Positions 1-64,000 of a DNA stretch of 64,000 nt are shown piece after piece (position 1 is the stretch's first letter; each line of letters starts with the position of its first letter). Origin of the DNA: an uncultured delta proteobacterium. GTDB taxonomy: Bacteria; Myxococcota_A; Polyangia; Polyangiales; Polyangiaceae. The stretch spans positions 1,056,001 through 1,120,000 of the forward strand of contig CAWJCS010000003.1 of the NCBI GenBank assembly GCA_963841435.1. The letters run 5' to 3'. The notes beneath the pieces were generated by a model. That model was not told where the DNA came from, ran no database searches, and saw only the letters and a list, made by a program, of their open reading frames with translations. Made by a program: the position numbers and the translations under genes.

Positions 1-210
1 CGTGACCGTCATGATCGCGATCGACACCATGAACCAGGTGAGACTGAAGCTCTCCTGCTGGTAACGCCGCTCGAGCTCCTCCTGCCGCGACAGCTGGCGC
101 TTGACCTCCTCGACCTTCGCACCGCAGGAGACGCAGCGGTTGTTCGCGAGCGGGGGAGTGTTTGCAAAGCCGCAGGAAGGGCAGAGGATCTTCTTCGTGG
201 GTGAGGCCAT
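1..210 (-). CDS. Zinc-ribbon membrane protein, partial (runs off the window start)
   Basis: Manual translation from ATG at 210: MASPTKKILCPSCGFANTPPLANNRCVSCGAK...SLTWFMVSIAIMTVT; two CxxC pairs followed by a hydrophobic segment. Confidence 0.75.
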   Translation of the reverse strand, partial: MASPTKKILCPSCGFANTPPLANNRCVSCGAKVEEVKRQLSRQEELERRYQQESFSLTWFMVSIAIMTVT

Positions 211-310
211 GCTCGACGCCTTCCGATGCTAACAACCCTTCCTGTAAAAGTCCCGTGATATGGTCCCCTGGCCGCGAAACACGCGGCCCCTGGCCGTTGT
301 CGGACCGGAC

Positions 311-1024
311 ATGGAGCTAGAGCCGCCTACATCGTCCCCCCCTACCGAGTCCGTGCCCCCGGGCGCGCCAAAAGAGCGCGTCGAAGCCTCGAGACCCCGG
401 GGCCCCGACCACGAGCTCGTCGGCCTGCCGGCCCCGCGTCGGCCCTGGCGCCGGGCCACCCTCGTCACGCTTTCGGCGGGAGCCCTCGCGTCGCTCGCGC
501 TCGCCGCCGCGGTGCTGCCCGACGTTCGCTACTCGCTCGGGGCGGGGTCGGCCCGCGACATCGGCGACCTCGCGCATGCGTCGCTCGGGCCCGACCTTCG
601 CGACGCTTGGGTCCGCGCCGAAGGCTCGCTCTCGGCAACCCAGGCGATTCGCTATAGCCGTCCGCTCGAGCGCGACTCCTACCGATTGGCGCAGGCGGGC
701 GACAACCCCCGCGTGTGGGTCCAGATCCGCGTGCCCGCCGGAGAGGAAGATCCACGCTTCGTGCCACCCGATTCGTTCGTCGGGCGCCTTTTGCCCGTCG
801 GGGAGCTCGGTCTGCGCCAGCGCGGGCTCGCCGAAGCCGTGGCAAGCACGGGGCTCGACCCGTTGCCGAACGACGCCTGGCTCTTGCTCGACGGTGAATC
901 GCCCGCCGCGACGCGCTGGGTGCTCGGCCTGCTCGGCCTGCTGCTCGGCTTCGCGGCGTTCAACGTCGCGGGCCTGGTTCGGCTGCTGCGTCCGATTCCG
1001 AACGTGCCCGGACCGAGCCCGTGA
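311..1024 (+). CDS. Hypothetical membrane protein (two TM segments)
   Basis: ORF 260..1024, likely ATG at 311; hydrophobic segments near both ends; stop overlaps thiO start (GTGA). Confidence 0.7.
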   Translation: MELEPPTSSPPTESVPPGAPKERVEASRPRGPDHELVGLPAPRRPWRRATLVTLSAGALASLALAAAVLPDVRYSLGAGSARDIGDLAHASLGPDLRDAWVRAEGSLSATQAIRYSRPLERDSYRLAQAGDNPRVWVQIRVPAGEEDPRFVPPDSFVGRLLPVGELGLRQRGLAEAVASTGLDPLPNDAWLLLDGESPAATRWVLGLLGLLLGFAAFNVAGLVRLLRPIPNVPGPSP

Positions 1025-2157
1025 CAGCGACGATCGTGATCGTCGGGGGCGGGGTGATGGGGTGCGCTTGCGCCTGGGAGCTCGCGAGGCAGGGCAAGCG
1101 CGTCGTCGTGCTCGAGCGCAGCGTGCCCGGCGCCGAGGCGTCGAGCGCGGCAGCCGGCATCCTCGGGGCGTCGGTCGAGATGCACGCCGACGGTCCGCTC
1201 GCGCGGCTCGCGCGCACGAGCCGCGCCCTTTACCCGCGCTGGGCGCGCGCGCTCGCGCGCGAGACGGACATCGACGTTGAGTTGCGCCCGTGCGGCGTCG
1301 TGCGTGTCGCGACGACCGAGCGCGAGCTAGCGCGCGTGGCACGCGCCGCAGCCTGGCAGTCGCCGCGCCCGAAGCTGCTCGACCGGCGCGCCCTCTCGCG
1401 GCGCGAGCCCCAGCTCGACCGGCGGCTGGCCGGGGGTGTCTTGTTCGCGGACGATGCGCGCATCGAGCCGCGCGCGCTGCTCGCCGCACTGCGCATCGCG
1501 GCGTCGCGCGCGGGCGCGACGTTCCGCTCGGGTGCCTACGTGCGCCGCGTGATCACGACGCGAGGACGAGCCAGCGGCGTCGCGCTCGACGACGGCAGCG
1601 TGGTGAGCGGCGAGCACGTCGTCGTCGCGGCCGGCAGCTGGACGACGCTAATAGACGGTGCGGGCTTGCCGCCCGGCAGCGTGGTGCCCGCGCGCGGGCA
1701 GATCGTCGTCGTCAAGGCCACCGAGCCGCCGCTCGCGGGCGTGGTCTTCGGACCACGGGCGTATCTCGTGCCGCGGGACGACGGCCGTGTTCTCGTCGGG
1801 TTGACGCTCGAGTTCGTGGGTTACCGGCGTGACGTCACGGCGGGCGCCGTGCGCGATCTGCTCGTCGCCGCCATCGAGCTCGTCCCGGCGCTCTCCGCCG
1901 CCAGCTTCTCCGACAGCTGGTCGAGCTTCCGCCCCTACACGAAAGACGAGCTACCCATCATCGGTGCGGCGTCCGTCGAGGGACTCTGGCTTGCCACCGG
2001 ACACCACCGCAACGGAATCCTCCTCGCGCCGGTGACCGCGGCGATCGTGTCGGCGCTGATTCGAGGTCGGCGACCGCCGCTGCCCATCGGACCGTTCGCG
2101 CCGCTCCGCGCGGCGCCCGCTCGACGCACACGCGCCCCCCGAAGTCCGCGGCAGTAG
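1021..2157 (+). CDS. thiO: Glycine oxidase (FAD-dependent, DAO family)
   Basis: GGGVMG dinucleotide-binding motif, ASSAAAGIL, PARGQ, ATGHHRNGILLAP. Confidence 0.85.
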   Translation: MTATIVIVGGGVMGCACAWELARQGKRVVVLERSVPGAEASSAAAGILGASVEMHADGPLARLARTSRALYPRWARALARETDIDVELRPCGVVRVATTERELARVARAAAWQSPRPKLLDRRALSRREPQLDRRLAGGVLFADDARIEPRALLAALRIAASRAGATFRSGAYVRRVITTRGRASGVALDDGSVVSGEHVVVAAGSWTTLIDGAGLPPGSVVPARGQIVVVKATEPPLAGVVFGPRAYLVPRDDGRVLVGLTLEFVGYRRDVTAGAVRDLLVAAIELVPALSAASFSDSWSSFRPYTKDELPIIGAASVEGLWLATGHHRNGILLAPVTAAIVSALIRGRRPPLPIGPFAPLRAAPARRTRAPRSPRQ

Positions 2158-2207
2158 CGTCGCGCCCGGCGGGAGCAGGGCGACGAGCCATGCTATGAAG
2201 ACGGGCG

Positions 2208-2819
2208 ATGCCCCTCGAGCTCGGCGTCCTGGTGTCGGGGAACGGCACCAATCTCCAGGCGATCCTCGACGCCGTGGAGCGCGGCGCGCTCGACGCGCGC
2301 GTGCGCTGCGTGATCTCGAACCGCACCGGCGCTCAGGCGCTCGAGCGCGCCGCGCGCGCCGGCGTGCCCGCCCTCGCCATCCCGCACACGAGCTTCGACA
2401 CGCGTGAGGCGTTCGATCGCGCGGTCGTGGCCGCGCTGCGCGAGCATTCCGTCGAGTGGGTGGCGCTCGCGGGCTTCATGCGCGTGCTCACGCCCGAGCT
2501 CTTGCGGGCGTTCCCTGGACGCATCATCAACATTCACCCCGCGTTGCTGCCCTCGTTCCGCGGCACGCACGCCATCCGGCAGGCCCTCGAGCACGGCGTG
2601 ACGATCACCGGCTGCACCGTGCACTTCGTCGACGAGGGCGTCGACACGGGCCCCATCATCGCGCAGCGCGCCGTGCCGGTCTTGCCCGGCGACGACGAGG
2701 CAAGCCTCACCGAGCGAATGCACGAGGCCGAGCACGAGCTCTACGTGAAGGTCCTTTCCGACCTGTCGCGCGGCGCGATTGCTCCGCGCGCGCTGGGGGC
2801 TCGCCGGGGCACTTCGTGA
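2208..2819 (+). CDS. purN: Phosphoribosylglycinamide formyltransferase
   Basis: SGNGTNLQA, LAGFMRVL, NIHPALLPSF, GCTVHFVDEGVDTGPII. Confidence 0.96.
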   Translation: MPLELGVLVSGNGTNLQAILDAVERGALDARVRCVISNRTGAQALERAARAGVPALAIPHTSFDTREAFDRAVVAALREHSVEWVALAGFMRVLTPELLRAFPGRIINIHPALLPSFRGTHAIRQALEHGVTITGCTVHFVDEGVDTGPIIAQRAVPVLPGDDEASLTERMHEAEHELYVKVLSDLSRGAIAPRALGARRGTS

Positions 2820-4382
2820 GCACGCGCTACTACGACGCCATCGTGCTCGGCCGTTCGCTCGGCAGCCTCGCGACGGCTGCGCTGCTCGCCCGCCGCGATT
2901 TCCGCGTGCTCTTGCTCGGCAACGGGCAGCGACCCTCGAGCTACCGTTTCGACGGCCGCTGGCTCGGACGGCGCACGTTCTCGTTGCTCTTCGGCGCGTC
3001 GCCGGTCTGGCGGCGCATCCTCCACGAGCTGGCGCAGAGCCCGCAATTTCGCCGGCGCGTCACGCCGCTCGATCCCATGTTCGCCGTGCTCGCAGGCGAG
3101 CACCGGATCGAGCTGCCGCCCGACGTTCGAGCGCTTCGGTCGCGAGATCGATCGCGAATTCCCCGAGGTGCGCCAGGTGGTGGACGAGCTCTACCGCACG
3201 ATCGCCGACGTCAACGGCGCGACGGACGCTGCGTTCGAGCGCGATGCCGTCTGGCCCCCCGGCACGCTGTGGGAGCGCCTCGAGACGAGCCAGGCGGCGG
3301 CGGCGCTGCCCTTCGAGCGCGGCGAGCGCGCCCCCGAGCTTTTCGCCAAGTTCCCGAGCGGCCACCCCTTCCGAGAGATCGTCGCGATTCCGGCGCAGTT
3401 CGGCAGCCACCTCGCGGCGAGCCTGTCCGAGCTGCCCGCGCTGTCCCTCGCGCGCCTGCACGGCGCGTGGGCGCGTGGCGTGGTCGCGCTCAAGGGCGGC
3501 GAGCAAGAGCTTTCGGCGTTCCTCATCGAGCGCATCGAGGCGCACGGCGGGGTCTGCCTGCTCGATCGAAGGGCCCAGTCGCTCGTCGTGCGCAACGGTT
3601 CCGCCGCCGGCGTCGTGCTCGACGGCGACGACGAGGTCACGGGAGCGAGCGCCGTCATCACCGATCAGTGGGGCGAATCGCTCGCGGAGCTTTCGGGCGG
3701 CGACGGTGTGACGCGCGCCGCTCAGCGCGAATGGCCGCGCCTGACGCCGGAAACGGGACGGTTCATCGTGACGATGGTGGTGCGGCGCGAAGCCCTGCCC
3801 GAGCCGCTACCCGAGGAAGTGTTCATCGCGCCACCAGGCTCGCCGCGCGACCCGCGGCGCCCCGTGCTCCACCTGCAGAGCGTTCTCCCCGCACCGCGCG
3901 CCGACGGTGCTCCCGACGAGAACGAAGCACTGCTCGTCGCCGAGTGCCTCGTGCCCACGCGAGGCGCACTCACGCTGCTCGAGGCGCGGCGCGCCGTCGT
4001 CGAGGTGCTAAAGAGCGAGCTCGTGTTTCTCGACGACCATTTGCTGGTCCTGGACTCGCCGCACGACGGGCTGCCACTCGAAGATCGGACGACGGGCACG
4101 GTCCGGGAGATCGACCGGTTGCACCTCGTGGGAGCCGCGCCGGGGGCGGAGCCGATGGAGCGACAGTACGCCGTTGACCCGCCGGGCTATCGCGGCCTGT
4201 CGGGCGAGCCCCTCCGGGGCCCGATTCCCGGGACGTTCCTGGTCGGGCCGACGGTCTTGCCCGCGCTCGGTCAGGAAGGCGAGCTCATGGCAGCCTGGAG
4301 CGTCGCGCGTCTCATCACGCGACGTGACCGCACCCGTCAGCGCATGCGGCAAAAGCTCTGGTCCAAGCTCGAGACCACGTGA
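2816..4382 (+). CDS. Phytoene-dehydrogenase-like FAD/NAD(P) oxidoreductase, frameshifted near 3126 (probable sequencing error)
   Basis: GTG at 2816 overlaps the purN stop; N-terminus YDAIVLGRSLGSLATAALLARR; removing one T at 3126-3127 joins it to ORF 3168..4382 (PDVERFGREIDREFPEVRQVV). Confidence 0.7.
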
Positions 4383-4951
4383 GCACCTCGCCGCGCGTGA
4401 TCGCCGGCCGCTTCCACGGACGCCCGCTGCGCGTTCCGCGCGGTCTTGCCACTCGTCCCACCGCCGCCCGCGTTCGAAAATCGCTGTTCGACATCCTCGG
4501 CAACCTCGAGGGGGCGCGCGTGCTCGACCTGTACGCCGGTTCGGGAGCGCTCGCGATCGAAGCGCTGTCACACGGCGCGTCGTTCGCGGCCCTCGTCGAG
4601 CGCGACCGGCGAGCGCTCGAATGCATCACGCAGAACCTCTCGCTCGTCGGCGCCACCGCGATGACACGCGTGCTCGGCGTCCCCGCGGAGCGCGCCGTCG
4701 AGCGCCTGCGAGGCGGTGCCCCGTTCGACGTGGTGCTCTCCGACCCGCCCTGGGACGCCGTCGAGGCGGCCCTCGAGGTGGTCGGCGGGCTCGTGGCCGC
4801 AGGGCTCCTCGCCGAGCGTGGCGTCGTAACGCTCGAGCACCGGAAGGACGCTCGGCCGCTTGCCCCTCCGGGGCTCGCCGCGTACGATCGACGGACGTTC
4901 GGGGACGCGGGCATCACCTTCTTCAGGCTCGTCTCGCACCCCGACGAGTGA
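4379..4951 (+). CDS. rsmD: 16S rRNA m2G966 methyltransferase
   Basis: RVIAGRFHGRPL, TRPTAARVRKSLF, LDLYAGSGALAIEALS, DPPW. Confidence 0.92.
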   Translation: MSTSPRVIAGRFHGRPLRVPRGLATRPTAARVRKSLFDILGNLEGARVLDLYAGSGALAIEALSHGASFAALVERDRRALECITQNLSLVGATAMTRVLGVPAERAVERLRGGAPFDVVLSDPPWDAVEAALEVVGGLVAAGLLAERGVVTLEHRKDARPLAPPGLAAYDRRTFGDAGITFFRLVSHPDE

Positions 4952-5043
4952 CGCCCCCATCCGGCCCACTGTCCGGGACGCCGCCGTGTTAGCGCTTCCG
5001 GCGGCAGCGCCACCACCGGTATATTCTTTCACGCTCGCGAGCC

Positions 5044-5628
5044 ATGACCACGTCCCTCCCCCCTCCGAAGTCAGGTAGCAGCAAGCCGTTCGCGATCGCC
5101 GCCCTGCTGATGCTGTTGCTGATGGGCGGGCTCGTCTACGTGAAGCTTTCCGGCTCAGACGAACCGAAGCCTGAGCCGGCGCCGCCGCGTTCCGCACCGA
5201 AGCCGGTCATTGACCAGGTGATCCCACCGCCCCCGCCACCTCCGGAGCCCCCGCCTTCCGCATCGGCGTCGGCACCGGTGAAGAAGTCGGCGCCGAAGAA
5301 CGATACGGGCTGCTCCACGTGCGGCAACTGCCAGGGCACCGAAGCAGGCGGCTTCCGCGGCGCGATCGCCGGACGCGCGGCACTTGCCCAGCGCTGCTAC
5401 GAGAAGGCGCTCGGGCAGCAGGAGCAGCTCACGGGCAAGCTCACCGTGGGGGTCTGCGTCGGCGTGGGAGGCCAGGTCTGCTCGGCCCGCATCGAGAAAG
5501 ACTCGCTCGGCAGCCCCCTGGTTGCCCAGTGCGTGCTGAACCTCTACCGGTCCGTGACGTTCCCCTCCCCGAAAAACGGTTGCGTTCAGGCTGCCGTTCC
5601 GCTGAACTTCATCCCACAGAAGCTATGA
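5044..5628 (+). CDS. Membrane-anchored Pro-rich protein with AgmX/PglI (TonB-C-like) C-terminal domain
   Basis: N-terminal TM, poly-Pro linker, CYEKAL...GKLTV...V..C...F P P...VPLNF pattern typical of myxobacterial AgmX/PglI C-terminal domains. Confidence 0.7.
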   Translation: MTTSLPPPKSGSSKPFAIAALLMLLLMGGLVYVKLSGSDEPKPEPAPPRSAPKPVIDQVIPPPPPPPEPPPSASASAPVKKSAPKNDTGCSTCGNCQGTEAGGFRGAIAGRAALAQRCYEKALGQQEQLTGKLTVGVCVGVGGQVCSARIEKDSLGSPLVAQCVLNLYRSVTFPSPKNGCVQAAVPLNFIPQKL

Positions 5629-5861
5629 GCGCCTCCCACCGCGTTCAGACCAGGTTGGTCCTGTCGCTCTGCCTCATCGGCTCGGGGAGCCTGTTGTTTT
5701 CGGCTTGCGGCGAGGACGGCGAGTCGCCGCTCTGCCCCGAGGTCCGCCGCTACGACGTTGCGAAGGCGGGCGAGCGCAACAGCCCGGAGGCCGCCGAGGA
5801 TCGCGCGGCCGCCATCGACGCGGGCTGCATGACCGCGCTCATGGACGCGAGCACCGACTGA
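5625..5861 (+). CDS. Small lipoprotein
   Basis: ATGA overlap with the upstream stop; hydrophobic signal ending LFSAC. Confidence 0.6.
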   Translation: MSASHRVQTRLVLSLCLIGSGSLLFSACGEDGESPLCPEVRRYDVAKAGERNSPEAAEDRAAAIDAGCMTALMDASTD

Positions 5862-5886
5862 GCGCCCCACGGAGCGCGGGAGCCGG

Positions 5887-6714
5887 GTGACGCCCGACGA
5901 AGCAACAGGCGCGGCATCCCACGGCGTATTGCTCACCGTGGCTTACGACGGCGCGAGCCTCGCCGGGTTCGCGCGTCAACCCAACGTGCGGACCGTCGCC
6001 GGCGAGCTCGACGGCGCCGTGCACAGCGTGGCGCCGCGCGCCAGCCTGGTGCGGGGCGCGAGTCGTACCGATGCGGGCGTGCACGCACGCGCACAGCGCG
6101 TGGCATTCGACGTCGACCAGCTCATCCCGACGCGTGGCTGGGTGAAGGCGCTCAACGCTGCACTGCCCCAGGAGATCGCGGTCACTCGGGCGGCGCGCGT
6201 CGAGCCGGGCTACGAGCCGCGCTTCAGAGCCATCGCCAAGGTGTACCGCTATCGGATCTTGGAGAGCCACGTGCCCGATCCGTTTTTGCGCGGCCGGGCC
6301 TGGCGCATCGGCGAGAGGTTGAACCACGAGGCGATGCGCGAAGCGGCGGCACCACTGGTCGGTGAGCACGATTTCCGGGCCTTTCGCGCCGCGGGCGACG
6401 AACGCACGGACACGGTGCGTCGCATCGTTCGCATCGAGCTCGCACGGTCGCAAACCGCCGATCCTCCACGCTGCGAGGTGGTCGTCGAAGGCAACCGCTT
6501 CCTCTACCGAATGGTCCGCATCATCGTCGGATCGCTGGTCGATGTCGGTCTCGGTCGCCTCGACGCGTCCCGGCTCACGCTCGCGCTCGCAGCGGGCGAT
6601 CGCGCGCTCCTCGGGCGCACCGCGCCTCCCGACGGGCTTTGCCTCGACCGGATCACGCTCGACGACGACGGCAGCGACCCGTGGCCGATTGACGAAGCAC
6701 CGTCCCTCGCGTAG
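5887..6714 (+). CDS. truA: tRNA pseudouridine(38-40) synthase
   Basis: VAYDG, ASRTDAGVHA, GEHDFRAF, FLYRMVRIIVG, TAPPDGL. Confidence 0.95.
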   Translation: MTPDEATGAASHGVLLTVAYDGASLAGFARQPNVRTVAGELDGAVHSVAPRASLVRGASRTDAGVHARAQRVAFDVDQLIPTRGWVKALNAALPQEIAVTRAARVEPGYEPRFRAIAKVYRYRILESHVPDPFLRGRAWRIGERLNHEAMREAAAPLVGEHDFRAFRAAGDERTDTVRRIVRIELARSQTADPPRCEVVVEGNRFLYRMVRIIVGSLVDVGLGRLDASRLTLALAAGDRALLGRTAPPDGLCLDRITLDDDGSDPWPIDEAPSLA

Positions 6715-6728
6715 CGTCCCGGCCACTC

Positions 6729-8273
6729 GTGGGCTTCCGCCAGCGAATTCTCGAACGAAGTCGGAAAGCGTTGCTTGGGCCCGCCGTCATGCGGTGGGTC
6801 TCCGACGATCGCGTGATGCGTGCGGCCGAAGGCCTGCTCGACGCGCGAACGCGCGTGCAGGCCGCCTGGACGGTGCTGAAGAACGGCCACGCCCTGCCGA
6901 ACATCGACCCCGCGCTCGACGAGACGATCGGCGAGCCCGGACCCGAGAAACCCGCGCCGGAAGTCGCGAAGGCACGCGCCAACGGCAACGGCGCCGCCCA
7001 CCCGACCCGCGGCTCCGACGACATGCACGAGTCGCTCAAGGAGCGCAACACGCTCGCGAGCATCGGGGGCAAGGACATCTTCGAGAAGTGCCGCAAGTTC
7101 ATGGCGGCGGACAACGCGCGCAAGATGGGGATCTACCCCTTCTTCCGCCCGCTCGATCTCAACGACGGGCCCGAGGCCGTGATCGACGGCCGGCGCGTGG
7201 TCATGCTCGGCTCGAACAACTACCTCGGCCTGACGACGCACCCCAAGGTGCGTGAAGCCGCCAAGCTCGCGATCGATCGCTTCGGGACGAGCATGACCGG
7301 CTCGCGCCTCGTCAACGGCTCGATGAAGCTGCACGAGGAGTTCGAGGCCAAGCTCGCCGCGTGGCTTGGCAAGGAATCGGCGCTCGTGTTCACCACGGGC
7401 TACCAGGTGAACCTCGCCACCTGCTCGGCGTTGCTCAGCAACAAAGCGAGCGTCGCCGTCATCGATCGCAACGTCCACGCCTCGCTCTACGACGGCGCTC
7501 GGCTGGGCCAGGCCGCCGGCGCACGGCTCGTTCGCTACCGCCACAACGACCCAGAGTCACTCGATAAGACGCTCGAGAAGCTCGAGGCCGAGGAAGGTGC
7601 GCTCGTCATCACGGACGGCGTGTTCAGCGCGGAAGGCGAGATCGCCAAGGTCGACGAGATCGTTCGCGTCGTGAAGGCGCACGGCGCGCGGTTGCTCGTC
7701 GATGACGCGCACGCGCTCGGAGTGATCGGCCCCGGCGGCCGCGGCACTTCGCACAGCTTCGGGGTCTCCGATCAGGTCGACCTCATCGGCGGCACATTCT
7801 CGAAGTCGCTCGCCAGTATCGGCGGCTGGCTCGTCGGCGAGCGCAAGGTGCTCGACTACATCCGTCACTTCGCGCCTTCGTTCATGTTCGCGGCCGCCGC
7901 AGCGCCGCCCTGCGTGGCCGCCGCGATGGCCGCCTTCGAGACCATGCAGGAGGAGCCCTGGCGCATCGAGAAGCTCCGGGAAAACTTCACTTACATGCGC
8001 GACGAGCTCAAGAAGCTGGGCTTCGAGCTCGGCCACACGCAAACCGCCGTGATCCCGATCTACGTTCGCCAGGATCTTCGCACGATCATGATGTGGCGCG
8101 ACCTGCTCGAGGAGCACGGCATCTACACGAACCCCTTCATCTCGCCCGGCGTGCCGCCGAAGAGCGCGATGCTGCGCACTAGCTACATGGCGACGCACGA
8201 GCGTCCGCAGCTCGATCGCGCCCTCGAGGCGTTTCGCGTGGTCGGCAAGAAGTACGGTGTGATTTCGGGCTGA
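6729..8273 (+). CDS. spt: PLP-dependent alpha-oxoamine synthase, probably serine palmitoyltransferase, with a ~100-aa N-terminal extension
   Basis: YPFFRPL, GSNNYLGL, TGSRLVNG, HASLYDG, DDAH, GTFSKS (PLP Lys); motifs resemble Spt more than BioF/Kbl; clustered with bCerS/CerR-like genes. Confidence 0.8.
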   Translation: MGFRQRILERSRKALLGPAVMRWVSDDRVMRAAEGLLDARTRVQAAWTVLKNGHALPNIDPALDETIGEPGPEKPAPEVAKARANGNGAAHPTRGSDDMHESLKERNTLASIGGKDIFEKCRKFMAADNARKMGIYPFFRPLDLNDGPEAVIDGRRVVMLGSNNYLGLTTHPKVREAAKLAIDRFGTSMTGSRLVNGSMKLHEEFEAKLAAWLGKESALVFTTGYQVNLATCSALLSNKASVAVIDRNVHASLYDGARLGQAAGARLVRYRHNDPESLDKTLEKLEAEEGALVITDGVFSAEGEIAKVDEIVRVVKAHGARLLVDDAHALGVIGPGGRGTSHSFGVSDQVDLIGGTFSKSLASIGGWLVGERKVLDYIRHFAPSFMFAAAAAPPCVAAAMAAFETMQEEPWRIEKLRENFTYMRDELKKLGFELGHTQTAVIPIYVRQDLRTIMMWRDLLEEHGIYTNPFISPGVPPKSAMLRTSYMATHERPQLDRALEAFRVVGKKYGVISG

Positions 8274-8295
8274 GCCTCGGAGTCGGAGGGAGACC

Positions 8296-9030
8296 ATGGT
8301 GCGCGGCGCGCTGGTCGGGCTGTTGGGTGCGGCGCTCCTCGCCGGCTGCCAAGCGACGCTGCCGAGCTGCGACGCCGAGGTCGAGGCACCCCACGTCGAT
8401 TACGCGCTCGTCGAGTACCGCCTGAACGAGGAGACGGGCGCGCGGTGTACGAGCTCGAGCGCGAAAAGAGCCTTTCCACCTACGTCGCTGCCAAGGAGCT
8501 CGGAGCCGAAGTCGTGTTCGTCTTCAACCACCTCGAGACGGCGAACGTCACGGCAGGCTCGAGCAAGCTCGCGACCAGCAAGGTCTACCAGTCGGACGAG
8601 CACGGAGCGCGCGGCGCGCCACTTTCGCTCGACGACCAAACCCGCTCCGCATTCGTCGCGTCCACGCGCGAGGCCGCCGCCAAGTCCGTCGAGCCCGGGC
8701 GCGTCGTCGCCTTGAGCGCGGTGCTCGACTGTACGGCGATCGCCACGAGCACGGGCGAGAGCATCTGGTTTTACCGACGAACCGTCGCGAGACCGACCGA
8801 GGCGAAGCAGGGCCTGCGGCTGCTCTTCGGACGAAAGCCGGGCGGCGACTGGACACCCGCGGCGCCGGTCGAGCCCGCCGCCATCGACCAGACGGCGCCG
8901 CCCGAGGGCACGTTCGACTCCGAGCCCCGGCGACGCCTACGCCGAGGAACGGCTCGAGCTCGTTCGCAAGGGGGCGGAGCACTTCGTCGGCGCGTTCCGG
9001 AGCGGAGCGCTCCAGGAGGAGGGAGGGTGA
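8296..9030 (+). CDS. Hypothetical lipoprotein, two apparent frameshifts (~8440 and ~8913)
   Basis: GGAGG RBS and LLAGC lipobox; continues in the 8445 frame; removing one T at 8913-8914 gives EGTSTPSPGDAYAEERLELVRKGAEHFVGAFRSGALQEEGG* ending at 9030. Confidence 0.6.
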
Positions 9031-9809
9031 CCCGCGTCGCTGCCGTCGCGGCCGCGGCATGCCTCGCCGCCATGATGACGGGCGCGCCTGCCCATGCGCA
9101 GAGCGCACCGGCACCGGGTGCAGAGCTGCCGCCACTGCCACCGCCTCCGCCTCCGCCTCCGCCTCCGCCGCCCCCCGCCGCCGAGAGCCCCGGCGATTCG
9201 CCGCCGCCCGCCGCTCTGCCCAATGCCGGGCTCCAGGCTACGCCCGCTCCCCCCGTCGACGGCGCCGCTTTCCCGGTGACGCTGTCGCCGTCGGCCCCCG
9301 ACCTTGCCTGGTACCTGCCTCCCGAAGGCGAGCGCTTCGTGCCACCCCAGGCCCCCGAGCGCCGCTGGCTGGCTCACTTCGTCGCCGCCGCGCGCTTTCG
9401 CGCCATGTACATGCTCGACGCGCAGCAAGTGGAGGTCGAAGCATCGGCACGCGCCGGCATCGAGGCGATCGCCGGCGTGCTCGGCGTGGTCACGGTCGAC
9501 GGCGATCCGGTGCCGCTCGCTGGCATCGAGGCACTCGGCTACTTCGGCGTCGACGCGTTCGACGAGAACGGCTTTTTGGGTCAGGTGCTCTTGCCGAGCA
9601 TCGAGCTTTCGCTCGCTTTCGATCGCCGCTGGGTCATGCGCGCAGGCAGCGGCATCTCCGGTTTCCGTCTCACGAAGTGCCTGGGGTCGATGAGCCTGGT
9701 CGGGCAGCTGCGTATCCCGATTATCGACGTCTGGGCCGTGCCCGATAGGGACTTTCGCGACCCCCTGGTGTCGCTCGGCACGATGCTCGAGCTCGGCATG
9801 GCGCTCTGA
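9027..9809 (+). CDS. Secreted Pro-rich hypothetical protein, possibly outer-membrane beta-strand-rich
   Basis: GTG at 9027 after a GGAGG-rich RBS; signal peptide ending AHA-Q; poly-Pro linker; amphipathic C-terminus. Confidence 0.6.
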   Translation: MTRVAAVAAAACLAAMMTGAPAHAQSAPAPGAELPPLPPPPPPPPPPPPPAAESPGDSPPPAALPNAGLQATPAPPVDGAAFPVTLSPSAPDLAWYLPPEGERFVPPQAPERRWLAHFVAAARFRAMYMLDAQQVEVEASARAGIEAIAGVLGVVTVDGDPVPLAGIEALGYFGVDAFDENGFLGQVLLPSIELSLAFDRRWVMRAGSGISGFRLTKCLGSMSLVGQLRIPIIDVWAVPDRDFRDPLVSLGTMLELGMAL

Positions 9810-9934
9810 CGCCGCCTCCTCGGCGTCTTTGCGCGAACCCTCGTGCGAAAGAGCCCACGCACGACCGACGATCGAGCGCACGGCGCGTCCGCTCGATTGA
9901 CGCGGCCCTGGCCAGGGACTACGCCCCGGGCCTC

Positions 9935-11062
9935 ATGCCCATCGAAATCCGCGAGATCCCCATCGGCGGACGCGTCGAAGGCTTCCTCGACCTGGTGGAC
10001 TACGTGTACCGGGACGACCCCTGTTACGTGCGCCCCCTCGATCTGGACATGAAGCAGCGCCTCGGCAAAAAGCACCCGTTCTTCGACCACGCCGAAGGCA
10101 CGCTATTCACCGCGCACCGCAACGGCTGGTGCGTCGGCCGCGCGAGCGCGCAGATCGACCGTGAGCACCTTGCCCTCCACAAGGACGACGCCGGATTCTT
10201 CGGCTTCTTCGACACGATCGACGACGAAGAAGTCGCAACTGGCCTCCTCGACGCCGCGGCGCGCTGGCTCAAGGCGCGCGGTATGAAGCGCATGCGCGGC
10301 CCGTTCTCGTTTTCGATCAACGAAGAGCTCGGCTGCCTCGTGGAGGGTTTCGACACCCCACCCATGATCATGATGCAGCACCACCGACCCTACCAGGGCG
10401 GGCTCATCGAGGGCGCCGGCCTGAAGCGGCTCAAGGATTTCTACGCCTGGCGTTACACCGTCGGCAAGGTGCCGCCTCGCGCCCAGAAAGCCCACGACGA
10501 AATCGAGGCGATGCCAAACGTGACATCGCGTCACATCGACATGAAGAACCTCGATGCCGACGTCCACACGGTGATGGACATCTTCAACGACGCCTGGCAG
10601 GACAACTGGAGCTTCGTCCCGTTCACCGAAAGCGAGCTGCAAAAGCTCGCGGCCGATCTACGCATGATCGCGATTCCGGCGCTCAGCTACATCACACAAG
10701 TGGATGGCGAGCCGGCCGCGGTGGCCGTGGCGCTGCCGAACCTCAACGAGCTCATCAAGGACCTGCACGGCAGCCTGTTCCCGGTCGGGCTTCCCAAGCT
10801 GCTCTGGCGACTGAAGGTCGTCGGGCCGAAGACCGCGCGCCTGATCATCCTCGGTATCAAGCGAAAGTTCCGCAGCCAGCGAAAGTACGCCGGGCTCAGC
10901 ACGTACCTCTACACGAAGATGAACCACACCGGTCGTGACCTCGGCTTCGAGTGGGGCGAGCTTTCCTGGACCGACGAGGACAACGGCCCCGTGAACGTGG
11001 CGATCAAGTTCATGGGCGGCAAGATCTACAAGCGGTACCGTGTCTACGAGCGCGAGCTCTGA
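9935..11062 (+). CDS. GNAT-fold N-acyltransferase, bacterial ceramide synthase (bCerS)-like
   Basis: GFFGFFDTIDD, RGPFSFSINEELGCLVEGF, IFNDAWQDNWSFVP, ELSWTDEDN, YKRYRVYE; adjacent to Spt. Confidence 0.75.
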   Translation: MPIEIREIPIGGRVEGFLDLVDYVYRDDPCYVRPLDLDMKQRLGKKHPFFDHAEGTLFTAHRNGWCVGRASAQIDREHLALHKDDAGFFGFFDTIDDEEVATGLLDAAARWLKARGMKRMRGPFSFSINEELGCLVEGFDTPPMIMMQHHRPYQGGLIEGAGLKRLKDFYAWRYTVGKVPPRAQKAHDEIEAMPNVTSRHIDMKNLDADVHTVMDIFNDAWQDNWSFVPFTESELQKLAADLRMIAIPALSYITQVDGEPAAVAVALPNLNELIKDLHGSLFPVGLPKLLWRLKVVGPKTARLIILGIKRKFRSQRKYAGLSTYLYTKMNHTGRDLGFEWGELSWTDEDNGPVNVAIKFMGGKIYKRYRVYEREL

Positions 11063-12043
11063 ATGACGGTCCTCGTTACGGGTGCCACGGGCTTTCTGGG
11101 CTCGCACGTCGTGGAGCAGCTCGCGCGCTCCGGGCGCGCGGTTCGAGCGCTCGCGCGAAAGACGAGCGATACGCGGTTTCTGGTCTCGCTGGGCGTGGAG
11201 ATCGCCGAGGGCGCCATCGAGGATCGTGACGCCGTGGCGCGCGCCGCCCGCGGCGTCACCGGCATCGTGCACGCGGCGGGCCTCGTCAAGGCGAGGTCAC
11301 CCGAAGAGTTCATGCGGACCAACCACGGCGGCACGCAAAACCTGCTCGAAGCCGCGCTCGAGGAGCCGGCGCTCGAGCGTTTCGTGCTGGTCTCGAGCCT
11401 ATCCGCGCTGCGCCCGAGCGACGGCAGCGGCACCCCCATCCCCGAAGATGCCGAGCCCCACCCCGTCACCGAGTACGGCAAGAGTAAGCTCGCGGCGGAG
11501 CACGCCGCGCGCGCGCTCGAAGGCCGCATCCCGATCACGATCGTGCGACCGCCCGCGATCTACGGCCCGCGCGACCGCGAGATCCTCGCGTTCTTCAAAT
11601 CGATGAAGCTCGGCATTTTGCCGCTGCTCGGCTCGACCCAGAACAAGCTCAGCATGATCTACGGCAGCGACTGCGCCGCGGCTTGCATCGCAGCGCTCGC
11701 AGCGCGACTACCGAGCGGAACGGCGCTGCACGTCGACGACGGCCAGGTGCACACCATGCAGGAGCTCATCGAGCGAGCGGAAGCCGCCATGGGCTCGCGC
11801 GCGCGCTTGAGATTCCATCTACCGCGCCGGCTCGTCGAAACGGCGGCGCTCGGCGCCGAGCTCTACGGGCGTGCGACGAACCGCGCCGTCATGCTCACTC
11901 GCGACAAATGCAACGAGCTCTTCGAGCAGTGGGTCTGTGACGGCGCGCGAGCCAGGGGGCTGCTCGGCTGGCAACCCGAAGTTCGCTTCGCGGACGGCAT
12001 CGAGCGGACCGTGCGCTGGTACCGAGAAGCGGGCTGGCTGTAG
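11063..12043 (+). CDS. NAD-dependent epimerase/dehydratase (extended SDR), candidate ceramide reductase CerR
   Basis: TGATGFLG, YGKSK catalytic motif, RPPAIYGP; starts immediately after the bCerS-like stop. Confidence 0.75.
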   Translation: MTVLVTGATGFLGSHVVEQLARSGRAVRALARKTSDTRFLVSLGVEIAEGAIEDRDAVARAARGVTGIVHAAGLVKARSPEEFMRTNHGGTQNLLEAALEEPALERFVLVSSLSALRPSDGSGTPIPEDAEPHPVTEYGKSKLAAEHAARALEGRIPITIVRPPAIYGPRDREILAFFKSMKLGILPLLGSTQNKLSMIYGSDCAAACIAALAARLPSGTALHVDDGQVHTMQELIERAEAAMGSRARLRFHLPRRLVETAALGAELYGRATNRAVMLTRDKCNELFEQWVCDGARARGLLGWQPEVRFADGIERTVRWYREAGWL

Positions 12044-12145
12044 CGCCCGACCGGCCCCGCAGCCGCGTTCCACCGTTGCTGGACCGCGAATGCCAAACGA
12101 GAAACGTTTGACTCTGAAGGATCCCCGGGGGAGCTACTTTCGCAT

Positions 12146-12178
12146 CCGTCACCAGCTCGTCACGCGTCCGTCACGCAT
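12146..12178 (+). promoter_or_regulatory. Pho-box-like site: three 11-bp-periodic direct repeats
   Basis: CCGTCAC (12146), TCGTCAC (12157), CCGTCAC (12168), exactly 11 bp apart, just upstream of the phoU-pst operon. Confidence 0.75.
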
Positions 12179-12216
12179 TGACGGTGGAAGTAAGCGAAAA
12201 GGACCGCTGCGCCGCC

Positions 12217-13308
12217 ATGACACACTTCGAAGAGACCCTCGAGCGTGACGCGGCGCGCATTCGGCGCAAGATGCAGGAGATGGCCGGCCTGTGCGGCATG
12301 GCGCTCGAAGGCTGCCTGAAGGCGCTCGCGGAGAAAAATCGCCAGCTTGCCTACTCGGTCATCATGCGCGACCAGCGCATCGACGAGCTGGAAAAGGAAA
12401 TCGACAGGCTTTGCCTCGAGTTCATCGTGCGCCAACAACCGGTCGCCGGCACGCTGCGTTTCGTGTACGCAACGATCAAGGTGAACTCGGAGCTCGAGCG
12501 CGTCGGCGACTACGCCGAAAGCATGGCCCGGCAAATCCTCTTGCTCTCGGAGCTCGACGTGCGGGTTCCCATCGAGCGCTTCCGGGAGATTGCGGGGCTC
12601 GCGATCCCCATGTTCCACGGCGCCGTCGAAGCGTTCCTCGCCCAAGACCCCGATCGGGCTCGTCGCACGATGGAGAGCGAGGAACCGGTCGATCGACTGC
12701 GCCATGACCTGAGCAGCGATCTCATCCAGATGCGCCAGGACCAGGAAATTCCGCTCGAGGCGCTCGCGCCGCTGATGGCAATCGTCAACCGCTTCGAGCG
12801 GGTCGCCGATCAGGCGAAGAGCATCTGTCAGGAAGCAATCTACGTGAGCACGGGGGAGTACCTGAAGCACTCGGGTAGCGAGGTCTTTCGTGTGCTGTTC
12901 GTCGACGAGCACAATGCCTGTCGCAGTCAAATGGCGGAGGCCGTCGGTATCGCGCTCGGGCAGCCGAAGTTCGTGTTCACGAGCGCAGGGCTCGACCGCG
13001 AGCCAGTCGACCCCGGCACCATCAGGATCCTCACGGAACACGGCATCGACGTTTCACATCTCACGGCGAAAACCGTCGCCCAGGTGCCGCACCTCGACCA
13101 CTACCAAATCATCGTGGCGCTCGCAAAAGAGGCCCGACGCGTGTTTCCGCCGCCTCCGACCAAGGCCGTGTGCCTCGACTGGAGTATGCCGGATCCCTCC
13201 AAGTTGGGGGGCACGCCCGAGCAGGTTCGCGAAGCCTACGACCGAACGTACAAGGCCCTGGAAGGCTATGTCCGAGACCTCGTGGAGGCCGTCCTCGGCG
13301 ACGGCTAG
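12217..13308 (+). CDS. phoU: Phosphate signalling protein PhoU fused to an ArsC/LMW-PTP-like domain lacking the catalytic Cys
   Basis: Two PhoU repeats (DQRIDELE...QQPVAGTLR...ELERVGD; RFERVADQAKSI) then VLFVDEHNACRSQMAEA, SAG and WSMPDP. Confidence 0.9.
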   Translation: MTHFEETLERDAARIRRKMQEMAGLCGMALEGCLKALAEKNRQLAYSVIMRDQRIDELEKEIDRLCLEFIVRQQPVAGTLRFVYATIKVNSELERVGDYAESMARQILLLSELDVRVPIERFREIAGLAIPMFHGAVEAFLAQDPDRARRTMESEEPVDRLRHDLSSDLIQMRQDQEIPLEALAPLMAIVNRFERVADQAKSICQEAIYVSTGEYLKHSGSEVFRVLFVDEHNACRSQMAEAVGIALGQPKFVFTSAGLDREPVDPGTIRILTEHGIDVSHLTAKTVAQVPHLDHYQIIVALAKEARRVFPPPPTKAVCLDWSMPDPSKLGGTPEQVREAYDRTYKALEGYVRDLVEAVLGDG

Positions 13309-13321
13309 TGAAGGAAGAACC

Positions 13322-14269
13322 ATGACTAAGCAAACTTGGATTCTTGCCGCCTCGCGCGGCCTGCCGCTGGCGCGCCGCGCCGTCACCCTGGGCATCGTGG
13401 CGTTGTTGGCGGGCGGAGCCTGCAAGAAGAAGGCGGACACTTCTCAGGAAAGCGCTGGGGCGACCCCGGACAAGCTCTCGGTCCAGAACATCGGGTCCGA
13501 CACCATGGTGAATCTCGCCCAGGCCTGGGCGGAGGAGTACGCGAAGGTGGAGCCGAACGTCTCCGTCGAGGTCTCCGGTGGCGGCTCCGGCGTCGGGATC
13601 GCTGCGCTCATCAACAAGACAGCCGACATTGCCAATGCGAGCCGCAAGATGGAGCCCGAAGAGATGGAGAAGGCCAAGGCGAACGTCGGGGCGATGCCGA
13701 CGGAATTCTTGGTGGGCTACGACGGGCTCGCGGTCTACGTGAACAAGGACAACCCGCTCGATAGCATCAGCATCGAGGAGCTCGGCGGCATCTATCGTGA
13801 GGGCGGCACGATTTCACACTGGGCGCAGGTCGGCGTCGCAGGCATCCCCGGCTCGAAAAGCGACGACATCATCCGCATCAGCCGCCAGAACAACTCGGGC
13901 ACGTATGCGTATTTTCGCGAAACCGTCGTCGGCAAGGGGCATGACTACAAGCCTGGGTCTCTCGACATGAACGGCTCGAAGGACGTCGTCGAGCAGGTGG
14001 CGAAGACCCCCGGCGCCATCGGCTACGCCGGTCTCGGCTATGCGACGCACGAGGTGAAAATCCTCAAGGTTTCCGCGAAGAAAGGCGAACCCGGCGTGCT
14101 GCCGAGCATCGCCACCGTGCACGACAAGAGCTATCCGATCTCCCGACCGATGTTCATGTACACGCCGGGGGCACCCGCGCCACACGTCAGGAAGTACATC
14201 GAGTGGACCATGTCACCCGCTGGTCAGAAGATCGTGGAGGAGACGGGGTACGTCCCGCTGCTGCGGTAG
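13322..14269 (+). CDS. pstS: Phosphate ABC transporter substrate-binding lipoprotein
   Basis: Signal ending AGGAC; GSDTM, GGGSGVG, SRQNNSGTY, YPISRP. Confidence 0.93.
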   Translation: MTKQTWILAASRGLPLARRAVTLGIVALLAGGACKKKADTSQESAGATPDKLSVQNIGSDTMVNLAQAWAEEYAKVEPNVSVEVSGGGSGVGIAALINKTADIANASRKMEPEEMEKAKANVGAMPTEFLVGYDGLAVYVNKDNPLDSISIEELGGIYREGGTISHWAQVGVAGIPGSKSDDIIRISRQNNSGTYAYFRETVVGKGHDYKPGSLDMNGSKDVVEQVAKTPGAIGYAGLGYATHEVKILKVSAKKGEPGVLPSIATVHDKSYPISRPMFMYTPGAPAPHVRKYIEWTMSPAGQKIVEETGYVPLLR

Positions 14270-14275
14270 GCCACC

Positions 14276-15244
14276 ATGGAGGAACGCGTCGTGGATGTGT
14301 CCCCTCAGTCGGCCCCGGGTGCTAGCTCGGTAGCCGTGCGCCCGCGCCCCCACGTGCGGCGACGGCCGTGGGAGCAGCCACTCGAGATCGGCCTCGAGTG
14401 GCTGATTCGCGTGTGCGGCGTCAGCGCCATCCTCTTCGTCTTCAGCATCTTCTTCTTCGTCTTCCGTGAAGGCGTCGGCATGCTGTTCGGCGGGCTCGAC
14501 CTCACGCAGTTCTTCTTCTCCACCGAGTGGTACCCGACGTCGGTGAGGCACGTCCGCTACGGCGCGCTCGCTCTGATCGTCGGAACCTTCAGCGTTACGT
14601 CGCTCGCGATGTTCATCGCCGTGCCGTTCGGGCTCGGCGGAGCCGTGTTCGTCTCCGAGTTCTGCGGCCCGCGCCTGCGCGAGACACTGAAGATCGTCAT
14701 CGAGCTCCTCGCCGCCATTCCCTCGGTGGTCTGGGGCTTCATCGGGCTCTCGGTCATGAATCCCCTGATTCAGGAGCTCTTCCACGTACCCGTGGGGCTC
14801 AACGTGCTGAACGGTGCGCTCCTGCTCGCTCTGATGAGCGTTCCCATCATGGTGAGCATCGGCGAGGACGCGCTCAAGGCCGTGCCCGATTCGTATCGCG
14901 AGGCTGCGCTCGCGATGGGCGCCACGCGCTGGCAGGCCGTCTACCGCGTGCTCCTGCCAGCGGCGCGCAATGGCCTGCTCGCCGCCGTCCTGCTCGGCGT
15001 CGGGCGCGCCGTCGGCGAGACCATGGCCGTCCTGATGGCGACCGGGCACGCCATCAACATCCCGAAGAGCATCTTCGATCCGGTCCGGACCCTCACCGCC
15101 ACCATCGCCGCCGAGCTCGGCGAGGCGTCCGTGGGCTCCGCACACTACCAGGTGCTGTTCGTCATCGGCATCCTGCTTTTCACCATCACTTTCGTCGTGA
15201 ATCTCGTCGCCGACCTCGTGGTCAAGGGCACGGGCAAGGAATAG
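14276..15244 (+). CDS. pstC: Phosphate ABC transporter permease
   Basis: IELLAAIPSVVWG, REAALAMGATRW, GRAVGETMAV. Confidence 0.95.
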   Translation: MEERVVDVSPQSAPGASSVAVRPRPHVRRRPWEQPLEIGLEWLIRVCGVSAILFVFSIFFFVFREGVGMLFGGLDLTQFFFSTEWYPTSVRHVRYGALALIVGTFSVTSLAMFIAVPFGLGGAVFVSEFCGPRLRETLKIVIELLAAIPSVVWGFIGLSVMNPLIQELFHVPVGLNVLNGALLLALMSVPIMVSIGEDALKAVPDSYREAALAMGATRWQAVYRVLLPAARNGLLAAVLLGVGRAVGETMAVLMATGHAINIPKSIFDPVRTLTATIAAELGEASVGSAHYQVLFVIGILLFTITFVVNLVADLVVKGTGKE

Positions 15245-15247
15245 CGC

Positions 15248-16132
15248 GTGTTCACCGAGACTCCCCACATCAAGAGGAAACGCCGCGAGGAGCGGCTGAT
15301 GCACGTCATCCTCGGCCTGATGGCGGGCGCCATGGTCGTGCCGCTCGTGGTCATCGTCACCTACCTCCTCGTGCAGGCGTGGCCGCTCCTGTCGCTCGAT
15401 TTTCTGCTGACGAACCCGGCGGGAGGCATGCGCCGAGGCGGCATCTGGTCCGCGCTGCTCGGCACCTTCTACCTGGTGACGACGTCGCTCTTGATCGCGG
15501 CGCCCATCGGCGTGCTCGCTGCCGTCTACCTGAACGAGTACGCGAAGAAGAACGTCTTCACGCGCATCATCAACCTCGCCGTCGTGAACCTCGCGGGGGT
15601 GCCCAGTATCGTTCACGCCCTGTTCGGGCTCGGCGCGTTCGTGCTCTTCGCGGGCATCGGCCGCTCGATCCTCGCGGCCTCGCTCACGCTGGCGATCATG
15701 ACGTTGCCCGTGATCATCGCCAGCACGAAGGAGGCGCTTTCCTCCGTCCCCATGTCGTTCCGTGAGGCCTGCTGGAACGTGGGGGCGACGCGCTGGCAGA
15801 CGATCCGCGGCATCGTCCTGCCGAATTCGATCAGCGGGATCCTCACGGGCGTCATCCTGCAGGTGTCGCGCACGGCAGGTGAAACGGCTCCCATCATGTT
15901 CACCGGCGCCGTTTTCTTCAAGAAGATCCCGGAGGGTGACCTCTTTGCCTACAACCTGACGGATCAGTGCATGGCCCTCTCCATGCATTTGTTCACGATC
16001 ACGACCCAGGTCACGGAGGCGCCCCACGCGCTTCCCTATGCCACCGCCGTCGTGCTGCTCGGCGCCGTGTTGCTCGTCAACGCCGCGGCCATCTTGGTGC
16101 GAGTCAAGCTGCGCGCGAGGAAGAAGTGGTAG
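15248..16132 (+). CDS. pstA: Phosphate ABC transporter permease
   Basis: AVYLNEY, LAGVPSIVHALFG, SRTAGETAP. Confidence 0.95.
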   Translation: MFTETPHIKRKRREERLMHVILGLMAGAMVVPLVVIVTYLLVQAWPLLSLDFLLTNPAGGMRRGGIWSALLGTFYLVTTSLLIAAPIGVLAAVYLNEYAKKNVFTRIINLAVVNLAGVPSIVHALFGLGAFVLFAGIGRSILAASLTLAIMTLPVIIASTKEALSSVPMSFREACWNVGATRWQTIRGIVLPNSISGILTGVILQVSRTAGETAPIMFTGAVFFKKIPEGDLFAYNLTDQCMALSMHLFTITTQVTEAPHALPYATAVVLLGAVLLVNAAAILVRVKLRARKKW

Positions 16133-16905
16133 AAGCCGCCCCCGCTCACGGGCGCGCGAAGATCGCGGTGAGCGATCTTCGCCTGAGATACGGGGACCGA
16201 GAGGTGATTCACGGCATCTCGTTCGACGTCGAACCGAACGAGATTTTCGCCGTCATTGGACCCGCCCAATCCGGCAAGAGCTCGCTTTTGCGGTGCTTGA
16301 ATCGGACCATCGAGTTCGAGCCCGAGGCGCGGGCCTCGGGCTCGATCCGCATCGACGGTCTCGACGTCTCCATGGTGAAGAACGTCTACGAGCTCCGGCG
16401 CCGCGTGGGCATGGTGGCTCCGCTGCCCGTCGGCTTGCCCCTCAGCATTTACGAGAACGTCGCGTTCGCGCCGAGGGCCTCCGGCCTACGCGACAAAGCC
16501 GAGCTCGACGCCCTGGTCGAACGCTGCCTCAGGCAGGCCGCGCTGTGGGACGAGGTGAAGGATCGACTGCATTCGCTCGGTACCAAGCTCTCCGGTGGGC
16601 AGCAGCAGCGGCTCACGATCGCGCGCGCGCTGTCGCACGAGCCCGAGATCCTGTGTCTCGACGAGTTCTCGATTGCCATCGATCCCGTGACCACGATGCG
16701 CATCGAAGAGGTCCTGAAAAAGCTCAAGCAGCAGATGACGATCGTGCTCGTCACCAATCTGGTCCAGCAGGCTCGCCGGCTCGCGAGCCACACCATGTTC
16801 CTGTGGAACGGCGAAATCATCGAGGTGGGGACGACCGATCTGTTGTTCTCGGACAAGCCGAAGGACCAGAGAACCTACGACTACGTGAACGGCATCTTCG
16901 GATGA
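16126..16905 (+). CDS. pstB: PstB-like ATPase 1 (degenerate Walker A, Q-loop and H-loop; intact LSGGQ)
   Basis: GPAQSGKS, GMVAPLP, LSGGQQQRL, LDEFSIAIDP, VTNLVQQA, TYDYVNGIFG. Confidence 0.88.
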   Translation: MVEAAPAHGRAKIAVSDLRLRYGDREVIHGISFDVEPNEIFAVIGPAQSGKSSLLRCLNRTIEFEPEARASGSIRIDGLDVSMVKNVYELRRRVGMVAPLPVGLPLSIYENVAFAPRASGLRDKAELDALVERCLRQAALWDEVKDRLHSLGTKLSGGQQQRLTIARALSHEPEILCLDEFSIAIDPVTTMRIEEVLKKLKQQMTIVLVTNLVQQARRLASHTMFLWNGEIIEVGTTDLLFSDKPKDQRTYDYVNGIFG

Positions 16906-17712
16906 TGGCGGCGCTACGTTCCACCGCGCCGCCGCCGGAGACGCTCGAGGGCGGCGGGATCGAGACCCGAGAGCTGTCGCTGTGGTACGCCGACTTTCAG
17001 GCGCTCCACGCCGTGACGCTCAGCATGAAGCGCGGCCTCATCACCTCGCTGATTGGTCCGTCGGGCTGCGGCAAGACCACGCTTCTACGCTGCTTCAACC
17101 GCGTCAACGAGCGCTACGGCTACGTGCGCACGACCGGCGAGATTCGCATCCTCGACAAGAATATCTACGACCCGGACGTTTCACTCGTCGAGCTCAGAAA
17201 GTCCGTGGGCATGGTGTTTCAGCGCCCGAACCCGTTGCCCATTTCCGTGTACGAGAACGTGGCGTTCGGGCTGCGCATCCACCATCCGCGCTCGGAGCTC
17301 AAGAAATCGCACGTCGACGAGGCCGTGGCCAAGGCGCTCACCGAGGTCGGTCTGTTCGACGACCTCAAGGACCGCCTGTCCAGCCGTGCCACCGACCTAC
17401 AGCTCGAACAGCAGCAGAAGCTCTGCATCGCGCGCCTCTTGCCGGTCCAGCCGAAAATCATCCTCATGGACGAGCCGTGCTCGGCGCTCGAACGTCGAGG
17501 GGACGCGCGCCATCGAGGAGCTGATGTGGACGTTGCGAGGCCGCTACACGATCGTCATCGTGACGCACAACATGGCCCAGGCGCGGCGCGCCAGCGACGA
17601 ATGCATCTTCATGTTGCTCGGCGAAATCATCGAGCACCGGCGCACCGAGGATCTGTTCCTGACGCCCTCGGACCCGCGCACGGCGGAGTACGTCGAAGGG
17701 CGCTACGGCTGA
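16902..17712 (+). CDS. pstB: PstB-like ATPase 2 (degenerate signature motif), frameshift at ~17491 (probable sequencing error)
   Basis: GPSGCGKT, GMVFQRPNP, LQLEQQQKL, MDEPCSAL; removing one A at 17491-17492 gives SALDVEGTRAIEE...VTHNMAQA...YVEGRYG*. Confidence 0.88.
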
Positions 17713-17746
17713 GCCGCTCGCGAAGCCGGCCGCAACGCCTCGATGC

Positions 17747-18172
17747 TCACTCTCGACCTGGAAGTTCCAGCGCCGCGCGACCCAGACGGGCGCGCAGCGC
17801 GTTGACGATACGAAGCACGCGGGGACGCGCGATGAGCCGGCGCTCGAGGCGCCGCTTGCCCGGAAAATCGAGCAGCACGATGCCGAGGACGATGGTGAGG
17901 ATCCCCTGCCCCGGCAGGATCAACATCAGAACCCCCGCGACGACGAGCACCGCTCCGAGCACGTTTTTCAGCACGCGCCGCGCCATCCCGAGCGGGCTCG
18001 CCGCGTCCGCCCGGGGCTCCTCGCGCACGAGGTAATTCGCGGGCAGCCGGGCGACAACGAGTGGCACGACGAGCGCGCCGAGCAAGAACGCCAGCCCCGA
18101 TAGCACGGCCAGGCCCTCGAGCCTCCCCGGGGTGAGGACGCTCCGAACGGCGACCAGGAGACGCTCGGGCAA
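17747..18172 (-). CDS. PGPGW-family small membrane protein
   Basis: KNVLGAVLVVAGVLMLILPGQGILTI motif. Confidence 0.75.
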   Translation of the reverse strand: MPERLLVAVRSVLTPGRLEGLAVLSGLAFLLGALVVPLVVARLPANYLVREEPRADAASPLGMARRVLKNVLGAVLVVAGVLMLILPGQGILTIVLGIVLLDFPGKRRLERRLIARPRVLRIVNALRARLGRAALELPGRE

Positions 18173-19561
18173 TCAGCTTCGGCTGCCGCGGTGGGCTTTG
18201 GCGGCGGAAATGGCGGCGAGCGCCGCGCGAGCCTTGTTCCAAGTCTCCTTCGCCTCGAGCTCCGGACGACTGTCGGCGACGATGCCGGCCCCGGCGGTGA
18301 CCTCGAAGCGATCGTCGGCAATGACCACCGTGCGGATCGCGATGGCGAGGTCGAGATCGCTGCTGCGCGTCACGTAGCCGATGGCGCCTCCGTAAACGCC
18401 GCGTGGTCGGGTTTCGAGCTCGCGGATGATCTGCATGGCGCGCACCTTGGGCGCGCCGGTGAGCGTCCCCGCGGGGAAGGTGGCGCGGATGACGTCCCAG
18501 GCGCCGAGGTGCGGTGCGAGCTCGCCGCGCACCTCGCTCACGATGTGCATGACGTGACTGTAGCGCTCCACGAGCAGGCGCTCGGGCGTCGTGACGGTGC
18601 CCGCTTTGGCGACGCGGCCGACGTCGTTGCGGGCGAGGTCGATGAGCATGACGTGCTCGGCGCGCTCCTTCGGATCGGACAGCATTTCCTCGGCGAGGCG
18701 CGTGTCTTCGTCCGCCGTGCGACCGCGGCGCCGCGTGCCGGCAATCGGGCGAAGCGTGACCCCGCCGTGCTCCGAGCGCACCAGCGTTTCCGGGCTCGCG
18801 CCGGCGACGGCCACGGCCGGCGCGCCGGCGTGAGCCGGCAGCTCGAGCAGATACATGTACGGAGCGGGCGAGAGGACGCGCAACGCGCGATACACCTGGA
18901 AGGGGTCGGCGCCGCCCGTGGGGACCGAGAAGGTGCGCGCAGGAACGATCTGGAACGCGTCACCCGCGCGGATGTACTCCTTCGCTCGCTCGACGGCGAC
19001 ACCGTACTCCTGGTCGCTCATCGTGACGTCGATGCCCGCCGGCATGGCCGTCGGGTCCGGCGGCGCCACCAGATCGAGCCCGGGCGCCGACACGAGGTCG
19101 TGCTCCGCCCGCTCGAGATCGGCCTGATCCGGCGCGGCGATCACGGCCGTGTGCTCGAGGTTGTCGAACACCACCACGGTGAAGTCCCGCATCAAGCGCG
19201 CCACGGGGCGACGATCGGAATCCGGCCAGGGCTCGACCTTCGTCGCATAGTGGACGATGTCGTACGGGATCATGCCGACGGCGGCGCGCGCGAAGCGGGT
19301 CGCGACGTCCGCGTCGGGCGGCTCACCCGTCGTGAACGCCTCGGACAGCCGCGTGAAGGGATCCACGCCCCGCTCGCCGTAGTGGGTGATGAGGGCGCGC
19401 GGCCGATACCCGAGAATCGAGTAGCGGCCCCAGCGCTCGCCGGGCACGACGCTCTCCAGCAAGAAAGAGCCGGCGTCGGAACGATTGCGAAGCCCCTGGT
19501 AGGCACCTACCGGGGTAAGCCCGTCGACGACCAGGGTCTTCTTGTGCATCGGCCCCGGCAA
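18173..19561 (-). CDS. trpE: Anthranilate synthase component I (chorismate-binding)
   Basis: FLLES, GRYS, YIRAGDAFQIV, ASPE, RPIAGTRRRG, KERAEHVMLIDLARND, FPAGTLTGAPKVRAM; start could be 19549. Confidence 0.9.
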   Translation of the reverse strand: MPGPMHKKTLVVDGLTPVGAYQGLRNRSDAGSFLLESVVPGERWGRYSILGYRPRALITHYGERGVDPFTRLSEAFTTGEPPDADVATRFARAAVGMIPYDIVHYATKVEPWPDSDRRPVARLMRDFTVVVFDNLEHTAVIAAPDQADLERAEHDLVSAPGLDLVAPPDPTAMPAGIDVTMSDQEYGVAVERAKEYIRAGDAFQIVPARTFSVPTGGADPFQVYRALRVLSPAPYMYLLELPAHAGAPAVAVAGASPETLVRSEHGGVTLRPIAGTRRRGRTADEDTRLAEEMLSDPKERAEHVMLIDLARNDVGRVAKAGTVTTPERLLVERYSHVMHIVSEVRGELAPHLGAWDVIRATFPAGTLTGAPKVRAMQIIRELETRPRGVYGGAIGYVTRSSDLDLAIAIRTVVIADDRFEVTAGAGIVADSRPELEAKETWNKARAALAAISAAKAHRGSRS

Positions 19562-19691
19562 TCCTTATGCGCCGCGCGCGAGCTGTCCACTGTCGTAGCG
19601 GCCGGCGGCAAGCCGGCTCGGCGGAAAGTCGAGCCCCTGCGAGTCTCCTGTTCCCTGCTGGCACTGGCGGCTCTAGCCTGCGAGTTCCATC

Positions 19692-21077
19692 ATGAAGGAA
19701 AGCTCGCTGACTTCCAGTGCGGCGCTCGCGGCGTTCTCCGAGCAATTCGTCGAAGGCCGCCGTGCGCTCGTCTTCGGCAGCTCGCTGTCCGCGGTACCTC
19801 GGCTGCTCATAGAACGGGGCGCGCGCATCGTGCAGGTCTGCGACCCGGTGCCCTCGCGCGTCGAGGAGGCGACGACACGCCTCGCCGCTCCTGGGCTCGC
19901 CTTCGCCACCTTCGCCGACGAGCTCTTGCAGTCGCGCGAGGGCGGTTTCGACTTCGTGCTCGTGGAGCACCTCGGTGCGTTCGACGCGCGCACGGTGGTG
20001 ACGCGCGCGAAGCGCCTGCTCGCGGCCCGCGGGGTCGCGCTGTTCGCCACGCCGAACCGCGAGTGCACGGCGCCCCTCTTGCCCGCGCCCGAGCCCGGCG
20101 CCGCCCCGCTCGACTACTACGCGCTCTACGATCTCGTGGCCTCCGAGTTCGAGCACGTGCGCATGCTGGGCCAGGCACCGTTCGTCGGGTATGCCGTCGT
20201 GGACTTCGCGCCCGAGGGCAACCCCGACCCGGTCATCGACAGCGAGCTCGTGCCGCGCGGCAGTGAGGAGCCCGAGCTCTTCGTCGCTGTCGCGAGCCGT
20301 CATCGGGCGAGCGTGATGGGCTACACGGTGATTCAGCTTCCCATGCACCGTGTGCTATCGCGCCAGGCTTCGACGCAAAAAGCCGGGCCGCCCGCGCCCG
20401 TGCGCGAGCTGCGCGCGCCGGCCGAGGTCGATGCGCGGCTCGCGCGTCAGGAAGCCTGGATCCGCGAGCTCGAATCCCGTGCCGAGACAGCGGACGCACG
20501 TGCCGATGCGGCCGAGGAGCGCGCCGAAGAGATCGAGCGCGAGCTCGAGGCGGCGCGCAGCGACACGCGGGCCGGCGGCGAGGCCCAGCGCGCGCTCGCG
20601 CAGGCCAACGCGCGTATTGCCGAGCTGGCGCGAAAGCCCGACGAGCGTCCCGCGCTCGCGGCACGCATCGCCGAGCTCGAGGCGCTCCTCGTGGAGCGCG
20701 AGGCCACGCTGCGCAAGCGCGACGTTGCCGTCGCCGATCGCGACCGCGCGATCACCGAGCGCGACCAGCGCATCACCGAGCTCGAAATCAGCGCGACTCC
20801 GGACTCGGTCGACGACCTTGCGCGGCACGAAGAGCAGCTCGTCGAGCGCGGGGTGGCGCTGCGTCGTCTCGAGCGTGAGCTCGCCGAGGCCGAACGCGTG
20901 GGCCGCGAGCTGGTCGCCGAGCTCGAGCGCGCGCGCCGGCCCGACCGAGCGACGGCATCGGCGCTTTCCGAGCTCGGCGCGCGGCTCGCGCGGAGCGAAG
21001 CCGACCGGCAGGCGCTCAGCTGGTTTTCAGGCTTGCCGGGGCACGGCGGCGGGCAGCCCGGGCCGCCGACGGGGTGA
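19692..21077 (+). CDS. Degenerate class I methyltransferase-like domain followed by a long coiled coil
   Basis: ALVFGSS / FDFVLV / LAARGVALFATPN / LVASEFEHVRMLGQ, then an E/R/A-rich heptad region. Confidence 0.65.
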   Translation: MKESSLTSSAALAAFSEQFVEGRRALVFGSSLSAVPRLLIERGARIVQVCDPVPSRVEEATTRLAAPGLAFATFADELLQSREGGFDFVLVEHLGAFDARTVVTRAKRLLAARGVALFATPNRECTAPLLPAPEPGAAPLDYYALYDLVASEFEHVRMLGQAPFVGYAVVDFAPEGNPDPVIDSELVPRGSEEPELFVAVASRHRASVMGYTVIQLPMHRVLSRQASTQKAGPPAPVRELRAPAEVDARLARQEAWIRELESRAETADARADAAEERAEEIERELEAARSDTRAGGEAQRALAQANARIAELARKPDERPALAARIAELEALLVEREATLRKRDVAVADRDRAITERDQRITELEISATPDSVDDLARHEEQLVERGVALRRLERELAEAERVGRELVAELERARRPDRATASALSELGARLARSEADRQALSWFSGLPGHGGGQPGPPTG

Positions 21078-21137
21078 GCCGGCCCTCGACCACGCCTCGG
21101 CCAAAAGGCCGGCCGTGCCGGCTGGCGCTCGCTCGCG

Positions 21138-21165
21138 TTGACAGCGCGAAAGGAAGTCTTACCTT
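21138..21165 (+). promoter_or_regulatory. Putative sigma70-type promoter for dnaJ
   Basis: TTGACA (21138-21143), 16-bp spacer, TACCTT (21160-21165), ~30 bp upstream of the dnaJ ATG. Confidence 0.5.
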
Positions 21166-21195
21166 GGCCGGCGGCGTGTGCCGAGCCCAGCAAAC

Positions 21196-22287
21196 ATGAG
21201 CCAGAAGCGGGACTATTACGAGGTGCTCTGCGTCGCCCGAGAGGCCTCGGCCGACGAAATCAAGCGGGCATACCGGCAGGCCGCGCTCAAGCACCACCCC
21301 GACCGCAACCCCGGGGACACCGCGGCCGAAAGCCGTTTCAAGGAGGCCACCGAGGCGTACACGGTGCTTTCCGACACCACGAAGCGGGGCCAGTACGACC
21401 GTTTCGGCCACCAGGGAGTGCAGGGCGGGTTCGATTTCGAGGGAGCCGGCGTCGGCGACATCCTGAGCCAATTCCAGGAGATGTTCGCCGATTTCTTCGG
21501 CGGGTTCGGGGGCGGCTTCGGGGGACAGCAGCGCCGACGCACCGCGCGCGGCCAGGACGTGCGCGTCCACGCAAGCCTCACGCTCGCGGACACAATGGTC
21601 GGCGGCAAGCACGAGGTCGCGATTCGAGGCCAGGCCCCCTGCGAGACATGCGCGGGCTCCGGCGCGAGCCCCGGGACGACCCCAGAGACGTGCTCGGCCT
21701 GCCGGGGCACGGGACAGGTGACGGCGCAGCGCGGCTTCATCATGTTCTCGAGCACGTGCGCGCGCTGCCGCGGCAGTGGTCGCGTCGTCGCGAGCCCCTG
21801 CGAAACCTGCTCGGGCCGAGGCAACGTCGAGCGCCAGCGCAAGGTGCTCGTGAGCTTCCCGCCGGGCATCGACACGGGGCATCGCTTGCGCGTTCCGGGT
21901 CAAGGCATGCCGGGCCCCGCGGGCGCGCCCCCTGGGGATCTTTACGTCAACGTCGAGATGGAGGCACACGAGCGCTTCGAGCGTCACGGGGACGATCTCG
22001 CCGTGCGCGTGGACCTGTCCTTTTCCGAGGCGGCGCTCGGAACGAAGGTCGAGCTGACGCTGCCGGACGACGCCGTGGTGACGGCGTCGATTCCGGGTGG
22101 CACTCAGCCGAACTCCATCGTCACCGTGAAGGGCAAGGGCGTGCCGCTCCTGCACGAATCGGGTCGCGGCGACTTGCACGTCGTGGTCGCCGTTTCGGTC
22201 CCAACGCGGCTCAGCAAGCGCGCCAAGAAGCTGCTCGAGGAGCTCGACGTAGAGCTACGCGGCGATAGCCAGCGGGCCTCCGGCTAG
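21196..22287 (+). CDS. dnaJ: Chaperone DnaJ
   Basis: RDYYEVL, HPD, G/F-rich linker, four CxxCxGxG motifs, C-terminal domain. Confidence 0.96.
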   Translation: MSQKRDYYEVLCVAREASADEIKRAYRQAALKHHPDRNPGDTAAESRFKEATEAYTVLSDTTKRGQYDRFGHQGVQGGFDFEGAGVGDILSQFQEMFADFFGGFGGGFGGQQRRRTARGQDVRVHASLTLADTMVGGKHEVAIRGQAPCETCAGSGASPGTTPETCSACRGTGQVTAQRGFIMFSSTCARCRGSGRVVASPCETCSGRGNVERQRKVLVSFPPGIDTGHRLRVPGQGMPGPAGAPPGDLYVNVEMEAHERFERHGDDLAVRVDLSFSEAALGTKVELTLPDDAVVTASIPGGTQPNSIVTVKGKGVPLLHESGRGDLHVVVAVSVPTRLSKRAKKLLEELDVELRGDSQRASG

Positions 22288-22335
22288 AGCCCGCGGCGCG
22301 GCTTCGACGAGCCGTTGGCGGACCCCGGGCACCGC

Positions 22336-23655
22336 TCAGTCGAGCGTCCGCGCAAAGCGCTTTTCGAGCTCGAGCAGGCTCGCCAGCGTCGCGTCGAAGG
22401 GCGAGCTTTCCCCGGGCGCCTGCGCGAGGAAACGCTCGAGCGCGGGCATGGCGGCTATCGCGAGATCGAGCCGCGCGTCGCTGCCCGATGCGTAGGCGCC
22501 GAGCGTCACGAGGTCGCGTTTGTCCTCGAACGTGCCGAGCAGCGTGCGAAGGCGGCGCGCGGCTCGCCGATGCTCCGGCGTCACGACCCGGTCCGCCACG
22601 CGCGACACCGAGCGCGTCACGTCGATGGCGGGGTAGCGGCCGCGCGCGGCCACGGCGCGGTCGAGCACGACGTGCCCGTCGAGGATGCCGCGCACCTCGT
22701 CGGCGATGGGCTCGTCCATGTCGTCGCCTTCGACGAGCACGGTGTAAATGGCCGTGATCGCGCCGCTCGGGCCTTGCCCCGTGCGCTCGAGCAGTCGCGG
22801 GAGCATGGCGAACACGCTCGGCGGATAGCCGCGACGCGCAGGTGGCTCACCCGCGGCGAGCCCGATCTCGCGTTGCGCACGCGCGATGCGCGTCACCGAA
22901 TCGAGCAAGAAGAGCACGTTCTGCCCGGCGTCGCGGAACGACTCGGCGATGGCCGTCGCGACGTGCGCAGCGCGCAGACGCTCGACGGGCGGCGCGTCGC
23001 TCGTCGCGGCCACGACGACGGCACGGCTCCTGCCCGCCTCGCCGAGCGACTGCTCGAGGAACTCGGAGACCTCGCGCCCACGCTCTCCGATGAGCGCGAC
23101 CACGATGACGTCGGCGACCGCGGCGCGCGCGATCGAGCCGAGCAGGGTGCTCTTGCCGACACCCGAGCCCGCGAAGAGCCCCACGCGCTGGCCGATGCCG
23201 AGCGTGAGCAGCGCGTCGATGGCGCGGACGCCGGTCGCGAACGGCTCGCTCACGGGGCGTCGGCCGAGCGCTCGCGGGGGCTCCCGGTCCACGGGCGCGG
23301 CCCGGAGGCCACGCGGCAGCGGCTGGCCGTCGAGCGGGCGCCCGAGGCCGTCCAGAACGCGGCCGACCAGGCCCGGCCCGACCCCAACCTCGAGCCCGCC
23401 ACCAAGCGCCTCGACCGAGTCGTCCGGGCCGATCCCCGAGAGCTCCCCGAGCGGCAGGGCCATGGCCTCCCCTTCGGCGAAGCTCACCACTTCGGCGGGC
23501 AGGGCGCCGCCCCGCCCGCGCACGACGACCAGATCTCCGATCTTGGCGCCAGGCACCCGTACGCGAACGAGGAGCCCGGTGACCCCTACGACCCGCCCCG
23601 TAGGGCGCAGCGTCGGAGTCGACGCAAGCCGCGCGCGGAGCGCGTCGAGGTCCAC
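22336..23655 (-). CDS. FliI/SctN(YscN)-family type III export ATPase
   Basis: AGSGVGKS, GERGREV, DSVTRIARAQRE, GEPPARRGYPPS, TVLVEGDDMDEPIADEVRGILDGH; likely GTG start at 23655. Confidence 0.92.
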   Translation of the reverse strand: MDLDALRARLASTPTLRPTGRVVGVTGLLVRVRVPGAKIGDLVVVRGRGGALPAEVVSFAEGEAMALPLGELSGIGPDDSVEALGGGLEVGVGPGLVGRVLDGLGRPLDGQPLPRGLRAAPVDREPPRALGRRPVSEPFATGVRAIDALLTLGIGQRVGLFAGSGVGKSTLLGSIARAAVADVIVVALIGERGREVSEFLEQSLGEAGRSRAVVVAATSDAPPVERLRAAHVATAIAESFRDAGQNVLFLLDSVTRIARAQREIGLAAGEPPARRGYPPSVFAMLPRLLERTGQGPSGAITAIYTVLVEGDDMDEPIADEVRGILDGHVVLDRAVAARGRYPAIDVTRSVSRVADRVVTPEHRRAARRLRTLLGTFEDKRDLVTLGAYASGSDARLDLAIAAMPALERFLAQAPGESSPFDATLASLLELEKRFARTLD

Positions 23656-23733
23656 GGCCCGAGGGTACCAGCCGCCCCCGAAATCGCGCAGACAGATTTG
23701 CCCACGCTCGACCGGAGGTGCCACGCTGTCGGC

Positions 23734-24399
23734 GTGCGCATCCCAAGCACCCTCGCGCTCCTTTTCGTCTGCGCCTGCCAGGCGTCCGTGCAGGGCAACG
23801 CCAATGTGAGCACCCAGGCCGGTGGCGACGCCGATCTCGAGGCCCAGATCCAGTCGGAGCGGGCGACGGGACCGGGCGGTTCATCGGCGGACGGCGGGAC
23901 GATCCCCGAGGCGGGAACGGCGTTGCTCGGCGCGCGGCGCGACCTCACGCTTGCGAGCGGGCAGGGCTCGACCAAGTGCTCGTGCCTCAGGGTGGCGTTG
24001 GGCGGGGTCGGCTCGGACGCTTTCCGATGGAAGGCGGCCGCGCCGGCCGTCGACCCGAAAACCCAGCTCGTCATCGGGCTGAGCTCGGAAGGCGCCGGCT
24101 GCCCCAACGACAAGGGAAGCGCCGGGGCCTCCTACTGGGGCTACAAGCGCTCGGGAGACAATATTTTAGTGTACGTGGAAAATGCCATCAAGGACCGCCC
24201 CATCGTGGCGGGCGGCATCATTCCGAAGCCGTTTGGCGCAGGCCAGGTCTTCCTCGGGCCCATCAAGGGCTCGCCTTACGGCAAGACTTCCGACGGCAAG
24301 GGAAACTGCAAGGTCGGCAACCCGGGAGCGGCGAGAACGTCACCCGTGAGCCCTTCGGAGGACGGCGAGAGCCCCGAAGAGGCGCCCACAGACGGCTGA
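23734..24399 (+). CDS. Hypothetical lipoprotein
   Basis: GTG 23734, VRIPSTLALLFVCAC signal; 3' part of listed ORF 22315..24399. Confidence 0.7.
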   Translation: MRIPSTLALLFVCACQASVQGNANVSTQAGGDADLEAQIQSERATGPGGSSADGGTIPEAGTALLGARRDLTLASGQGSTKCSCLRVALGGVGSDAFRWKAAAPAVDPKTQLVIGLSSEGAGCPNDKGSAGASYWGYKRSGDNILVYVENAIKDRPIVAGGIIPKPFGAGQVFLGPIKGSPYGKTSDGKGNCKVGNPGAARTSPVSPSEDGESPEEAPTDG

Positions 24400-24400
24400 T

Positions 24401-24425
24401 CGCGAGCCGAAACGCCCCGCTCGCG
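24401..24425 (+). terminator. GC-rich stem-loop just after the lipoprotein stop
   Basis: CGCGAGC-N11-GCTCGCG inverted repeat; no U-tract. Confidence 0.35.
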
Positions 24426-24479
24426 GGCACTATTGGGCACTCGGCCCCCAATCTCGAAACATCCTCCAGGATCTTGTCG

Positions 24480-24565
24480 TAGACTATGGATAGGCGCGGC
24501 CGAGTTGAGCACCACCCCCCTCCCCCCACCAAGTGCCCTCGGTCGCGCCGCTAACGTTGCGGCGG
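24480..24565 (+). ncRNA. Candidate small RNA with a C-rich loop
   Basis: TAGACT -10-like box at 24480-24485; 12-bp stem 24493-24504/24538-24549 with one G-U pair; loop CACCCCCCTCCCCCCACC; lies between convergent genes. Confidence 0.35.
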
Positions 24566-24601
24566 GGTGAGTGACGGCGGTGTGTCGCGGCATGGCATTG
24601 C

Positions 24602-25576
24602 TCACCAGGCGAAGGCCTCGGGCGACGTCTTGTACGGTGGGAAGATCTCGTCGAGCCTCGTGAGCGTCGCTGCGTCGAGCTCGACCTCGAGCGCGCGCAC
24701 CGAGCTTTCGAGCTGCTCCATCGTTCGCGGACCGACGATCGGCGCACTCACCTGAGGGCGCGACGCGACCCAGGCGAGCGCTATGTCCGCCGGCTCGCGC
24801 CCGAGCTCGCGACAGAGCCCTTCGTAGCGCTCGAGCGTGGGGCCGTGCTTGCCGAGCTCCCGCTTCGCGTACTCGCTCTCGCGCCGGGGGTTCTGCGCCT
24901 CCCCGCGGCGCCCGGAGCGTGAGAGTAGACCCCCTGCGAGTGGGCTGTAGGGAACGAGCCCGATGCCGTAGTGCTGAGCGGCGGGGACGACCTCCATCTC
25001 GACCTGCCGCGTGAGGAGATTGTACTTGCACTGCTCGGAGACGAGCCCCAAAAACGAGCGCCGTCGCGCGCTCTCGGAGGCTGCGGCGAGGTGCCAACCG
25101 GCGTGGTTCGACGAGCCCACGTAGAGCACCTTGCCCTGCTGCACGAGCACCTCCATCGCCTGCCAGATCTCGTCCCAGGGTGTCACGCGATCGACGTGAT
25201 GCATCTGGTAGAGGTCGATGAAGTCGGTATTCAGCCGCCTCAGGCTGTCCTCGCATGCGCGCCGGATCGAGAGGGCCGAAAGCCGACTCTGGTTCGGCCA
25301 CTTTCCCATTTCTCCGTAAACCTTGGTCGCGAGCACGACCTTCTCGCGACGCCCGCCGCCCTGCAGAAAGTAGCGTCCGATGATGCGCTCGGTGATCCCC
25401 TCGCCGATCTTCCAACCGTAGACGTTCGCGGTATCGAAGAAATTCAGCCCGAGCTCGAGCGCCCTATCCATGATCGCGAACGAGTCGGACTCGCTCGTGT
25501 GGGGCCCGAAATTCATCGTGCCGAGGCAAAGGCGGCTCACTTTCAAGCCTGTACGACCGAGCTGCGTCAGTTCCAT
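24602..25576 (-). CDS. Aldo/keto reductase
   Basis: LGRTGLKVSRLCLGTM, FDTANVY, ATKV, IDLYQMH, YSPLAGGLL; AGGAGG RBS. Confidence 0.95.
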   Translation of the reverse strand: MELTQLGRTGLKVSRLCLGTMNFGPHTSESDSFAIMDRALELGLNFFDTANVYGWKIGEGITERIIGRYFLQGGGRREKVVLATKVYGEMGKWPNQSRLSALSIRRACEDSLRRLNTDFIDLYQMHHVDRVTPWDEIWQAMEVLVQQGKVLYVGSSNHAGWHLAAASESARRRSFLGLVSEQCKYNLLTRQVEMEVVPAAQHYGIGLVPYSPLAGGLLSRSGRRGEAQNPRRESEYAKRELGKHGPTLERYEGLCRELGREPADIALAWVASRPQVSAPIVGPRTMEQLESSVRALEVELDAATLTRLDEIFPPYKTSPEAFAW

Positions 25577-25639
25577 GTGGCGCTCCTCCTTCGGGGAACT
25601 GTTGGATCGTTCGCGACCGCCGCGCCAGAGAAAATCGCG

Positions 25640-26716
25640 TCAGCGGCGGTGCGCCCGGAACAGCCGAAAATCGTGACCCTCGGCGGCCCCCCCGTCGGAC
25701 ACGAAGACGAGGTCGCAGAGATCGCGCGAGAAGCTCGGATCGCTCTCACTCGATTCGTCGCTCGTTTGGTTGACGTCGCCGAGCGGGGCGGCCGGCGTGA
25801 GTGGCCGACCCGTGCTCGCGTCGAGCGCCACGGCGTAGAGATCGGTGGCGGCGCCATCGACGGGCAGGCAGCCGGAATCGAGCGCCGGCGCGCGCAGCAG
25901 CATCAAGTTGCCGCTCGGCGTGACCCAGGGCGTCGCGTCGTCGCCCGTGCGGGGGCAAGTCGTCGTGCCGTCGCGCGCGAGAAGCGTCACGTCGAGGACA
26001 TCGTCGTTGCCGCTGCCGAAGGTGCCGGTCCTGAGTGACGGCCCGCCGTCACGCGTGCTCATCCAATAGGCGCGCCGCGTGCTCGAAGCGACCGCCACGC
26101 TGTAGGTGTCGAACCCGCCGGGGCTCAGCGGGGAGCTCAGCGACGCAACGTTACCGAGCGTGCTGCCGTCCCAGCTTGCCGAGCGTACGACGAGCTGCGC
26201 GTCGGTCGCCTCGCCGAACACTGCGTCGAACGAAAGGCTCCCGGGATTGTCGAGGTAGAGCAACGCGAGGCGCGACGGGTCCTGCGCGTCGCCGATCGGA
26301 GCGCTCGCCTGTCCAAGAACGTCCGCCGAGTACCAGAGCTCGGAGCGCTGCGCGGTCGCGACGGTGTAAAAAAGCGATGCAGCGGGTCCGCCCTGGCGAG
26401 GGAAGCGGAGGTCGGCCGAGGGGTGATCCAAGAACATCTGGGGCGCGTCGAACTGAATGCTCGAGAGGTCCGAGCAGTCCCGACAGCTGCCGCCGCGGCA
26501 GTACTGGCCGACCGCGCACGAGCACGACGGCGCGCCCGCCCCGCCGGAGCCCGCCCCGCCTGCACCCGCCCCGGCGCTTCCGCCGCCTCCGAGCCCGCCA
26601 CCCGAGGTCCCCGAGCTCCCCGAGCCGCCCCCGTCCGACGCGGCGCCGAAGCGGCTGGTGCCGCAACCTAGCGCGCCGAGGAGCGCGAGGAGCGCGGACG
26701 CCACGCCGGGTCGCAT
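25640..26716 (-). CDS. Gly-rich lipoprotein with a Cys motif and TolB/PD40-like C-terminal repeats
   Basis: ATG 26716, LGALGC signal, Gly linker, CSCAVGQYC, DATPWVTPSG and ESDPSFSRDLCDLVFVSD. Confidence 0.65.
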   Translation of the reverse strand: MRPGVASALLALLGALGCGTSRFGAASDGGGSGSSGTSGGGLGGGGSAGAGAGGAGSGGAGAPSCSCAVGQYCRGGSCRDCSDLSSIQFDAPQMFLDHPSADLRFPRQGGPAASLFYTVATAQRSELWYSADVLGQASAPIGDAQDPSRLALLYLDNPGSLSFDAVFGEATDAQLVVRSASWDGSTLGNVASLSSPLSPGGFDTYSVAVASSTRRAYWMSTRDGGPSLRTGTFGSGNDDVLDVTLLARDGTTTCPRTGDDATPWVTPSGNLMLLRAPALDSGCLPVDGAATDLYAVALDASTGRPLTPAAPLGDVNQTSDESSESDPSFSRDLCDLVFVSDGGAAEGHDFRLFRAHRR

Positions 26717-26774
26717 CCCACCAAGTGTCCGGGAATCCGAGCGGGGAGGCAATGAGGAAGGCCTGCTCGGCCGT

Positions 26775-27959
26775 ATGCTCGAGGCACGGCGCTTGACCTT
26801 CGATGTGCTCTTTGCTTGGCTCTCGCGCCGGGAGAAGGCACTGTTGGTGATCGGTTCCGACCAAACATCGGGAGGCGGTTCGGAAGGATCGCCCCCACCC
26901 CAGGCACCGCTGCCTGCGCCAATCCCGAGCGAACCTCCCGCGGCGCCCGCGCCCGCGCTTGCGAAACGACCGGGGGCAGTGCGACGGACCTGGGAGTGGT
27001 TCTGGCGGGGACGGGCGATGGCCGAGGTCAAGGCGCAGCGAGGGCTCGGGACCGCGCGCGCCGCGGAGCTTTTGCGGCGCGGTTGGTCGGCGCTCGAGGT
27101 TGCCAAGCGGACGCTCGATCCGCCGGTCCGCTTCACGGACGGCCCGGCTGACGCCGTCGCTTGGGAGGTCGCGCGTCAGGCCGTGTATTGGGGGCTGCGC
27201 GCAGCGCTCCTTTCGCGAACCGGCGAGGACGATGCTGTCTCGCCGAACGACCTGCCGAAGCTCTTCGCTCAGTCACGCGAGCGGTGCCTAGCGGCCGCGG
27301 GCGACGACGCCGAGCTCGCCGCGATCGAAGCGATGCTGTCGGGTCATAGCTACGCCGACTTCGGTGATTTGCCGCCGGAAGAGCAGGGCCGGAGCTCGCG
27401 CAAGCTCACCGCCTTCGCGAGCGCGCTGCTCAAGGGCATCGAGGCGCCACGCGTACGGCTCGATCGCTTCTGGTTCCAGCGCCTGACGCGCATGAGCCTC
27501 GTCGTCGCGCTCGTGGGTGGCATCGTGGGCGGTGTCGTCTGGACGCGCAGCTTACAAGAGAGGCGTCGTGACATCGCGCGCGGCAAGGAATGGCGTGCGA
27601 GCTCGGCGTTTCCGGGCATCACGCCGTGCGCGTCGCCCGCGCAGGAGTGCACCGAGAGCCCGTTCTTCTTTTTCCACACGCTCGACGAAGACAAACCCTG
27701 GATCGAGATCGACCTCGGTAGCAAGCAGCGCTTCACGGGCACGCGCATCGTCAATCGCGAGGACTGCTGCGCCGATCGCGCGGTGCCGCTCGCGGTCGAG
27801 GTGAGCAGCGATCACAAGAGCTGGCGCGAGGTGGCTCGCCGCACCGAGGTGTTCGGCGACTGGAAGGCATCGTTCAACCCGGTCAGCGCGCGCTGGGTGC
27901 GCGTGCGCACGCTCAAGCGCGCCACGCTGCACCTGCACCGCGTGATGATCCTGCGCTAG
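26775..27959 (+). CDS. Membrane protein with a C-terminal discoidin (F5/8 type C) domain
   Basis: TM segment then DIARGKEWRASS, FHT, PWIEIDLG, NREDCC, VEVSSD, ARWVRV; start uncertain. Confidence 0.75.
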   Translation: MLEARRLTFDVLFAWLSRREKALLVIGSDQTSGGGSEGSPPPQAPLPAPIPSEPPAAPAPALAKRPGAVRRTWEWFWRGRAMAEVKAQRGLGTARAAELLRRGWSALEVAKRTLDPPVRFTDGPADAVAWEVARQAVYWGLRAALLSRTGEDDAVSPNDLPKLFAQSRERCLAAAGDDAELAAIEAMLSGHSYADFGDLPPEEQGRSSRKLTAFASALLKGIEAPRVRLDRFWFQRLTRMSLVVALVGGIVGGVVWTRSLQERRRDIARGKEWRASSAFPGITPCASPAQECTESPFFFFHTLDEDKPWIEIDLGSKQRFTGTRIVNREDCCADRAVPLAVEVSSDHKSWREVARRTEVFGDWKASFNPVSARWVRVRTLKRATLHLHRVMILR

Positions 27960-28022
27960 CGCGACCCCGCCGCCCTGCGGCGAAACCCACGCTAGGACGT
28001 GAGTTAGCGACGTGCCACGCGC

Positions 28023-29021
28023 TCAGCCGTCCGTTTCGGGGCCGCTGCGGCGTTCGAGCGCGCTCCGGCCGGGCAGTGGCGGCAGGTTCAGCTCGCGCGC
28101 GGCGACGTAGAGCGGTCGCCGCTTGATCTCCTCGTAGATCCTGCCGATGTACTCGCCGAGTATGCCCGTCATGACGAGCTGGGCCGAGAAGCCGAACGTG
28201 ACGGCGACCATGATGCCGGTCCAGCCGGGAACGGCGCCGCGCGCGAAGAACTTCACGTAAAACAGCCAGATGCCGACGCCCACGGCGACGACGCCCGCGA
28301 ACAGTCCGAGCCAGGTCGCCAGGCGCAGCGGCAGCACCGAGAACGAGGTGATGCCGTCGACGGCGAAGCGCAGCATCTTGCGGAACGGGTACTTGGTCTC
28401 GCCCGCGAACCGCGCGTCGCGATCGTACAACACCGCCGTCTGCCGGAATCCCACCCAGGCCACCATGCCGCGCACGAAGCGATGTTGCTCCCTGAGCGCG
28501 CGCAGGGTGAGCACGACGGGGCGTGCCATCAGCCGAAAGTCTCCAGCGTCGCGCGGAATGTCAACCTGCGTCATCCCGCGAATGAAGCGATAAAAGAGCG
28601 CAGCCGTGCCGCGCTTGAAGATCGTCTCCGCACGGCGCTTGCGCCGCACGGCGTAGACCACCTGAAACCCCGCGGCCGCCTGCTCGAGCATGCGTTCGAC
28701 CACCTCGGGGGGATCCTGCAGGTCGGCGTCCATGACGACCACGTAGTCTCCTTCGGCGCGGTCGAGCCCCGCGGTGATGGCGATCTGGTGCCCGAAATTG
28801 CGGGAGAACCCGATGAGCTTGTAGCGGGGCTCGCTCGCCGCAAGACCCGCCAGAAAATCACCCGAACCGTCGCGCGAGCCGTCGTCGATGAAGACCACCT
28901 CCCAGGCATCGCCGACACTGACGAGCTTCTCGAGCAGGCCCCGGAGGCGCCGATCGAGCTCGGGCAGCGACTCCATCTCGTTGAACACGGGCACGACGAG
29001 CGAGAGCTTGGGCCGCGACAT
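28023..29021 (-). CDS. GT2 polyprenol-phosphate glycosyltransferase (GtrB/ArnC-like)
   Basis: LSLVVPVFNE, DDGSRD, SRNFGHQ, MDADLQDPP, GDFRLM, two C-terminal TMs, GEYIGRIY. Confidence 0.92.
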   Translation of the reverse strand: MSRPKLSLVVPVFNEMESLPELDRRLRGLLEKLVSVGDAWEVVFIDDGSRDGSGDFLAGLAASEPRYKLIGFSRNFGHQIAITAGLDRAEGDYVVVMDADLQDPPEVVERMLEQAAAGFQVVYAVRRKRRAETIFKRGTAALFYRFIRGMTQVDIPRDAGDFRLMARPVVLTLRALREQHRFVRGMVAWVGFRQTAVLYDRDARFAGETKYPFRKMLRFAVDGITSFSVLPLRLATWLGLFAGVVAVGVGIWLFYVKFFARGAVPGWTGIMVAVTFGFSAQLVMTGILGEYIGRIYEEIKRRPLYVAARELNLPPLPGRSALERRSGPETDG

Positions 29022-29069
29022 GTGTGCGGGTGAGCCTAGCACAGGCCCTCGCGCGCCCTAGCGTGCCAG

Positions 29070-31043
29070 TCACAGTCCGATGATCTGTTTGCCCTGATCG
29101 TTCCTGCTCCGATCGCCGCCGCGCTTCCAGAGCGCGAAGTTGCCCCGGCGGCCGACGTACCCGTACTTGCCCGTAGCGATGGCGGTCGCGAGGATCTGGT
29201 GGGTGGTGCCACTGCGTGCCTCGTCGAGGTTCATGAGGAGGTAATCGGCATCGTCGTAGGTGAAGCGCAGCGTGAAGCAGTAGCGGCGACTCGAGACGTG
29301 CGGCGCTTCCATCTCCGTGGCGGCGACCGAAGCGCTCTTCGGGATCTGCTTGACGAGCTCGTACAGATCCTTGTGCCGCTTCTGGTCTTCGCGCGAGATC
29401 TTGAACTGGATCTGACGGAAGCCTCCCACGAAGCTCGCGCGCTGGAGGATCGCCCCTTGGCTGTAGCTGAAGATGGTCGCCGTCGCGAGGATGGCGAGCA
29501 CGGCTGCGGGTACCCTGAACGTTCGCTGACCGAGCAGCGCGTCCCGCTCGCGCCAGTACGACATCACGATGACCGCAGAAAAAAAGATGTAAGCGGTGTA
29601 GTTCGACGTGTACTGAAAGAAGGTCTGGTAGAGCGGCTTGTAGCCCCACGAAAGGAGCGTGAACATCGCCGGAGGGATGAACAGAATCCACGTGCGCGGG
29701 TGCCGGAACGGCAAGAGCAGCACGGGGCCCATCATCTTCACGATGTAGGTGAGCTTGTCTTGCTCGAGCAGCGAGTTGAACGTGAAGATCGGGTTCGACC
29801 CCATCGTGCGCAGCACGCCCTTGAAGCCGGTTTCCCCGGGTGGAATCAGACCCTGGAACATCCAGGTGAAGCTGTTGGCATCCGACCAGGTTCGGTGGAG
29901 CGGCATGACCACGAATTTTACGACCACGAAATAGATCGCCGACAGGATGCCGCCGACGAGCGCCCAGCGCGTGCGCTTGCCCGTCGCGAGATAGAAGAGG
30001 CCGCCCGCCGCCAGCACGGCGCTCGTGTCCTCGCGCAGGAGCAGCGCGCAGAGCCACGCCGCAATCAGCCAACCCTTCTTCTCGGCCTCGAAGAAGTAGA
30101 TCACCCAGGCGATCCAGAACGGCGCGAGCGTCGCGAAGTGAAAATCGTAGAAAACGGGCCCGTGGAGCGGGGCGTGGACGAGGTACGCGTAAGCGATCAC
30201 GAGCGCGCCCCAGGCACTGCCGATGCGACGCTTCGCGATCAGGTAGATGGGGATGGCGGCCGCCGAAACCGTCACGCCCTGAATCACGAGCAGCGTTTGG
30301 GCGTGCTGGTAGAGCGCGTAGATGGGGCCGTAGAGATAGGCGAGGAAGGTGGCGTGAAACTGGATGTGGGAGCCCGTACGGCCCAGATCCGGACTGGCCG
30401 CGAACCAGCTGCCGCGGATCAGGTTCCACATGATGTTGTCGAAAATAGCGAGGTCCCAGCTGGCCGTGCCGAGCCGGTAGTGGTTCATCATCGTGAAGTA
30501 CGAGAGGTACCAACCGACGAACGAGGCCATGCCCACGAGCAGAAGCGGCGGCGCCCACGCATGCAGGCGGGGGTAGCGACGCACGCTGCGCGCGTACCAG
30601 CCCGCGATGCCCGTCCAGTCGATCGACCCGAACGACAGCCTGAGCGTGCGCTCGAGCCCTAGGCCGAAAAGGACGGCCGCGAGCACGAAGGTCCACTCGT
30701 TGCGCTGCGTCCAGCGATAGTCGAAAAGGACGGGCACAGGGAACAGCACGAGCAGCGGGGAGACGATGCGCCCCGCGCGCAATAGCGCCGTGAGAGCCGC
30801 ATCCGAGAAGCGCCGTACGGCGAGGTAGATGGCGCCCGCGACGACGAGCCCCGCGCCCGCGACGAGCATCGAAACGAGCAGCACGTCGCGTGACGCCCTG
30901 TCCATGGCGTTCGACGTGACGTGATCGAGCACGCGGTCGTACTCGAGCAGGTACGCGCAGCTCGCCACCGAGGCGCCGACCCCGAAGAGCAGTATCGCAC
31001 TGGCGACGAGGCGCGACTCCGCGGGGGTGCGTTCGACGTGCAT
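29070..31043 (-). CDS. DUF2079-like multi-TM protein (probable GT-C glycosyltransferase)
   Basis: WDLAIFDNIMWN, H...LYGPIYALY, FYDFH, LLREDTS; many TM helices. Confidence 0.75.
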   Translation of the reverse strand: MHVERTPAESRLVASAILLFGVGASVASCAYLLEYDRVLDHVTSNAMDRASRDVLLVSMLVAGAGLVVAGAIYLAVRRFSDAALTALLRAGRIVSPLLVLFPVPVLFDYRWTQRNEWTFVLAAVLFGLGLERTLRLSFGSIDWTGIAGWYARSVRRYPRLHAWAPPLLLVGMASFVGWYLSYFTMMNHYRLGTASWDLAIFDNIMWNLIRGSWFAASPDLGRTGSHIQFHATFLAYLYGPIYALYQHAQTLLVIQGVTVSAAAIPIYLIAKRRIGSAWGALVIAYAYLVHAPLHGPVFYDFHFATLAPFWIAWVIYFFEAEKKGWLIAAWLCALLLREDTSAVLAAGGLFYLATGKRTRWALVGGILSAIYFVVVKFVVMPLHRTWSDANSFTWMFQGLIPPGETGFKGVLRTMGSNPIFTFNSLLEQDKLTYIVKMMGPVLLLPFRHPRTWILFIPPAMFTLLSWGYKPLYQTFFQYTSNYTAYIFFSAVIVMSYWRERDALLGQRTFRVPAAVLAILATATIFSYSQGAILQRASFVGGFRQIQFKISREDQKRHKDLYELVKQIPKSASVAATEMEAPHVSSRRYCFTLRFTYDDADYLLMNLDEARSGTTHQILATAIATGKYGYVGRRGNFALWKRGGDRSRNDQGKQIIGL

Positions 31044-31193
31044 GGGCGAGCGACGGAAGCCGTCTGTTAGTAGCGCGACGCGCCGGGACCAGGCAAGTCG
31101 CTTTCCGGTATGGAAAACACGTTCTCGGCGCCGCCCGCCGGACTACCCGGGGGATTGCGACGGGCTACGATCCGTATCAGGCTTCGACGCACG

Positions 31194-32720
31194 ATGCCGG
31201 ACAAGAAGCCCCGGGTGGTGATTTTCGTCGTCGCCTACCACGCCGAAAGCACGCTCGAAGCGGTCCTTTCTCGCATCCCCGCGTCGCTGTTTTCGGACTA
31301 CGACTGCTCGATTCTCGTGGTCGACGACGCCTCGAAGGACCACACGGTCGAGGTGGGCCAGAGCTACCAGCGTATGCATCCGGAGGTGCCGCTAACCGTG
31401 CTCCGGAACGAGTACAATCAGGGTTACGGCGGCAACCAGAAGGTGGGCTACACCCACGCCATTGCCGAAGGCGCCGACGCCGTCGCGCTCCTGCACGGCG
31501 ACGCCCAGTACGCGCCCGAGGAGCTACCGAAGCTGCTCGGGCCCGTCTGCCGCGGCGAGGCGGACGCCGTTTTCGGTAGCCGCATGATGGAGCGCTTTGG
31601 CGCGCTCCGTGGCGGCATGCCGCTCTACAAATACGTCGGCAACAAAGTACTGACGACGGTGCAGAACCGGCTGCTCGGCACGCGCCTTTCGGAGTTTCAC
31701 AGCGGCTACCGCGTCTACTCCGTACCGTTCCTCGAGAAGATTCACTTCAAGCTCAACTCCAACGATTTCCACTTCGACAGCGAGATCATCATCCAGATCC
31801 TGAACGCGGGGGGCCGCATCCTCGAGCTGCCGATTCCCACCTACTACGGCGACGAGATCTGCCGCGTGAACGGGATGAAGTACGCGAGGGACGTCGTGCG
31901 CGTCACGCTGCAGAACGTGGCCCATCGCGCGGGCCTTCTGCACCAGCGCCGCTTCGACCCCGTGGGCGGCGCCAACACCCACTACGACCTCAAGCTCGGC
32001 TATGCGAGCAGCCACAGCTACGCGCTCGAACGCGTGCCGGACGGCTCCCGCGTGCTCGACATCGGCGCCGGACCGGGCGGCATGGCGCGCGAGCTCGTGA
32101 AAAAGCACTGCGACGTCACCGTCGTCGACGAGCACGCCCCCGCCGAAGCGACGCCGGGCGTCACCGTGCTCGAGCAGGACCTCGATACCGGGCTTTCGTT
32201 CAACCCCGGGCGCTACGACGTGCTCCTGATGCTCGACGTGATCGAGCACCTCAAGCGGCCGGAAGATTTCCTCGACAAGCTGCGAGACAATTTCGATCAC
32301 TCCCAGAAGAAGCTGATCCTCACCACGCCCAACGTGGCGTTCGCGCCACAGCGGCTCATGCTGCTCTTCGGGCAATTCAACTACGGCAAGGCGGGCATCC
32401 TCGACCTCACGCACACGCGCCTGTTCACCTTCCGCTCCATCGAGCAGCTGCTCAAGGACGCAGGGTTCCGCATTCGCGAGGTCCGGGGCGTCCCGGCGCC
32501 CTTTCCCAAGGTGCTTGGTAACGGCGTGCTCGGCCGCACCGCAACGCAGCTGAACGAGCTTGCGATCCGCTTTAGCAAGACGCTTTTTTCCTACCAAATC
32601 CTGATCACGGCCGAGGGCACGCCGACGCCCGAGTTCCTCGTGGACGACGCGCGCGTTCGCAGCGGCCTCACGGGACTCAATCTGAGCTTCAGCCAGCGTG
32701 GCCCCATCGCGAGCGCGTGA
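31194..32720 (+). CDS. GT2 glycosyltransferase fused to a class I SAM methyltransferase
   Basis: VDDASKD, NQGYGGNQK, LHGDAQY, EFHSGYR, IPTYYGDEI; then VLDIGAGPG, LDVIEHL, TTPN, GILDLTH. Confidence 0.9.
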   Translation: MPDKKPRVVIFVVAYHAESTLEAVLSRIPASLFSDYDCSILVVDDASKDHTVEVGQSYQRMHPEVPLTVLRNEYNQGYGGNQKVGYTHAIAEGADAVALLHGDAQYAPEELPKLLGPVCRGEADAVFGSRMMERFGALRGGMPLYKYVGNKVLTTVQNRLLGTRLSEFHSGYRVYSVPFLEKIHFKLNSNDFHFDSEIIIQILNAGGRILELPIPTYYGDEICRVNGMKYARDVVRVTLQNVAHRAGLLHQRRFDPVGGANTHYDLKLGYASSHSYALERVPDGSRVLDIGAGPGGMARELVKKHCDVTVVDEHAPAEATPGVTVLEQDLDTGLSFNPGRYDVLLMLDVIEHLKRPEDFLDKLRDNFDHSQKKLILTTPNVAFAPQRLMLLFGQFNYGKAGILDLTHTRLFTFRSIEQLLKDAGFRIREVRGVPAPFPKVLGNGVLGRTATQLNELAIRFSKTLFSYQILITAEGTPTPEFLVDDARVRSGLTGLNLSFSQRGPIASA

Positions 32721-32770
32721 GTGGGTGCCACCGGCCGCCGGGGGTCGGGCACGGCCCCGCGGGCCGCTGC

Positions 32771-35090
32771 TCAGTGCTTGGCGCGGGAACGGCGCACGTA
32801 GAGCTGCGAGCGGCCGCGCGCCGAGGCGTAGTCGAAGCGCTTGCCGGGGTTCACGTCGGGGTGGCACGGCGTCTCGACGACGACGAAGTCACCCCTTTCG
32901 AGAGGAGCGTCGGATGCATGGAGTGGCTCGACGGGGTCGGGCGGCGGTGCCGGATCGACGGCGGGCAAGGTGAGCTGCGAGAGCTTGTACCAGCCCGTGC
33001 GGTAGGGCGGACCGCAGCCGAAGTAGGCGACGTTCGAACTCGGTTCGCGTTTCGGAAGGACGGGGCTCGGGCACGCGCGCCACCCACTGGCCCGCGACGA
33101 TGCGGCGCTCCTCGGTGGCGCGGTAGGCATAGTTGTAAAAGGCGAGATCTTCGCCGACGGAATCGCGACCGATGCTGTACGGCGGCCACACGAGGTCGGT
33201 GACGCCAAGGCGGCGCAGCTGGTCGTTGATGCGCGCGGGGCTCGCAAGCCTCGCGTAGTTGAACTTGAGCTGGTGCAGGTCCGTGACCCAATTGCGGTCG
33301 AGGCCCAAGATCATGATGTTGTCGTGCGCGAGCACCGTCGCGTCCGGAGGCAAAGCACGCCCGATCGTGCTGAGCGGCTCGTAGATATCGAGCCGATTTT
33401 CCTGTCTCTCGAAGGCCGAAGCCAGGAACAGCGCCACGACGCGGATCGGCGAATCGTGAAGGAGGTTGTGAGTACGAATGAAGGGCGTGTCGCCCGCCCA
33501 GACCACCTGGAGCCCACCGAGCAGCGCGAGAGCGATGCGCGGCTTGTAGCCGCTGCGTGCCACGAGCACGAACGTCGTCGCCGTGGCTCCTGCCATCAGC
33601 GGCACGGCGGCCACGAGGTAGCGATCGTAGTGCGTGAGCAGGTACCAGACGAAGACCGCGGCCATCCCCAGCGCGTAGAGCCACGCCACGCGGGCCGCTC
33701 CCTTGACGAAGAGCAAGCAGGGCAAAGTCAGCGTGAACAGCGAGCCGAACACGGGCCAGTTGCCATAGAGGAACTCCCAATTGTTCGGCTCGAACGAGAA
33801 CGTCAGCGTCGCCTTCGCCGCGGCGAAGAGCCCCTCTGCGTTGACGGAGCCGGGGCGGCCGGTGGCCTCGAGGATCGAGAGCCGTGCCGCCGCTTCCGGA
33901 GCCCACGGATGGGACGGGAAAAAGCGGTGCAGCATCGGATAGATGGGGTCGCCGTACCAGACCCAGTTCTTGAGCCAGTGGGGGGCCGTGAGGATCAGCG
34001 GCAGCGTCACGAGGGCGGCGAGGGCAATGCCCTCCGTCTTCGTGCGTCGGCGCAAGGTGAGCCAGAGCCCACGCGCGAGCAAGGCGAAGGCCGGCGGCAG
34101 CACGATGCTCAACGCCGTGTACTTGGTGAGCGTCGCCGCTGCGATGAACACACTGAACAGCGCTGCGTTCAAAGGCGTGAAGCGACGCCAGGCACGAAAG
34201 AAGGTGAGCGCAATCGGGATCGCGAAAAAGCCCGTTACGCGATCCGCCCCCGAGTGAAGGTTGAGATCGTAGACGTAGAGCCCCGGGAACATGAGCAACG
34301 TGACCCAGGTGATGCCCACGTAGCGTCCCGGAGCTAGACGCCGGACCAGCACGGGGACCTGCGCGAGCATGGCGAGGAACAGCACGAACTCCAGATGCGC
34401 GCAGAGCTCCACCCGGTCGAAAAGCAGCGTTTTGGGCGCGAGAAACGCCCAGGCGTACACGTAACTCCACAGGTGGGGAAAGGCGACCGGCCAGAAGCCT
34501 TCCTCGAAGCGGCTGACCGCGCCCGACAGCGCGTACCGCTGTGCAATCGGCATGTGGTACCAGCGCACGTCGAAGCTCACGACCTCCGGCGAGAGGATCG
34601 TGAAGTACACGATGCCGAGCGCGAGCACGGCGAGCACCAGAACGGGGACTTGCCAAGCTGGCACGCGCCACTCGGAGCGCAGCGTTCTCCGCGCGAAATG
34701 AAGTAGCTCCTTGCCCGAGCGGCGGTACCCAAAAAGGGCGAAGACAGCGGGCAGCAGGAAGAACGTGAGCACGGAAAGTCCGTGCGCGAGGCCAACGAAA
34801 AACACGCCCAGCCCGAAGCACAGGACGCCGAGCGCGAGGCCCAGTGTGAGCTGCTCGAGCTTAGGCAGCGCCCCACGCACGAGCACGCCGCAAAGCGCGT
34901 AGCCCGCGAGCAGGCAGGACGCGAGCCACGCGAGCGAGACGACCCAATAGGCCGCGTAGCGAAGGAAGAGCCAGTCCTTTACGGGGTAGACGCCGTCGAC
35001 CTTCACCCCGAAGTAGACGAGCCCCGCGGCGAGCACGGCGACGAGGAAGAAGCCCCTGGCGCGCTCGAGCGAAGGCAGCGTGAAGGGCAT
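32771..35090 (-). CDS. Multi-TM GT-C/ArnT-like membrane protein, frameshift at ~33034 (probable sequencing error)
   Basis: DVRWYHMPIA, TKYTAL, PHWLKNWVWYGDPIYP; removing one base in TTCGAA (33033-33038) continues into VAYFGCGPPY...AKH* at 32771. Confidence 0.7.
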
Positions 35091-35104
35091 CGAGGGTGCC
35101 CGGC

Positions 35105-35740
35105 TCAGTGAGGCCGACGACCGCTGGCGGCCAGGACCCATCCGAGCGCGATCGTTTCCACTTGCAGCGCCTCCGCACCCGCGTGTCCGAGGACGGTGGT
35201 CAGGCGCTCCGGTGTCATTTTCGTGGGGTGGATGTGCTTGCGACTGAAATGTTGAAGCCTGGCTATGGCTTCGAGCGCCGTCGCCTCGATCAGGCGCAGC
35301 GACGTCGAGGCGTAGTTGGGGGTCGTCAAGAACAGCGCCCCGTTGGGCTTGAGAACGCGGAGGATCTCGCGTGTCCAGGCCACGGGTTCCGGGACGTGCT
35401 CGATGACATCCATCGAAACGACCAGATCGAACCGTGCGTCCGGGTACGGGAGCCCTCGTCCGGGGTCGATCACGTCCGCGCCCGCGAGCTTGTGTCCATG
35501 AAGGCTCTTGGCAAGCTCCACGGCCCGCTCGTCGATGTCACAGATCGTGAAACTTCGTCCGCGGCGCTCGAGGCGCTCGAGCTCGAAGAACGGCCCCGAC
35601 CCGACGTTCAAGACATCGGGCCCGGGACTCTGCTCCACGGCGTGCTGTAACGAGCGCACGATAGGACCGTGGTAGAGGTTCCACGGGAACCGCAGCTTCA
35701 GGCTGTGGTTCGAGAAATAGTCCGGCTGAGGGGCGGACAT
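35105..35740 (-). CDS. Class I SAM methyltransferase
   Basis: VLNVGSG, FDLVVSMDVIEHV, RVLKPNG, TTPN. Confidence 0.88.
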   Translation of the reverse strand: MSAPQPDYFSNHSLKLRFPWNLYHGPIVRSLQHAVEQSPGPDVLNVGSGPFFELERLERRGRSFTICDIDERAVELAKSLHGHKLAGADVIDPGRGLPYPDARFDLVVSMDVIEHVPEPVAWTREILRVLKPNGALFLTTPNYASTSLRLIEATALEAIARLQHFSRKHIHPTKMTPERLTTVLGHAGAEALQVETIALGWVLAASGRRPH

Positions 35741-35743
35741 CGC

Positions 35744-36559
35744 TCACTCGATCCGGCGGCGACCGATCGCCAGAAACTCGGCCGTGGGGGTCGGATCACT
35801 CTTGTCGAGGAGCGACTTTGCCAGGGCGTAGATCGGCAAAGCGAGCCCACGGCGCACCGAGGGGAAATTGGTCCAGCGCGTCGTCAGGTGTTTGTTCAAC
35901 AAACCTGCGAGCGACGGGAGCAGCAACGCCTCGAACGCTACCGTCGTGGCCGTCGAGAGCACCGGTTCCACGTGCTCGACCTCGAAACCGCCGTCCACGA
36001 GCACCTGCCGCCAGCCCTGCTCGTCGTAGAGGTGATGGTGCTTGAAGAGGGTATCGATGGCCGTCTGCAGGGTCTCCGCGAGGCCCGTTGCCCCAACGCC
36101 GGCTAGCAGCCGGTAGCTCAAGAATTGCTTGGCCCAGTCCCGATTGGGAACGAACATGAGCACGCGCCCCCCGGGCTTGAGGCAGTCGTGGATCGTCTTC
36201 ATTGCCAGGTCGAGACGCGGCACGTGCTCGAGCGAGCAGTTGGCGACACAGGTTTCGAAGAAGGCCTGGGGGAGCCTGGCGCGCGTGACGTCGCCGAGCA
36301 CCACTTGCGCGTAGGCGCGACTCGCGGCGGCCCAGCGGCCCTCCTTGGCGTCGATGTCGATGCCCCAGACTTCCGCGTCGGCGAACGCAACGCTCGCGAA
36401 CAAGCCATCGCCGCAGCCCACGTCGAGGATCGGGCCCGGACAATCGTAGCGACGCAGGACGGAGAGGCGCGCGCACTCCTTGACGCAGAGAGCCGCGGGA
36501 GTGTGGGGGAAATACCGCTGAAAGTCGGCGAGGCTGATCTCGGGCGCGCGGCTCGTCAT
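35744..36559 (-). CDS. Class I SAM methyltransferase
   Basis: ILDVGCGDG, NCSLEHV, LKPGG. Confidence 0.88.
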   Translation of the reverse strand: MTSRAPEISLADFQRYFPHTPAALCVKECARLSVLRRYDCPGPILDVGCGDGLFASVAFADAEVWGIDIDAKEGRWAAASRAYAQVVLGDVTRARLPQAFFETCVANCSLEHVPRLDLAMKTIHDCLKPGGRVLMFVPNRDWAKQFLSYRLLAGVGATGLAETLQTAIDTLFKHHHLYDEQGWRQVLVDGGFEVEHVEPVLSTATTVAFEALLLPSLAGLLNKHLTTRWTNFPSVRRGLALPIYALAKSLLDKSDPTPTAEFLAIGRRRIE

Positions 36560-36733
36560 GGGGCCTAAGTTGCCGCCGTGATTAGCTTACCGGGAGGCGG
36601 ATCGCAACCGGGCCCTCGCCGCCGTGCGTGGCATTTTCACGCCGATTCGCGCGGCTTTTCCTCGCCGGGCATGACCATGGCAAGCTTCGGCCGCCGACGG
36701 ATCGTCGTCGCGTGGGCCAAGAAGAAGCACCGC

Positions 36734-37502
36734 ATGAAAGTCGTCATCCTCGCAGGCGGGCTGGGCAGCCGGCTCTCGGAGCACACAGCCCTCAAGCCGA
36801 AGCCCATGGTCGAGATCGGACAGTATCCGATCTTGTTCCACATCCTGAACATCTACGCGGCGCACGGCTTCGACGATTTCGTGATTGCGTGCGGCTACAA
36901 GGGGGAGGTCATCAAGGAGTACTTCCAGGGCTTCCATCTCAGGCATACCGACTTCACGGTGCGCCTCCGCGACGGCGAGCTCAGCACGCTGAAGAACGAT
37001 GCGCCGCCCTGGACCGTGACGTTGATCGACACGGGGCTCAGCACCATGACGGGGGGCCGCGTTCGCCGGCTCGCGAGCGTGATCGGCGAGGAGACGTTCA
37101 TGGTGACGTACGGTGACGGCGTCGGAAACGTTAACATCACGAAGCTCGTCGCCTTTCACCGCTCCCACGGAAAGGCAGCGACGGTCACCGCCGTCCGGCC
37201 GCCGTCGCGCTTCGGCGGGCTCGTCGTCGAGGGCGGCCGCGTACGCGAATTCACGGAGAAACCTCAGACCGGCGAGGGCTGGATCAACGGCGGATTCTTC
37301 GTGTTCGAGCCGCGCGTCTTTTCGTACCTCGACGGGGACGAGAGCGTGCTCGAGAAGACCCCACTCGAGCGTCTCGCGCGAGACGGCGAGCTCATGGCCT
37401 TCGAGCACCACGATTTCTGGCAGCCGATGGACACGCTGCGCGAAAAGCGCGTGCTCGACGAGCTCTGGGCTTCGGGGAAGGCGCCCTGGAAGATTCTGGT
37501 GA
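36734..37502 (+). CDS. rfbF: Glucose-1-phosphate cytidylyltransferase (stop apparently lost through a 1-nt insertion at 37494)
   Basis: MKVVILAGGLGSRL, PKPMVEIG, DTGLSTMTGGR, TYGDG, WINGGFF, FWQPMDTLRE, APWK; removing one T gives KIW* overlapping the next ATG. Confidence 0.9.
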
Positions 37503-38584
37503 TGGCGCCGGTGCTCGAGTTCTTCCGCGGCCGGCGCGTGCTCGTGACCGGTCACACCGGCTTCAAGGGCGCCTGGCTCTGTGAGTGGCTCTTGACGCTC
37601 GGCGCCAACGTCGTGGGCTTCGCGCGCCCTCCGGACCAGGAGCCGAGCCTCTTCGCGGCAACCGGGCTCGCGTCACGCCTCGTGTCCGTGATGGGCCATG
37701 TCGAAGATGCCGAGGCCGTGCTGTCGCTTTTCCGGACGCATCGGCCCGAGCTCGTGCTGCACCTCGCAGCGCAAGCGCTCGTCAGGCGCTCGTACCAGTC
37801 GCCGCTCGACACCTACGCAACGAACGTCATGGGCACGGCGCACGTTCTCGAGGCAGCACGGAAGACGCCGTCGGTGAGGAGCGTGGTGATCGTCACCTCC
37901 GACAAGTGCTACGAAAACGTGGGCCTCGAGCGCGGCTACGTCGAGACGGATCCGATGGGCGGCCACGATCCGTACAGCTCGAGCAAGGGCGCCGCCGAAC
38001 TCGTCACGCAGGGCTATCGACGCTCGTTCTTCCACGAGCCAGGCGACGCCGGCGTCGCGTCCGCCCGCGCCGGCAACGTGATCGGGGGCGGCGACTGGTT
38101 GACCGATCGTCTCGTGCCGGATCTGGTCCGCGGGATCACGCGCGGCGAGCCGGTCGTGATCCGGAACCCCGACGCCACCCGGCCCTTTCAGCACGTGCTC
38201 GAACCGCTCTACGGTTACCTCGTCCTCGCGCGCCAAGCTCACGAAAAGCCGCGGCTCTTCTCGCAGGGATACAACTTCGGGCCACGGGACGGCACGCTCC
38301 GCGTCCGCGACCTCGCCGAGCGCTTCGTCGCGACGTTCGGGCGCGGCGACATCGTTCTGCCCCCTCCCGACGACGCCGGCCCCCACGAGGCCCGCACGCT
38401 GAGCCTCGACAGCGCGAAGGCGCACCGCGAGCTCGACTGGACGCCCCGCCTCGACATCGCCGACACCGTTTCGCTCACGGCGAGCTGGTACAAGGCCTAC
38501 TACGACGACCCGCGCAGCGCGCGCGCCACGACCGAGGCGCAGATCGCCGAGTACATGGCGCGGCAGGCGGCAGCGGGAGCATGA
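37502..38584 (+). CDS. rfbG: CDP-glucose 4,6-dehydratase
   Basis: VLVTGHTGFKGAWL, HLAAQALVRRSY, TSDKCYEN, DPYSSSKG, RAGNVIGGGDW, RPFQHVLEPL. Confidence 0.93.
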   Translation: MAPVLEFFRGRRVLVTGHTGFKGAWLCEWLLTLGANVVGFARPPDQEPSLFAATGLASRLVSVMGHVEDAEAVLSLFRTHRPELVLHLAAQALVRRSYQSPLDTYATNVMGTAHVLEAARKTPSVRSVVIVTSDKCYENVGLERGYVETDPMGGHDPYSSSKGAAELVTQGYRRSFFHEPGDAGVASARAGNVIGGGDWLTDRLVPDLVRGITRGEPVVIRNPDATRPFQHVLEPLYGYLVLARQAHEKPRLFSQGYNFGPRDGTLRVRDLAERFVATFGRGDIVLPPPDDAGPHEARTLSLDSAKAHRELDWTPRLDIADTVSLTASWYKAYYDDPRSARATTEAQIAEYMARQAAAGA

Positions 38585-39504
38585 GCGGAGCCGTCCTCGT
38601 GACGGGCGGCGACGGCTTCATCGGCCGGCGCGTGGTCGCCGCCTTCGCCCGCGACGGCGCGACCGTGCACTGCCTCGTTCGTGCCGGGTCGAAAGGCGGA
38701 AAGGCGCCCCCCGGACACGTCGAGCGTCACGAGCTGCCGAGCGAACCGGGAGCGCTCACGGCGATCGTCGAACGCCTGCGACCCGAGGTCCTGGTGAATC
38801 TCGCGACTTACGGTGTCGCCCCCGACCAGCTCGATCCCCGGCGCATGGTCGAAGCGAACGTCGGGCTCGTCACCGAGCTCATCGACGCCTGCCGCAGCCT
38901 GCGGCCTCGCTTCTTGCAGATCGGCAGCTGTTCGGAATACGCGCGCACCGAGCGGCCACGCCTGATCGACGAGCAGACGCGCTGCGTCCCGACCACGCCG
39001 TACGGCGCCGCCAAGCACGCGGCCACGCTGTGGGGCGGCGCCCTCGCGCGGCGCTTCGAGATCCCGTTCTTCGTGCTCAGGCCGTTCGGTGTGTACGGAC
39101 CGGGCGAGAGCCCACACCGCCTCGTCCCGTACGTTGCGAGCCGCCTTGCCCGGGACCAAACCGCGGCGTTGACGCCCGGCGACCAGGTGCGCGATTTTTC
39201 TTACGTGGACGACGTCGCGAGCGCCATCCTGGCCGCCAGCAAGCGTGAGCTCGAAAGCGGTACCGCCTACAACCTTTGCACGGGCGTCGGCACCTCGGTG
39301 CGAGAGCTCGCCCTCGCAGTGTGCGAGCGCTTGGGCAAGCCGGCGTCGCTGCTCGACTTCGGGGCGCGGCCCTACCGGCCGGGTGACGACCTCTGGATCG
39401 TCGGGGATCCGACCCGGTTCCGCCTAGCCACCGGCTTCATGCCCGAGACACCGCTCGCGCTCGGCATCGAGAGCACCCTCTCGGCAGCGGCCGCTCACCG
39501 ATGA
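38581..39504 (+). CDS. NAD-dependent sugar epimerase/4-reductase (CDP-deoxysugar synthase-like)
   Basis: ATG 38581; TGGDGFIG, GSCSEY, YGAAK, RPFGVYGPGE, RDFSYVDD. Confidence 0.85.
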   Translation: MSGAVLVTGGDGFIGRRVVAAFARDGATVHCLVRAGSKGGKAPPGHVERHELPSEPGALTAIVERLRPEVLVNLATYGVAPDQLDPRRMVEANVGLVTELIDACRSLRPRFLQIGSCSEYARTERPRLIDEQTRCVPTTPYGAAKHAATLWGGALARRFEIPFFVLRPFGVYGPGESPHRLVPYVASRLARDQTAALTPGDQVRDFSYVDDVASAILAASKRELESGTAYNLCTGVGTSVRELALAVCERLGKPASLLDFGARPYRPGDDLWIVGDPTRFRLATGFMPETPLALGIESTLSAAAAHR

Positions 39505-39556
39505 GGCCGCGCTTGCCTCGGGACCGCACATCGAGCATGGCTTCGGGGAAAGCAGG

Positions 39557-40168
39557 ATGATGAGCCTGTTCGACCGCATTCTCGGCAACCCGTGGGTGTA
39601 CGAGTACGTGCGGCCGCTCGCGGCGGGCGGGCTCGACTACGCCCACGCCTATCGCCGCCTCAGGTGCGGCCCTTCGGCGCACGTGCTCGACCTCGGCTGC
39701 GGCACGGGCGACGCCCTGCGCTACCTCGATACCTACGAGGCTTACCTCGGGATCGACACCGACGAGCGCGCGATCCGCTACGCAGCCTCACGCTGGCAGG
39801 GTCGCGCGGGCACGCGCTTCGAGTGCCGCCTCTGCACGCCCGACGACGTGCGGGCGTTTGCGCCCACCCACGCGGCGCTGATTGGGCTCTTGCACCACCT
39901 CGACGACGGTGACGCGGTGTCGATGCTGAAGATGCTTCGCGAGTCACCACGTCTCGAGCGCGCCGTGACGCTCGATACGGTGTACCTCCGCAGGCACCCC
40001 TACAACAACCTGCTCACGCGGCTCGACCGTGGGCGCTTCGGTCGCTCCGAGCCCGCCTACGTCGCACTGGCCGAGCGGGCGGGGCTCCGGGTGGTCGAGC
40101 ACTACATCGTGAAGAGCCACCCGACGCGCGGGCTCGTGAAGTTCTGCGTGCTCGTGCTCGAGCCCTGA
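39557..40168 (+). CDS. Class I SAM methyltransferase
   Basis: VLDLGCGTG, YLGID, LLHHLDD, DRGRF. Confidence 0.85.
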   Translation: MMSLFDRILGNPWVYEYVRPLAAGGLDYAHAYRRLRCGPSAHVLDLGCGTGDALRYLDTYEAYLGIDTDERAIRYAASRWQGRAGTRFECRLCTPDDVRAFAPTHAALIGLLHHLDDGDAVSMLKMLRESPRLERAVTLDTVYLRRHPYNNLLTRLDRGRFGRSEPAYVALAERAGLRVVEHYIVKSHPTRGLVKFCVLVLEP

Positions 40169-40212
40169 GCCCTGTTGCCGCGGCGGGGCGCGCGGTGCAC
40201 CATGCCGGTCCC

Positions 40213-40833
40213 ATGAACCGTGGAGCCGGCTGGGCCTTGGCGCTCTCGCTCATGCTTGCGAGCTGCGAGAAAAAGCCCTTGGAGATCCGCCTGATGCCGG
40301 GGCCGGATCTCAGCGGCTGGCGCCGTGTCCCGATCCAAGCGCTCGCCGAGAAACCAGTGTGGAACGTCAGCGACAAGATGTTGCTCGTCAACGGCGTGGG
40401 AGCGAAAGAGATGCTCCTGTTCGAGCAAGAGCTCGCCGACGGAGTCGTCCACGTCGAATGGCGGTTCCGCAAGAGCACCGACCCGGCCGCCGTGTACAAC
40501 GGTGGCATCTACGTTCGCACGGCGCTCGATGGCAAGGTGTACGTCCAGGCGCAGGTGGCGCACGCCGAGAAGGCGCCCACCACGGGCGACCTGATTGCCC
40601 AGGTGCCGGGCGTCACAGAGCGCGTCAACGTGTACCAGAAAGCGGCGAGCGTCGAGCACTCAGTCGGCGAGTGGAACACGACCGACATCATGATGCGTGG
40701 ACGCAACATCGGGGTCACGGTCAACGGCACGCCGACGGTCACCTGGACCGACTGCCCGATGCTGAGCGGCCACGTCGGCATCCAGGCCGAAGGCGCTTTC
40801 GTCGAGGTGCGAGCGCTGAGCTACCGCCCGTGA
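40213..40833 (+). CDS. DUF1080 (3-keto-disaccharide hydrolase-like) lipoprotein
   Basis: LASC lipobox; DLSGW, VEWRF, NGGIYVR, GEWNT, VTVNG, GHVGIQ. Confidence 0.75.
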   Translation: MNRGAGWALALSLMLASCEKKPLEIRLMPGPDLSGWRRVPIQALAEKPVWNVSDKMLLVNGVGAKEMLLFEQELADGVVHVEWRFRKSTDPAAVYNGGIYVRTALDGKVYVQAQVAHAEKAPTTGDLIAQVPGVTERVNVYQKAASVEHSVGEWNTTDIMMRGRNIGVTVNGTPTVTWTDCPMLSGHVGIQAEGAFVEVRALSYRP

Positions 40834-40896
40834 CCGCCTTTTTCCGCGGCGATTTTCTGGCCATTCTATGGGTCAAAACGCTAGCTTCGAGACACC

Positions 40897-41211
40897 ATGC
40901 CACCGCTCGACTTCGTCCGAGTCCCTCGCCGCCGGCTGTTCATCCTGGTGCCACCCGCGCTCACGGTGCTCCTTGCCGCCGCCTGCGAGAAACTGCCGGC
41001 CTCGTGCGGCGACGTGAGCGGTCTGACCGAAGACGAAGCCGCCCTGCGAAAGACGATGGGCTACTCCGATCTGGCACCGAGCGCCGACAAGCGCTGTGTG
41101 ACCTGCCGGCACTACGTCGCCGCGTCGAGCCAGTCGAGCTGCGGCAGCTGCAAGCTCCTCAAAGGCCCGATTCACCCGAACGGCTACTGCCAAGCGTACA
41201 CGTCACTCTGA
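40897..41211 (+). CDS. High-potential iron-sulfur protein (HiPIP), putative Tat lipoprotein
   Basis: RRRLF...LAAAC signal; Y...CVTC..Y...CGSC...GPIHPNGYC Cys pattern. Confidence 0.75.
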   Translation: MPPLDFVRVPRRRLFILVPPALTVLLAAACEKLPASCGDVSGLTEDEAALRKTMGYSDLAPSADKRCVTCRHYVAASSQSSCGSCKLLKGPIHPNGYCQAYTSL

Positions 41212-43419
41212 CGCCGGCGGCGCCGCGACGACCGCAGGCGCGCGCACGGGGACGCCCAGATTGCGCGAAAGCATGTCCTGGAGCGCGACGAGCGTGTAGG
41301 GCTTGGGGAGCACGTCATCGAACGGTGTGCCCGTCATCACGAAGTCCGTCCCGCTCGACAGCACGACACGAAGGTCGGGCCGAATGGCGTGGATCGCGCG
41401 GGCAAAGTCGGCGCCCGTCATGCTGGGCATGGACATGTCGGTGACGACCATGCAAAACCGCGCCGGATCGCGCTCGAGCAGCGAAAGCGCTTCCGCGGGT
41501 GAGGTCAGCGGCAGCGCCCTGTGACCGAGGTGAATGAGGAGACGCACGAGCGTGAAGCCGATCATCGGCTCGTCGTCGACGACCAGAACTTCGCCGCTCG
41601 GCTGCGGGCGCGATGCCGACACCGGGGCCGGTCGCGGGTCCTCGGCCGTGCTCGGAACTGCCGCCGCGGGCGCCTCGCTCACCGCAGGCGCGGGGCTCGC
41701 GGCCGGGATCAGCACGCGGAAGGTCGTCCCTGCGCCAGTCGCGGAACGGACGCGGAGGGCTCCGCCGTGCTCGAGGACGATGCCATGCACGACGCTGAGC
41801 CCGAGGCCCGTCCCTTCGCCGCGCGGCTTGGTCGTGAAGAAGGGGTCGAACATGCGTGCCTGCGTGGGAGCGTCCATGCCGGCACCGTCGTCCTCGACGC
41901 AGAGCTCGATGTAGCTGCCGGGGGCGAGACCTTCGTCTTCGACGCCGTCCGCCACTCGACGCACGGTGAAGCGGATGCGACCGGGACGGTCGCCGATCGC
42001 CTGCGAGGCGTTGGTGCCAAGGTTCATGAGCACCTGGTGGATCTGCGCGACGCTGCCCGTAAAGCGCGGGCGCCCCTCCGAGACGAGCTCGAGGGCATGG
42101 CGCGCGGGTAGTGCCGCACGCAACAGCGCCACCACCTCCTCGACGAGCTCGACGGCGTCGACGGACTCGACGACCGCGGGATCCCGGCGTGAAAACGTCA
42201 GAATGCGCCGCACAACGTCGCGGGCCCGGGTCGCTCCGGCACGCAGCCCGTCCACCGATTCGCGCGCCTCGGGCGGCAGCGACCGTTGGCCGTGCAAGAG
42301 CTCGACGTGACCGAGCATCGCAGTGAGCAAATTGTTGAAGTCGTGAGCAATGCCGCCCGCGAGCGTGCCCAGGGACTCGAGACGCTGCGAATGGGAGAGG
42401 CGCTCCTCGAGCTCCCGGCTGCGAGCCTCGGCGGCCAGCAGCCGCTCGCTGACCTCGAGCATGACGCTCTGGCGCAGAGCAGCAGCAATCACGACGCCGA
42501 CCATGCACAGCGTGACCGCGAGCCGCACCTGAGGGAAGAGCTCGCTCGAGAGCAACATGGCGACCGCAGCCGTCACGACGAGCGCGAGCGGAACGAGCCG
42601 CGAGCCGATGCCGTAACCGCGACGCAAGGCGCCCACCACTTCGACCTCGCCCGGATCGAACGACGCGACACCCGCGCCGAGCAGCAGGGCGCCGTACGAA
42701 AACGCGTAGTTTAGGAGCGTCGCATCGTCGAGCTCGCCGTTCAGCGTCGCGAGGTTCCATTCCATCCACAAGAGGCCCTGGCCGAGGACGGCCGCGAACA
42801 GCAAGAAAAGCCCAGGTTTGGGGGGTACCATGAGCTCGAGCGCCACCACGGCGATGAGCGCCGTCACGGTCAAGAGCGCCGTCGGGTAGGCCACGAGCAC
42901 GGCGAGCGTCGGCGCGTCGAAGTCCCCACGGCGCGGGAGATAGGCAGCGAGCGTCAGCGCGAGCATCGCGAGCCCAAGACCGACGCCATCGAGGCCCACG
43001 GCAATGCGGCGCGAGCGCCGCTGGTCGCGCGTGAGGCAGACCACGCCGAGTCCCAAAAGGGGACCGACCGCAACGAAGGCGAGATCGGAGGGACCCGGAA
43101 ATGGATTCCACCCGATCGCGACCTGGACGTCCCAGAGCACCTGGCCGAAGAACAGAGCGAACAGCGCTCGCGTGAACCACGTGCGGGCTCGGCAGAGAGC
43201 ACCTCGCGCGCGCCGGCGCGAGAGCCAAGCGAGCGCGAATGCGGACGCGTACGACAGCGTCCAGTGGGCGTTGTCCCAGAAACGGACGGCGGTGGTGTCC
43301 TCTGCGACCCGCGTCGCCGCGACCGCGAACGTCGTCGCCGCGAACCCGAAAAGCAGCGTCACGCGCTCGGCGTGGGACCAGCTCGAAGCGGCATCACGGG
43401 GGAGAACGTGCGTAGACAC
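41203..43419 (-). CDS. Hybrid sensor histidine kinase with a multi-TM input domain and a C-terminal receiver
   Basis: AHDFNNLL, QVLMNLGTNA, DDGAGM, FDPFFTTK, GTGLGL; receiver VVDDE...TDMSMP...KP. Confidence 0.92.
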   Translation of the reverse strand: MSTHVLPRDAASSWSHAERVTLLFGFAATTFAVAATRVAEDTTAVRFWDNAHWTLSYASAFALAWLSRRRARGALCRARTWFTRALFALFFGQVLWDVQVAIGWNPFPGPSDLAFVAVGPLLGLGVVCLTRDQRRSRRIAVGLDGVGLGLAMLALTLAAYLPRRGDFDAPTLAVLVAYPTALLTVTALIAVVALELMVPPKPGLFLLFAAVLGQGLLWMEWNLATLNGELDDATLLNYAFSYGALLLGAGVASFDPGEVEVVGALRRGYGIGSRLVPLALVVTAAVAMLLSSELFPQVRLAVTLCMVGVVIAAALRQSVMLEVSERLLAAEARSRELEERLSHSQRLESLGTLAGGIAHDFNNLLTAMLGHVELLHGQRSLPPEARESVDGLRAGATRARDVVRRILTFSRRDPAVVESVDAVELVEEVVALLRAALPARHALELVSEGRPRFTGSVAQIHQVLMNLGTNASQAIGDRPGRIRFTVRRVADGVEDEGLAPGSYIELCVEDDGAGMDAPTQARMFDPFFTTKPRGEGTGLGLSVVHGIVLEHGGALRVRSATGAGTTFRVLIPAASPAPAVSEAPAAAVPSTAEDPRPAPVSASRPQPSGEVLVVDDEPMIGFTLVRLLIHLGHRALPLTSPAEALSLLERDPARFCMVVTDMSMPSMTGADFARAIHAIRPDLRVVLSSGTDFVMTGTPFDDVLPKPYTLVALQDMLSRNLGVPVRAPAVVAAPPASE

Positions 43420-43591
43420 GCCTTGTCATTCCCAACTCGAGCGCTTGGCGCTCCAACACTCAGGATACACCTTCCGCGACGCGCGCTCACGCGGATCCGA
43501 GTTCCGCGCGGCTGGAGGCGGTGTTTTCATCGGGCCTGGCGCGCGACGACACGCCTCGCGCCACGCGACCTTTCGCTGTCGTCGGTCGCCG

Positions 43592-43744
43592 TCACGCAAA
43601 ACCGCGGCGTTCGAGGCCGGCCAGGATGCGTTCGAAGCGGGGCTCGAGTCGATGCAGAAGGAGCACCTTGTCGCGAGCGGCGCGGCCAATCGTGCGGCGT
43701 TCGTCGTCCGAAGCCTGCAGGCGCTCCGCCTTGCTCACGAGATC
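43592..43744 (-). pseudogene. Remnant of a glycosyltransferase C-terminus (CgeB/Glyco_trans_1_2-like)
   Basis: DLVSKAERLQASDDERRTIGRAARDKVLLLHRLEPRFERIL resembles the terminal helices of GT-B enzymes; no N-terminal part recognisable. Confidence 0.45.
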
Positions 43745-44044
43745 GGCGCGGCCGCCGAACCGGGCCCCACTGGTGCGCCAACCGTCATCGCCATGGACCG
43801 TCATCCCGAGCGGCGGGAGCGCTGCAACGCGGCCCGCCCTGAGCCCATGGGAGCGCGCCGTTGAGCCAATCGGCGACCTCGGAGGGCGAGGCGCCCCGGG
43901 GCCTGGCGATGGTGGTCGGCCACCGGGCGTCTCGATGCCGCGAGCCACCGCGCGCTCGGCGCGCTCGGCCCAACCGGCACCATATGTCCCCTCACCGCCT
44001 GCCAGCGACGGCAGAGGCCGACTCGATGGTAGATTGTCGCAAGC

Positions 44045-44653
44045 ATGGCCGAGCTCGAGCGACGGATCCGAGACCTGGTCGCTGGCTCCGACCTCGAGGA
44101 GCGCCTGAGCCTCGTCCCGCCCTCCGCAATGCTACGCGGGTTGTATTTTCGCAACACCGTCGCGGTGCTGCGAAACGCGGGAGCACTGGCAAGCTACGAG
44201 GCCCTCTATTCGGAGAGTCACTCGGCCGTGCGCTGGTACCCGCTCTCGGACTTCCTCGAACGCGCCGCGGTCGCAGCGGCGCTGCTCAAGGGCCCGGACG
44301 GGATCCACGAAGGGTTACGCGAGATCGGGCGCCGCAACGTGCTCGCTTTTTCCGAGAGCCTCATCGGTCGGACGCTGCTGCGCATCCTGCCGAACGATCC
44401 CGTCAGCCTGCTCAAACAGGCGTGCGCTGGGCGGCGGCAAAGCTGCCGCTATGGGCGCTGGGAGGTCACGTTTCCGGAGCCGGGCAAGGCGGTGATGGCG
44501 ATGTTCGAGGAGTATCTCTGGATCGAGTCGAACGTGCTCGGTGCGGCCGAGGGCACGTTCGCGGCGGTCGGTCGTGACGTGCACGTGACAGTGGAGCTGG
44601 ACTCGAAATTCAAGGGGCGCCACATCCTCACGTGGTCTGACGAGGGGCGATGA
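44045..44653 (+). CDS. DUF2378 / TIGR02265 myxobacterial family protein
   Basis: RGLYF, WYPLSDFL, GLREIGRR...FSESLIGRTL, YG...V, GAAEG. Confidence 0.75.
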   Translation: MAELERRIRDLVAGSDLEERLSLVPPSAMLRGLYFRNTVAVLRNAGALASYEALYSESHSAVRWYPLSDFLERAAVAAALLKGPDGIHEGLREIGRRNVLAFSESLIGRTLLRILPNDPVSLLKQACAGRRQSCRYGRWEVTFPEPGKAVMAMFEEYLWIESNVLGAAEGTFAAVGRDVHVTVELDSKFKGRHILTWSDEGR

Positions 44654-44902
44654 CATCGCCAGCGGGCAACCCAATCGTGGTATGAGCGGCGACGAGCACG
44701 TCGGGGGTCACTTAACATTGCTGTCCGCCCGACCGTCGAGAGCCTGCGCCACGTGCTTGATCGTAAAAAACTGGCTTTTGCCGTAGCAAGCGACGCGCCG
44801 CCGGCGCGCTCGAGCCCCCCGGACGAAACGCTCGGGGCTGGTGCGTCCCGCCGCGAATCAGGCATCGTCGAACGCGGGCGGGCCGACGCCGACGGGCTGA
44901 CC

Positions 44903-46645
44903 GTGCCAAAGGGCGCGGTCATCGACTCGACGCTCAGCCCCGAATCAGCGGCGGCGCGCATCGTCAACGCGCTCGTGGCGCGCGGTGTGGAGACGTACTT
45001 CGGGATCCCGGGCGGGCCCATCTGTCCGCTCGTCGAGGCGCTACGGTTGCACCCCGCTGCGCGCTTCATCGAGTCGCGCCACGAAAGTCACGCGGCATTC
45101 GCGGCAGCAGCGTACTTTCGGGCGAGCGGACGCGTCGCGGGGGTCGTCGTCACGGCGGGACCGGGGGTCACGAACGCCGTCACGGGCGTCGCGTCCGCGT
45201 TCCTCGAACGCATCCCGTTGCTGGTCCTCGCGGGCGACGTGGCCTGGGCCACCCACGGCGGGCGGCTCGCGCAGGATTCGGGACCGGAAGGCATCGACAT
45301 CGAGCAGCTACTCGGCTCGGTAACGCGCGCCCGTGTGCGGGTTACGAACGGCCGCAGCGCCGTGAGTCAGGTCCTCTGTGCCCTGGATGCGGCGACGAGC
45401 CCGCTGTCCCCCGGTCCGGCCCTGCTCGTCCTCCCCATCGATCGCGCCACGGAAATGGCGCCCGTCTGTCGGATCATCCCTTCGACCCCGCCCCTCGCCG
45501 GCGTCCCGGATCTCGAACCGGTGATGGCGACCGCGCGGCTGCTCGCGGAAGCGGAGCGCCCCCTCTTGGTTCTCGGTGGCGCCTGCCTCTCGCACGCGGG
45601 CTGGGTTCGCCAGCTCGTCGACATGCTCAACGTCCCCTTCGTCACGACGCCGCGGGCCAAGGGTGTCGTGAGCGAAGAACACCCCCGCTCTCTGCGCAAC
45701 GGCGGCATGGCCGCGTCGCTCTGGGCCCGGCGCTACACCGCGAAGCCCGTCGACGCGGCGCTCGTGCTCGGTAGCGACCTCGACGATACCTCCGTCGGCG
45801 CGACGCCCTACGTGGGCGCGGGCGGGCGCCTCATTCACGTCGACCTCGACCCGCGGGTCTTCAACCGAAACTTGCCGACGACGCTCGGCATCACGGCAGA
45901 CCTCGCGACGTTCGCGCGGGAGCTCTACCAGGTGGTATCGGGGCTCGGCTCGAAGAACCCGCGCACGAGCTCACTGATGCGAGAGGCGCGCGCGGTGTCA
46001 CCCTATGACGAAGCAGAGTTCGAGACCGACGGCGGCAGTCTGATCCCGCCGCATCGTGCCATCGCCGACCTCGCCCGAGCCGTCGAGGACGACGCGCGTT
46101 TCGTCACCGACATCGGCGAGCACATGCTGTTCGCTCTGCACTACCTCACGGCGCGCGGTCCGCTCGATTTCAACATCCAGCTCAATCTCGGCAGCATGGG
46201 CAGCGGCATCGCGGGCGCGCTGGGCCTCGCGCTCGCCGATCCCACGCGCCAGGTCGTGTGCATCGCGGGTGACGGCGGCATGCAGATGTCGGGCATGGAG
46301 ATCCTCACCTGCAAAAAGCTCCGGCTGCCGGTGCTCTACGCCGTGTTCAACGACTCCCGCTACAACATGGTGCACCACGGCATGCGGCAGATCTTCGGGC
46401 AGACGGGCGACCACGGCATGCCCCAGGTCGATTTCGCGGCGTGGGCGGCGTCCATGGGCGTCCCCGCTCGGACCATCCACGCCGCCGGGGAGATCGATCG
46501 CGAGCTCTTGGCCGAGCTCTCGCGTCACGGAGGCCCGGTCCTGCTCGACATCCGCATCGACCCCGAGGTGCGCCTGCGAGCCGGCGGTCGCGTCGAGGCC
46601 CTGCAGCACATGTCCATGCTGTCGAAAGCCGCGGGGAGCGCGTGA
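44903..46645 (+). CDS. ThDP-dependent enzyme (AHAS-like, candidate acyloin synthase)
   Basis: FGIPGG, RHE catalytic Glu, TAGPGVTN, GSMG, GDGG...N ThDP motif; start uncertain (ORF open from 44753). Confidence 0.88.
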   Translation: MPKGAVIDSTLSPESAAARIVNALVARGVETYFGIPGGPICPLVEALRLHPAARFIESRHESHAAFAAAAYFRASGRVAGVVVTAGPGVTNAVTGVASAFLERIPLLVLAGDVAWATHGGRLAQDSGPEGIDIEQLLGSVTRARVRVTNGRSAVSQVLCALDAATSPLSPGPALLVLPIDRATEMAPVCRIIPSTPPLAGVPDLEPVMATARLLAEAERPLLVLGGACLSHAGWVRQLVDMLNVPFVTTPRAKGVVSEEHPRSLRNGGMAASLWARRYTAKPVDAALVLGSDLDDTSVGATPYVGAGGRLIHVDLDPRVFNRNLPTTLGITADLATFARELYQVVSGLGSKNPRTSSLMREARAVSPYDEAEFETDGGSLIPPHRAIADLARAVEDDARFVTDIGEHMLFALHYLTARGPLDFNIQLNLGSMGSGIAGALGLALADPTRQVVCIAGDGGMQMSGMEILTCKKLRLPVLYAVFNDSRYNMVHHGMRQIFGQTGDHGMPQVDFAAWAASMGVPARTIHAAGEIDRELLAELSRHGGPVLLDIRIDPEVRLRAGGRVEALQHMSMLSKAAGSA

Positions 46646-47724
46646 TGAACGCCGCCATCGCGGGGATCGGCGCCTGGTACCCGGAGCGGGTGCGCACGAA
46701 CGACGAGTGGCCCGCCGACTTCGCCGCGGCCTCCCGCAGCGCCGGAGACCGGCTTTTCAACGACATTCCGCGGTCGCCCGACGACGCGCTCCGGGTCACG
46801 GACCGCTACCTCGCGGCGGAAGCGCATGATCCCTTCCTCGGCGCGAAGGAGCGTCGCGTCGCCGACGACGCGACGAGCTCGGTCGATGCCGAGGTGCTCG
46901 CCGCGCGACGCGCGCTCGACGATGCCGGCGTTTCCGTCCGGGAGATCGACGTGGTCATCTCGTACTCGGTCGTTCCCGATCGCGTGACGCCGGCGTCGGC
47001 GTGCGCCGTCGCGAACCGCCTGGGAGTGCCGGGCGCGCTCGCATTCTCGATGGATGCTGCCTGCGCGACGGCGCTCGTCCAGATCCAGAACGCCAAAGCG
47101 CTCGTCGAGTCCGGCCAGGCGAAAGCGGTCCTGCTCACGCAATCGCACCTCTTGCTCCGCACCTTTCCCATGCTGCACCCGGCGGCTCCGGGGCTCGGCG
47201 ACGCTGCAACGGCGCTCGTCGTGAAGCGCGACGGTCGCTTCCCCATCCTCGGCGTTCTGGGTCGAACTCATGGCGAGTACTACCCGGCCGTGACCTGGGT
47301 GCGCGGCTCTACGCCCGAGGAGGACACGCCCTGGTGGCTCGCCGGGGGGCCGCTACGCGTAGGCAGCCGCGATCGAGAGCAAGCCAAGGTGCTGCAGAGA
47401 GACACCGTAGCCTACGGGGTCGAGACGCTGCGGGAGGTCGCCCGGGAGGCCCGCGTCGACCTCGAGAGGATCGACGTGCTCGCGAGCGTCCAGCCCCGGG
47501 GCTGGGTCCCCGTGGCCATGGCCGAGGTGCTGGGGCTCGACCCGGGGGTCGTCCCGAGCGTTTACGAGACCCGCGGCCACCTCGGTGCGTGCGGCCCGAT
47601 CGCGAACTTGGAGCTCTGGTACCGAACCCGGCGGACCGCGGGGTCTCGCGTCGGGGCCCTGTATGCTCAGGGCGCCGGTTTCACGCGGGCCGCCGTTCTT
47701 CTCGACCTCGCCTCAAGCGAGTGA
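46645..47724 (+). CDS. 3-oxoacyl-ACP synthase III-like (thiolase-fold) enzyme with an atypical active site
   Basis: TGATG coupling to the ThDP gene; MDAACATAL (Cys), GDAATA, SVQPRG, GHLGACGP, QGAGF. Confidence 0.85.
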   Translation: MNAAIAGIGAWYPERVRTNDEWPADFAAASRSAGDRLFNDIPRSPDDALRVTDRYLAAEAHDPFLGAKERRVADDATSSVDAEVLAARRALDDAGVSVREIDVVISYSVVPDRVTPASACAVANRLGVPGALAFSMDAACATALVQIQNAKALVESGQAKAVLLTQSHLLLRTFPMLHPAAPGLGDAATALVVKRDGRFPILGVLGRTHGEYYPAVTWVRGSTPEEDTPWWLAGGPLRVGSRDREQAKVLQRDTVAYGVETLREVAREARVDLERIDVLASVQPRGWVPVAMAEVLGLDPGVVPSVYETRGHLGACGPIANLELWYRTRRTAGSRVGALYAQGAGFTRAAVLLDLASSE

Positions 47725-47797
47725 CGACGAAACGGGGCCAGGGCGCTAACCTGGGCGCCCCGCGCTCCTTCCGAGCCGCGCGAGCATTCGTCGAGCC

Positions 47798-49354
47798 ATG
47801 GTCGCCCCGATCGACACCTTCGTGTACTTCACGACCGAGGAGGCCTTCCAAAGGCTCGGCGCGCCGTTCACGTTGCGTAGCGAGCTCGGCGGCGGACGCG
47901 TGGAGACGCGCTTGCTCGAGCGCGAGGTACCGGCCGGCGTAGCGCTGGCGCGGTCCACCGTCGGGTCCTCGCCACTCGGTGTCGTGGCGACGTCGGAACC
48001 GCAGGCTCTCGAGGCGATCGGGGCGGGCGCCGACGAGGCCGTCGTGCTGGCGGAGCCGCATCCCGCGGCCATCACGGCGTTCGTCGATCGCGTGCGCGTG
48101 CGTGCGTGGAACCGTCGGGAACGCGAGCAGCGAACGCAGGACTTGAGCCAGGCCGAACGCCTCGCGACGCTCGGAACGCTCGTCGCCGGAGTCGGGCACG
48201 AGCTCAACAATTCCCTCGCGATGATTGCGCTCGGCTTCGACCTCTTGCGCGACGCCCTCTTGCCCGACCTCAACGTGATCTGGACGGCACGCGGGCGCAT
48301 TCTCGGCTCGGGCGAGCTGACGCCAGACGCCGCGAAGGAGCTCGCCGGCGCGCTGCGCGGCGACGGCGTCGCCGTCACCCAGATCCTGGACGATCTCAGC
48401 GTCTCGACCAAAGCCGTGACGCAGGTCGTGCGCGATCTCCGGACGTTCGGCGGAGGCAACGTCGTCGAGGGGCCGTCCCTCTTCCAGCCTCGCGAGGTGA
48501 TTCAGCAGGCCTTGCGCCTGGTGCGCCGCGAGCTGCCCCCGAAGACCGTGCTCGAAGAGGACTACGACGACGACCTTCCCACGCTCTACCTGCCGCGAAA
48601 CCGACTGGCACAGGTGCTCACGAACCTGCTCGTGAACGCCGGGCAGGCGCTGCGCGAGGTCACCCGCGAGATCCATCGCGTGCGCGTCGGAGCGCGCCGG
48701 GACGAGCAATCGCTCGCCATCTCCGTCACGGACACGGGCCCGGGCATCGACGACGAAGCCCTGGAACGCATATTCGATCCCTTCTTCACGACCAAGCGCG
48801 AGGGCCAGGGTCTCGGGCTTTCGATCTCTCGCTCGATCATCCAGCAGATGGGCGGCGACCTCGTCGCGTCGTTGACGTTGGGCGAAGGAGCGAGCTTCGT
48901 GTGCTTCCTGCCACTGCCGAACGATGCCGATCTGCAGAAGGCAAAGCATTCGCTTCGGGGCACGTGGCTTGGGGGCCCGAGCGAAGCACGTCGGTCGGTG
49001 CTCATCATCGACGACGACGAGCGTGTGCTACGGGCCACGGCGCGTGCCCTGAGCGAGCAGTGCAAGGTGCTCGTGGCTCGCGACGGCGAAGAGGCACGCC
49101 AACTCTTGAAATCCGGCTCCCACGTTAACGCGATCGTGATGGAGCTCGTCTTGCCGGAGCTCGACGCCATCGCCTTTTGCGACTGGCTCGTCACGTTCGA
49201 CGCCGACCTCGCCCGCCGCGTCGTGATCGCCACCGCCGCCCACGAGCGCCCCCAGCACCGCGCCTTCCTGGAGGAGCGGGCAGCGCTCGTGCTGCACAAG
49301 CCCTTCCACCGCGAGGACTTGCTGGCCGCCGTCGCGCGCGTCACCGGCGGCTGA
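47798..49354 (+). CDS. Cytoplasmic hybrid histidine kinase with an atypical receiver
   Basis: GHELNN, QVLTNLLVNA, DTGPGI, FDPFFTTK, GLGL; receiver LIIDDD...IVMELVLP...KPF. Confidence 0.88.
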   Translation: MVAPIDTFVYFTTEEAFQRLGAPFTLRSELGGGRVETRLLEREVPAGVALARSTVGSSPLGVVATSEPQALEAIGAGADEAVVLAEPHPAAITAFVDRVRVRAWNRREREQRTQDLSQAERLATLGTLVAGVGHELNNSLAMIALGFDLLRDALLPDLNVIWTARGRILGSGELTPDAAKELAGALRGDGVAVTQILDDLSVSTKAVTQVVRDLRTFGGGNVVEGPSLFQPREVIQQALRLVRRELPPKTVLEEDYDDDLPTLYLPRNRLAQVLTNLLVNAGQALREVTREIHRVRVGARRDEQSLAISVTDTGPGIDDEALERIFDPFFTTKREGQGLGLSISRSIIQQMGGDLVASLTLGEGASFVCFLPLPNDADLQKAKHSLRGTWLGGPSEARRSVLIIDDDERVLRATARALSEQCKVLVARDGEEARQLLKSGSHVNAIVMELVLPELDAIAFCDWLVTFDADLARRVVIATAAHERPQHRAFLEERAALVLHKPFHREDLLAAVARVTGG

Positions 49355-49397
49355 CGACGCCGACGATGCCGCGTGCGGCACCCGCGTCCACCCGAAC

Positions 49398-50082
49398 CTA
49401 CTTCGCGCTCGGTGCGCACGCTTGGCGGGCGCGACCCTCTTGCAACGAGCCCGGCGACAGCCGAGAAAGCTCGCTCTGGGCCTCGGCGGTGCGACCCATG
49501 CCGCAGAGCGCATGGATCTTCGCGGCGACGCGCTCTTGCACGAGAGTCCCATGGGGAAACTCTCGCTCGTGCTCGGCGAGCAGGCGAAGCGCTCCCGCGA
49601 AGCGACCGGCGTGGAGCTCCGTCTCCGCACGCGACAGGATCGCGACTTCCTCGGCAAGCCGATTCGGACGGGCGGCGCGGAGCGACGGTGCGCTCGGGCT
49701 CGGGAGCGGCAGGAGACGGAGCGTGCTCCGGGAGCGCCTGCGCGGCCGGAGCCGGCGGCTCCTCGACGACCGGCGCGACCGGTGGGGGCGCCGTCGCGAC
49801 GCTCGGCTGCGCGGCCGCGGGCACGGGCCGCGTCGGCCGTTCGCGCGTTCGCTCGAACAGCACGGCACCGCCCACGGCGAGGCCGACGACGATCAGCGAA
49901 ATCGTGGACCACCCGACGCCGGCGCTCGGCGCGGCCGGGGCCGGTGCCCCCGTGGGGAGGTCGCCGGCGGCGATGCGCCCGCTGAGCTCACGGAACACGC
50001 GCTCGCGATCCGCGACCGTCGGACGCAGTCCCTTTCGACCCGCTCTGACGAGCGCTGCTGCCTCGGGACCGAGCTCGTTCAC
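49398..50082 (-). CDS. Single-TM anti-sigma-like protein with a Pro-rich linker and C-terminal TPR-like helices, frameshift at ~49663
   Basis: Coupled to the ECF stop; removing one T at 49663-49664 gives PRRPSDRLAEEVAILSRAE...HEREFPHGTLVQER...ALC. Confidence 0.7.
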
Positions 50083-50657
50083 GGGCGACCTCCGGCGTCA
50101 CGGCTGGCGCTGCGCGCGAGCTCCTCCCCGAAGGCGATCCTTGCGGCCCGCAGTCGCGAGTAAGCGGTATTGAGCGGGATCTCGAGCGCCTCCGCAATCT
50201 CGGGAACGGTCATCTCCTCCAGCTCGGCCAGCATGAAGACCTCCCGCTTCGGAAAGTCGATCTTCTCGAGCAGGGCGAACAGCACCTTGATCTCGTCGCT
50301 TTGCTCCGTGAGATCGTGTGGGGTCGGCGGCGCACGGTGTCGCACCCCTGCTTCGACCGCCAAGGCCTCACCGCCGGCGTGCCTGCTGCGCTGCGACCGA
50401 TGGTGATCGCTCACGGTGCGCCGGACGACGCCGTAGATCCAGCTTCGGAGCGAGCTCGGTTGCCTGAGCGTTTCGACCTTCGCGTGGATCACCAAGAATA
50501 TCTCCTGAACGACATCATCCATCGACGACGCGCTCACACCGAGGCGCCGTGCCGAGGCCCAAACGAAATCGAAGTGCTGTTGGTAGATGGCTTCGAACGT
50601 TGGGACTTCTTCGATTGCCACGACCCGGGCGTGCTCCACCTGGTTCGGCGGCCCCAT
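50079..50657 (-). CDS. ECF RNA polymerase sigma factor
   Basis: FEAIYQQHFDFVW, DDVVQEIFLV, LRSWIYGV, EIAEALEIPLNTAYSRLRAAR. Confidence 0.92.
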   Translation of the reverse strand: MGPPNQVEHARVVAIEEVPTFEAIYQQHFDFVWASARRLGVSASSMDDVVQEIFLVIHAKVETLRQPSSLRSWIYGVVRRTVSDHHRSQRSRHAGGEALAVEAGVRHRAPPTPHDLTEQSDEIKVLFALLEKIDFPKREVFMLAELEEMTVPEIAEALEIPLNTAYSRLRAARIAFGEELARSASRDAGGRP

Positions 50658-50727
50658 GGCACGAGCCGCAGCGCTCCGTCCTAACATCGTCGGTCCCAAA
50701 GGCAGTGGCGCCACGCGCGGGTGTCCG

Positions 50728-51810
50728 TCAAAAAATCCACTCCGAGGCGAGCCCGAACGACCCCCAGACCCGCCCAAGTTGACGAATTTCCCCGAAGTCT
50801 TCGATGATCAGGCGCGGCCGGGAGGTTTCCAATCCGACCGAAGCCGTGCCGACCAAGGCGAGCCAATCGCGTAGGTAAACGTGCGACACCGCACCGCTGC
50901 CGACCACGACCGAAACCCGTTGCGCCGAGCGGGCAGCGACCGTGGCTCCGACGCCACGAGCAGTAAAGCGATCGAGCCCCAAGCCGACGCACGGCCCGAT
51001 CTCGAGCCACGACGCTTGCCACTGACGACACGCCGAGAGCTCCGCCGTCATACGGCCGACGTGCGCGCCAACATCGGGGACCTCGCGCGACCAAAGGGTT
51101 TCCGCCTTGAAGATTCGACCCAGCGCGACGAAGCGCCAAGCCTCGAAGCGCACGCCGAGACCCGCGCCGAGCCCGAACCCGGCCTTCGGCAGCGGACCCA
51201 CGTTGACCGTTCCGAACGGTGCGCGAAGGATGGCCTGGAGCCTGCCCCCATCGGGTACTTCACGCTTCGTCTTGGTGTCGGCACGCTCGTTCTTGCTCGG
51301 AACGACGTCGGGCGCCGTCGCGGCGCGCGGAGGCTCCTCGGGGGCGACGGTTTCGTCCTTCCCCGGCTCGTTGGCATGCTCCGAGGAGGATGCGGCCTCC
51401 GCTTCCTTCGTTGACGCCCCTTTCCCCGGCTCGCTCCGAAGCAACAAGCCGAGGGCAACGGCAGCAGCCCCTGCGAGGTCCGCGCACGAGTCGGAATCGA
51501 TCACGCGCGTTCGAACGCTGCTCCCGTCGCGCACGGTCAGCGTGAGACGATAGCGATCGTCTTTCTTTACCACCTGCCCCTCGGCATGAAGCTCGCCTGC
51601 GGCCCGCAGCGACTCGCCGGCGAGCGAGCGAATGCGCTCACGCACGGCATCCTGCTGGGGACAGACCGGCGGCGCGTCCCAGGCAAGGTCCAGTGGCCCC
51701 TGGGCCATGACGCGCGCAGGCAGAAGCACCGCCGCGAGCCCCCACGCGACGATGCCGAGCAAGCGCCCGTCGCGGCTGCGTCGGTCAGGGAGCGGCACGG
51801 ATCGAAACAT
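50728..51810 (-). CDS. Secreted / outer-membrane protein with a probable C-terminal beta-barrel
   Basis: Signal peptide, WDAPPVCP...DSCADLA N-domain, Pro/charged linker, amphipathic Gly-rich strands ending in WIF; start uncertain. Confidence 0.65.
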   Translation of the reverse strand: MFRSVPLPDRRSRDGRLLGIVAWGLAAVLLPARVMAQGPLDLAWDAPPVCPQQDAVRERIRSLAGESLRAAGELHAEGQVVKKDDRYRLTLTVRDGSSVRTRVIDSDSCADLAGAAAVALGLLLRSEPGKGASTKEAEAASSSEHANEPGKDETVAPEEPPRAATAPDVVPSKNERADTKTKREVPDGGRLQAILRAPFGTVNVGPLPKAGFGLGAGLGVRFEAWRFVALGRIFKAETLWSREVPDVGAHVGRMTAELSACRQWQASWLEIGPCVGLGLDRFTARGVGATVAARSAQRVSVVVGSGAVSHVYLRDWLALVGTASVGLETSRPRLIIEDFGEIRQLGRVWGSFGLASEWIF

Positions 51811-52567
51811 CGTCCACGTAAACGGTGGTGGCGGGCGGCGTGAGCGCATTCGCCAGGTTCCCGACGTACCAAAGTTCCGGCTCGGGAACGTCCGTGATGA
51901 TCCCCCGTGCTTCGAGCACCAGCTGCCCGTCCTGGTAGAGCGCGACCTCACCGCTCGCGTCCAGCGAGCGCAACCAGTGAAATTCGAGGTGAAACCACGA
52001 GCCGATCGGGATTTCGGGTGCGGTCAGCGACGCGCGGACCATCGAGCGCAAGAAGTCGAACACGTAGAGGGCGAGCCCACCGCCGTCCGTGTTTCCGAGC
52101 GAGACGTCCCAGAGCTTTTGCTGGGGGCTCCGAAAGTGCATGAGGTTCCAGTTGTCCGCGTTCGTCGCCGCCGCAGGCACGTAGTACCAGGCGCCGTAGA
52201 CACCGTCGTCGGGCAGCGCGCCCTCTCGCACGCAACGCGCCTGCAGGCCGTCGAGCTCAACGTCGGAGGTGACCGAGAAGGCGGCCGCGCGTTTCCCGGA
52301 ATGGACGGGCGCGGTGACGATGTCGAAGCCGGCTCCCGGATTGGCGACGCAAAAGCCATTGACGCGGGCGTAGTCACAGAAGCCGCCCTCGAAGCCGGTC
52401 GTCCAGGGAACGGGCACCGGATCGGTGGCTGGTGCCGCGACATCGGCGCCAGCGTCCGGAACGCCCAGGGCGGACCCACAGTTCCACTTTCCGACCGTAA
52501 GGTCCGGGTCGCAGGCCGCCGAGAGGCAGGCGAGCAGCAAGCCCAAGGGGCACCCGATAACCCGCAC
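51785..52567 (-). CDS. Lipoprotein with a jelly-roll (polysaccharide lyase/LamG-like) domain
   Basis: LSAAC signal; WTTGFEGG, PVHSGKRA, YGAWYYVP, WFHLEFHW, GEVALYQDG, VYVDDV. Confidence 0.6.
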   Translation of the reverse strand: MRVIGCPLGLLLACLSAACDPDLTVGKWNCGSALGVPDAGADVAAPATDPVPVPWTTGFEGGFCDYARVNGFCVANPGAGFDIVTAPVHSGKRAAAFSVTSDVELDGLQARCVREGALPDDGVYGAWYYVPAAATNADNWNLMHFRSPQQKLWDVSLGNTDGGGLALYVFDFLRSMVRASLTAPEIPIGSWFHLEFHWLRSLDASGEVALYQDGQLVLEARGIITDVPEPELWYVGNLANALTPPATTVYVDDVSIRAAP

Positions 52568-52856
52568 AGGGGGCGGGCGGACGCCCGGTGGGCGCCGGCG
52601 ATGGCCGGGCGCCAGCCGGGGGTCGAGACTCGCCGACACGCCGCCCGAGTCTCCATGCACGACCTCGCCTTGTCACTCTCCCCAAAATGGCGCAAGCGAA
52701 CAGCAAAAGGCCGCCCGATCCGGGACAGGCTTAACGGAAATGGGAGCGCCAGCCCACTGCTTTTCGCATGGCTCCGTCCGAAAGCACCTCGAGAACGTCC
52801 CGTTTCTCGCCGGGGGGAACACCGCGGCCGCTCCGCGGGCGAGGGCCAGCCCCACG

Positions 52857-53504
52857 ATGAACGCCCCCGCGCTACCGGGCCCACTTGCGCCAGAACATGA
52901 CCCATGGCCGAGCTGCGCTCAATCAAAGGAAAGCCTGTGCGCGCGGTACGCGCCGCGCGTCACGCGCCTGCTGCGCCACGCGCTCGGACGCGATTCCGAG
53001 CACGAGGACCTGCTTCACGAGATCTTGATCGTCGTCTTCACTCGCGTCGATACGGTTCGTGATCCCGGCTGTATGGACAGTTGGGTAAACCAGGTGGCCC
53101 TTACGACCATCCACAGCACGCTGCGCCGCCGCTACACCCGCCCGTTCGCCGCGCCCGACGCCGAGCTCGACCTCCCGGCGCGCCCCGTCGATGGGGACGC
53201 GAGTCTGGTCGCGGCGCACGCGCTCGATGCCATCGGACGCCTGCGGGAGGCGGATCGTCAGCTCCTCGAGCGACGGTGGTTCCGCCCCGGTACCATCGCT
53301 GCTCTCGCCTCGCAGTATGGCTGCTCCGCCATGACATTGCGCCGTCGCTTGCGGCGCGCCGAAGCTCGTTTCGTCCGTCTCGCCGCGCGCGACCCCCTGC
53401 TCCGAGCGCGACTCGAAAGCTCTAAGCTCGTGAGGACCACCGCCCGCACCCCGGCCAAGCTGGAAAGAGCCGGGAACCGCGCCGGCCGAGCGCCCCTGAG
53501 ATAG
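52857..53504 (+). CDS. ECF-like sigma-70 factor
   Basis: RYAPRVTRLL, EDLLHEILIVVF, VRDPG...WV, C-terminal HTH (IAALASQYGCSAMTLRRRLRRAEARF). Confidence 0.75.
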   Translation: MNAPALPGPLAPEHDPWPSCAQSKESLCARYAPRVTRLLRHALGRDSEHEDLLHEILIVVFTRVDTVRDPGCMDSWVNQVALTTIHSTLRRRYTRPFAAPDAELDLPARPVDGDASLVAAHALDAIGRLREADRQLLERRWFRPGTIAALASQYGCSAMTLRRRLRRAEARFVRLAARDPLLRARLESSKLVRTTARTPAKLERAGNRAGRAPLR

Positions 53505-53751
53505 GGCGGCCGGCAGCCGGGCGCCTCACGACCGATCCAAGGACCGGGCGCCTGGCCGGCCGACCGCCGGCGGCCGCTTTTGCACACGGGGTCCAGGGCG
53601 ACTTTACGCCTCGACTTGGCATGAAATGGGCCGATCGGCCCATTGACCGGCGCGGCTCTCGAAGGGCTCCATCTACTGCCGACATGGGCTTCGACCATCA
53701 GCCGCCACAAAAGAAAGACAACAAAACGGGCCCCAACGACAGGAGCCCATC

Positions 53752-54897
53752 ATGAGCCAACCGCGCGTGCTCGTCGTGCTGGGGACCGCCGACGTGTGGT
53801 CCCGCGGAATCCTTCGGGGTTTTACCGCCGTCGCTCGCGAGAGCGGCTGGGGGTTGCTCCACTACCATCCGTCCGCCGACCTCGCCTGGTTGGCGAGGGA
53901 ATGGGACCCGTCGATCGCCGTGCTCGGCCCAGACGCGGCGGGTGTCGTCCCGCACCTGCGCTGTCCGATGATTTCGGTCAACGCGGACCGCGTCCGCGAG
54001 CAAGCAGCCTGCGTTCTGCCCGACGAACAACGGATTGGCGAGCTGGCTCTTCGGCACTTCGTTGCTCGCGGGCTGGAGCACGTGACGACATTTCGCTTCG
54101 ATCAATCAGCGTTCGCCATTGCTCGCGAGCGCGCGTTCGAAGGGTGCGCGAGACAGGCAGGGGCCCAGCTTGCCACCCCCCATCGACCCGGACCTTCGGA
54201 GCCACATTCCACCGAAGACCGAGCCGAGATGGTCAGCTGGCTTCGAGCCTTGCCACGTCCCTGCGGCATCTTCACCTGCTGCGATTCGTGGGGGCGTGTC
54301 GTTGCGCGCTATGCCATGGCGGCCGGCCTGCGCGTCCCCGAGGACATTGCCCTCGTCGGGGCCGACAACGACATCGTCGAATGCGAGCTCATCGCCCCGC
54401 CGCTCTCCAGCGTCGCCATCCCATGGCGCACTCTCGGCGAGGAAGCGGCGAGGCTCGTCGCGCTCGCCCTGGCAGGGACGGACATTGCGGGCAGACGCGT
54501 CATCGTGCCGCCTGTGGACGTGGTGGCGCGCCGCTCGTCGGACGTTCTGGCGATCGACGATCCCGTCGTCGCCGACGCGGTGGCGTGGATTGGCTCGCAC
54601 GCCACGGGGCGCTTGCGGGTGCCGATGGTGGCGCGGGCCGCGGCGTGCAGCCGCCAGCGGCTGGAGCGCGGGTTTCGCGCAGCCCTCGGCCGGACCATTC
54701 GCGAGGAGATCCAGCGCGTCCGCGTCGAATCCGCGAAGACCATCCTCCGCGCCACGACGCTGGATCTGAAGGACGTCGCGAGGCAGACCGGCTTTACGAC
54801 CGCGGCACTGCTGAACGAGGCCTTTCGGCGCGAGCTCGAGATGACGCCCGGCGTCTACCGGCGCCGGATGAGGGCCGCCATCGACGCGGAAGCCTGA
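53752..54897 (+). CDS. xylR: XylR-type regulator (LacI-like sensor plus AraC HTH)
   Basis: RGILRG, LPRPCGIF, VPEDIALVGADND, PPLSSV, RRSSD, LERGFR...VARQTGF...MTPGVYR; AGGAG RBS. Confidence 0.85.
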   Translation: MSQPRVLVVLGTADVWSRGILRGFTAVARESGWGLLHYHPSADLAWLAREWDPSIAVLGPDAAGVVPHLRCPMISVNADRVREQAACVLPDEQRIGELALRHFVARGLEHVTTFRFDQSAFAIARERAFEGCARQAGAQLATPHRPGPSEPHSTEDRAEMVSWLRALPRPCGIFTCCDSWGRVVARYAMAAGLRVPEDIALVGADNDIVECELIAPPLSSVAIPWRTLGEEAARLVALALAGTDIAGRRVIVPPVDVVARRSSDVLAIDDPVVADAVAWIGSHATGRLRVPMVARAAACSRQRLERGFRAALGRTIREEIQRVRVESAKTILRATTLDLKDVARQTGFTTAALLNEAFRRELEMTPGVYRRRMRAAIDAEA

Positions 54898-55368
54898 CGA
54901 GCGAGGCGGCGGCACGCGGGCCCGTCGCTTGAGGCGACACAGCTTCCTTCCGTCGCGAAAAGAAAGATCCAAGCGCCAGCGCGCTATGCCGCATGGCCGG
55001 CTACGCCGGGCGTGCTCGGCGATTTAGCGGGCTTTTCGCCGATCTTTGCTCGCGGGCCGACGAATTCGAAATGGGGACTGCGCGCTGGCGCATGTAGGGG
55101 GCGAGTCCGTGTCCGGATCCCGCGAACCGCACGACAGCACCACGAGCACCACCGAATGCGACTGCTTGGCCACCCGAAGCGCTCGATATACGCCAGCTTT
55201 CCCCAGCTCTTGCTCGCCGGCCGGGCCAGCGCCGGTCAGGGTCGAGCGTCCGCCGGCCGCCGGCTCGACCCGAACGATAGCGGGGACTCGGGCACCGGCG
55301 GGGGCGCGGGCTCGCACGGCGACGCGCGCTCGGAATGTTTTGGCCGGTTGGGGCCGAAGGAGGCAAGC

Positions 55369-57333
55369 ATGCGACGGTCAAACGTAACGAAAAGCTGGCA
55401 AGCCCGCTGGCTGGCTCGAGGCATCGTCCTCGTCGGTCTGTTGGTCGGTGCCTCGTGCTCCCAGGACCCGGGCCAGCCGTCGTCACCGGCCCCGAGCGGT
55501 CCTGGTAGCTGCATCGCGCCTGCCCAAGCCTGCAACGGCGCCTGCGCCAACCTGTCAGTCGATCCGACGAACTGCGGGACCTGCGGCGTGGCATGCCTCG
55601 CCGGACAGGCCTGTCAGGCGGGACACTGCACGCTGAGCTGCACGGCGCCCGAGCTCGACTGTGGGGGCCTCTGCGCCAACCCCGCGAGCAATGCGCTGCA
55701 CTGCGGCGGCTGCAACCGGCCCTGTGCGTCCGGCCAGATCTGTCAGAGCGGGGCCTGCGTGACCGGGAGCTGCGCGGCGGGGCAGTCCCTGTGCAACGGC
55801 GCCTGCGTCGATACGCTCGTTGACCTTGCGAACTGCGGCGGCTGCGCCGCTGCCTGTGCGGTGGGCCAGAGCTGCCAGGCGGGAATGTGCGTCGCTGCAG
55901 GGTGCCCTTTTGGGCAGTCGCCGTGCAGCGGCGTTTGCACCGACCTGACCACCCCCACGAACTGTGGGGGCTGCGGGGCGACATGTGCCGTCGGTCAAAG
56001 CTGCCAGGCGGGAATGTGCGTCACCGACCAAGGGAGCGCTGGAAGCGCCGGCGCGGGCGCCGGAGGCACTGCAGGAACGGGCGCGGGCGGAAATGCCGGG
56101 ACGAGCACGGGTGGTATTGCCGGAACGAGCCCCGGAGGCGCAGGGGGAACGAGCGGCGGCGCCGGGCAAGGCGGCACCGCGACCGGCGGCAGCGGCAGCG
56201 GCGGAACCGGTCCAGGCGTCAGTGAGTCGTCCAGTTGCCCGAACATCACCTGGCCGACCGCCAATGGCTCGAAGAACCTCGGCGGCGGGATGACCGTGGC
56301 CGCGAATCAGGTCTACGACGGCGGCATGGCGGTCCACGAGGGGTCACTCGAGGACTGCTCCACCGGCAATCAAGACACGGTGGCTCCGCTCATCGACGTC
56401 GCCAATGGCGGCACGGTGCGAAACGTCATCATGGGCAAGAATGTCGGCGACGGCATTCACTGCGAAGGCTCGTGCACGATCGAGAACGTGTGGTTCCCGT
56501 ACGTCTGCGACGACGCGATATCGGTGCTCGGCTCGGGCACGGTGTCGATCAAGAACTCGGGCTTCAAGAACGCTCGCGACAAGACCATCCAGCACAACGG
56601 GACCGCCAGCGTCACCATCGACAACGTGTACGTCGAGACCGCAGGCAAGCTCTACCGCTCCTGTGGCGAGGGCTGCAGCAGCAGCTCGAGCCGCACGGCG
56701 ACCCTCTCGAACATCGTCGCAATCGGAGTCGACCAAATTGCCGGCGCGAGCGAACGCGACACGGTCACCCTCAAGAACATCTGCATGTACCGCAGCTCGG
56801 CGGTCTGCACCGTTTACAAGCCGGGCACGAGCGACGAGTCCACCACGGGCGTCAATAGCTCCGACGAGGGGCCCAATTCGAATTGCAAATTCACGTCTGG
56901 GGACACGCATGCGTTGTTGACTCGCGTCGGCGGCATTCCTTTCACGACGGACGCCGTCTGCGGTGGCCCCAACGCCTACAAGTCGGGCAGCACGGCGACG
57001 AGCTGCGTGTCTGGCTTCGACAAGTGTTTGAAGGCGTGCATGCCGGGCGGCTATGGGTTCAAGGAAATCACCTGCACGAACGGGCGATATGCCGAAGGGA
57101 CCGGCGCGATCTGCGCCATGCCCACCGATCCCACGGCGGCGCAGAACCTCGCTCAGGCGCGAGTCACGTCCGGCGCCTCGGCGATGGTCAACAACAACGA
57201 CGATTGCCCGACGGAGTGGGCGCTCGGCATCGAAACCTCGAACAACGCCAACTACTGCGTCTGCGTGCACAAGCCGGGCTACTACCAACACGACAACTGG
57301 CTCGCTTGGGACTGTCAGCGCAGGTGGTGGTAG
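55369..57333 (+). CDS. PL3 pectate lyase, putative lipoprotein with Cys-rich repeats, a Gly linker and a C-terminal Cys-rich domain
   Basis: AAGGAGG RBS, ATG 55369; GIHCEGSCTIENVW, CDDAIS, DKTIQHNG, GKLYRSCG. Confidence 0.85.
   Translation: MRRSNVTKSWQARWLARGIVLVGLLVGASCSQDPGQPSSPAPSGPGSCIAPAQACNGACANLSVDPTNCGTCGVACLAGQACQAGHCTLSCTAPELDCGGLCANPASNALHCGGCNRPCASGQICQSGACVTGSCAAGQSLCNGACVDTLVDLANCGGCAAACAVGQSCQAGMCVAAGCPFGQSPCSGVCTDLTTPTNCGGCGATCAVGQSCQAGMCVTDQGSAGSAGAGAGGTAGTGAGGNAGTSTGGIAGTSPGGAGGTSGGAGQGGTATGGSGSGGTGPGVSESSSCPNITWPTANGSKNLGGGMTVAANQVYDGGMAVHEGSLEDCSTGNQDTVAPLIDVANGGTVRNVIMGKNVGDGIHCEGSCTIENVWFPYVCDDAISVLGSGTVSIKNSGFKNARDKTIQHNGTASVTIDNVYVETAGKLYRSCGEGCSSSSSRTATLSNIVAIGVDQIAGASERDTVTLKNICMYRSSAVCTVYKPGTSDESTTGVNSSDEGPNSNCKFTSGDTHALLTRVGGIPFTTDAVCGGPNAYKSGSTATSCVSGFDKCLKACMPGGYGFKEITCTNGRYAEGTGAICAMPTDPTAAQNLAQARVTSGASAMVNNNDDCPTEWALGIETSNNANYCVCVHKPGYYQHDNWLAWDCQRRWW
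55510..56022 (+). repeat. Four tandem Cys-rich units (C..G.C.....NCG.C...C..GQ.C..G.C; Stig1/MXAN_6577-like)
   Basis: Repeated NCGxC/HCGGC units; AVGQSCQAGMCV occurs twice. Confidence 0.8.
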
Positions 57334-57336
57334 CGC

Positions 57337-58998
57337 GTGCCGCTCGGAACCAAGCTCAAGACCCTCCGCGCCGCGTTCCTGGTCTCGCTGGCGCTGCCTG
57401 GGGCCTGCACGGACAACGCGCCTTCGCGCGACGTCAACGGCGGCCCTACGAAGGATGCCGGAGCGGGCTCTGGCGGAACCGGTGCAAAGCCCCCGGACGC
57501 CTCGGGGGGGACGGCAGGAACGGCCGGCACGACGGGCGGCGCCTCGGGCGCCAGCGGCTCGGACGCCGGACCGAGCGTCGATGCGTGTCTGCCCGAATGC
57601 AACGACCCGAATGGCTGCGAGCTCACGCCCCTCGAGCAAGCCGAGGTGGACTTCTGCAGGCTCTACGCGAAACGCTGCCCCGACCAGCCGGCGGACGTGC
57701 TGATGGACCCTGGTCCCGGCAAATCCGTCCCTGCGGGCCCCGTCGCACCCTCCACCCTCGCGCGGCCGCAGCTCGGCGAGGCCGAAGCCGACGGCCTTTA
57801 CACGCTCGAGAAGACCTTCGAGGCGGGCGGCATTTACACGGTCAGCTATTCCGGCGGTGGAACGGGCGGCGACGCGGCGGGTGCCGGCGGCGAGGGCGGT
57901 GACGGGACCGGAGCCGGTGGCGAGGGAGGCAGCGGCGTCAGCGAGCCGCTCGGAGAGCGGACCCTGTCATACACCTCCGAGGACGACTGGGATCCAAGAG
58001 GCGACATCGAAGACGTGACGAAGATCGTCCCGGGCCTCGTCGTCGATCCGGACGGCGATCCGGAAATGGACGGCACCTACAAGACGATCCAGTCGGCGAT
58101 CAGCGCTGCCGTCGTGGTCGCGGGGTGCCCGCGGGTCTTCATCAAGGTCATGCCGGGCACGTACCGTGAAAAGATCACGGTGCCCGCGAAGACCTCCTCG
58201 CCGCCCGTCACGCTTTACGGTGTCGACCGCGACCCGAGCCAGATCGTGATCGTCGCCGGCCACTCGGCAGCAGGCGCCGAGGGCGACGGTACACCGCTCA
58301 CCATTCACCAGTCGGCCACGTTCTCGAATTCGCTGCCCCAGGCCTTCCAGGCGAGAAACCTCACGATCGCCAACGACTACGTCGCCGGGACCTGGCCGGG
58401 CGACGCGGAGAGCCAGACCGCCGTTGCCCTTTTGAACCAGGGCGACAGGGCGGCGTTCGACAACGTTCGCATCGTCGGCCATCGCAACACCCTGTACGTC
58501 AAGTCAACGGGAACCAACGAGGTGGCACGCGCCTACTTTCGGAACTGCTACATCGAAGGGGACGAGGACATCATCCTCGGGCGAGGGGCGGCGGTGATCG
58601 ACGGGTGCCGCATCCATTCGCTCGGCGATCGCGTCTCGAGCGGCGCCATCGCGGCGCCGTCAACGCGCGTGGACAACCCACACGGGCTCCTGATCATCAA
58701 CAGTCAATTCACCGCCGACGCGAGCGTCTCGGACGTCTACCTCGGCCACCAGTGGTACGAGGGCGAAACCGAAGAGGCAGTCGGAAAGACGATCGTTCGC
58801 AACTCGATACTCGGCGCGCACATTCGCCTGGGGGACCCCTGGGCGCCGACGCTGCGCCTGACACCCAACAACCCGACGCTGCCCGAGCCCCTCGTCCTCT
58901 ACACGTCGGACGACTACTACGCACCTGGAACCGGTCTGATTCCGCCCGAGATCTTTGTGGCGGAATTCGGCAACTCCGGTCCAGGCGCCGCCCAGTGA
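57337..58998 (+). CDS. CE8 pectinesterase-fold putative lipoprotein, YbhC-like
   Basis: TIQSAI, GTYREKI, SATF, QTAVAL, GHRNTLY, YIEGDEDIILGRG, APST, YLGHQW, AEFGNSGPG. Confidence 0.8.
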   Translation: MPLGTKLKTLRAAFLVSLALPGACTDNAPSRDVNGGPTKDAGAGSGGTGAKPPDASGGTAGTAGTTGGASGASGSDAGPSVDACLPECNDPNGCELTPLEQAEVDFCRLYAKRCPDQPADVLMDPGPGKSVPAGPVAPSTLARPQLGEAEADGLYTLEKTFEAGGIYTVSYSGGGTGGDAAGAGGEGGDGTGAGGEGGSGVSEPLGERTLSYTSEDDWDPRGDIEDVTKIVPGLVVDPDGDPEMDGTYKTIQSAISAAVVVAGCPRVFIKVMPGTYREKITVPAKTSSPPVTLYGVDRDPSQIVIVAGHSAAGAEGDGTPLTIHQSATFSNSLPQAFQARNLTIANDYVAGTWPGDAESQTAVALLNQGDRAAFDNVRIVGHRNTLYVKSTGTNEVARAYFRNCYIEGDEDIILGRGAAVIDGCRIHSLGDRVSSGAIAAPSTRVDNPHGLLIINSQFTADASVSDVYLGHQWYEGETEEAVGKTIVRNSILGAHIRLGDPWAPTLRLTPNNPTLPEPLVLYTSDDYYAPGTGLIPPEIFVAEFGNSGPGAAQ

Positions 58999-59036
58999 AG
59001 CAGATGAAAACCCCGCTAGGAGCTCAGACGAACATC

Positions 59037-60767
59037 ATGAAACGCTCAGCCATGCGATCATCAGGCAAGAACGTGAGCGCTCTGCTCACTTGGCTGTTTC
59101 GAGGCTCGATCCTCGTGGGCATGCCGTGCCTCGTCGGCTGCTCCTCGGGGGAAACACCACCGGCGTCGGACACGCCGAACAACCCGGTCACGTGCACGGC
59201 GCCCGAGGTCGATTGTGGCGGACGCTGCGTCAACCCCGCGAGCAACGCGCTCCACTGCGGCGGATGCAACCAGGCGTGCGGGTCCGGAGAAATCTGCGAA
59301 GGCAGCTCCTGTGTGACCGGCAGCTGCCCGACAGGACAGGACTTGTGCAACGGAGCTTGTGTCGACAAGCAGACGGATCCCGCGAACTGCGGAGCCTGTG
59401 ATGCCCCATGCCCCTCGGGCCAGAGCTGCGACTCCGGCGCCTGCGTCGGCGGCGGCAGCGGCGCGGGTGGGACCGGTGGAGCCGGTGGCAGCGGCGTCGG
59501 GGGGAGCAGCGGAGCCGGCGGCGGTTCCGGAGCCGGTGGCACGGGCGCGTCGAGCGGAACCGGAGGCGACGCGGGAGCCAGCGGCAGCGGTGCCGGCGGG
59601 AGCAGCGGAACCGGCGGTGACGCGGGAGCCAGCGGCACGGGCGCGTCGAGCGGAACCGGAGGCGGCTCAGGAACGGGCGGAACCGCAGGCAGCGCCGGAA
59701 CGGGCGGCAGCGGGGGCGGCACGAGCGGTGACTGCCGCGTCTGGCTCGCTACGGACGGCAACGACAGCAACGACGGGTCCGAGGCTTCGCCGGTCAAGAC
59801 GCTGCTGCATGCCTACGACCTGATGTGTCCGAAACCCCCCGACGGCACCGAGAACGGGGCGGAGTGCCTGGGCGCCGCGCCGAGGACCATCTGCGCGAAG
59901 GCCGGCACGTACCCGGTAACGGAGCGCTTGGAATTCAAGAAGACCCGCATGGGGACGGCGAGCAATCGCCTCATTCTGCAGGGCGATCCGGGCTCCACGG
60001 AGAGGCCGGTGTTCGACTTCCGCACCCAGGAGCGCCTCACTTGCGGGGCCAACCCCGACAACATCGGCGGCCTGACCGTCAATGCAAACTACGTGACGGT
60101 CAAGAACATCGCCGTACGAGGCGCCAACGACAACTGCATTCTGGTGCAAGGCAGCGAGGGTATGATCGAGCACGTCCTGACTTACGAGTGCGCCGACACC
60201 GGAATCCAGATCAGCTCCGGCGGCGAATTCACGGGCAGCGGCACGAACAATACGATCCTCAACTGCGATTCGCACAGCAACTACGACGTGCAGTGCAGCG
60301 GAGAGAACGCCGACGGCTTTGCCATCAAGGAGGGCACGGGAACGGGCAATGCGTTCATCGGTTGCCGCTCCTGGGACAACACCGACGACGGCTACGATCT
60401 CTACGCCTGGACCTCACCGGTGCGCGTCGAGAATTGCTGGGCCTTCGACCAGAGCAAGACCACCCAGGACACTGGCAGCGACGGCAATGGCTTCAAGCTC
60501 GGTGGCGACGGTGTCTCGGCCACTCACCAGCTCAAGGATCTGATCGCGGTCGGCAACAGCCGCGGCACGGGCAACGGCTTCACGGAGAATTCGAATCCGG
60601 CGTCGATGACCTGTACCGGGACCTGCGCTTCCTGGGGCAACAAGGTGGACGTCAACTCTATCGGCGGCGTGAGCACCACCGCGATCGGCAACGCCAACGT
60701 CACCAACATGGCCGCCGACAGCGCTCGCAATGCCGACGGGAGCCTGAAGTCGATCTCGTCGCTCTGA
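59037..60767 (+). CDS. PL9 pectate lyase (PelL-like) lipoprotein with Cys-rich repeats and a Gly linker
   Basis: LVGC lipobox; GNDSNDGS..P, DTGIQIS, NCDSHSNYD, ENADGFAIK, WDNTDDGYD, DGNGFKLGG; start could be 59004 or 59052. Confidence 0.88.
   Translation: MKRSAMRSSGKNVSALLTWLFRGSILVGMPCLVGCSSGETPPASDTPNNPVTCTAPEVDCGGRCVNPASNALHCGGCNQACGSGEICEGSSCVTGSCPTGQDLCNGACVDKQTDPANCGACDAPCPSGQSCDSGACVGGGSGAGGTGGAGGSGVGGSSGAGGGSGAGGTGASSGTGGDAGASGSGAGGSSGTGGDAGASGTGASSGTGGGSGTGGTAGSAGTGGSGGGTSGDCRVWLATDGNDSNDGSEASPVKTLLHAYDLMCPKPPDGTENGAECLGAAPRTICAKAGTYPVTERLEFKKTRMGTASNRLILQGDPGSTERPVFDFRTQERLTCGANPDNIGGLTVNANYVTVKNIAVRGANDNCILVQGSEGMIEHVLTYECADTGIQISSGGEFTGSGTNNTILNCDSHSNYDVQCSGENADGFAIKEGTGTGNAFIGCRSWDNTDDGYDLYAWTSPVRVENCWAFDQSKTTQDTGSDGNGFKLGGDGVSATHQLKDLIAVGNSRGTGNGFTENSNPASMTCTGTCASWGNKVDVNSIGGVSTTAIGNANVTNMAADSARNADGSLKSISSL
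59455..59730 (+). repeat. Gly/Ser/Thr linker with internal DNA duplications
   Basis: GGCACGGGCGCGTCGAGCGGAACCGGAGGC at ~59538 and ~59634; GACGCGGGAGCCAGCGGCA occurs twice. Confidence 0.7.
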
Positions 60768-60799
60768 CGCTCGAAGAGAAACGGCACGAGTCGATCTCG

Positions 60800-61618
60800 A
60801 TGAAAGCAGCGCGCCTCCTTCGCCATTTCATGCTGGTCGCCCTGGGCGTCGGCGCGCCGTCCTGCTTCACGGACAACCCGGCGTCTTATCGGGGCATTTT
60901 AGGGCCCGAGAGGAAGCCGACCGAGGGGCCTTCTTTGCCCTCGGGCGGCGCCGGCACCGGCGGGACCGCGGGCGCCACGGCGGGAGGCCCCGCGGCGGGC
61001 GCCGGCGGAGCATCCGCGGGCAGTGCGGGAACGAGCGAAGCAGGAGAGGCAGGCGCCGGCGAGGGCGGCAACGGCGCGACGGCCGCAACCGGTGGCAAGG
61101 GCGGCAGCAGTGGAGCGAGTGGAACCGGTGTGACGGCCGGAACCGGGGCCACCGAAGAGAATCCTCCCATCGATCCGAACTTCTCCCCGGCTTGCTTCAT
61201 GGGCCCGACCGAAGCCGGCGAGGAGATCAAGAAGGGCACTCCCTGCACCTCCGCGGATCCACCCGTGTGCTACCGCCCGTGCGGGCCCAATCAAACGGGG
61301 TGGAAGGCGGAGACCTGTCTCGCCGGCGTGTATGCCGAAGGTGACTGCACGTTCCCACCCGAGAAGGATTACGGCTGCTATGCGATCCCCAACGTCATCG
61401 ACGAGAGCGCGTGCGGGGTCGATGCTGCCCCCGCCGCGACCGACGAGTGCAACGCGCCGTTGTGCATGACCTGCAACTTCGGCGGCTTCTACCAGGACAG
61501 CGGCTCCAACGCGAAGGAGGGGTATTGCACCTGCAGGGAGCCCGACAAGGAAGGCGTGCGTCGCTGGACGTGCGCCAGCACCACCGCGTGGCCCTGCCCC
61601 TTCAACCAAGGCTGTTGA
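60800..61618 (+). CDS. Non-catalytic Cys-rich putative lipoprotein
   Basis: ATG 60800; signal ending GAPSC, Gly linker, Cys-rich domain resembling the PL3 C-terminus. Confidence 0.75.
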   Translation: MKAARLLRHFMLVALGVGAPSCFTDNPASYRGILGPERKPTEGPSLPSGGAGTGGTAGATAGGPAAGAGGASAGSAGTSEAGEAGAGEGGNGATAATGGKGGSSGASGTGVTAGTGATEENPPIDPNFSPACFMGPTEAGEEIKKGTPCTSADPPVCYRPCGPNQTGWKAETCLAGVYAEGDCTFPPEKDYGCYAIPNVIDESACGVDAAPAATDECNAPLCMTCNFGGFYQDSGSNAKEGYCTCREPDKEGVRRWTCASTTAWPCPFNQGC

Positions 61619-63225
61619 TGTTGCGCTTCCTACTCATTGCCCTCATCGGCACCCTTTCGCTCGTCGGCTGTGGCGGACTGCAAAACGACCCCGCGGGCTA
61701 CGAGTACGTGTGTGACACGAGCCAGGAGGCCGCCTTCGACTACTCGGGCGGGCTGGTTCACTGCGGTGAGGGCGATCCGAATCTGCCGCCCGAGCCAACG
61801 CTCCCCACCGATGTGTGCCGCACGCTCGTGGCGAACAAGTCAACTCCCGACGAGAGCGACCTCGATACGGCCCGCGTGCAGGCTGCGCTCGACGCGTGCA
61901 GGGGCAGGGCCGTCAAGCTGGTCGCGAACGGTGCGAACAACGCCTTCATCACCTCGCACATCGAGATCGACAGCGTCGTCTTGTGGGTCGACGAGGGAGT
62001 CTGGCTCTACGCCTCGCGCAATCCCGACCTCTACCAGGAATCGGGCAACTGCGGAAAGCCTGGGCTCACCGACTCCGGTGCTTGCCTCGACTTCATCCAG
62101 GTGCGCGGCACGAGCCCCGGCATCGTCGGTAGTGGCCACATCGACGGCCAGGGCGGAGAGCCCCTCGTCGGTCAAGACTACTCCTGGTGGCAGCTCTCGG
62201 GGGCGCTAAGAGGCATCAACGGCAGCATCGGCAATCCTCAGCTCATCAACCTCGAGCGCGGCGTCACGGGATTCGTGCTGTACGGCGTCCACCTGCACGA
62301 CGCCGCGAAGTTCCACGTCAAGATCACCGCCGCACCCGAAGACGGCATCTGCGACGTCCCCGGCAAGGGCTACACCATCTGGGGCATCACCATCCTCACG
62401 CCCCGCAAGCTCTACAACAGCCAGGGGATCCTGATGACGCCGCACTTTGCACGCAACACGGACGGAATCGATCCGGGCACGACCAACTCCGCCACGTGCG
62501 GCGTCATCGCCTGCAACACCGTGAGCACGGCCGATGACCAGATCGCCATCAAGGGCGGCCACCTGGTCAAGGATCTGATCATCGCCCACAACCATTTCGG
62601 CACCGGCCACGGCCTGTCGATCGGCAGCGAAACGTACGGCCAGACCATCAACACCGAGGGGGAGGTGGAGCGCGGAATACAGAACGTCTTGGCCTACGAC
62701 ATCACCATCGATGCCGATTCTCGCAGCGTGGGCTACGACGCCACGGACGCGGACTTCAACGGCATTCGCATCAAGAGCGACATCAGCCGCGGCGGGTTGG
62801 TCGAGAACATCGTGTATCGCGACATCTGTATGCGAGACATGAACAACCCCTTGCTGATCAGCACGGCCTACAACCCCCTGTACGCCGGCGATCTGTTCCC
62901 CCAGTTCGGGTCGGTGACGTTCCAGGACGTGCGCCACGTCACGTGCATGAATACCAAACCCCTCGCGGTCAGCATGGAGGGACACAGCACGGTGCGCCGC
63001 GCGGGGCCCATCATCCTCGACAACGTGGTCATCGACAACATCGGCCCCCCGAACGTGTACTCGGAGTACGCCGACATCGTGATCGGGCCCGGTGGCGCCA
63101 ACTTCCGCCCCGCCGGCCCGGACGTGAACGTGACGGACAACAGCAGCGGGACGAGCACTCCCAAGCAGTGCGTCTTTCCGAAGCTGCCCGCCCCCGAGCT
63201 CCCGGAAGGCTGGCTCAGGGAGTGA
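61618..63225 (+). CDS. GH28 polygalacturonase lipoprotein
   Basis: TGATG coupling, LVGC lipobox; NTDG, DD, GHG, RIK catalytic motifs. Confidence 0.92.
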   Translation: MLRFLLIALIGTLSLVGCGGLQNDPAGYEYVCDTSQEAAFDYSGGLVHCGEGDPNLPPEPTLPTDVCRTLVANKSTPDESDLDTARVQAALDACRGRAVKLVANGANNAFITSHIEIDSVVLWVDEGVWLYASRNPDLYQESGNCGKPGLTDSGACLDFIQVRGTSPGIVGSGHIDGQGGEPLVGQDYSWWQLSGALRGINGSIGNPQLINLERGVTGFVLYGVHLHDAAKFHVKITAAPEDGICDVPGKGYTIWGITILTPRKLYNSQGILMTPHFARNTDGIDPGTTNSATCGVIACNTVSTADDQIAIKGGHLVKDLIIAHNHFGTGHGLSIGSETYGQTINTEGEVERGIQNVLAYDITIDADSRSVGYDATDADFNGIRIKSDISRGGLVENIVYRDICMRDMNNPLLISTAYNPLYAGDLFPQFGSVTFQDVRHVTCMNTKPLAVSMEGHSTVRRAGPIILDNVVIDNIGPPNVYSEYADIVIGPGGANFRPAGPDVNVTDNSSGTSTPKQCVFPKLPAPELPEGWLRE

Positions 63226-64000
63226 TGATGACCAAGCGACGGTCCGGAAGAACCCTCGTGCATGGGCCCAGGCGTGCACTCTGCTGGGCGCTCGTGTGCG
63301 CCGCATCGCTCGTTGGCTCCGCCGCTTGCTGGTCGGATCCCGCAGCGCTCGACGGAACCTGCGAGGTCCTCCCCCCCTCGGTCCTCGACTGCCGCGTCGC
63401 GGGTTACGACGATGCGCTCCAGCCGGCCGGCCTCGTGGCGTATGGGTGCACCGGCTCGGCGCGACCGGACCTCGGCGCGACCATCTCGGAGGGAGTCCCG
63501 TCGGGCGTCTTGTGCGCCGACAAGGGCCCCATCGAAGGCTCCGACGAGCAGACGTATTGCTGCACCGAGAACGTCGTCCCCTGCGCCTACAATCCCGCCG
63601 AGGAGTGCGAGCAAGGCACCGTCGGCTACGAGTGCTGGGGCAACAACCGGCCCGAATCGCTGAATCCCGCGATCTCGTGCGGCAACGGCACCAGCGAGCG
63701 CGGTCTCGATCACTACTGCTGCACCGGACGGCCGGAGCCGTCTCCCTGCAAGGAGTCGACCGCGGTCGGCTGCGGGGATCGGTTGCTCGGCTTTCTGTGC
63801 GAGGGTGACGGGCTGCCGCGAGGGGAAGACTGGGGCGCCAACAAGAGCCGGGCGGACACCTTCTATCCGATTTGCAGCATCGCAAGGCCGGCTCCGAACC
63901 CCGCTTTCAACAGCTACTGCTGCTACGTGAGCCTGCCCGTACCGGCCGGCGGGACTTGTGAACGCAGCCCCAACGTACCGGGCTGTGCGCCGGGTCGCTT
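63225..64000 (+). CDS. Cys-rich repeat putative lipoprotein, partial (runs off the window end)
   Basis: Manual translation from TGATG at 63225: signal ending GSAAC; three repeats each ending in YCC. Confidence 0.75.
   Translation, partial: MMTKRRSGRTLVHGPRRALCWALVCAASLVGSAACWSDPAALDGTCEVLPPSVLDCRVAGYDDALQPAGLVAYGCTGSARPDLGATISEGVPSGVLCADKGPIEGSDEQTYCCTENVVPCAYNPAEECEQGTVGYECWGNNRPESLNPAISCGNGTSERGLDHYCCTGRPEPSPCKESTAVGCGDRLLGFLCEGDGLPRGEDWGANKSRADTFYPICSIARPAPNPAFNSYCCYVSLPVPAGGTCERSPNVPGCAPGR

Follow-up and report, generated by a model that had tools for sequence, protein, structure and literature searches.

A candidate two-module locus of lipoprotein-type enzymes for pectin harvesting in an uncultured soil myxobacterium

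Lipoprotein-based glycan harvesting is already known, the closest case to the locus described here being the pectin PULs of Bacteroidota, in which SusC/SusD is accompanied by lipoprotein enzymes and glycan-binding lipoproteins at the surface and which likewise have clustered lipoprotein CAZymes, non-catalytic lipoproteins beside an enzyme, a dedicated outer-membrane uptake protein within the locus and catabolic genes nearby (in our case, in relatives). Dickeya and Pectobacterium, with secreted Pel and Peh enzymes, the lipoprotein PemB, the porins KdgM and KdgN, TogT/ExuT and KduD/KdgK, use the same enzyme families together with an oligogalacturonate porin and a cytoplasmic hexuronate pathway. 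KdgM and TogT are described as belonging to this pectinolysis (PMC7843439). In plants the PG1 enzyme is described as the catalytic PG2 plus a non-catalytic beta-subunit of the BURP family (PMC4286026), and thus also pairs a GH28 enzyme with a dedicated non-catalytic protein subunit.

The cluster we analyzed, from the genome of an uncultured soil myxobacterium of the Polyangiaceae type, looks like a new way to harvest plant pectin at the cell surface. It differs from the Bacteroidota PULs in its Myxococcota host, its uptake protein of diffusion-porin fold and its accessory proteins of no known family, and in having no SusD-type match among the neighbors scanned and no SusC-type or other TonB-dependent receptor in the window (the whole 64,000-nucleotide stretch of DNA analyzed). 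The first-pass annotation had already remarked on the missing SusCD and receptor genes; of the 12 Plug domains encoded in the genome, the nearest lies ~65 kb upstream. In contrast to Dickeya and Pectobacterium, nearly all of the enzymes carry lipoprotein signals, the GH28 enzyme has a dedicated partner protein, and the small KdgM-type barrel is replaced by a DcaP/OprP-like one with 16 strands and 426 residues. The reading we favor, and consider moderately probable, is that of a homogalacturonan (pectin) harvesting locus of two modules, a core of g4, GH28 and g6 with the porin g7, and an accessory module of PL3, PL9 and CE8.

Six genes on the + strand encode the PL3 protein (g1, 55369-57333; Pfam PF03211, E 1.5e-50, 172 bits, plus Stig1-type Cys repeats, 77 bits), the CE8-like protein (g2, 57337-58998; PF01095, E 4.6e-26, 91.7 bits), the PL9 protein (g3, 59037-60767, alternative starts 59004 and 59052; PF22842, E 3.3e-19, 69.5 bits, plus Stig1 repeats), the Cys-rich g4 (60800-61618), the GH28 protein (g5, 61618-63225; PF00295, E 1.8e-29, 103 bits) and the Cys-rich g6. 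The successive gaps are 3, 38, 32, -1 and 2 nt, the g4 stop overlapping the GH28 start. Hence, the claim of six closely spaced same-strand genes of these families held and the pectin (homogalacturonan) theme was supported. All six listed genes are present, but the list stopped short: g6 (+), which starts at 63228, is truncated by the window end at 64000 and continues to a stop at window-equivalent 64130 (L001:1228-2130), and a seventh gene on the same strand, g7, follows 64 nt 3' of it (window-equivalent 64195-65775; L001:2195-3775). Inspection of the downstream DNA for transporters, as had been proposed, thus found a porin-type barrel immediately past the window end.

Comparison with relatives separated the seven genes into two groups. 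Among 77 GH28-anchored Polyangia loci, all from MAGs, g6 was found in 60, g4 in 57, both in 57 and g7 in 51; g4 was 5' of GH28 in all 57 and g6 was 3' in all 60. The porin accompanied the g4-GH28-g6 triad in 47 of 57 loci. An independent sample anchored on g6 and drawn from 301 genomes of the family gave 20 strong g6 places, 19 of which were 3' of a high-scoring GH28 gene while the twentieth was at a contig end. The PL3, CE8 and PL9 genes, which have paralogues elsewhere in this genome, are optional in relatives (10 of the triad-type loci) and frequently lie on the other strand there. The conserved unit is therefore g4-GH28-g6, with the lyases and esterase as optional add-ons, and six genes forming one obligatory system were not borne out. 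The neighbors in related loci included MFS transporter (22), UxaC (18), PfkB (16) and GH88 plus DUF4861 (9) genes. In our model the products would be taken up by the MFS transporter and catabolized by UxaC and a KdgK-type kinase. The expected uronate catabolism was thus found near the core in relatives, but in this genome it is elsewhere: at C3:1.45 Mb an MFS gene adjoins PL3-like and GH88 genes, and C2 carries UxaC and PfkB.

The GH28 protein combines a canonical lipobox with a polygalacturonase domain having all of the catalytic motifs; NTD, DD, GHG and RIK are invariant across 44 orthologues. Its nearest solved structure is the Erwinia endo-polygalacturonase 1bhe (E 1.7e-42), and we propose that it would be a polygalacturonase of the endo type, produced in lipoprotein form. 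Its neighbor g6 has a lipoprotein-type signal followed by four Cys-rich repeats, each closing in YCC and mutually related by hhalign. No sequence match to g6 was found in Pfam, NCBIfam or PDB, nor any fold match for a model of pLDDT 88. In predictions of the GH28-g6 complex, made with custom alignments and three chains and thus differing from the calibration of the tool, ipSAE values were 0.74, 0.76 and 0.73 versus controls of 0.01 or less, with contact agreement between runs of at least 52% and partner pLDDT of at least 81. Conservation of the interface loop STAYNPLFAG is 82-100% across the 44 triad GH28 proteins, and the loop is different in 20 non-triad GH28s, although closer kinship of the triad enzymes may be the source of this conservation. 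The prediction thus places g6 on GH28 next to the catalytic cleft, where it would act as a disulfide-rich, four-repeat, non-catalytic lipoprotein subunit sitting on a row of loops. The parallel with plant PG1 extends to a predicted pairing only; the bacterial g6, a Cys-rich lipoprotein of four repeats, is unrelated in sequence to the beta-subunit.

The second accessory protein, g4, consists of a lipoprotein-type signal, a Gly-rich tether and a 152-residue Cys-rich domain matching no Pfam or NCBIfam family. By alignment this domain is of the C-terminal module type of PL3 lyases, and when searched against longer proteins nearly all of the matches listed carried PF03211. No confident contact of g4 was seen in the predicted three-chain complex. 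The g4 protein seems to be a lipid-anchored, Gly-tethered copy of the PL3 C-terminal Cys-rich module, and most likely would serve as a pectin-binding or docking module. The earlier suggestion of non-catalytic accessory proteins is strengthened by the strict synteny of g4 and g6 with GH28 and by the predicted binding of g6.

The porin-type protein g7 has a type-I signal, a Pro/Ala/Glu-rich extension of ~100 residues and a 16-strand barrel ending in GHYFF (model pLDDT 83, pTM 0.82). The best Foldseek match was DcaP (6eus, E 3.9e-19, TM 0.61/0.74), followed by OprP/OprO, OmpF and chitoporin. The g7 sequence itself falls below Pfam thresholds (Porin_4, E 0.05), and within its family weak matches were to Porin_4 (20 of 42 members) and DcaP (5 of 42), with no Pfam match to KdgM. 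DcaP of A. baumannii, which is described as a strongly anion-selective 16-strand trimer that passes carboxylates (10.1101/306035), shares the strand number and an N-terminal periplasmic extension; however, the two proteins are only 17% identical and the DcaP extension, in the structure as described, is a coiled coil. The anion selectivity and carboxylate passage of DcaP would fit acidic oligogalacturonides. Given its gene neighborhood, the Arg-rich g7 barrel, of DcaP/OprP-like trimeric-porin type, could admit such anionic oligogalacturonides to the periplasm.

In g1 of the accessory module the signal is followed by four Stig1/MXAN_6577-like Cys repeats (94 bits to NCBIfam NF041328, below the cut-off), a Gly-rich linker, the PL3 domain (residues 294-485) and a Cys-rich C-terminal module (~491-654) homologous to g4. 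The g3 protein has a canonical lipobox, two Stig1-like Cys repeats, a Gly-rich linker and a PL9 beta-helix, and g2 has a lipoprotein-type signal, Gly-rich linkers and a degenerate YbhC-like CE8 beta-helix. The low-complexity linkers, noted earlier in four proteins, were located at residues 222-283 of g1, 55-75 and ~163-206 of g2, 138-231 of g3 (95 residues) and 47-79 and on in g4. The family assignment of g2 stood, but the canonical catalytic motifs are missing: QDTL is replaced by RNTL, and LGRPW, with the canonical Arg motif, by LGHQW. Three paralogues from this genome, in contrast, retain canonical CE8 motifs. Its best NCBIfam match was PRK10531, the type of E. coli YbhC, which also has a lipoprotein signal and the CE8 fold (E 1.6e-65), although at 221 bits it does not reach the equivalog cut-off (436), and g2 differs in its Gly-rich linkers and pectin locus. 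Because the QDTL and Arg motifs are missing and the protein is YbhC-like, esterase activity of g2 is doubtful, and it is probably not a working methylesterase. This module would thus add lipid-anchored lyases on long Gly-rich tethers, accompanied by a catalytically degenerate CE8 protein.

Each of the six signals ends in Cys, as first described: LVGC, the canonical form, in g3 (C35) and g5 (C18), VGASC in g1 (C30, LLVGAS-C), LPGAC in g2 (C24, LALPGA-C), GAPSC in g4 (C22, GVGAPS-C) and GSAAC in g6 (C34, LVGSAA-C). The other four do not follow the textbook pattern, L-[AST]-[GA]-C, with Pro at -3 or -2 (g2, g4), Gly at -3 (g1) or Ser at -3 (g6). In orthologues of each of the six families the h-region ends in a conserved [AGS]-Cys, the counts being 47 of 50 for g4, 55 of 56 for GH28, 51 of 58 for g6, 7 of 7 for CE8 and 9 of 9 for PL9; for PL3, 2 of 4 matched by regular expression and 4 of 4 by eye. 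The loose lipobox expression matches 6 of 6 cluster genes as against 22.7% of 5169 GC3-validated ORFs genome-wide, so the agreement goes beyond chance. The genome encodes LspA, and five of the six proteins have an even number of Cys residues once the +1 Cys is removed. These data argue for lipidation of the cluster proteins.

Two readings dispense with a lipid anchor or with the subunit role of g6. The Cys could simply be the first of a disulfide-rich mature protein that signal peptidase I frees into the medium. Four of the six have very many Cys residues (17-53), so that one close to the cleavage site would be no surprise, A-x-A-like sites are possible in g1 (V-G-A|S) and g4 (A-P-S|C), and roughly one ORF in five passes the lipobox test (22.7% with the loose expression and 16.6% with the strict one). 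However, in 153 of 164 g4, GH28 and g6 orthologues the Cys comes immediately after the h-region and is preceded by Ala, Gly or Ser. Among the porins encoded alongside, this holds for only 1 of 49; they have type-I A-x-A sites followed by Gln, Glu or Asp. The Cys is kept even by GH28 and g2, in which that region is not rich in Cys, whereas the more distant non-triad GH28 paralogues (L073-L080) have clear type-I sites that lack it. We therefore hold ordinary secretion to be quite improbable. Plant PGIPs bind over the polygalacturonase cleft, and the predicted g6 interface borders the conserved cleft Tyr (alignment positions 366-380) and the next loops at 407-411 and 434-435, so that g6 might cap the GH28 cleft as an inhibitor or latency factor until released. 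A subunit would explain the strict, co-transcription-like spacing and the joint inheritance no less well, and we give the inhibitor very little credence.

A more serious alternative concerns topology. Classical proteobacterial lipoproteins, CE8 members included, face the periplasm, and with this default in a Proteobacteria-like envelope the cluster proteins might be anchored in the inner or outer membrane, facing the periplasm, and process oligogalacturonides entering via g7 once other enzymes, secreted freely, have cut the polymer, much as in the periplasmic stage of Dickeya. The enterobacterial CE8 lipoproteins PemB and YbhC (the latter described in the outer membrane) favor this, g2 being YbhC-like, as do the resemblance of g3 to PelX, an exo-lyase (NCBIfam E 6.4e-32, well under the cut-off), and the paralogous PL3, PL9 and CE8 genes. 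On the other hand, the nearest solved GH28 is an endo-enzyme, PL3 and PL9 proteins are typically extracellular endo-lyases, and Gly-rich tethers of 60-95 residues with stacks of Cys repeats are hard to rationalize in a narrow periplasm. Klebsiella pullulanase PulA is a lipoprotein that, within an envelope of proteobacterial type, leaves the periplasm for the cell surface. The M. xanthus lipoprotein FibA is described as doing so for the surface or matrix (PMC3222651), and thus a lipoprotein export route is possible in myxobacteria, although both are enzymes different from those of the cluster. The same source describes a +7 Ala matrix signal and +2 Lys as an inner-membrane retention signal in M. 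xanthus; +2 Lys occurs in 0 of 47 g4, 0 of 55 GH28 and 2 of 51 g6 orthologues, which disfavors no more than anchoring in the inner membrane. We consider periplasmic processing unlikely; in the harvesting model the cluster enzymes would face outward, and they might, as first suggested, be carried on vesicles.

The gene directly upstream of the cluster (53752-54897, +) was confirmed to be a XylR-type regulator, with Peripla_BP_3 (E 1.3e-27) and AraC-type HTH_18 (E 4.4e-18) domains in Pfam, though no XylR equivalog was matched in NCBIfam. This protein might regulate the cluster, but such a gene adjoins the g4-GH28-g6 triad in none of the 77 related loci. A paralogue 65% identical to it is encoded at C6:721733-722881, adjoining PL9-like and CE8-like genes.

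The genome of this uncultured delta proteobacterium comprises 7.78 Mb in 6 contigs with 69% G+C. Six forward-strand genes run from position 55369 to the end of the window with intergenic gaps of 3, 38, 32, -1 and 2 nt, and four of the encoded proteins matched Pfam families above the gathering scores: g1 is a PL3 protein (PF03211, E 1.5e-50, 172 bits vs 25, profile positions 3-197 of 202), g2 belongs to CE8 (PF01095, E 4.6e-26, 91.7 bits vs 27), g3 to PL9 (PF22842, E 3.3e-19, 69.5 bits vs 25.2) and g5 to GH28 (PF00295, E 1.8e-29, 103.3 bits vs 22.9). The tightly spaced cluster of pectin enzymes described in the first-pass annotation is thus real. Matches of g3 to the NCBIfam models PelN and PelX fell far under the equivalog cut-offs. 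The Cys-rich protein g4 and the Cys-repeat protein g6, whose gene extends beyond the window to a stop at 64130, had no match in Pfam or NCBIfam. N-terminal Cys repeats like those of Stig1/MXAN_6577 are present in g1 and g3, and the Gly-rich low-complexity linkers attributed to four of the proteins were located in g1, g2, g3 and g4.

The upstream regulator, previously called XylR, has the XylR architecture in Pfam, a Peripla_BP_3 (periplasmic-binding-protein-like) domain with a C-terminal AraC helix-turn-helix, and no XylR equivalog was found in NCBIfam. A paralogue of 65% identity adjoins PL9-like and CE8-like genes on another contig (C6:721733-728113), in one of two additional clusters of this genome with a pectin theme. 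Scans for promoters and terminators gave no signal above shuffled sequences. Just upstream of the regulator gene is that of an ECF-type sigma factor (Sigma70_r2/r4; 52842-53504, forward strand), which adjoins a reverse-strand gene (51785-52660) for a 290-residue protein having a lipobox-like N-terminus and a sub-threshold match to the Polysacc_lyase family PF14099 (26.3 bits vs 29.9). Inspection of the downstream region for transporters and uronate catabolism, as had been advised, gave a porin-type gene (g7) on the same strand, 64 nt past g6 at window-equivalent positions 64195-65775; the genes beyond it (DUF1552/DUF1592, MBOAT and others) are convergent and unrelated. The MFS transporter, UxaC and PfkB genes are elsewhere in the genome, the first beside PL3-like and GH88/DUF4861 genes at 1.45 Mb of the same contig (C3:1452593-1461510), the second of those clusters, the other two at 1.108 Mb of contig C2. 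The reverse-strand genes at window-equivalent positions 65800-69053 (L001:3800-7053 of the host's own locus past the window end) encode DUF1552 (HXXSHH) and DUF1592/1588/1595/1587/1585 proteins, followed by an MBOAT acyltransferase; the pair is convergent, and the domains of its second gene are of the planctomycete PSD/PSCyt type.

To define the conserved unit, one genome per species was scanned for GH28, which gave 77 loci, all from metagenome-assembled genomes and nearly all labelled Polyangiaceae, Polyangia, Myxococcales or Myxococcota. GH28 is directly followed by g6 in 60 of the 77 loci, with a median of 107.5 nt between the aligned parts, and g4 lies directly upstream in 57, all 57 of which have both. 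The porin gene is present in 51 loci and accompanies the full triad in 47; these locus counts are lower bounds given that many loci end at contig ends. A PL3, CE8 or PL9 gene is found in only 10 triad-type loci, in many cases on the strand opposite the triad. The conserved unit is therefore the g4-GH28-g6 triad rather than the six-gene operon. An independent sample anchored on g6, of 301 genomes of the same family and 401 across the phylum, had g6 in 25 of the former (17 of 200 high-quality genomes; 12 of 89 genera) and 2 of the latter. Nineteen of its 20 strong g6 places are downstream of a same-strand GH28 that scored above 600 bits, 17 of them within about 120 nt, and the twentieth abuts a contig end; one genome counted in this GH28 tally (G656) is unpublished, and no claim depends on it. 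Two genomes, G534 and G580, each have two complete GH28-g6 pairs on different contigs, and two tandem g4 copies precede GH28 in loci L038, L054 and L057. Four more distant loci (L073, L074, L076 and L080, one record being labelled Acidobacteriota by its submitter) encode a GH28 of about 39% identity with a type-I signal and, about 2 kb upstream of it, a PL3 having the same C-terminal module as g1; no g4, g6 or g7 was found in these four loci.

The relatives often have catabolic genes beside the triad: an MFS transporter in 22 loci, UxaC in 18, a PfkB kinase in 16, SDR/LarN in 11 and GH88 with DUF4861 in 9, which together constitute a hexuronate pathway. No XylR-type gene was found beside the triad in the 77 related loci.

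The first-pass annotation had proposed lipid anchoring of the enzymes. All six signals have an [AGS]-Cys pair that closes an uncharged stretch, with the canonical LVGC lipobox only in g3 and g5; g2 and g4 fail a PROSITE-like rule owing to Pro at -3 or -2. Orthologues with a complete 5' end were scored by script under this strict rule and under a loose rule, by which [AGS]-Cys must be preceded by an uncharged run of 8 residues or more and, 14-45 codons upstream, by a start codon, with Lys or Arg in between. The loose rule was satisfied by 47 of 50 g4, 55 of 56 GH28, 51 of 58 g6, 7 of 7 CE8, 9 of 9 PL9 and 2 of 4 PL3 proteins (the other two PL3 orthologues end in LTLGC with Glu in the h-region), and the strict rule by 43, 47, 45, 7, 8 and 1, respectively, vs 1 of 49 (loose) and 0 of 49 (strict) for the co-located porin, whose A-x-A sites precede Gln, Glu or Asp. 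The distant non-triad GH28 paralogues (L073-L080) have plain type-I sites. In this genome the loose rule picks out 1173 of 5169 GC3-validated ORFs (22.7%) and the strict rule 858 (16.6%), so the rule is of limited specificity, and the enrichment in the locus families is large nonetheless. LspA (signal peptidase II) is encoded in the genome (PF01252, C6:1828606-1829100, 114 bits), and even Cys counts in five of the six proteins once the putative +1 Cys is removed slightly favour lipoprotein status. Judged from the conserved Cys, the locus proteins are probably lipoproteins.

Lys at +2 is described in the section cited (PMC3222651) as a proposed inner-membrane retention signal in M. xanthus. It is present in 0 of 47 g4, 0 of 55 GH28 and 2 of 51 g6 orthologues and is likewise rare in the genomic background (19 of 1173). 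An acidic patch (NDP, NDD, NEE or SDEP) recurs at +5 to +9 after the lipobox Cys in the GH28 orthologues of L012-L069. Asp or Glu falls within +2 to +9 in 49 of 55 GH28 orthologues, with means of 1.53 acidic and 0.2 basic residues; for lipobox matches genome-wide the values are 67%, 1.03 and 0.73. Bacteroidota have an acidic lipoprotein export signal, of which the GH28 patch is reminiscent.

The CE8 assignment of g2 requires qualification. It has RNTL in place of QDTL and LGHQW in place of LGRPW, and the QDTL Gln-Asp and LGRPW Arg are catalytic residues of CE8. Across g2 and its close orthologues (L012-L015 and L047) the QDTL position reads RNTL, RHSA, RNAL or IASL, and the LGRPW Arg is His or Asn in all except L012. 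Canonical motifs are retained in three paralogues of the same genome and in the CE8 genes of L028 and L031. The best NCBIfam match of g2 is the YbhC-type model PRK10531 (E 1.6e-65, 221 bits vs a cut-off of 436), with PemB and PemA lower. Given the degenerate motifs and this best match, we class g2 as a YbhC-like protein of CE8 fold and not as a pectin methylesterase.

The locus lipoproteins may face outward. This orientation is favored by the endo-type affinity of GH28, whose nearest solved structure is 1bhe (E 1.7e-42), by tethers of 60-95 residues and by the known export of lipoproteins in M. xanthus. However, the default orientation of lipoproteins is periplasmic, and the YbhC likeness of g2 likewise argues for the periplasm. 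On the outward reading, the lipid-anchored GH28-g6 pair and g4 would cut homogalacturonan near the envelope, joined in this genome by the long-tethered PL3 and PL9 lyases, the resulting oligogalacturonides would enter through g7, and an MFS transporter followed by a UxaC/KdgK route would finish catabolism.

The GH28 catalytic residues N231, D233, D257, D258, H282, G283, R335 and K337 are invariant in an alignment of 44 triad enzymes; they lie in NTD, DD, GHG and RIK, the GH28 catalytic motifs. The partner g6 belongs to a small family, with 297, 145 and 35 members at E 1e-3, 1e-10 and 1e-30 among 1.84 billion representative proteins. Its alignment (48 sequences) has at least 20 invariant Cys and four YCC motifs; repeats 1, 2 and 4 are related (hhalign 86-94%, E 2e-7 to 6e-6) and repeat 3 weakly so. 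The repeat module also occurs in proteins other than full-length g6 that have 2-6 repeats (P0151-P0270; G612:C23:53230-53952), and thus defines a wider family, which at 297 clusters (E 1e-3) is nevertheless small. The model of g6 (pLDDT 88, pTM 0.69) matched nothing in Foldseek at an E value of 1e-3 or lower, the best match to PDB sequences (E 0.21) was noise and ESM Atlas scores were at most 0.80. A likeness to small beta-barrel ribosomal proteins was rejected, the best VIA-align wide Z of 4.0 being within noise. The g6 protein is a predicted four-repeat disulfide-rich subunit, the modeled fold of which has no recognised PDB counterpart.

A three-chain complex was predicted from GH28 residues 50-535 (44-row alignment), the g4 domain and, as the partner, g6, together with three controls. 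The GH28-g6 runs gave ipSAE values of 0.74, 0.76 and 0.73 vs 0.01, 0.00 and 0.00 for the controls; they shared at least 52% of contacts, with partner pLDDT of at least 81. In calibration of the tool the mark was reached by 116 of the 157 complexes with solved structures and by 2 of the 215 mismatched pairs, figures that apply only roughly here, where our own alignments and three chains were used. For the g4 domain the output contained no confident contact, with g6 included, which speaks neither for nor against g4-g6 binding. On the GH28 side the confidently predicted interface comprises residues 265, 291, 340-342, 366-380, 407-411 and 434-435 (numbered as in the alignment; full-length numbers are 49 higher), and on the g6 side 24-35, 105-123, 128 and 167-179 (33 higher in full length), which include NRPESLNP, the best-conserved non-Cys motif of g6. 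GH28 residues 366-375 read STAYNPLFAG, with 82-100% conservation among the 44 triad enzymes; the loop at the same position in 20 non-triad GH28s of the same loci reads NPHYSKT.TG. This triad-specific conservation may be partly due to kinship. Tyr 369, 32 residues past the RIK Lys, is invariant in both groups and by the numbering of fungal PGII is the cleft Tyr, and thus the predicted g6 interface would flank the GH28 cleft. The synteny of g4 and g6 with GH28 (57 and 60 of 77 loci) and the predicted binding of g6 agree with the earlier suggestion of non-catalytic accessory proteins.

The C-terminal domain of g4 (152 residues) aligns with the C-terminal modules of g1 and of further PL3 lyases, the Cys spacing being common to them (blastp 25% identity over 160 residues, E 2e-5 to 5e-5, computed without composition correction). 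Among the 120 matches listed in a profile search of longer proteins only, all except the first three carry PF03211. The domain is thus a recurrent PL3 appendage that also occurs as a stand-alone Gly-tethered putative lipoprotein beside GH28, and the fusion pattern suggests a role in pectin binding or docking. No usable match was found in the ESM Atlas. A g4-domain paralogue of 57% identity without a Pfam match (C3:984997-985431; L095:6997-7752, reverse strand) has in its vicinity GH113, two genes with FecR domains and a short ORF with a Plug domain, and not pectin genes.

The porin-like protein g7 has a type-I signal (ending GLAQE), a Pro/Ala/Glu-rich stretch of about 100 residues and a C-terminus ending in GHYFF. 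A model from an alignment of 42 orthologues gave a beta-barrel (pLDDT 83, pTM 0.82), the best PDB match of which was Acinetobacter DcaP (6eus, Foldseek E 3.9e-19, TM 0.61/0.74), followed by the 16-strand porins OprP/OprO, OmpF, Omp32 and chitoporin; g7 is thus predicted to have the 16-strand trimeric-porin-type barrel fold. Pfam searches of the 42 members gave Porin_4 in 20 (best E 3.6e-9) and weak DcaP PF19577 matches in 5 (best E 0.0019); g7 itself matched Porin_4 only at E 0.05 and had no DcaP match. None of the 42 matched the KdgM family at E up to 1, a sequence profile search of the PDB gave no match to g7 and no paralogue in the same genome passed E 1e-10 together with coverage above 50%. 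Nine Arg residues are invariant in the g7 family. DcaP is described, in the parts of the sources available (10.1101/306035; PMC12338516), as a trimeric 16-strand, strongly anion-selective carboxylate channel.

The logic of the triad locus is similar to that of a Bacteroidota PUL, but SusC and SusD are lacking: in agreement with the first pass, none of the 12 genomic Plug domains lies in the window or within about 65 kb of it, and no SusD-family Pfam match was found among the locus proteins and conserved neighbours scanned. The enzyme set is like that of Dickeya, whereas here the enzymes are predicted lipoproteins and the porin is not KdgM-like. It is possible, if somewhat doubtful, that the locus is a SusCD-free, TonB-independent PUL counterpart of Polyangiaceae in which a GH28-g6 heteromer with g4 on the surface or on vesicles feeds a DcaP-like, anion-selective porin dedicated to oligogalacturonides. 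If so, the locus would provide the first case in bacteria of a GH28 enzyme that has an obligatory non-catalytic partner, together with a new way for pectin fragments through the outer membrane. Were the GH28-g6 complex real, it would provide a new mode of GH28 modulation and a handle for enzyme engineering, and were g7 to carry oligogalacturonides, the repertoire of substrate-specific porins would be widened. Our search of open-access papers and bioRxiv, main texts only, found no bacterial GH28 partner protein and no myxobacterial triad. In soils and peat, fungi, Bacteroidota and soft-rot bacteria are usually regarded as the agents of pectin turnover. In plant PG1, according to the part of the source available (PMC4286026), a GH28 enzyme has a non-catalytic beta-subunit; the GH28-g6 pairing is a predicted one. 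The only comparative myxobacterial CAZyme survey that we found reports few pectinases and, in its available portion, does not mention lipoproteins (PMC12093494). The locus points to a distinct conserved pectin-capture architecture in uncultured Polyangiaceae, involving the g4 and g6 families of unknown fold or function, a candidate acidic-oligosaccharide porin and a predicted enzyme-partner pair. No RNA sequencing run was listed as containing the genome; two soil DNA sequencing runs contain small shares of it (0.08 and 0.06).
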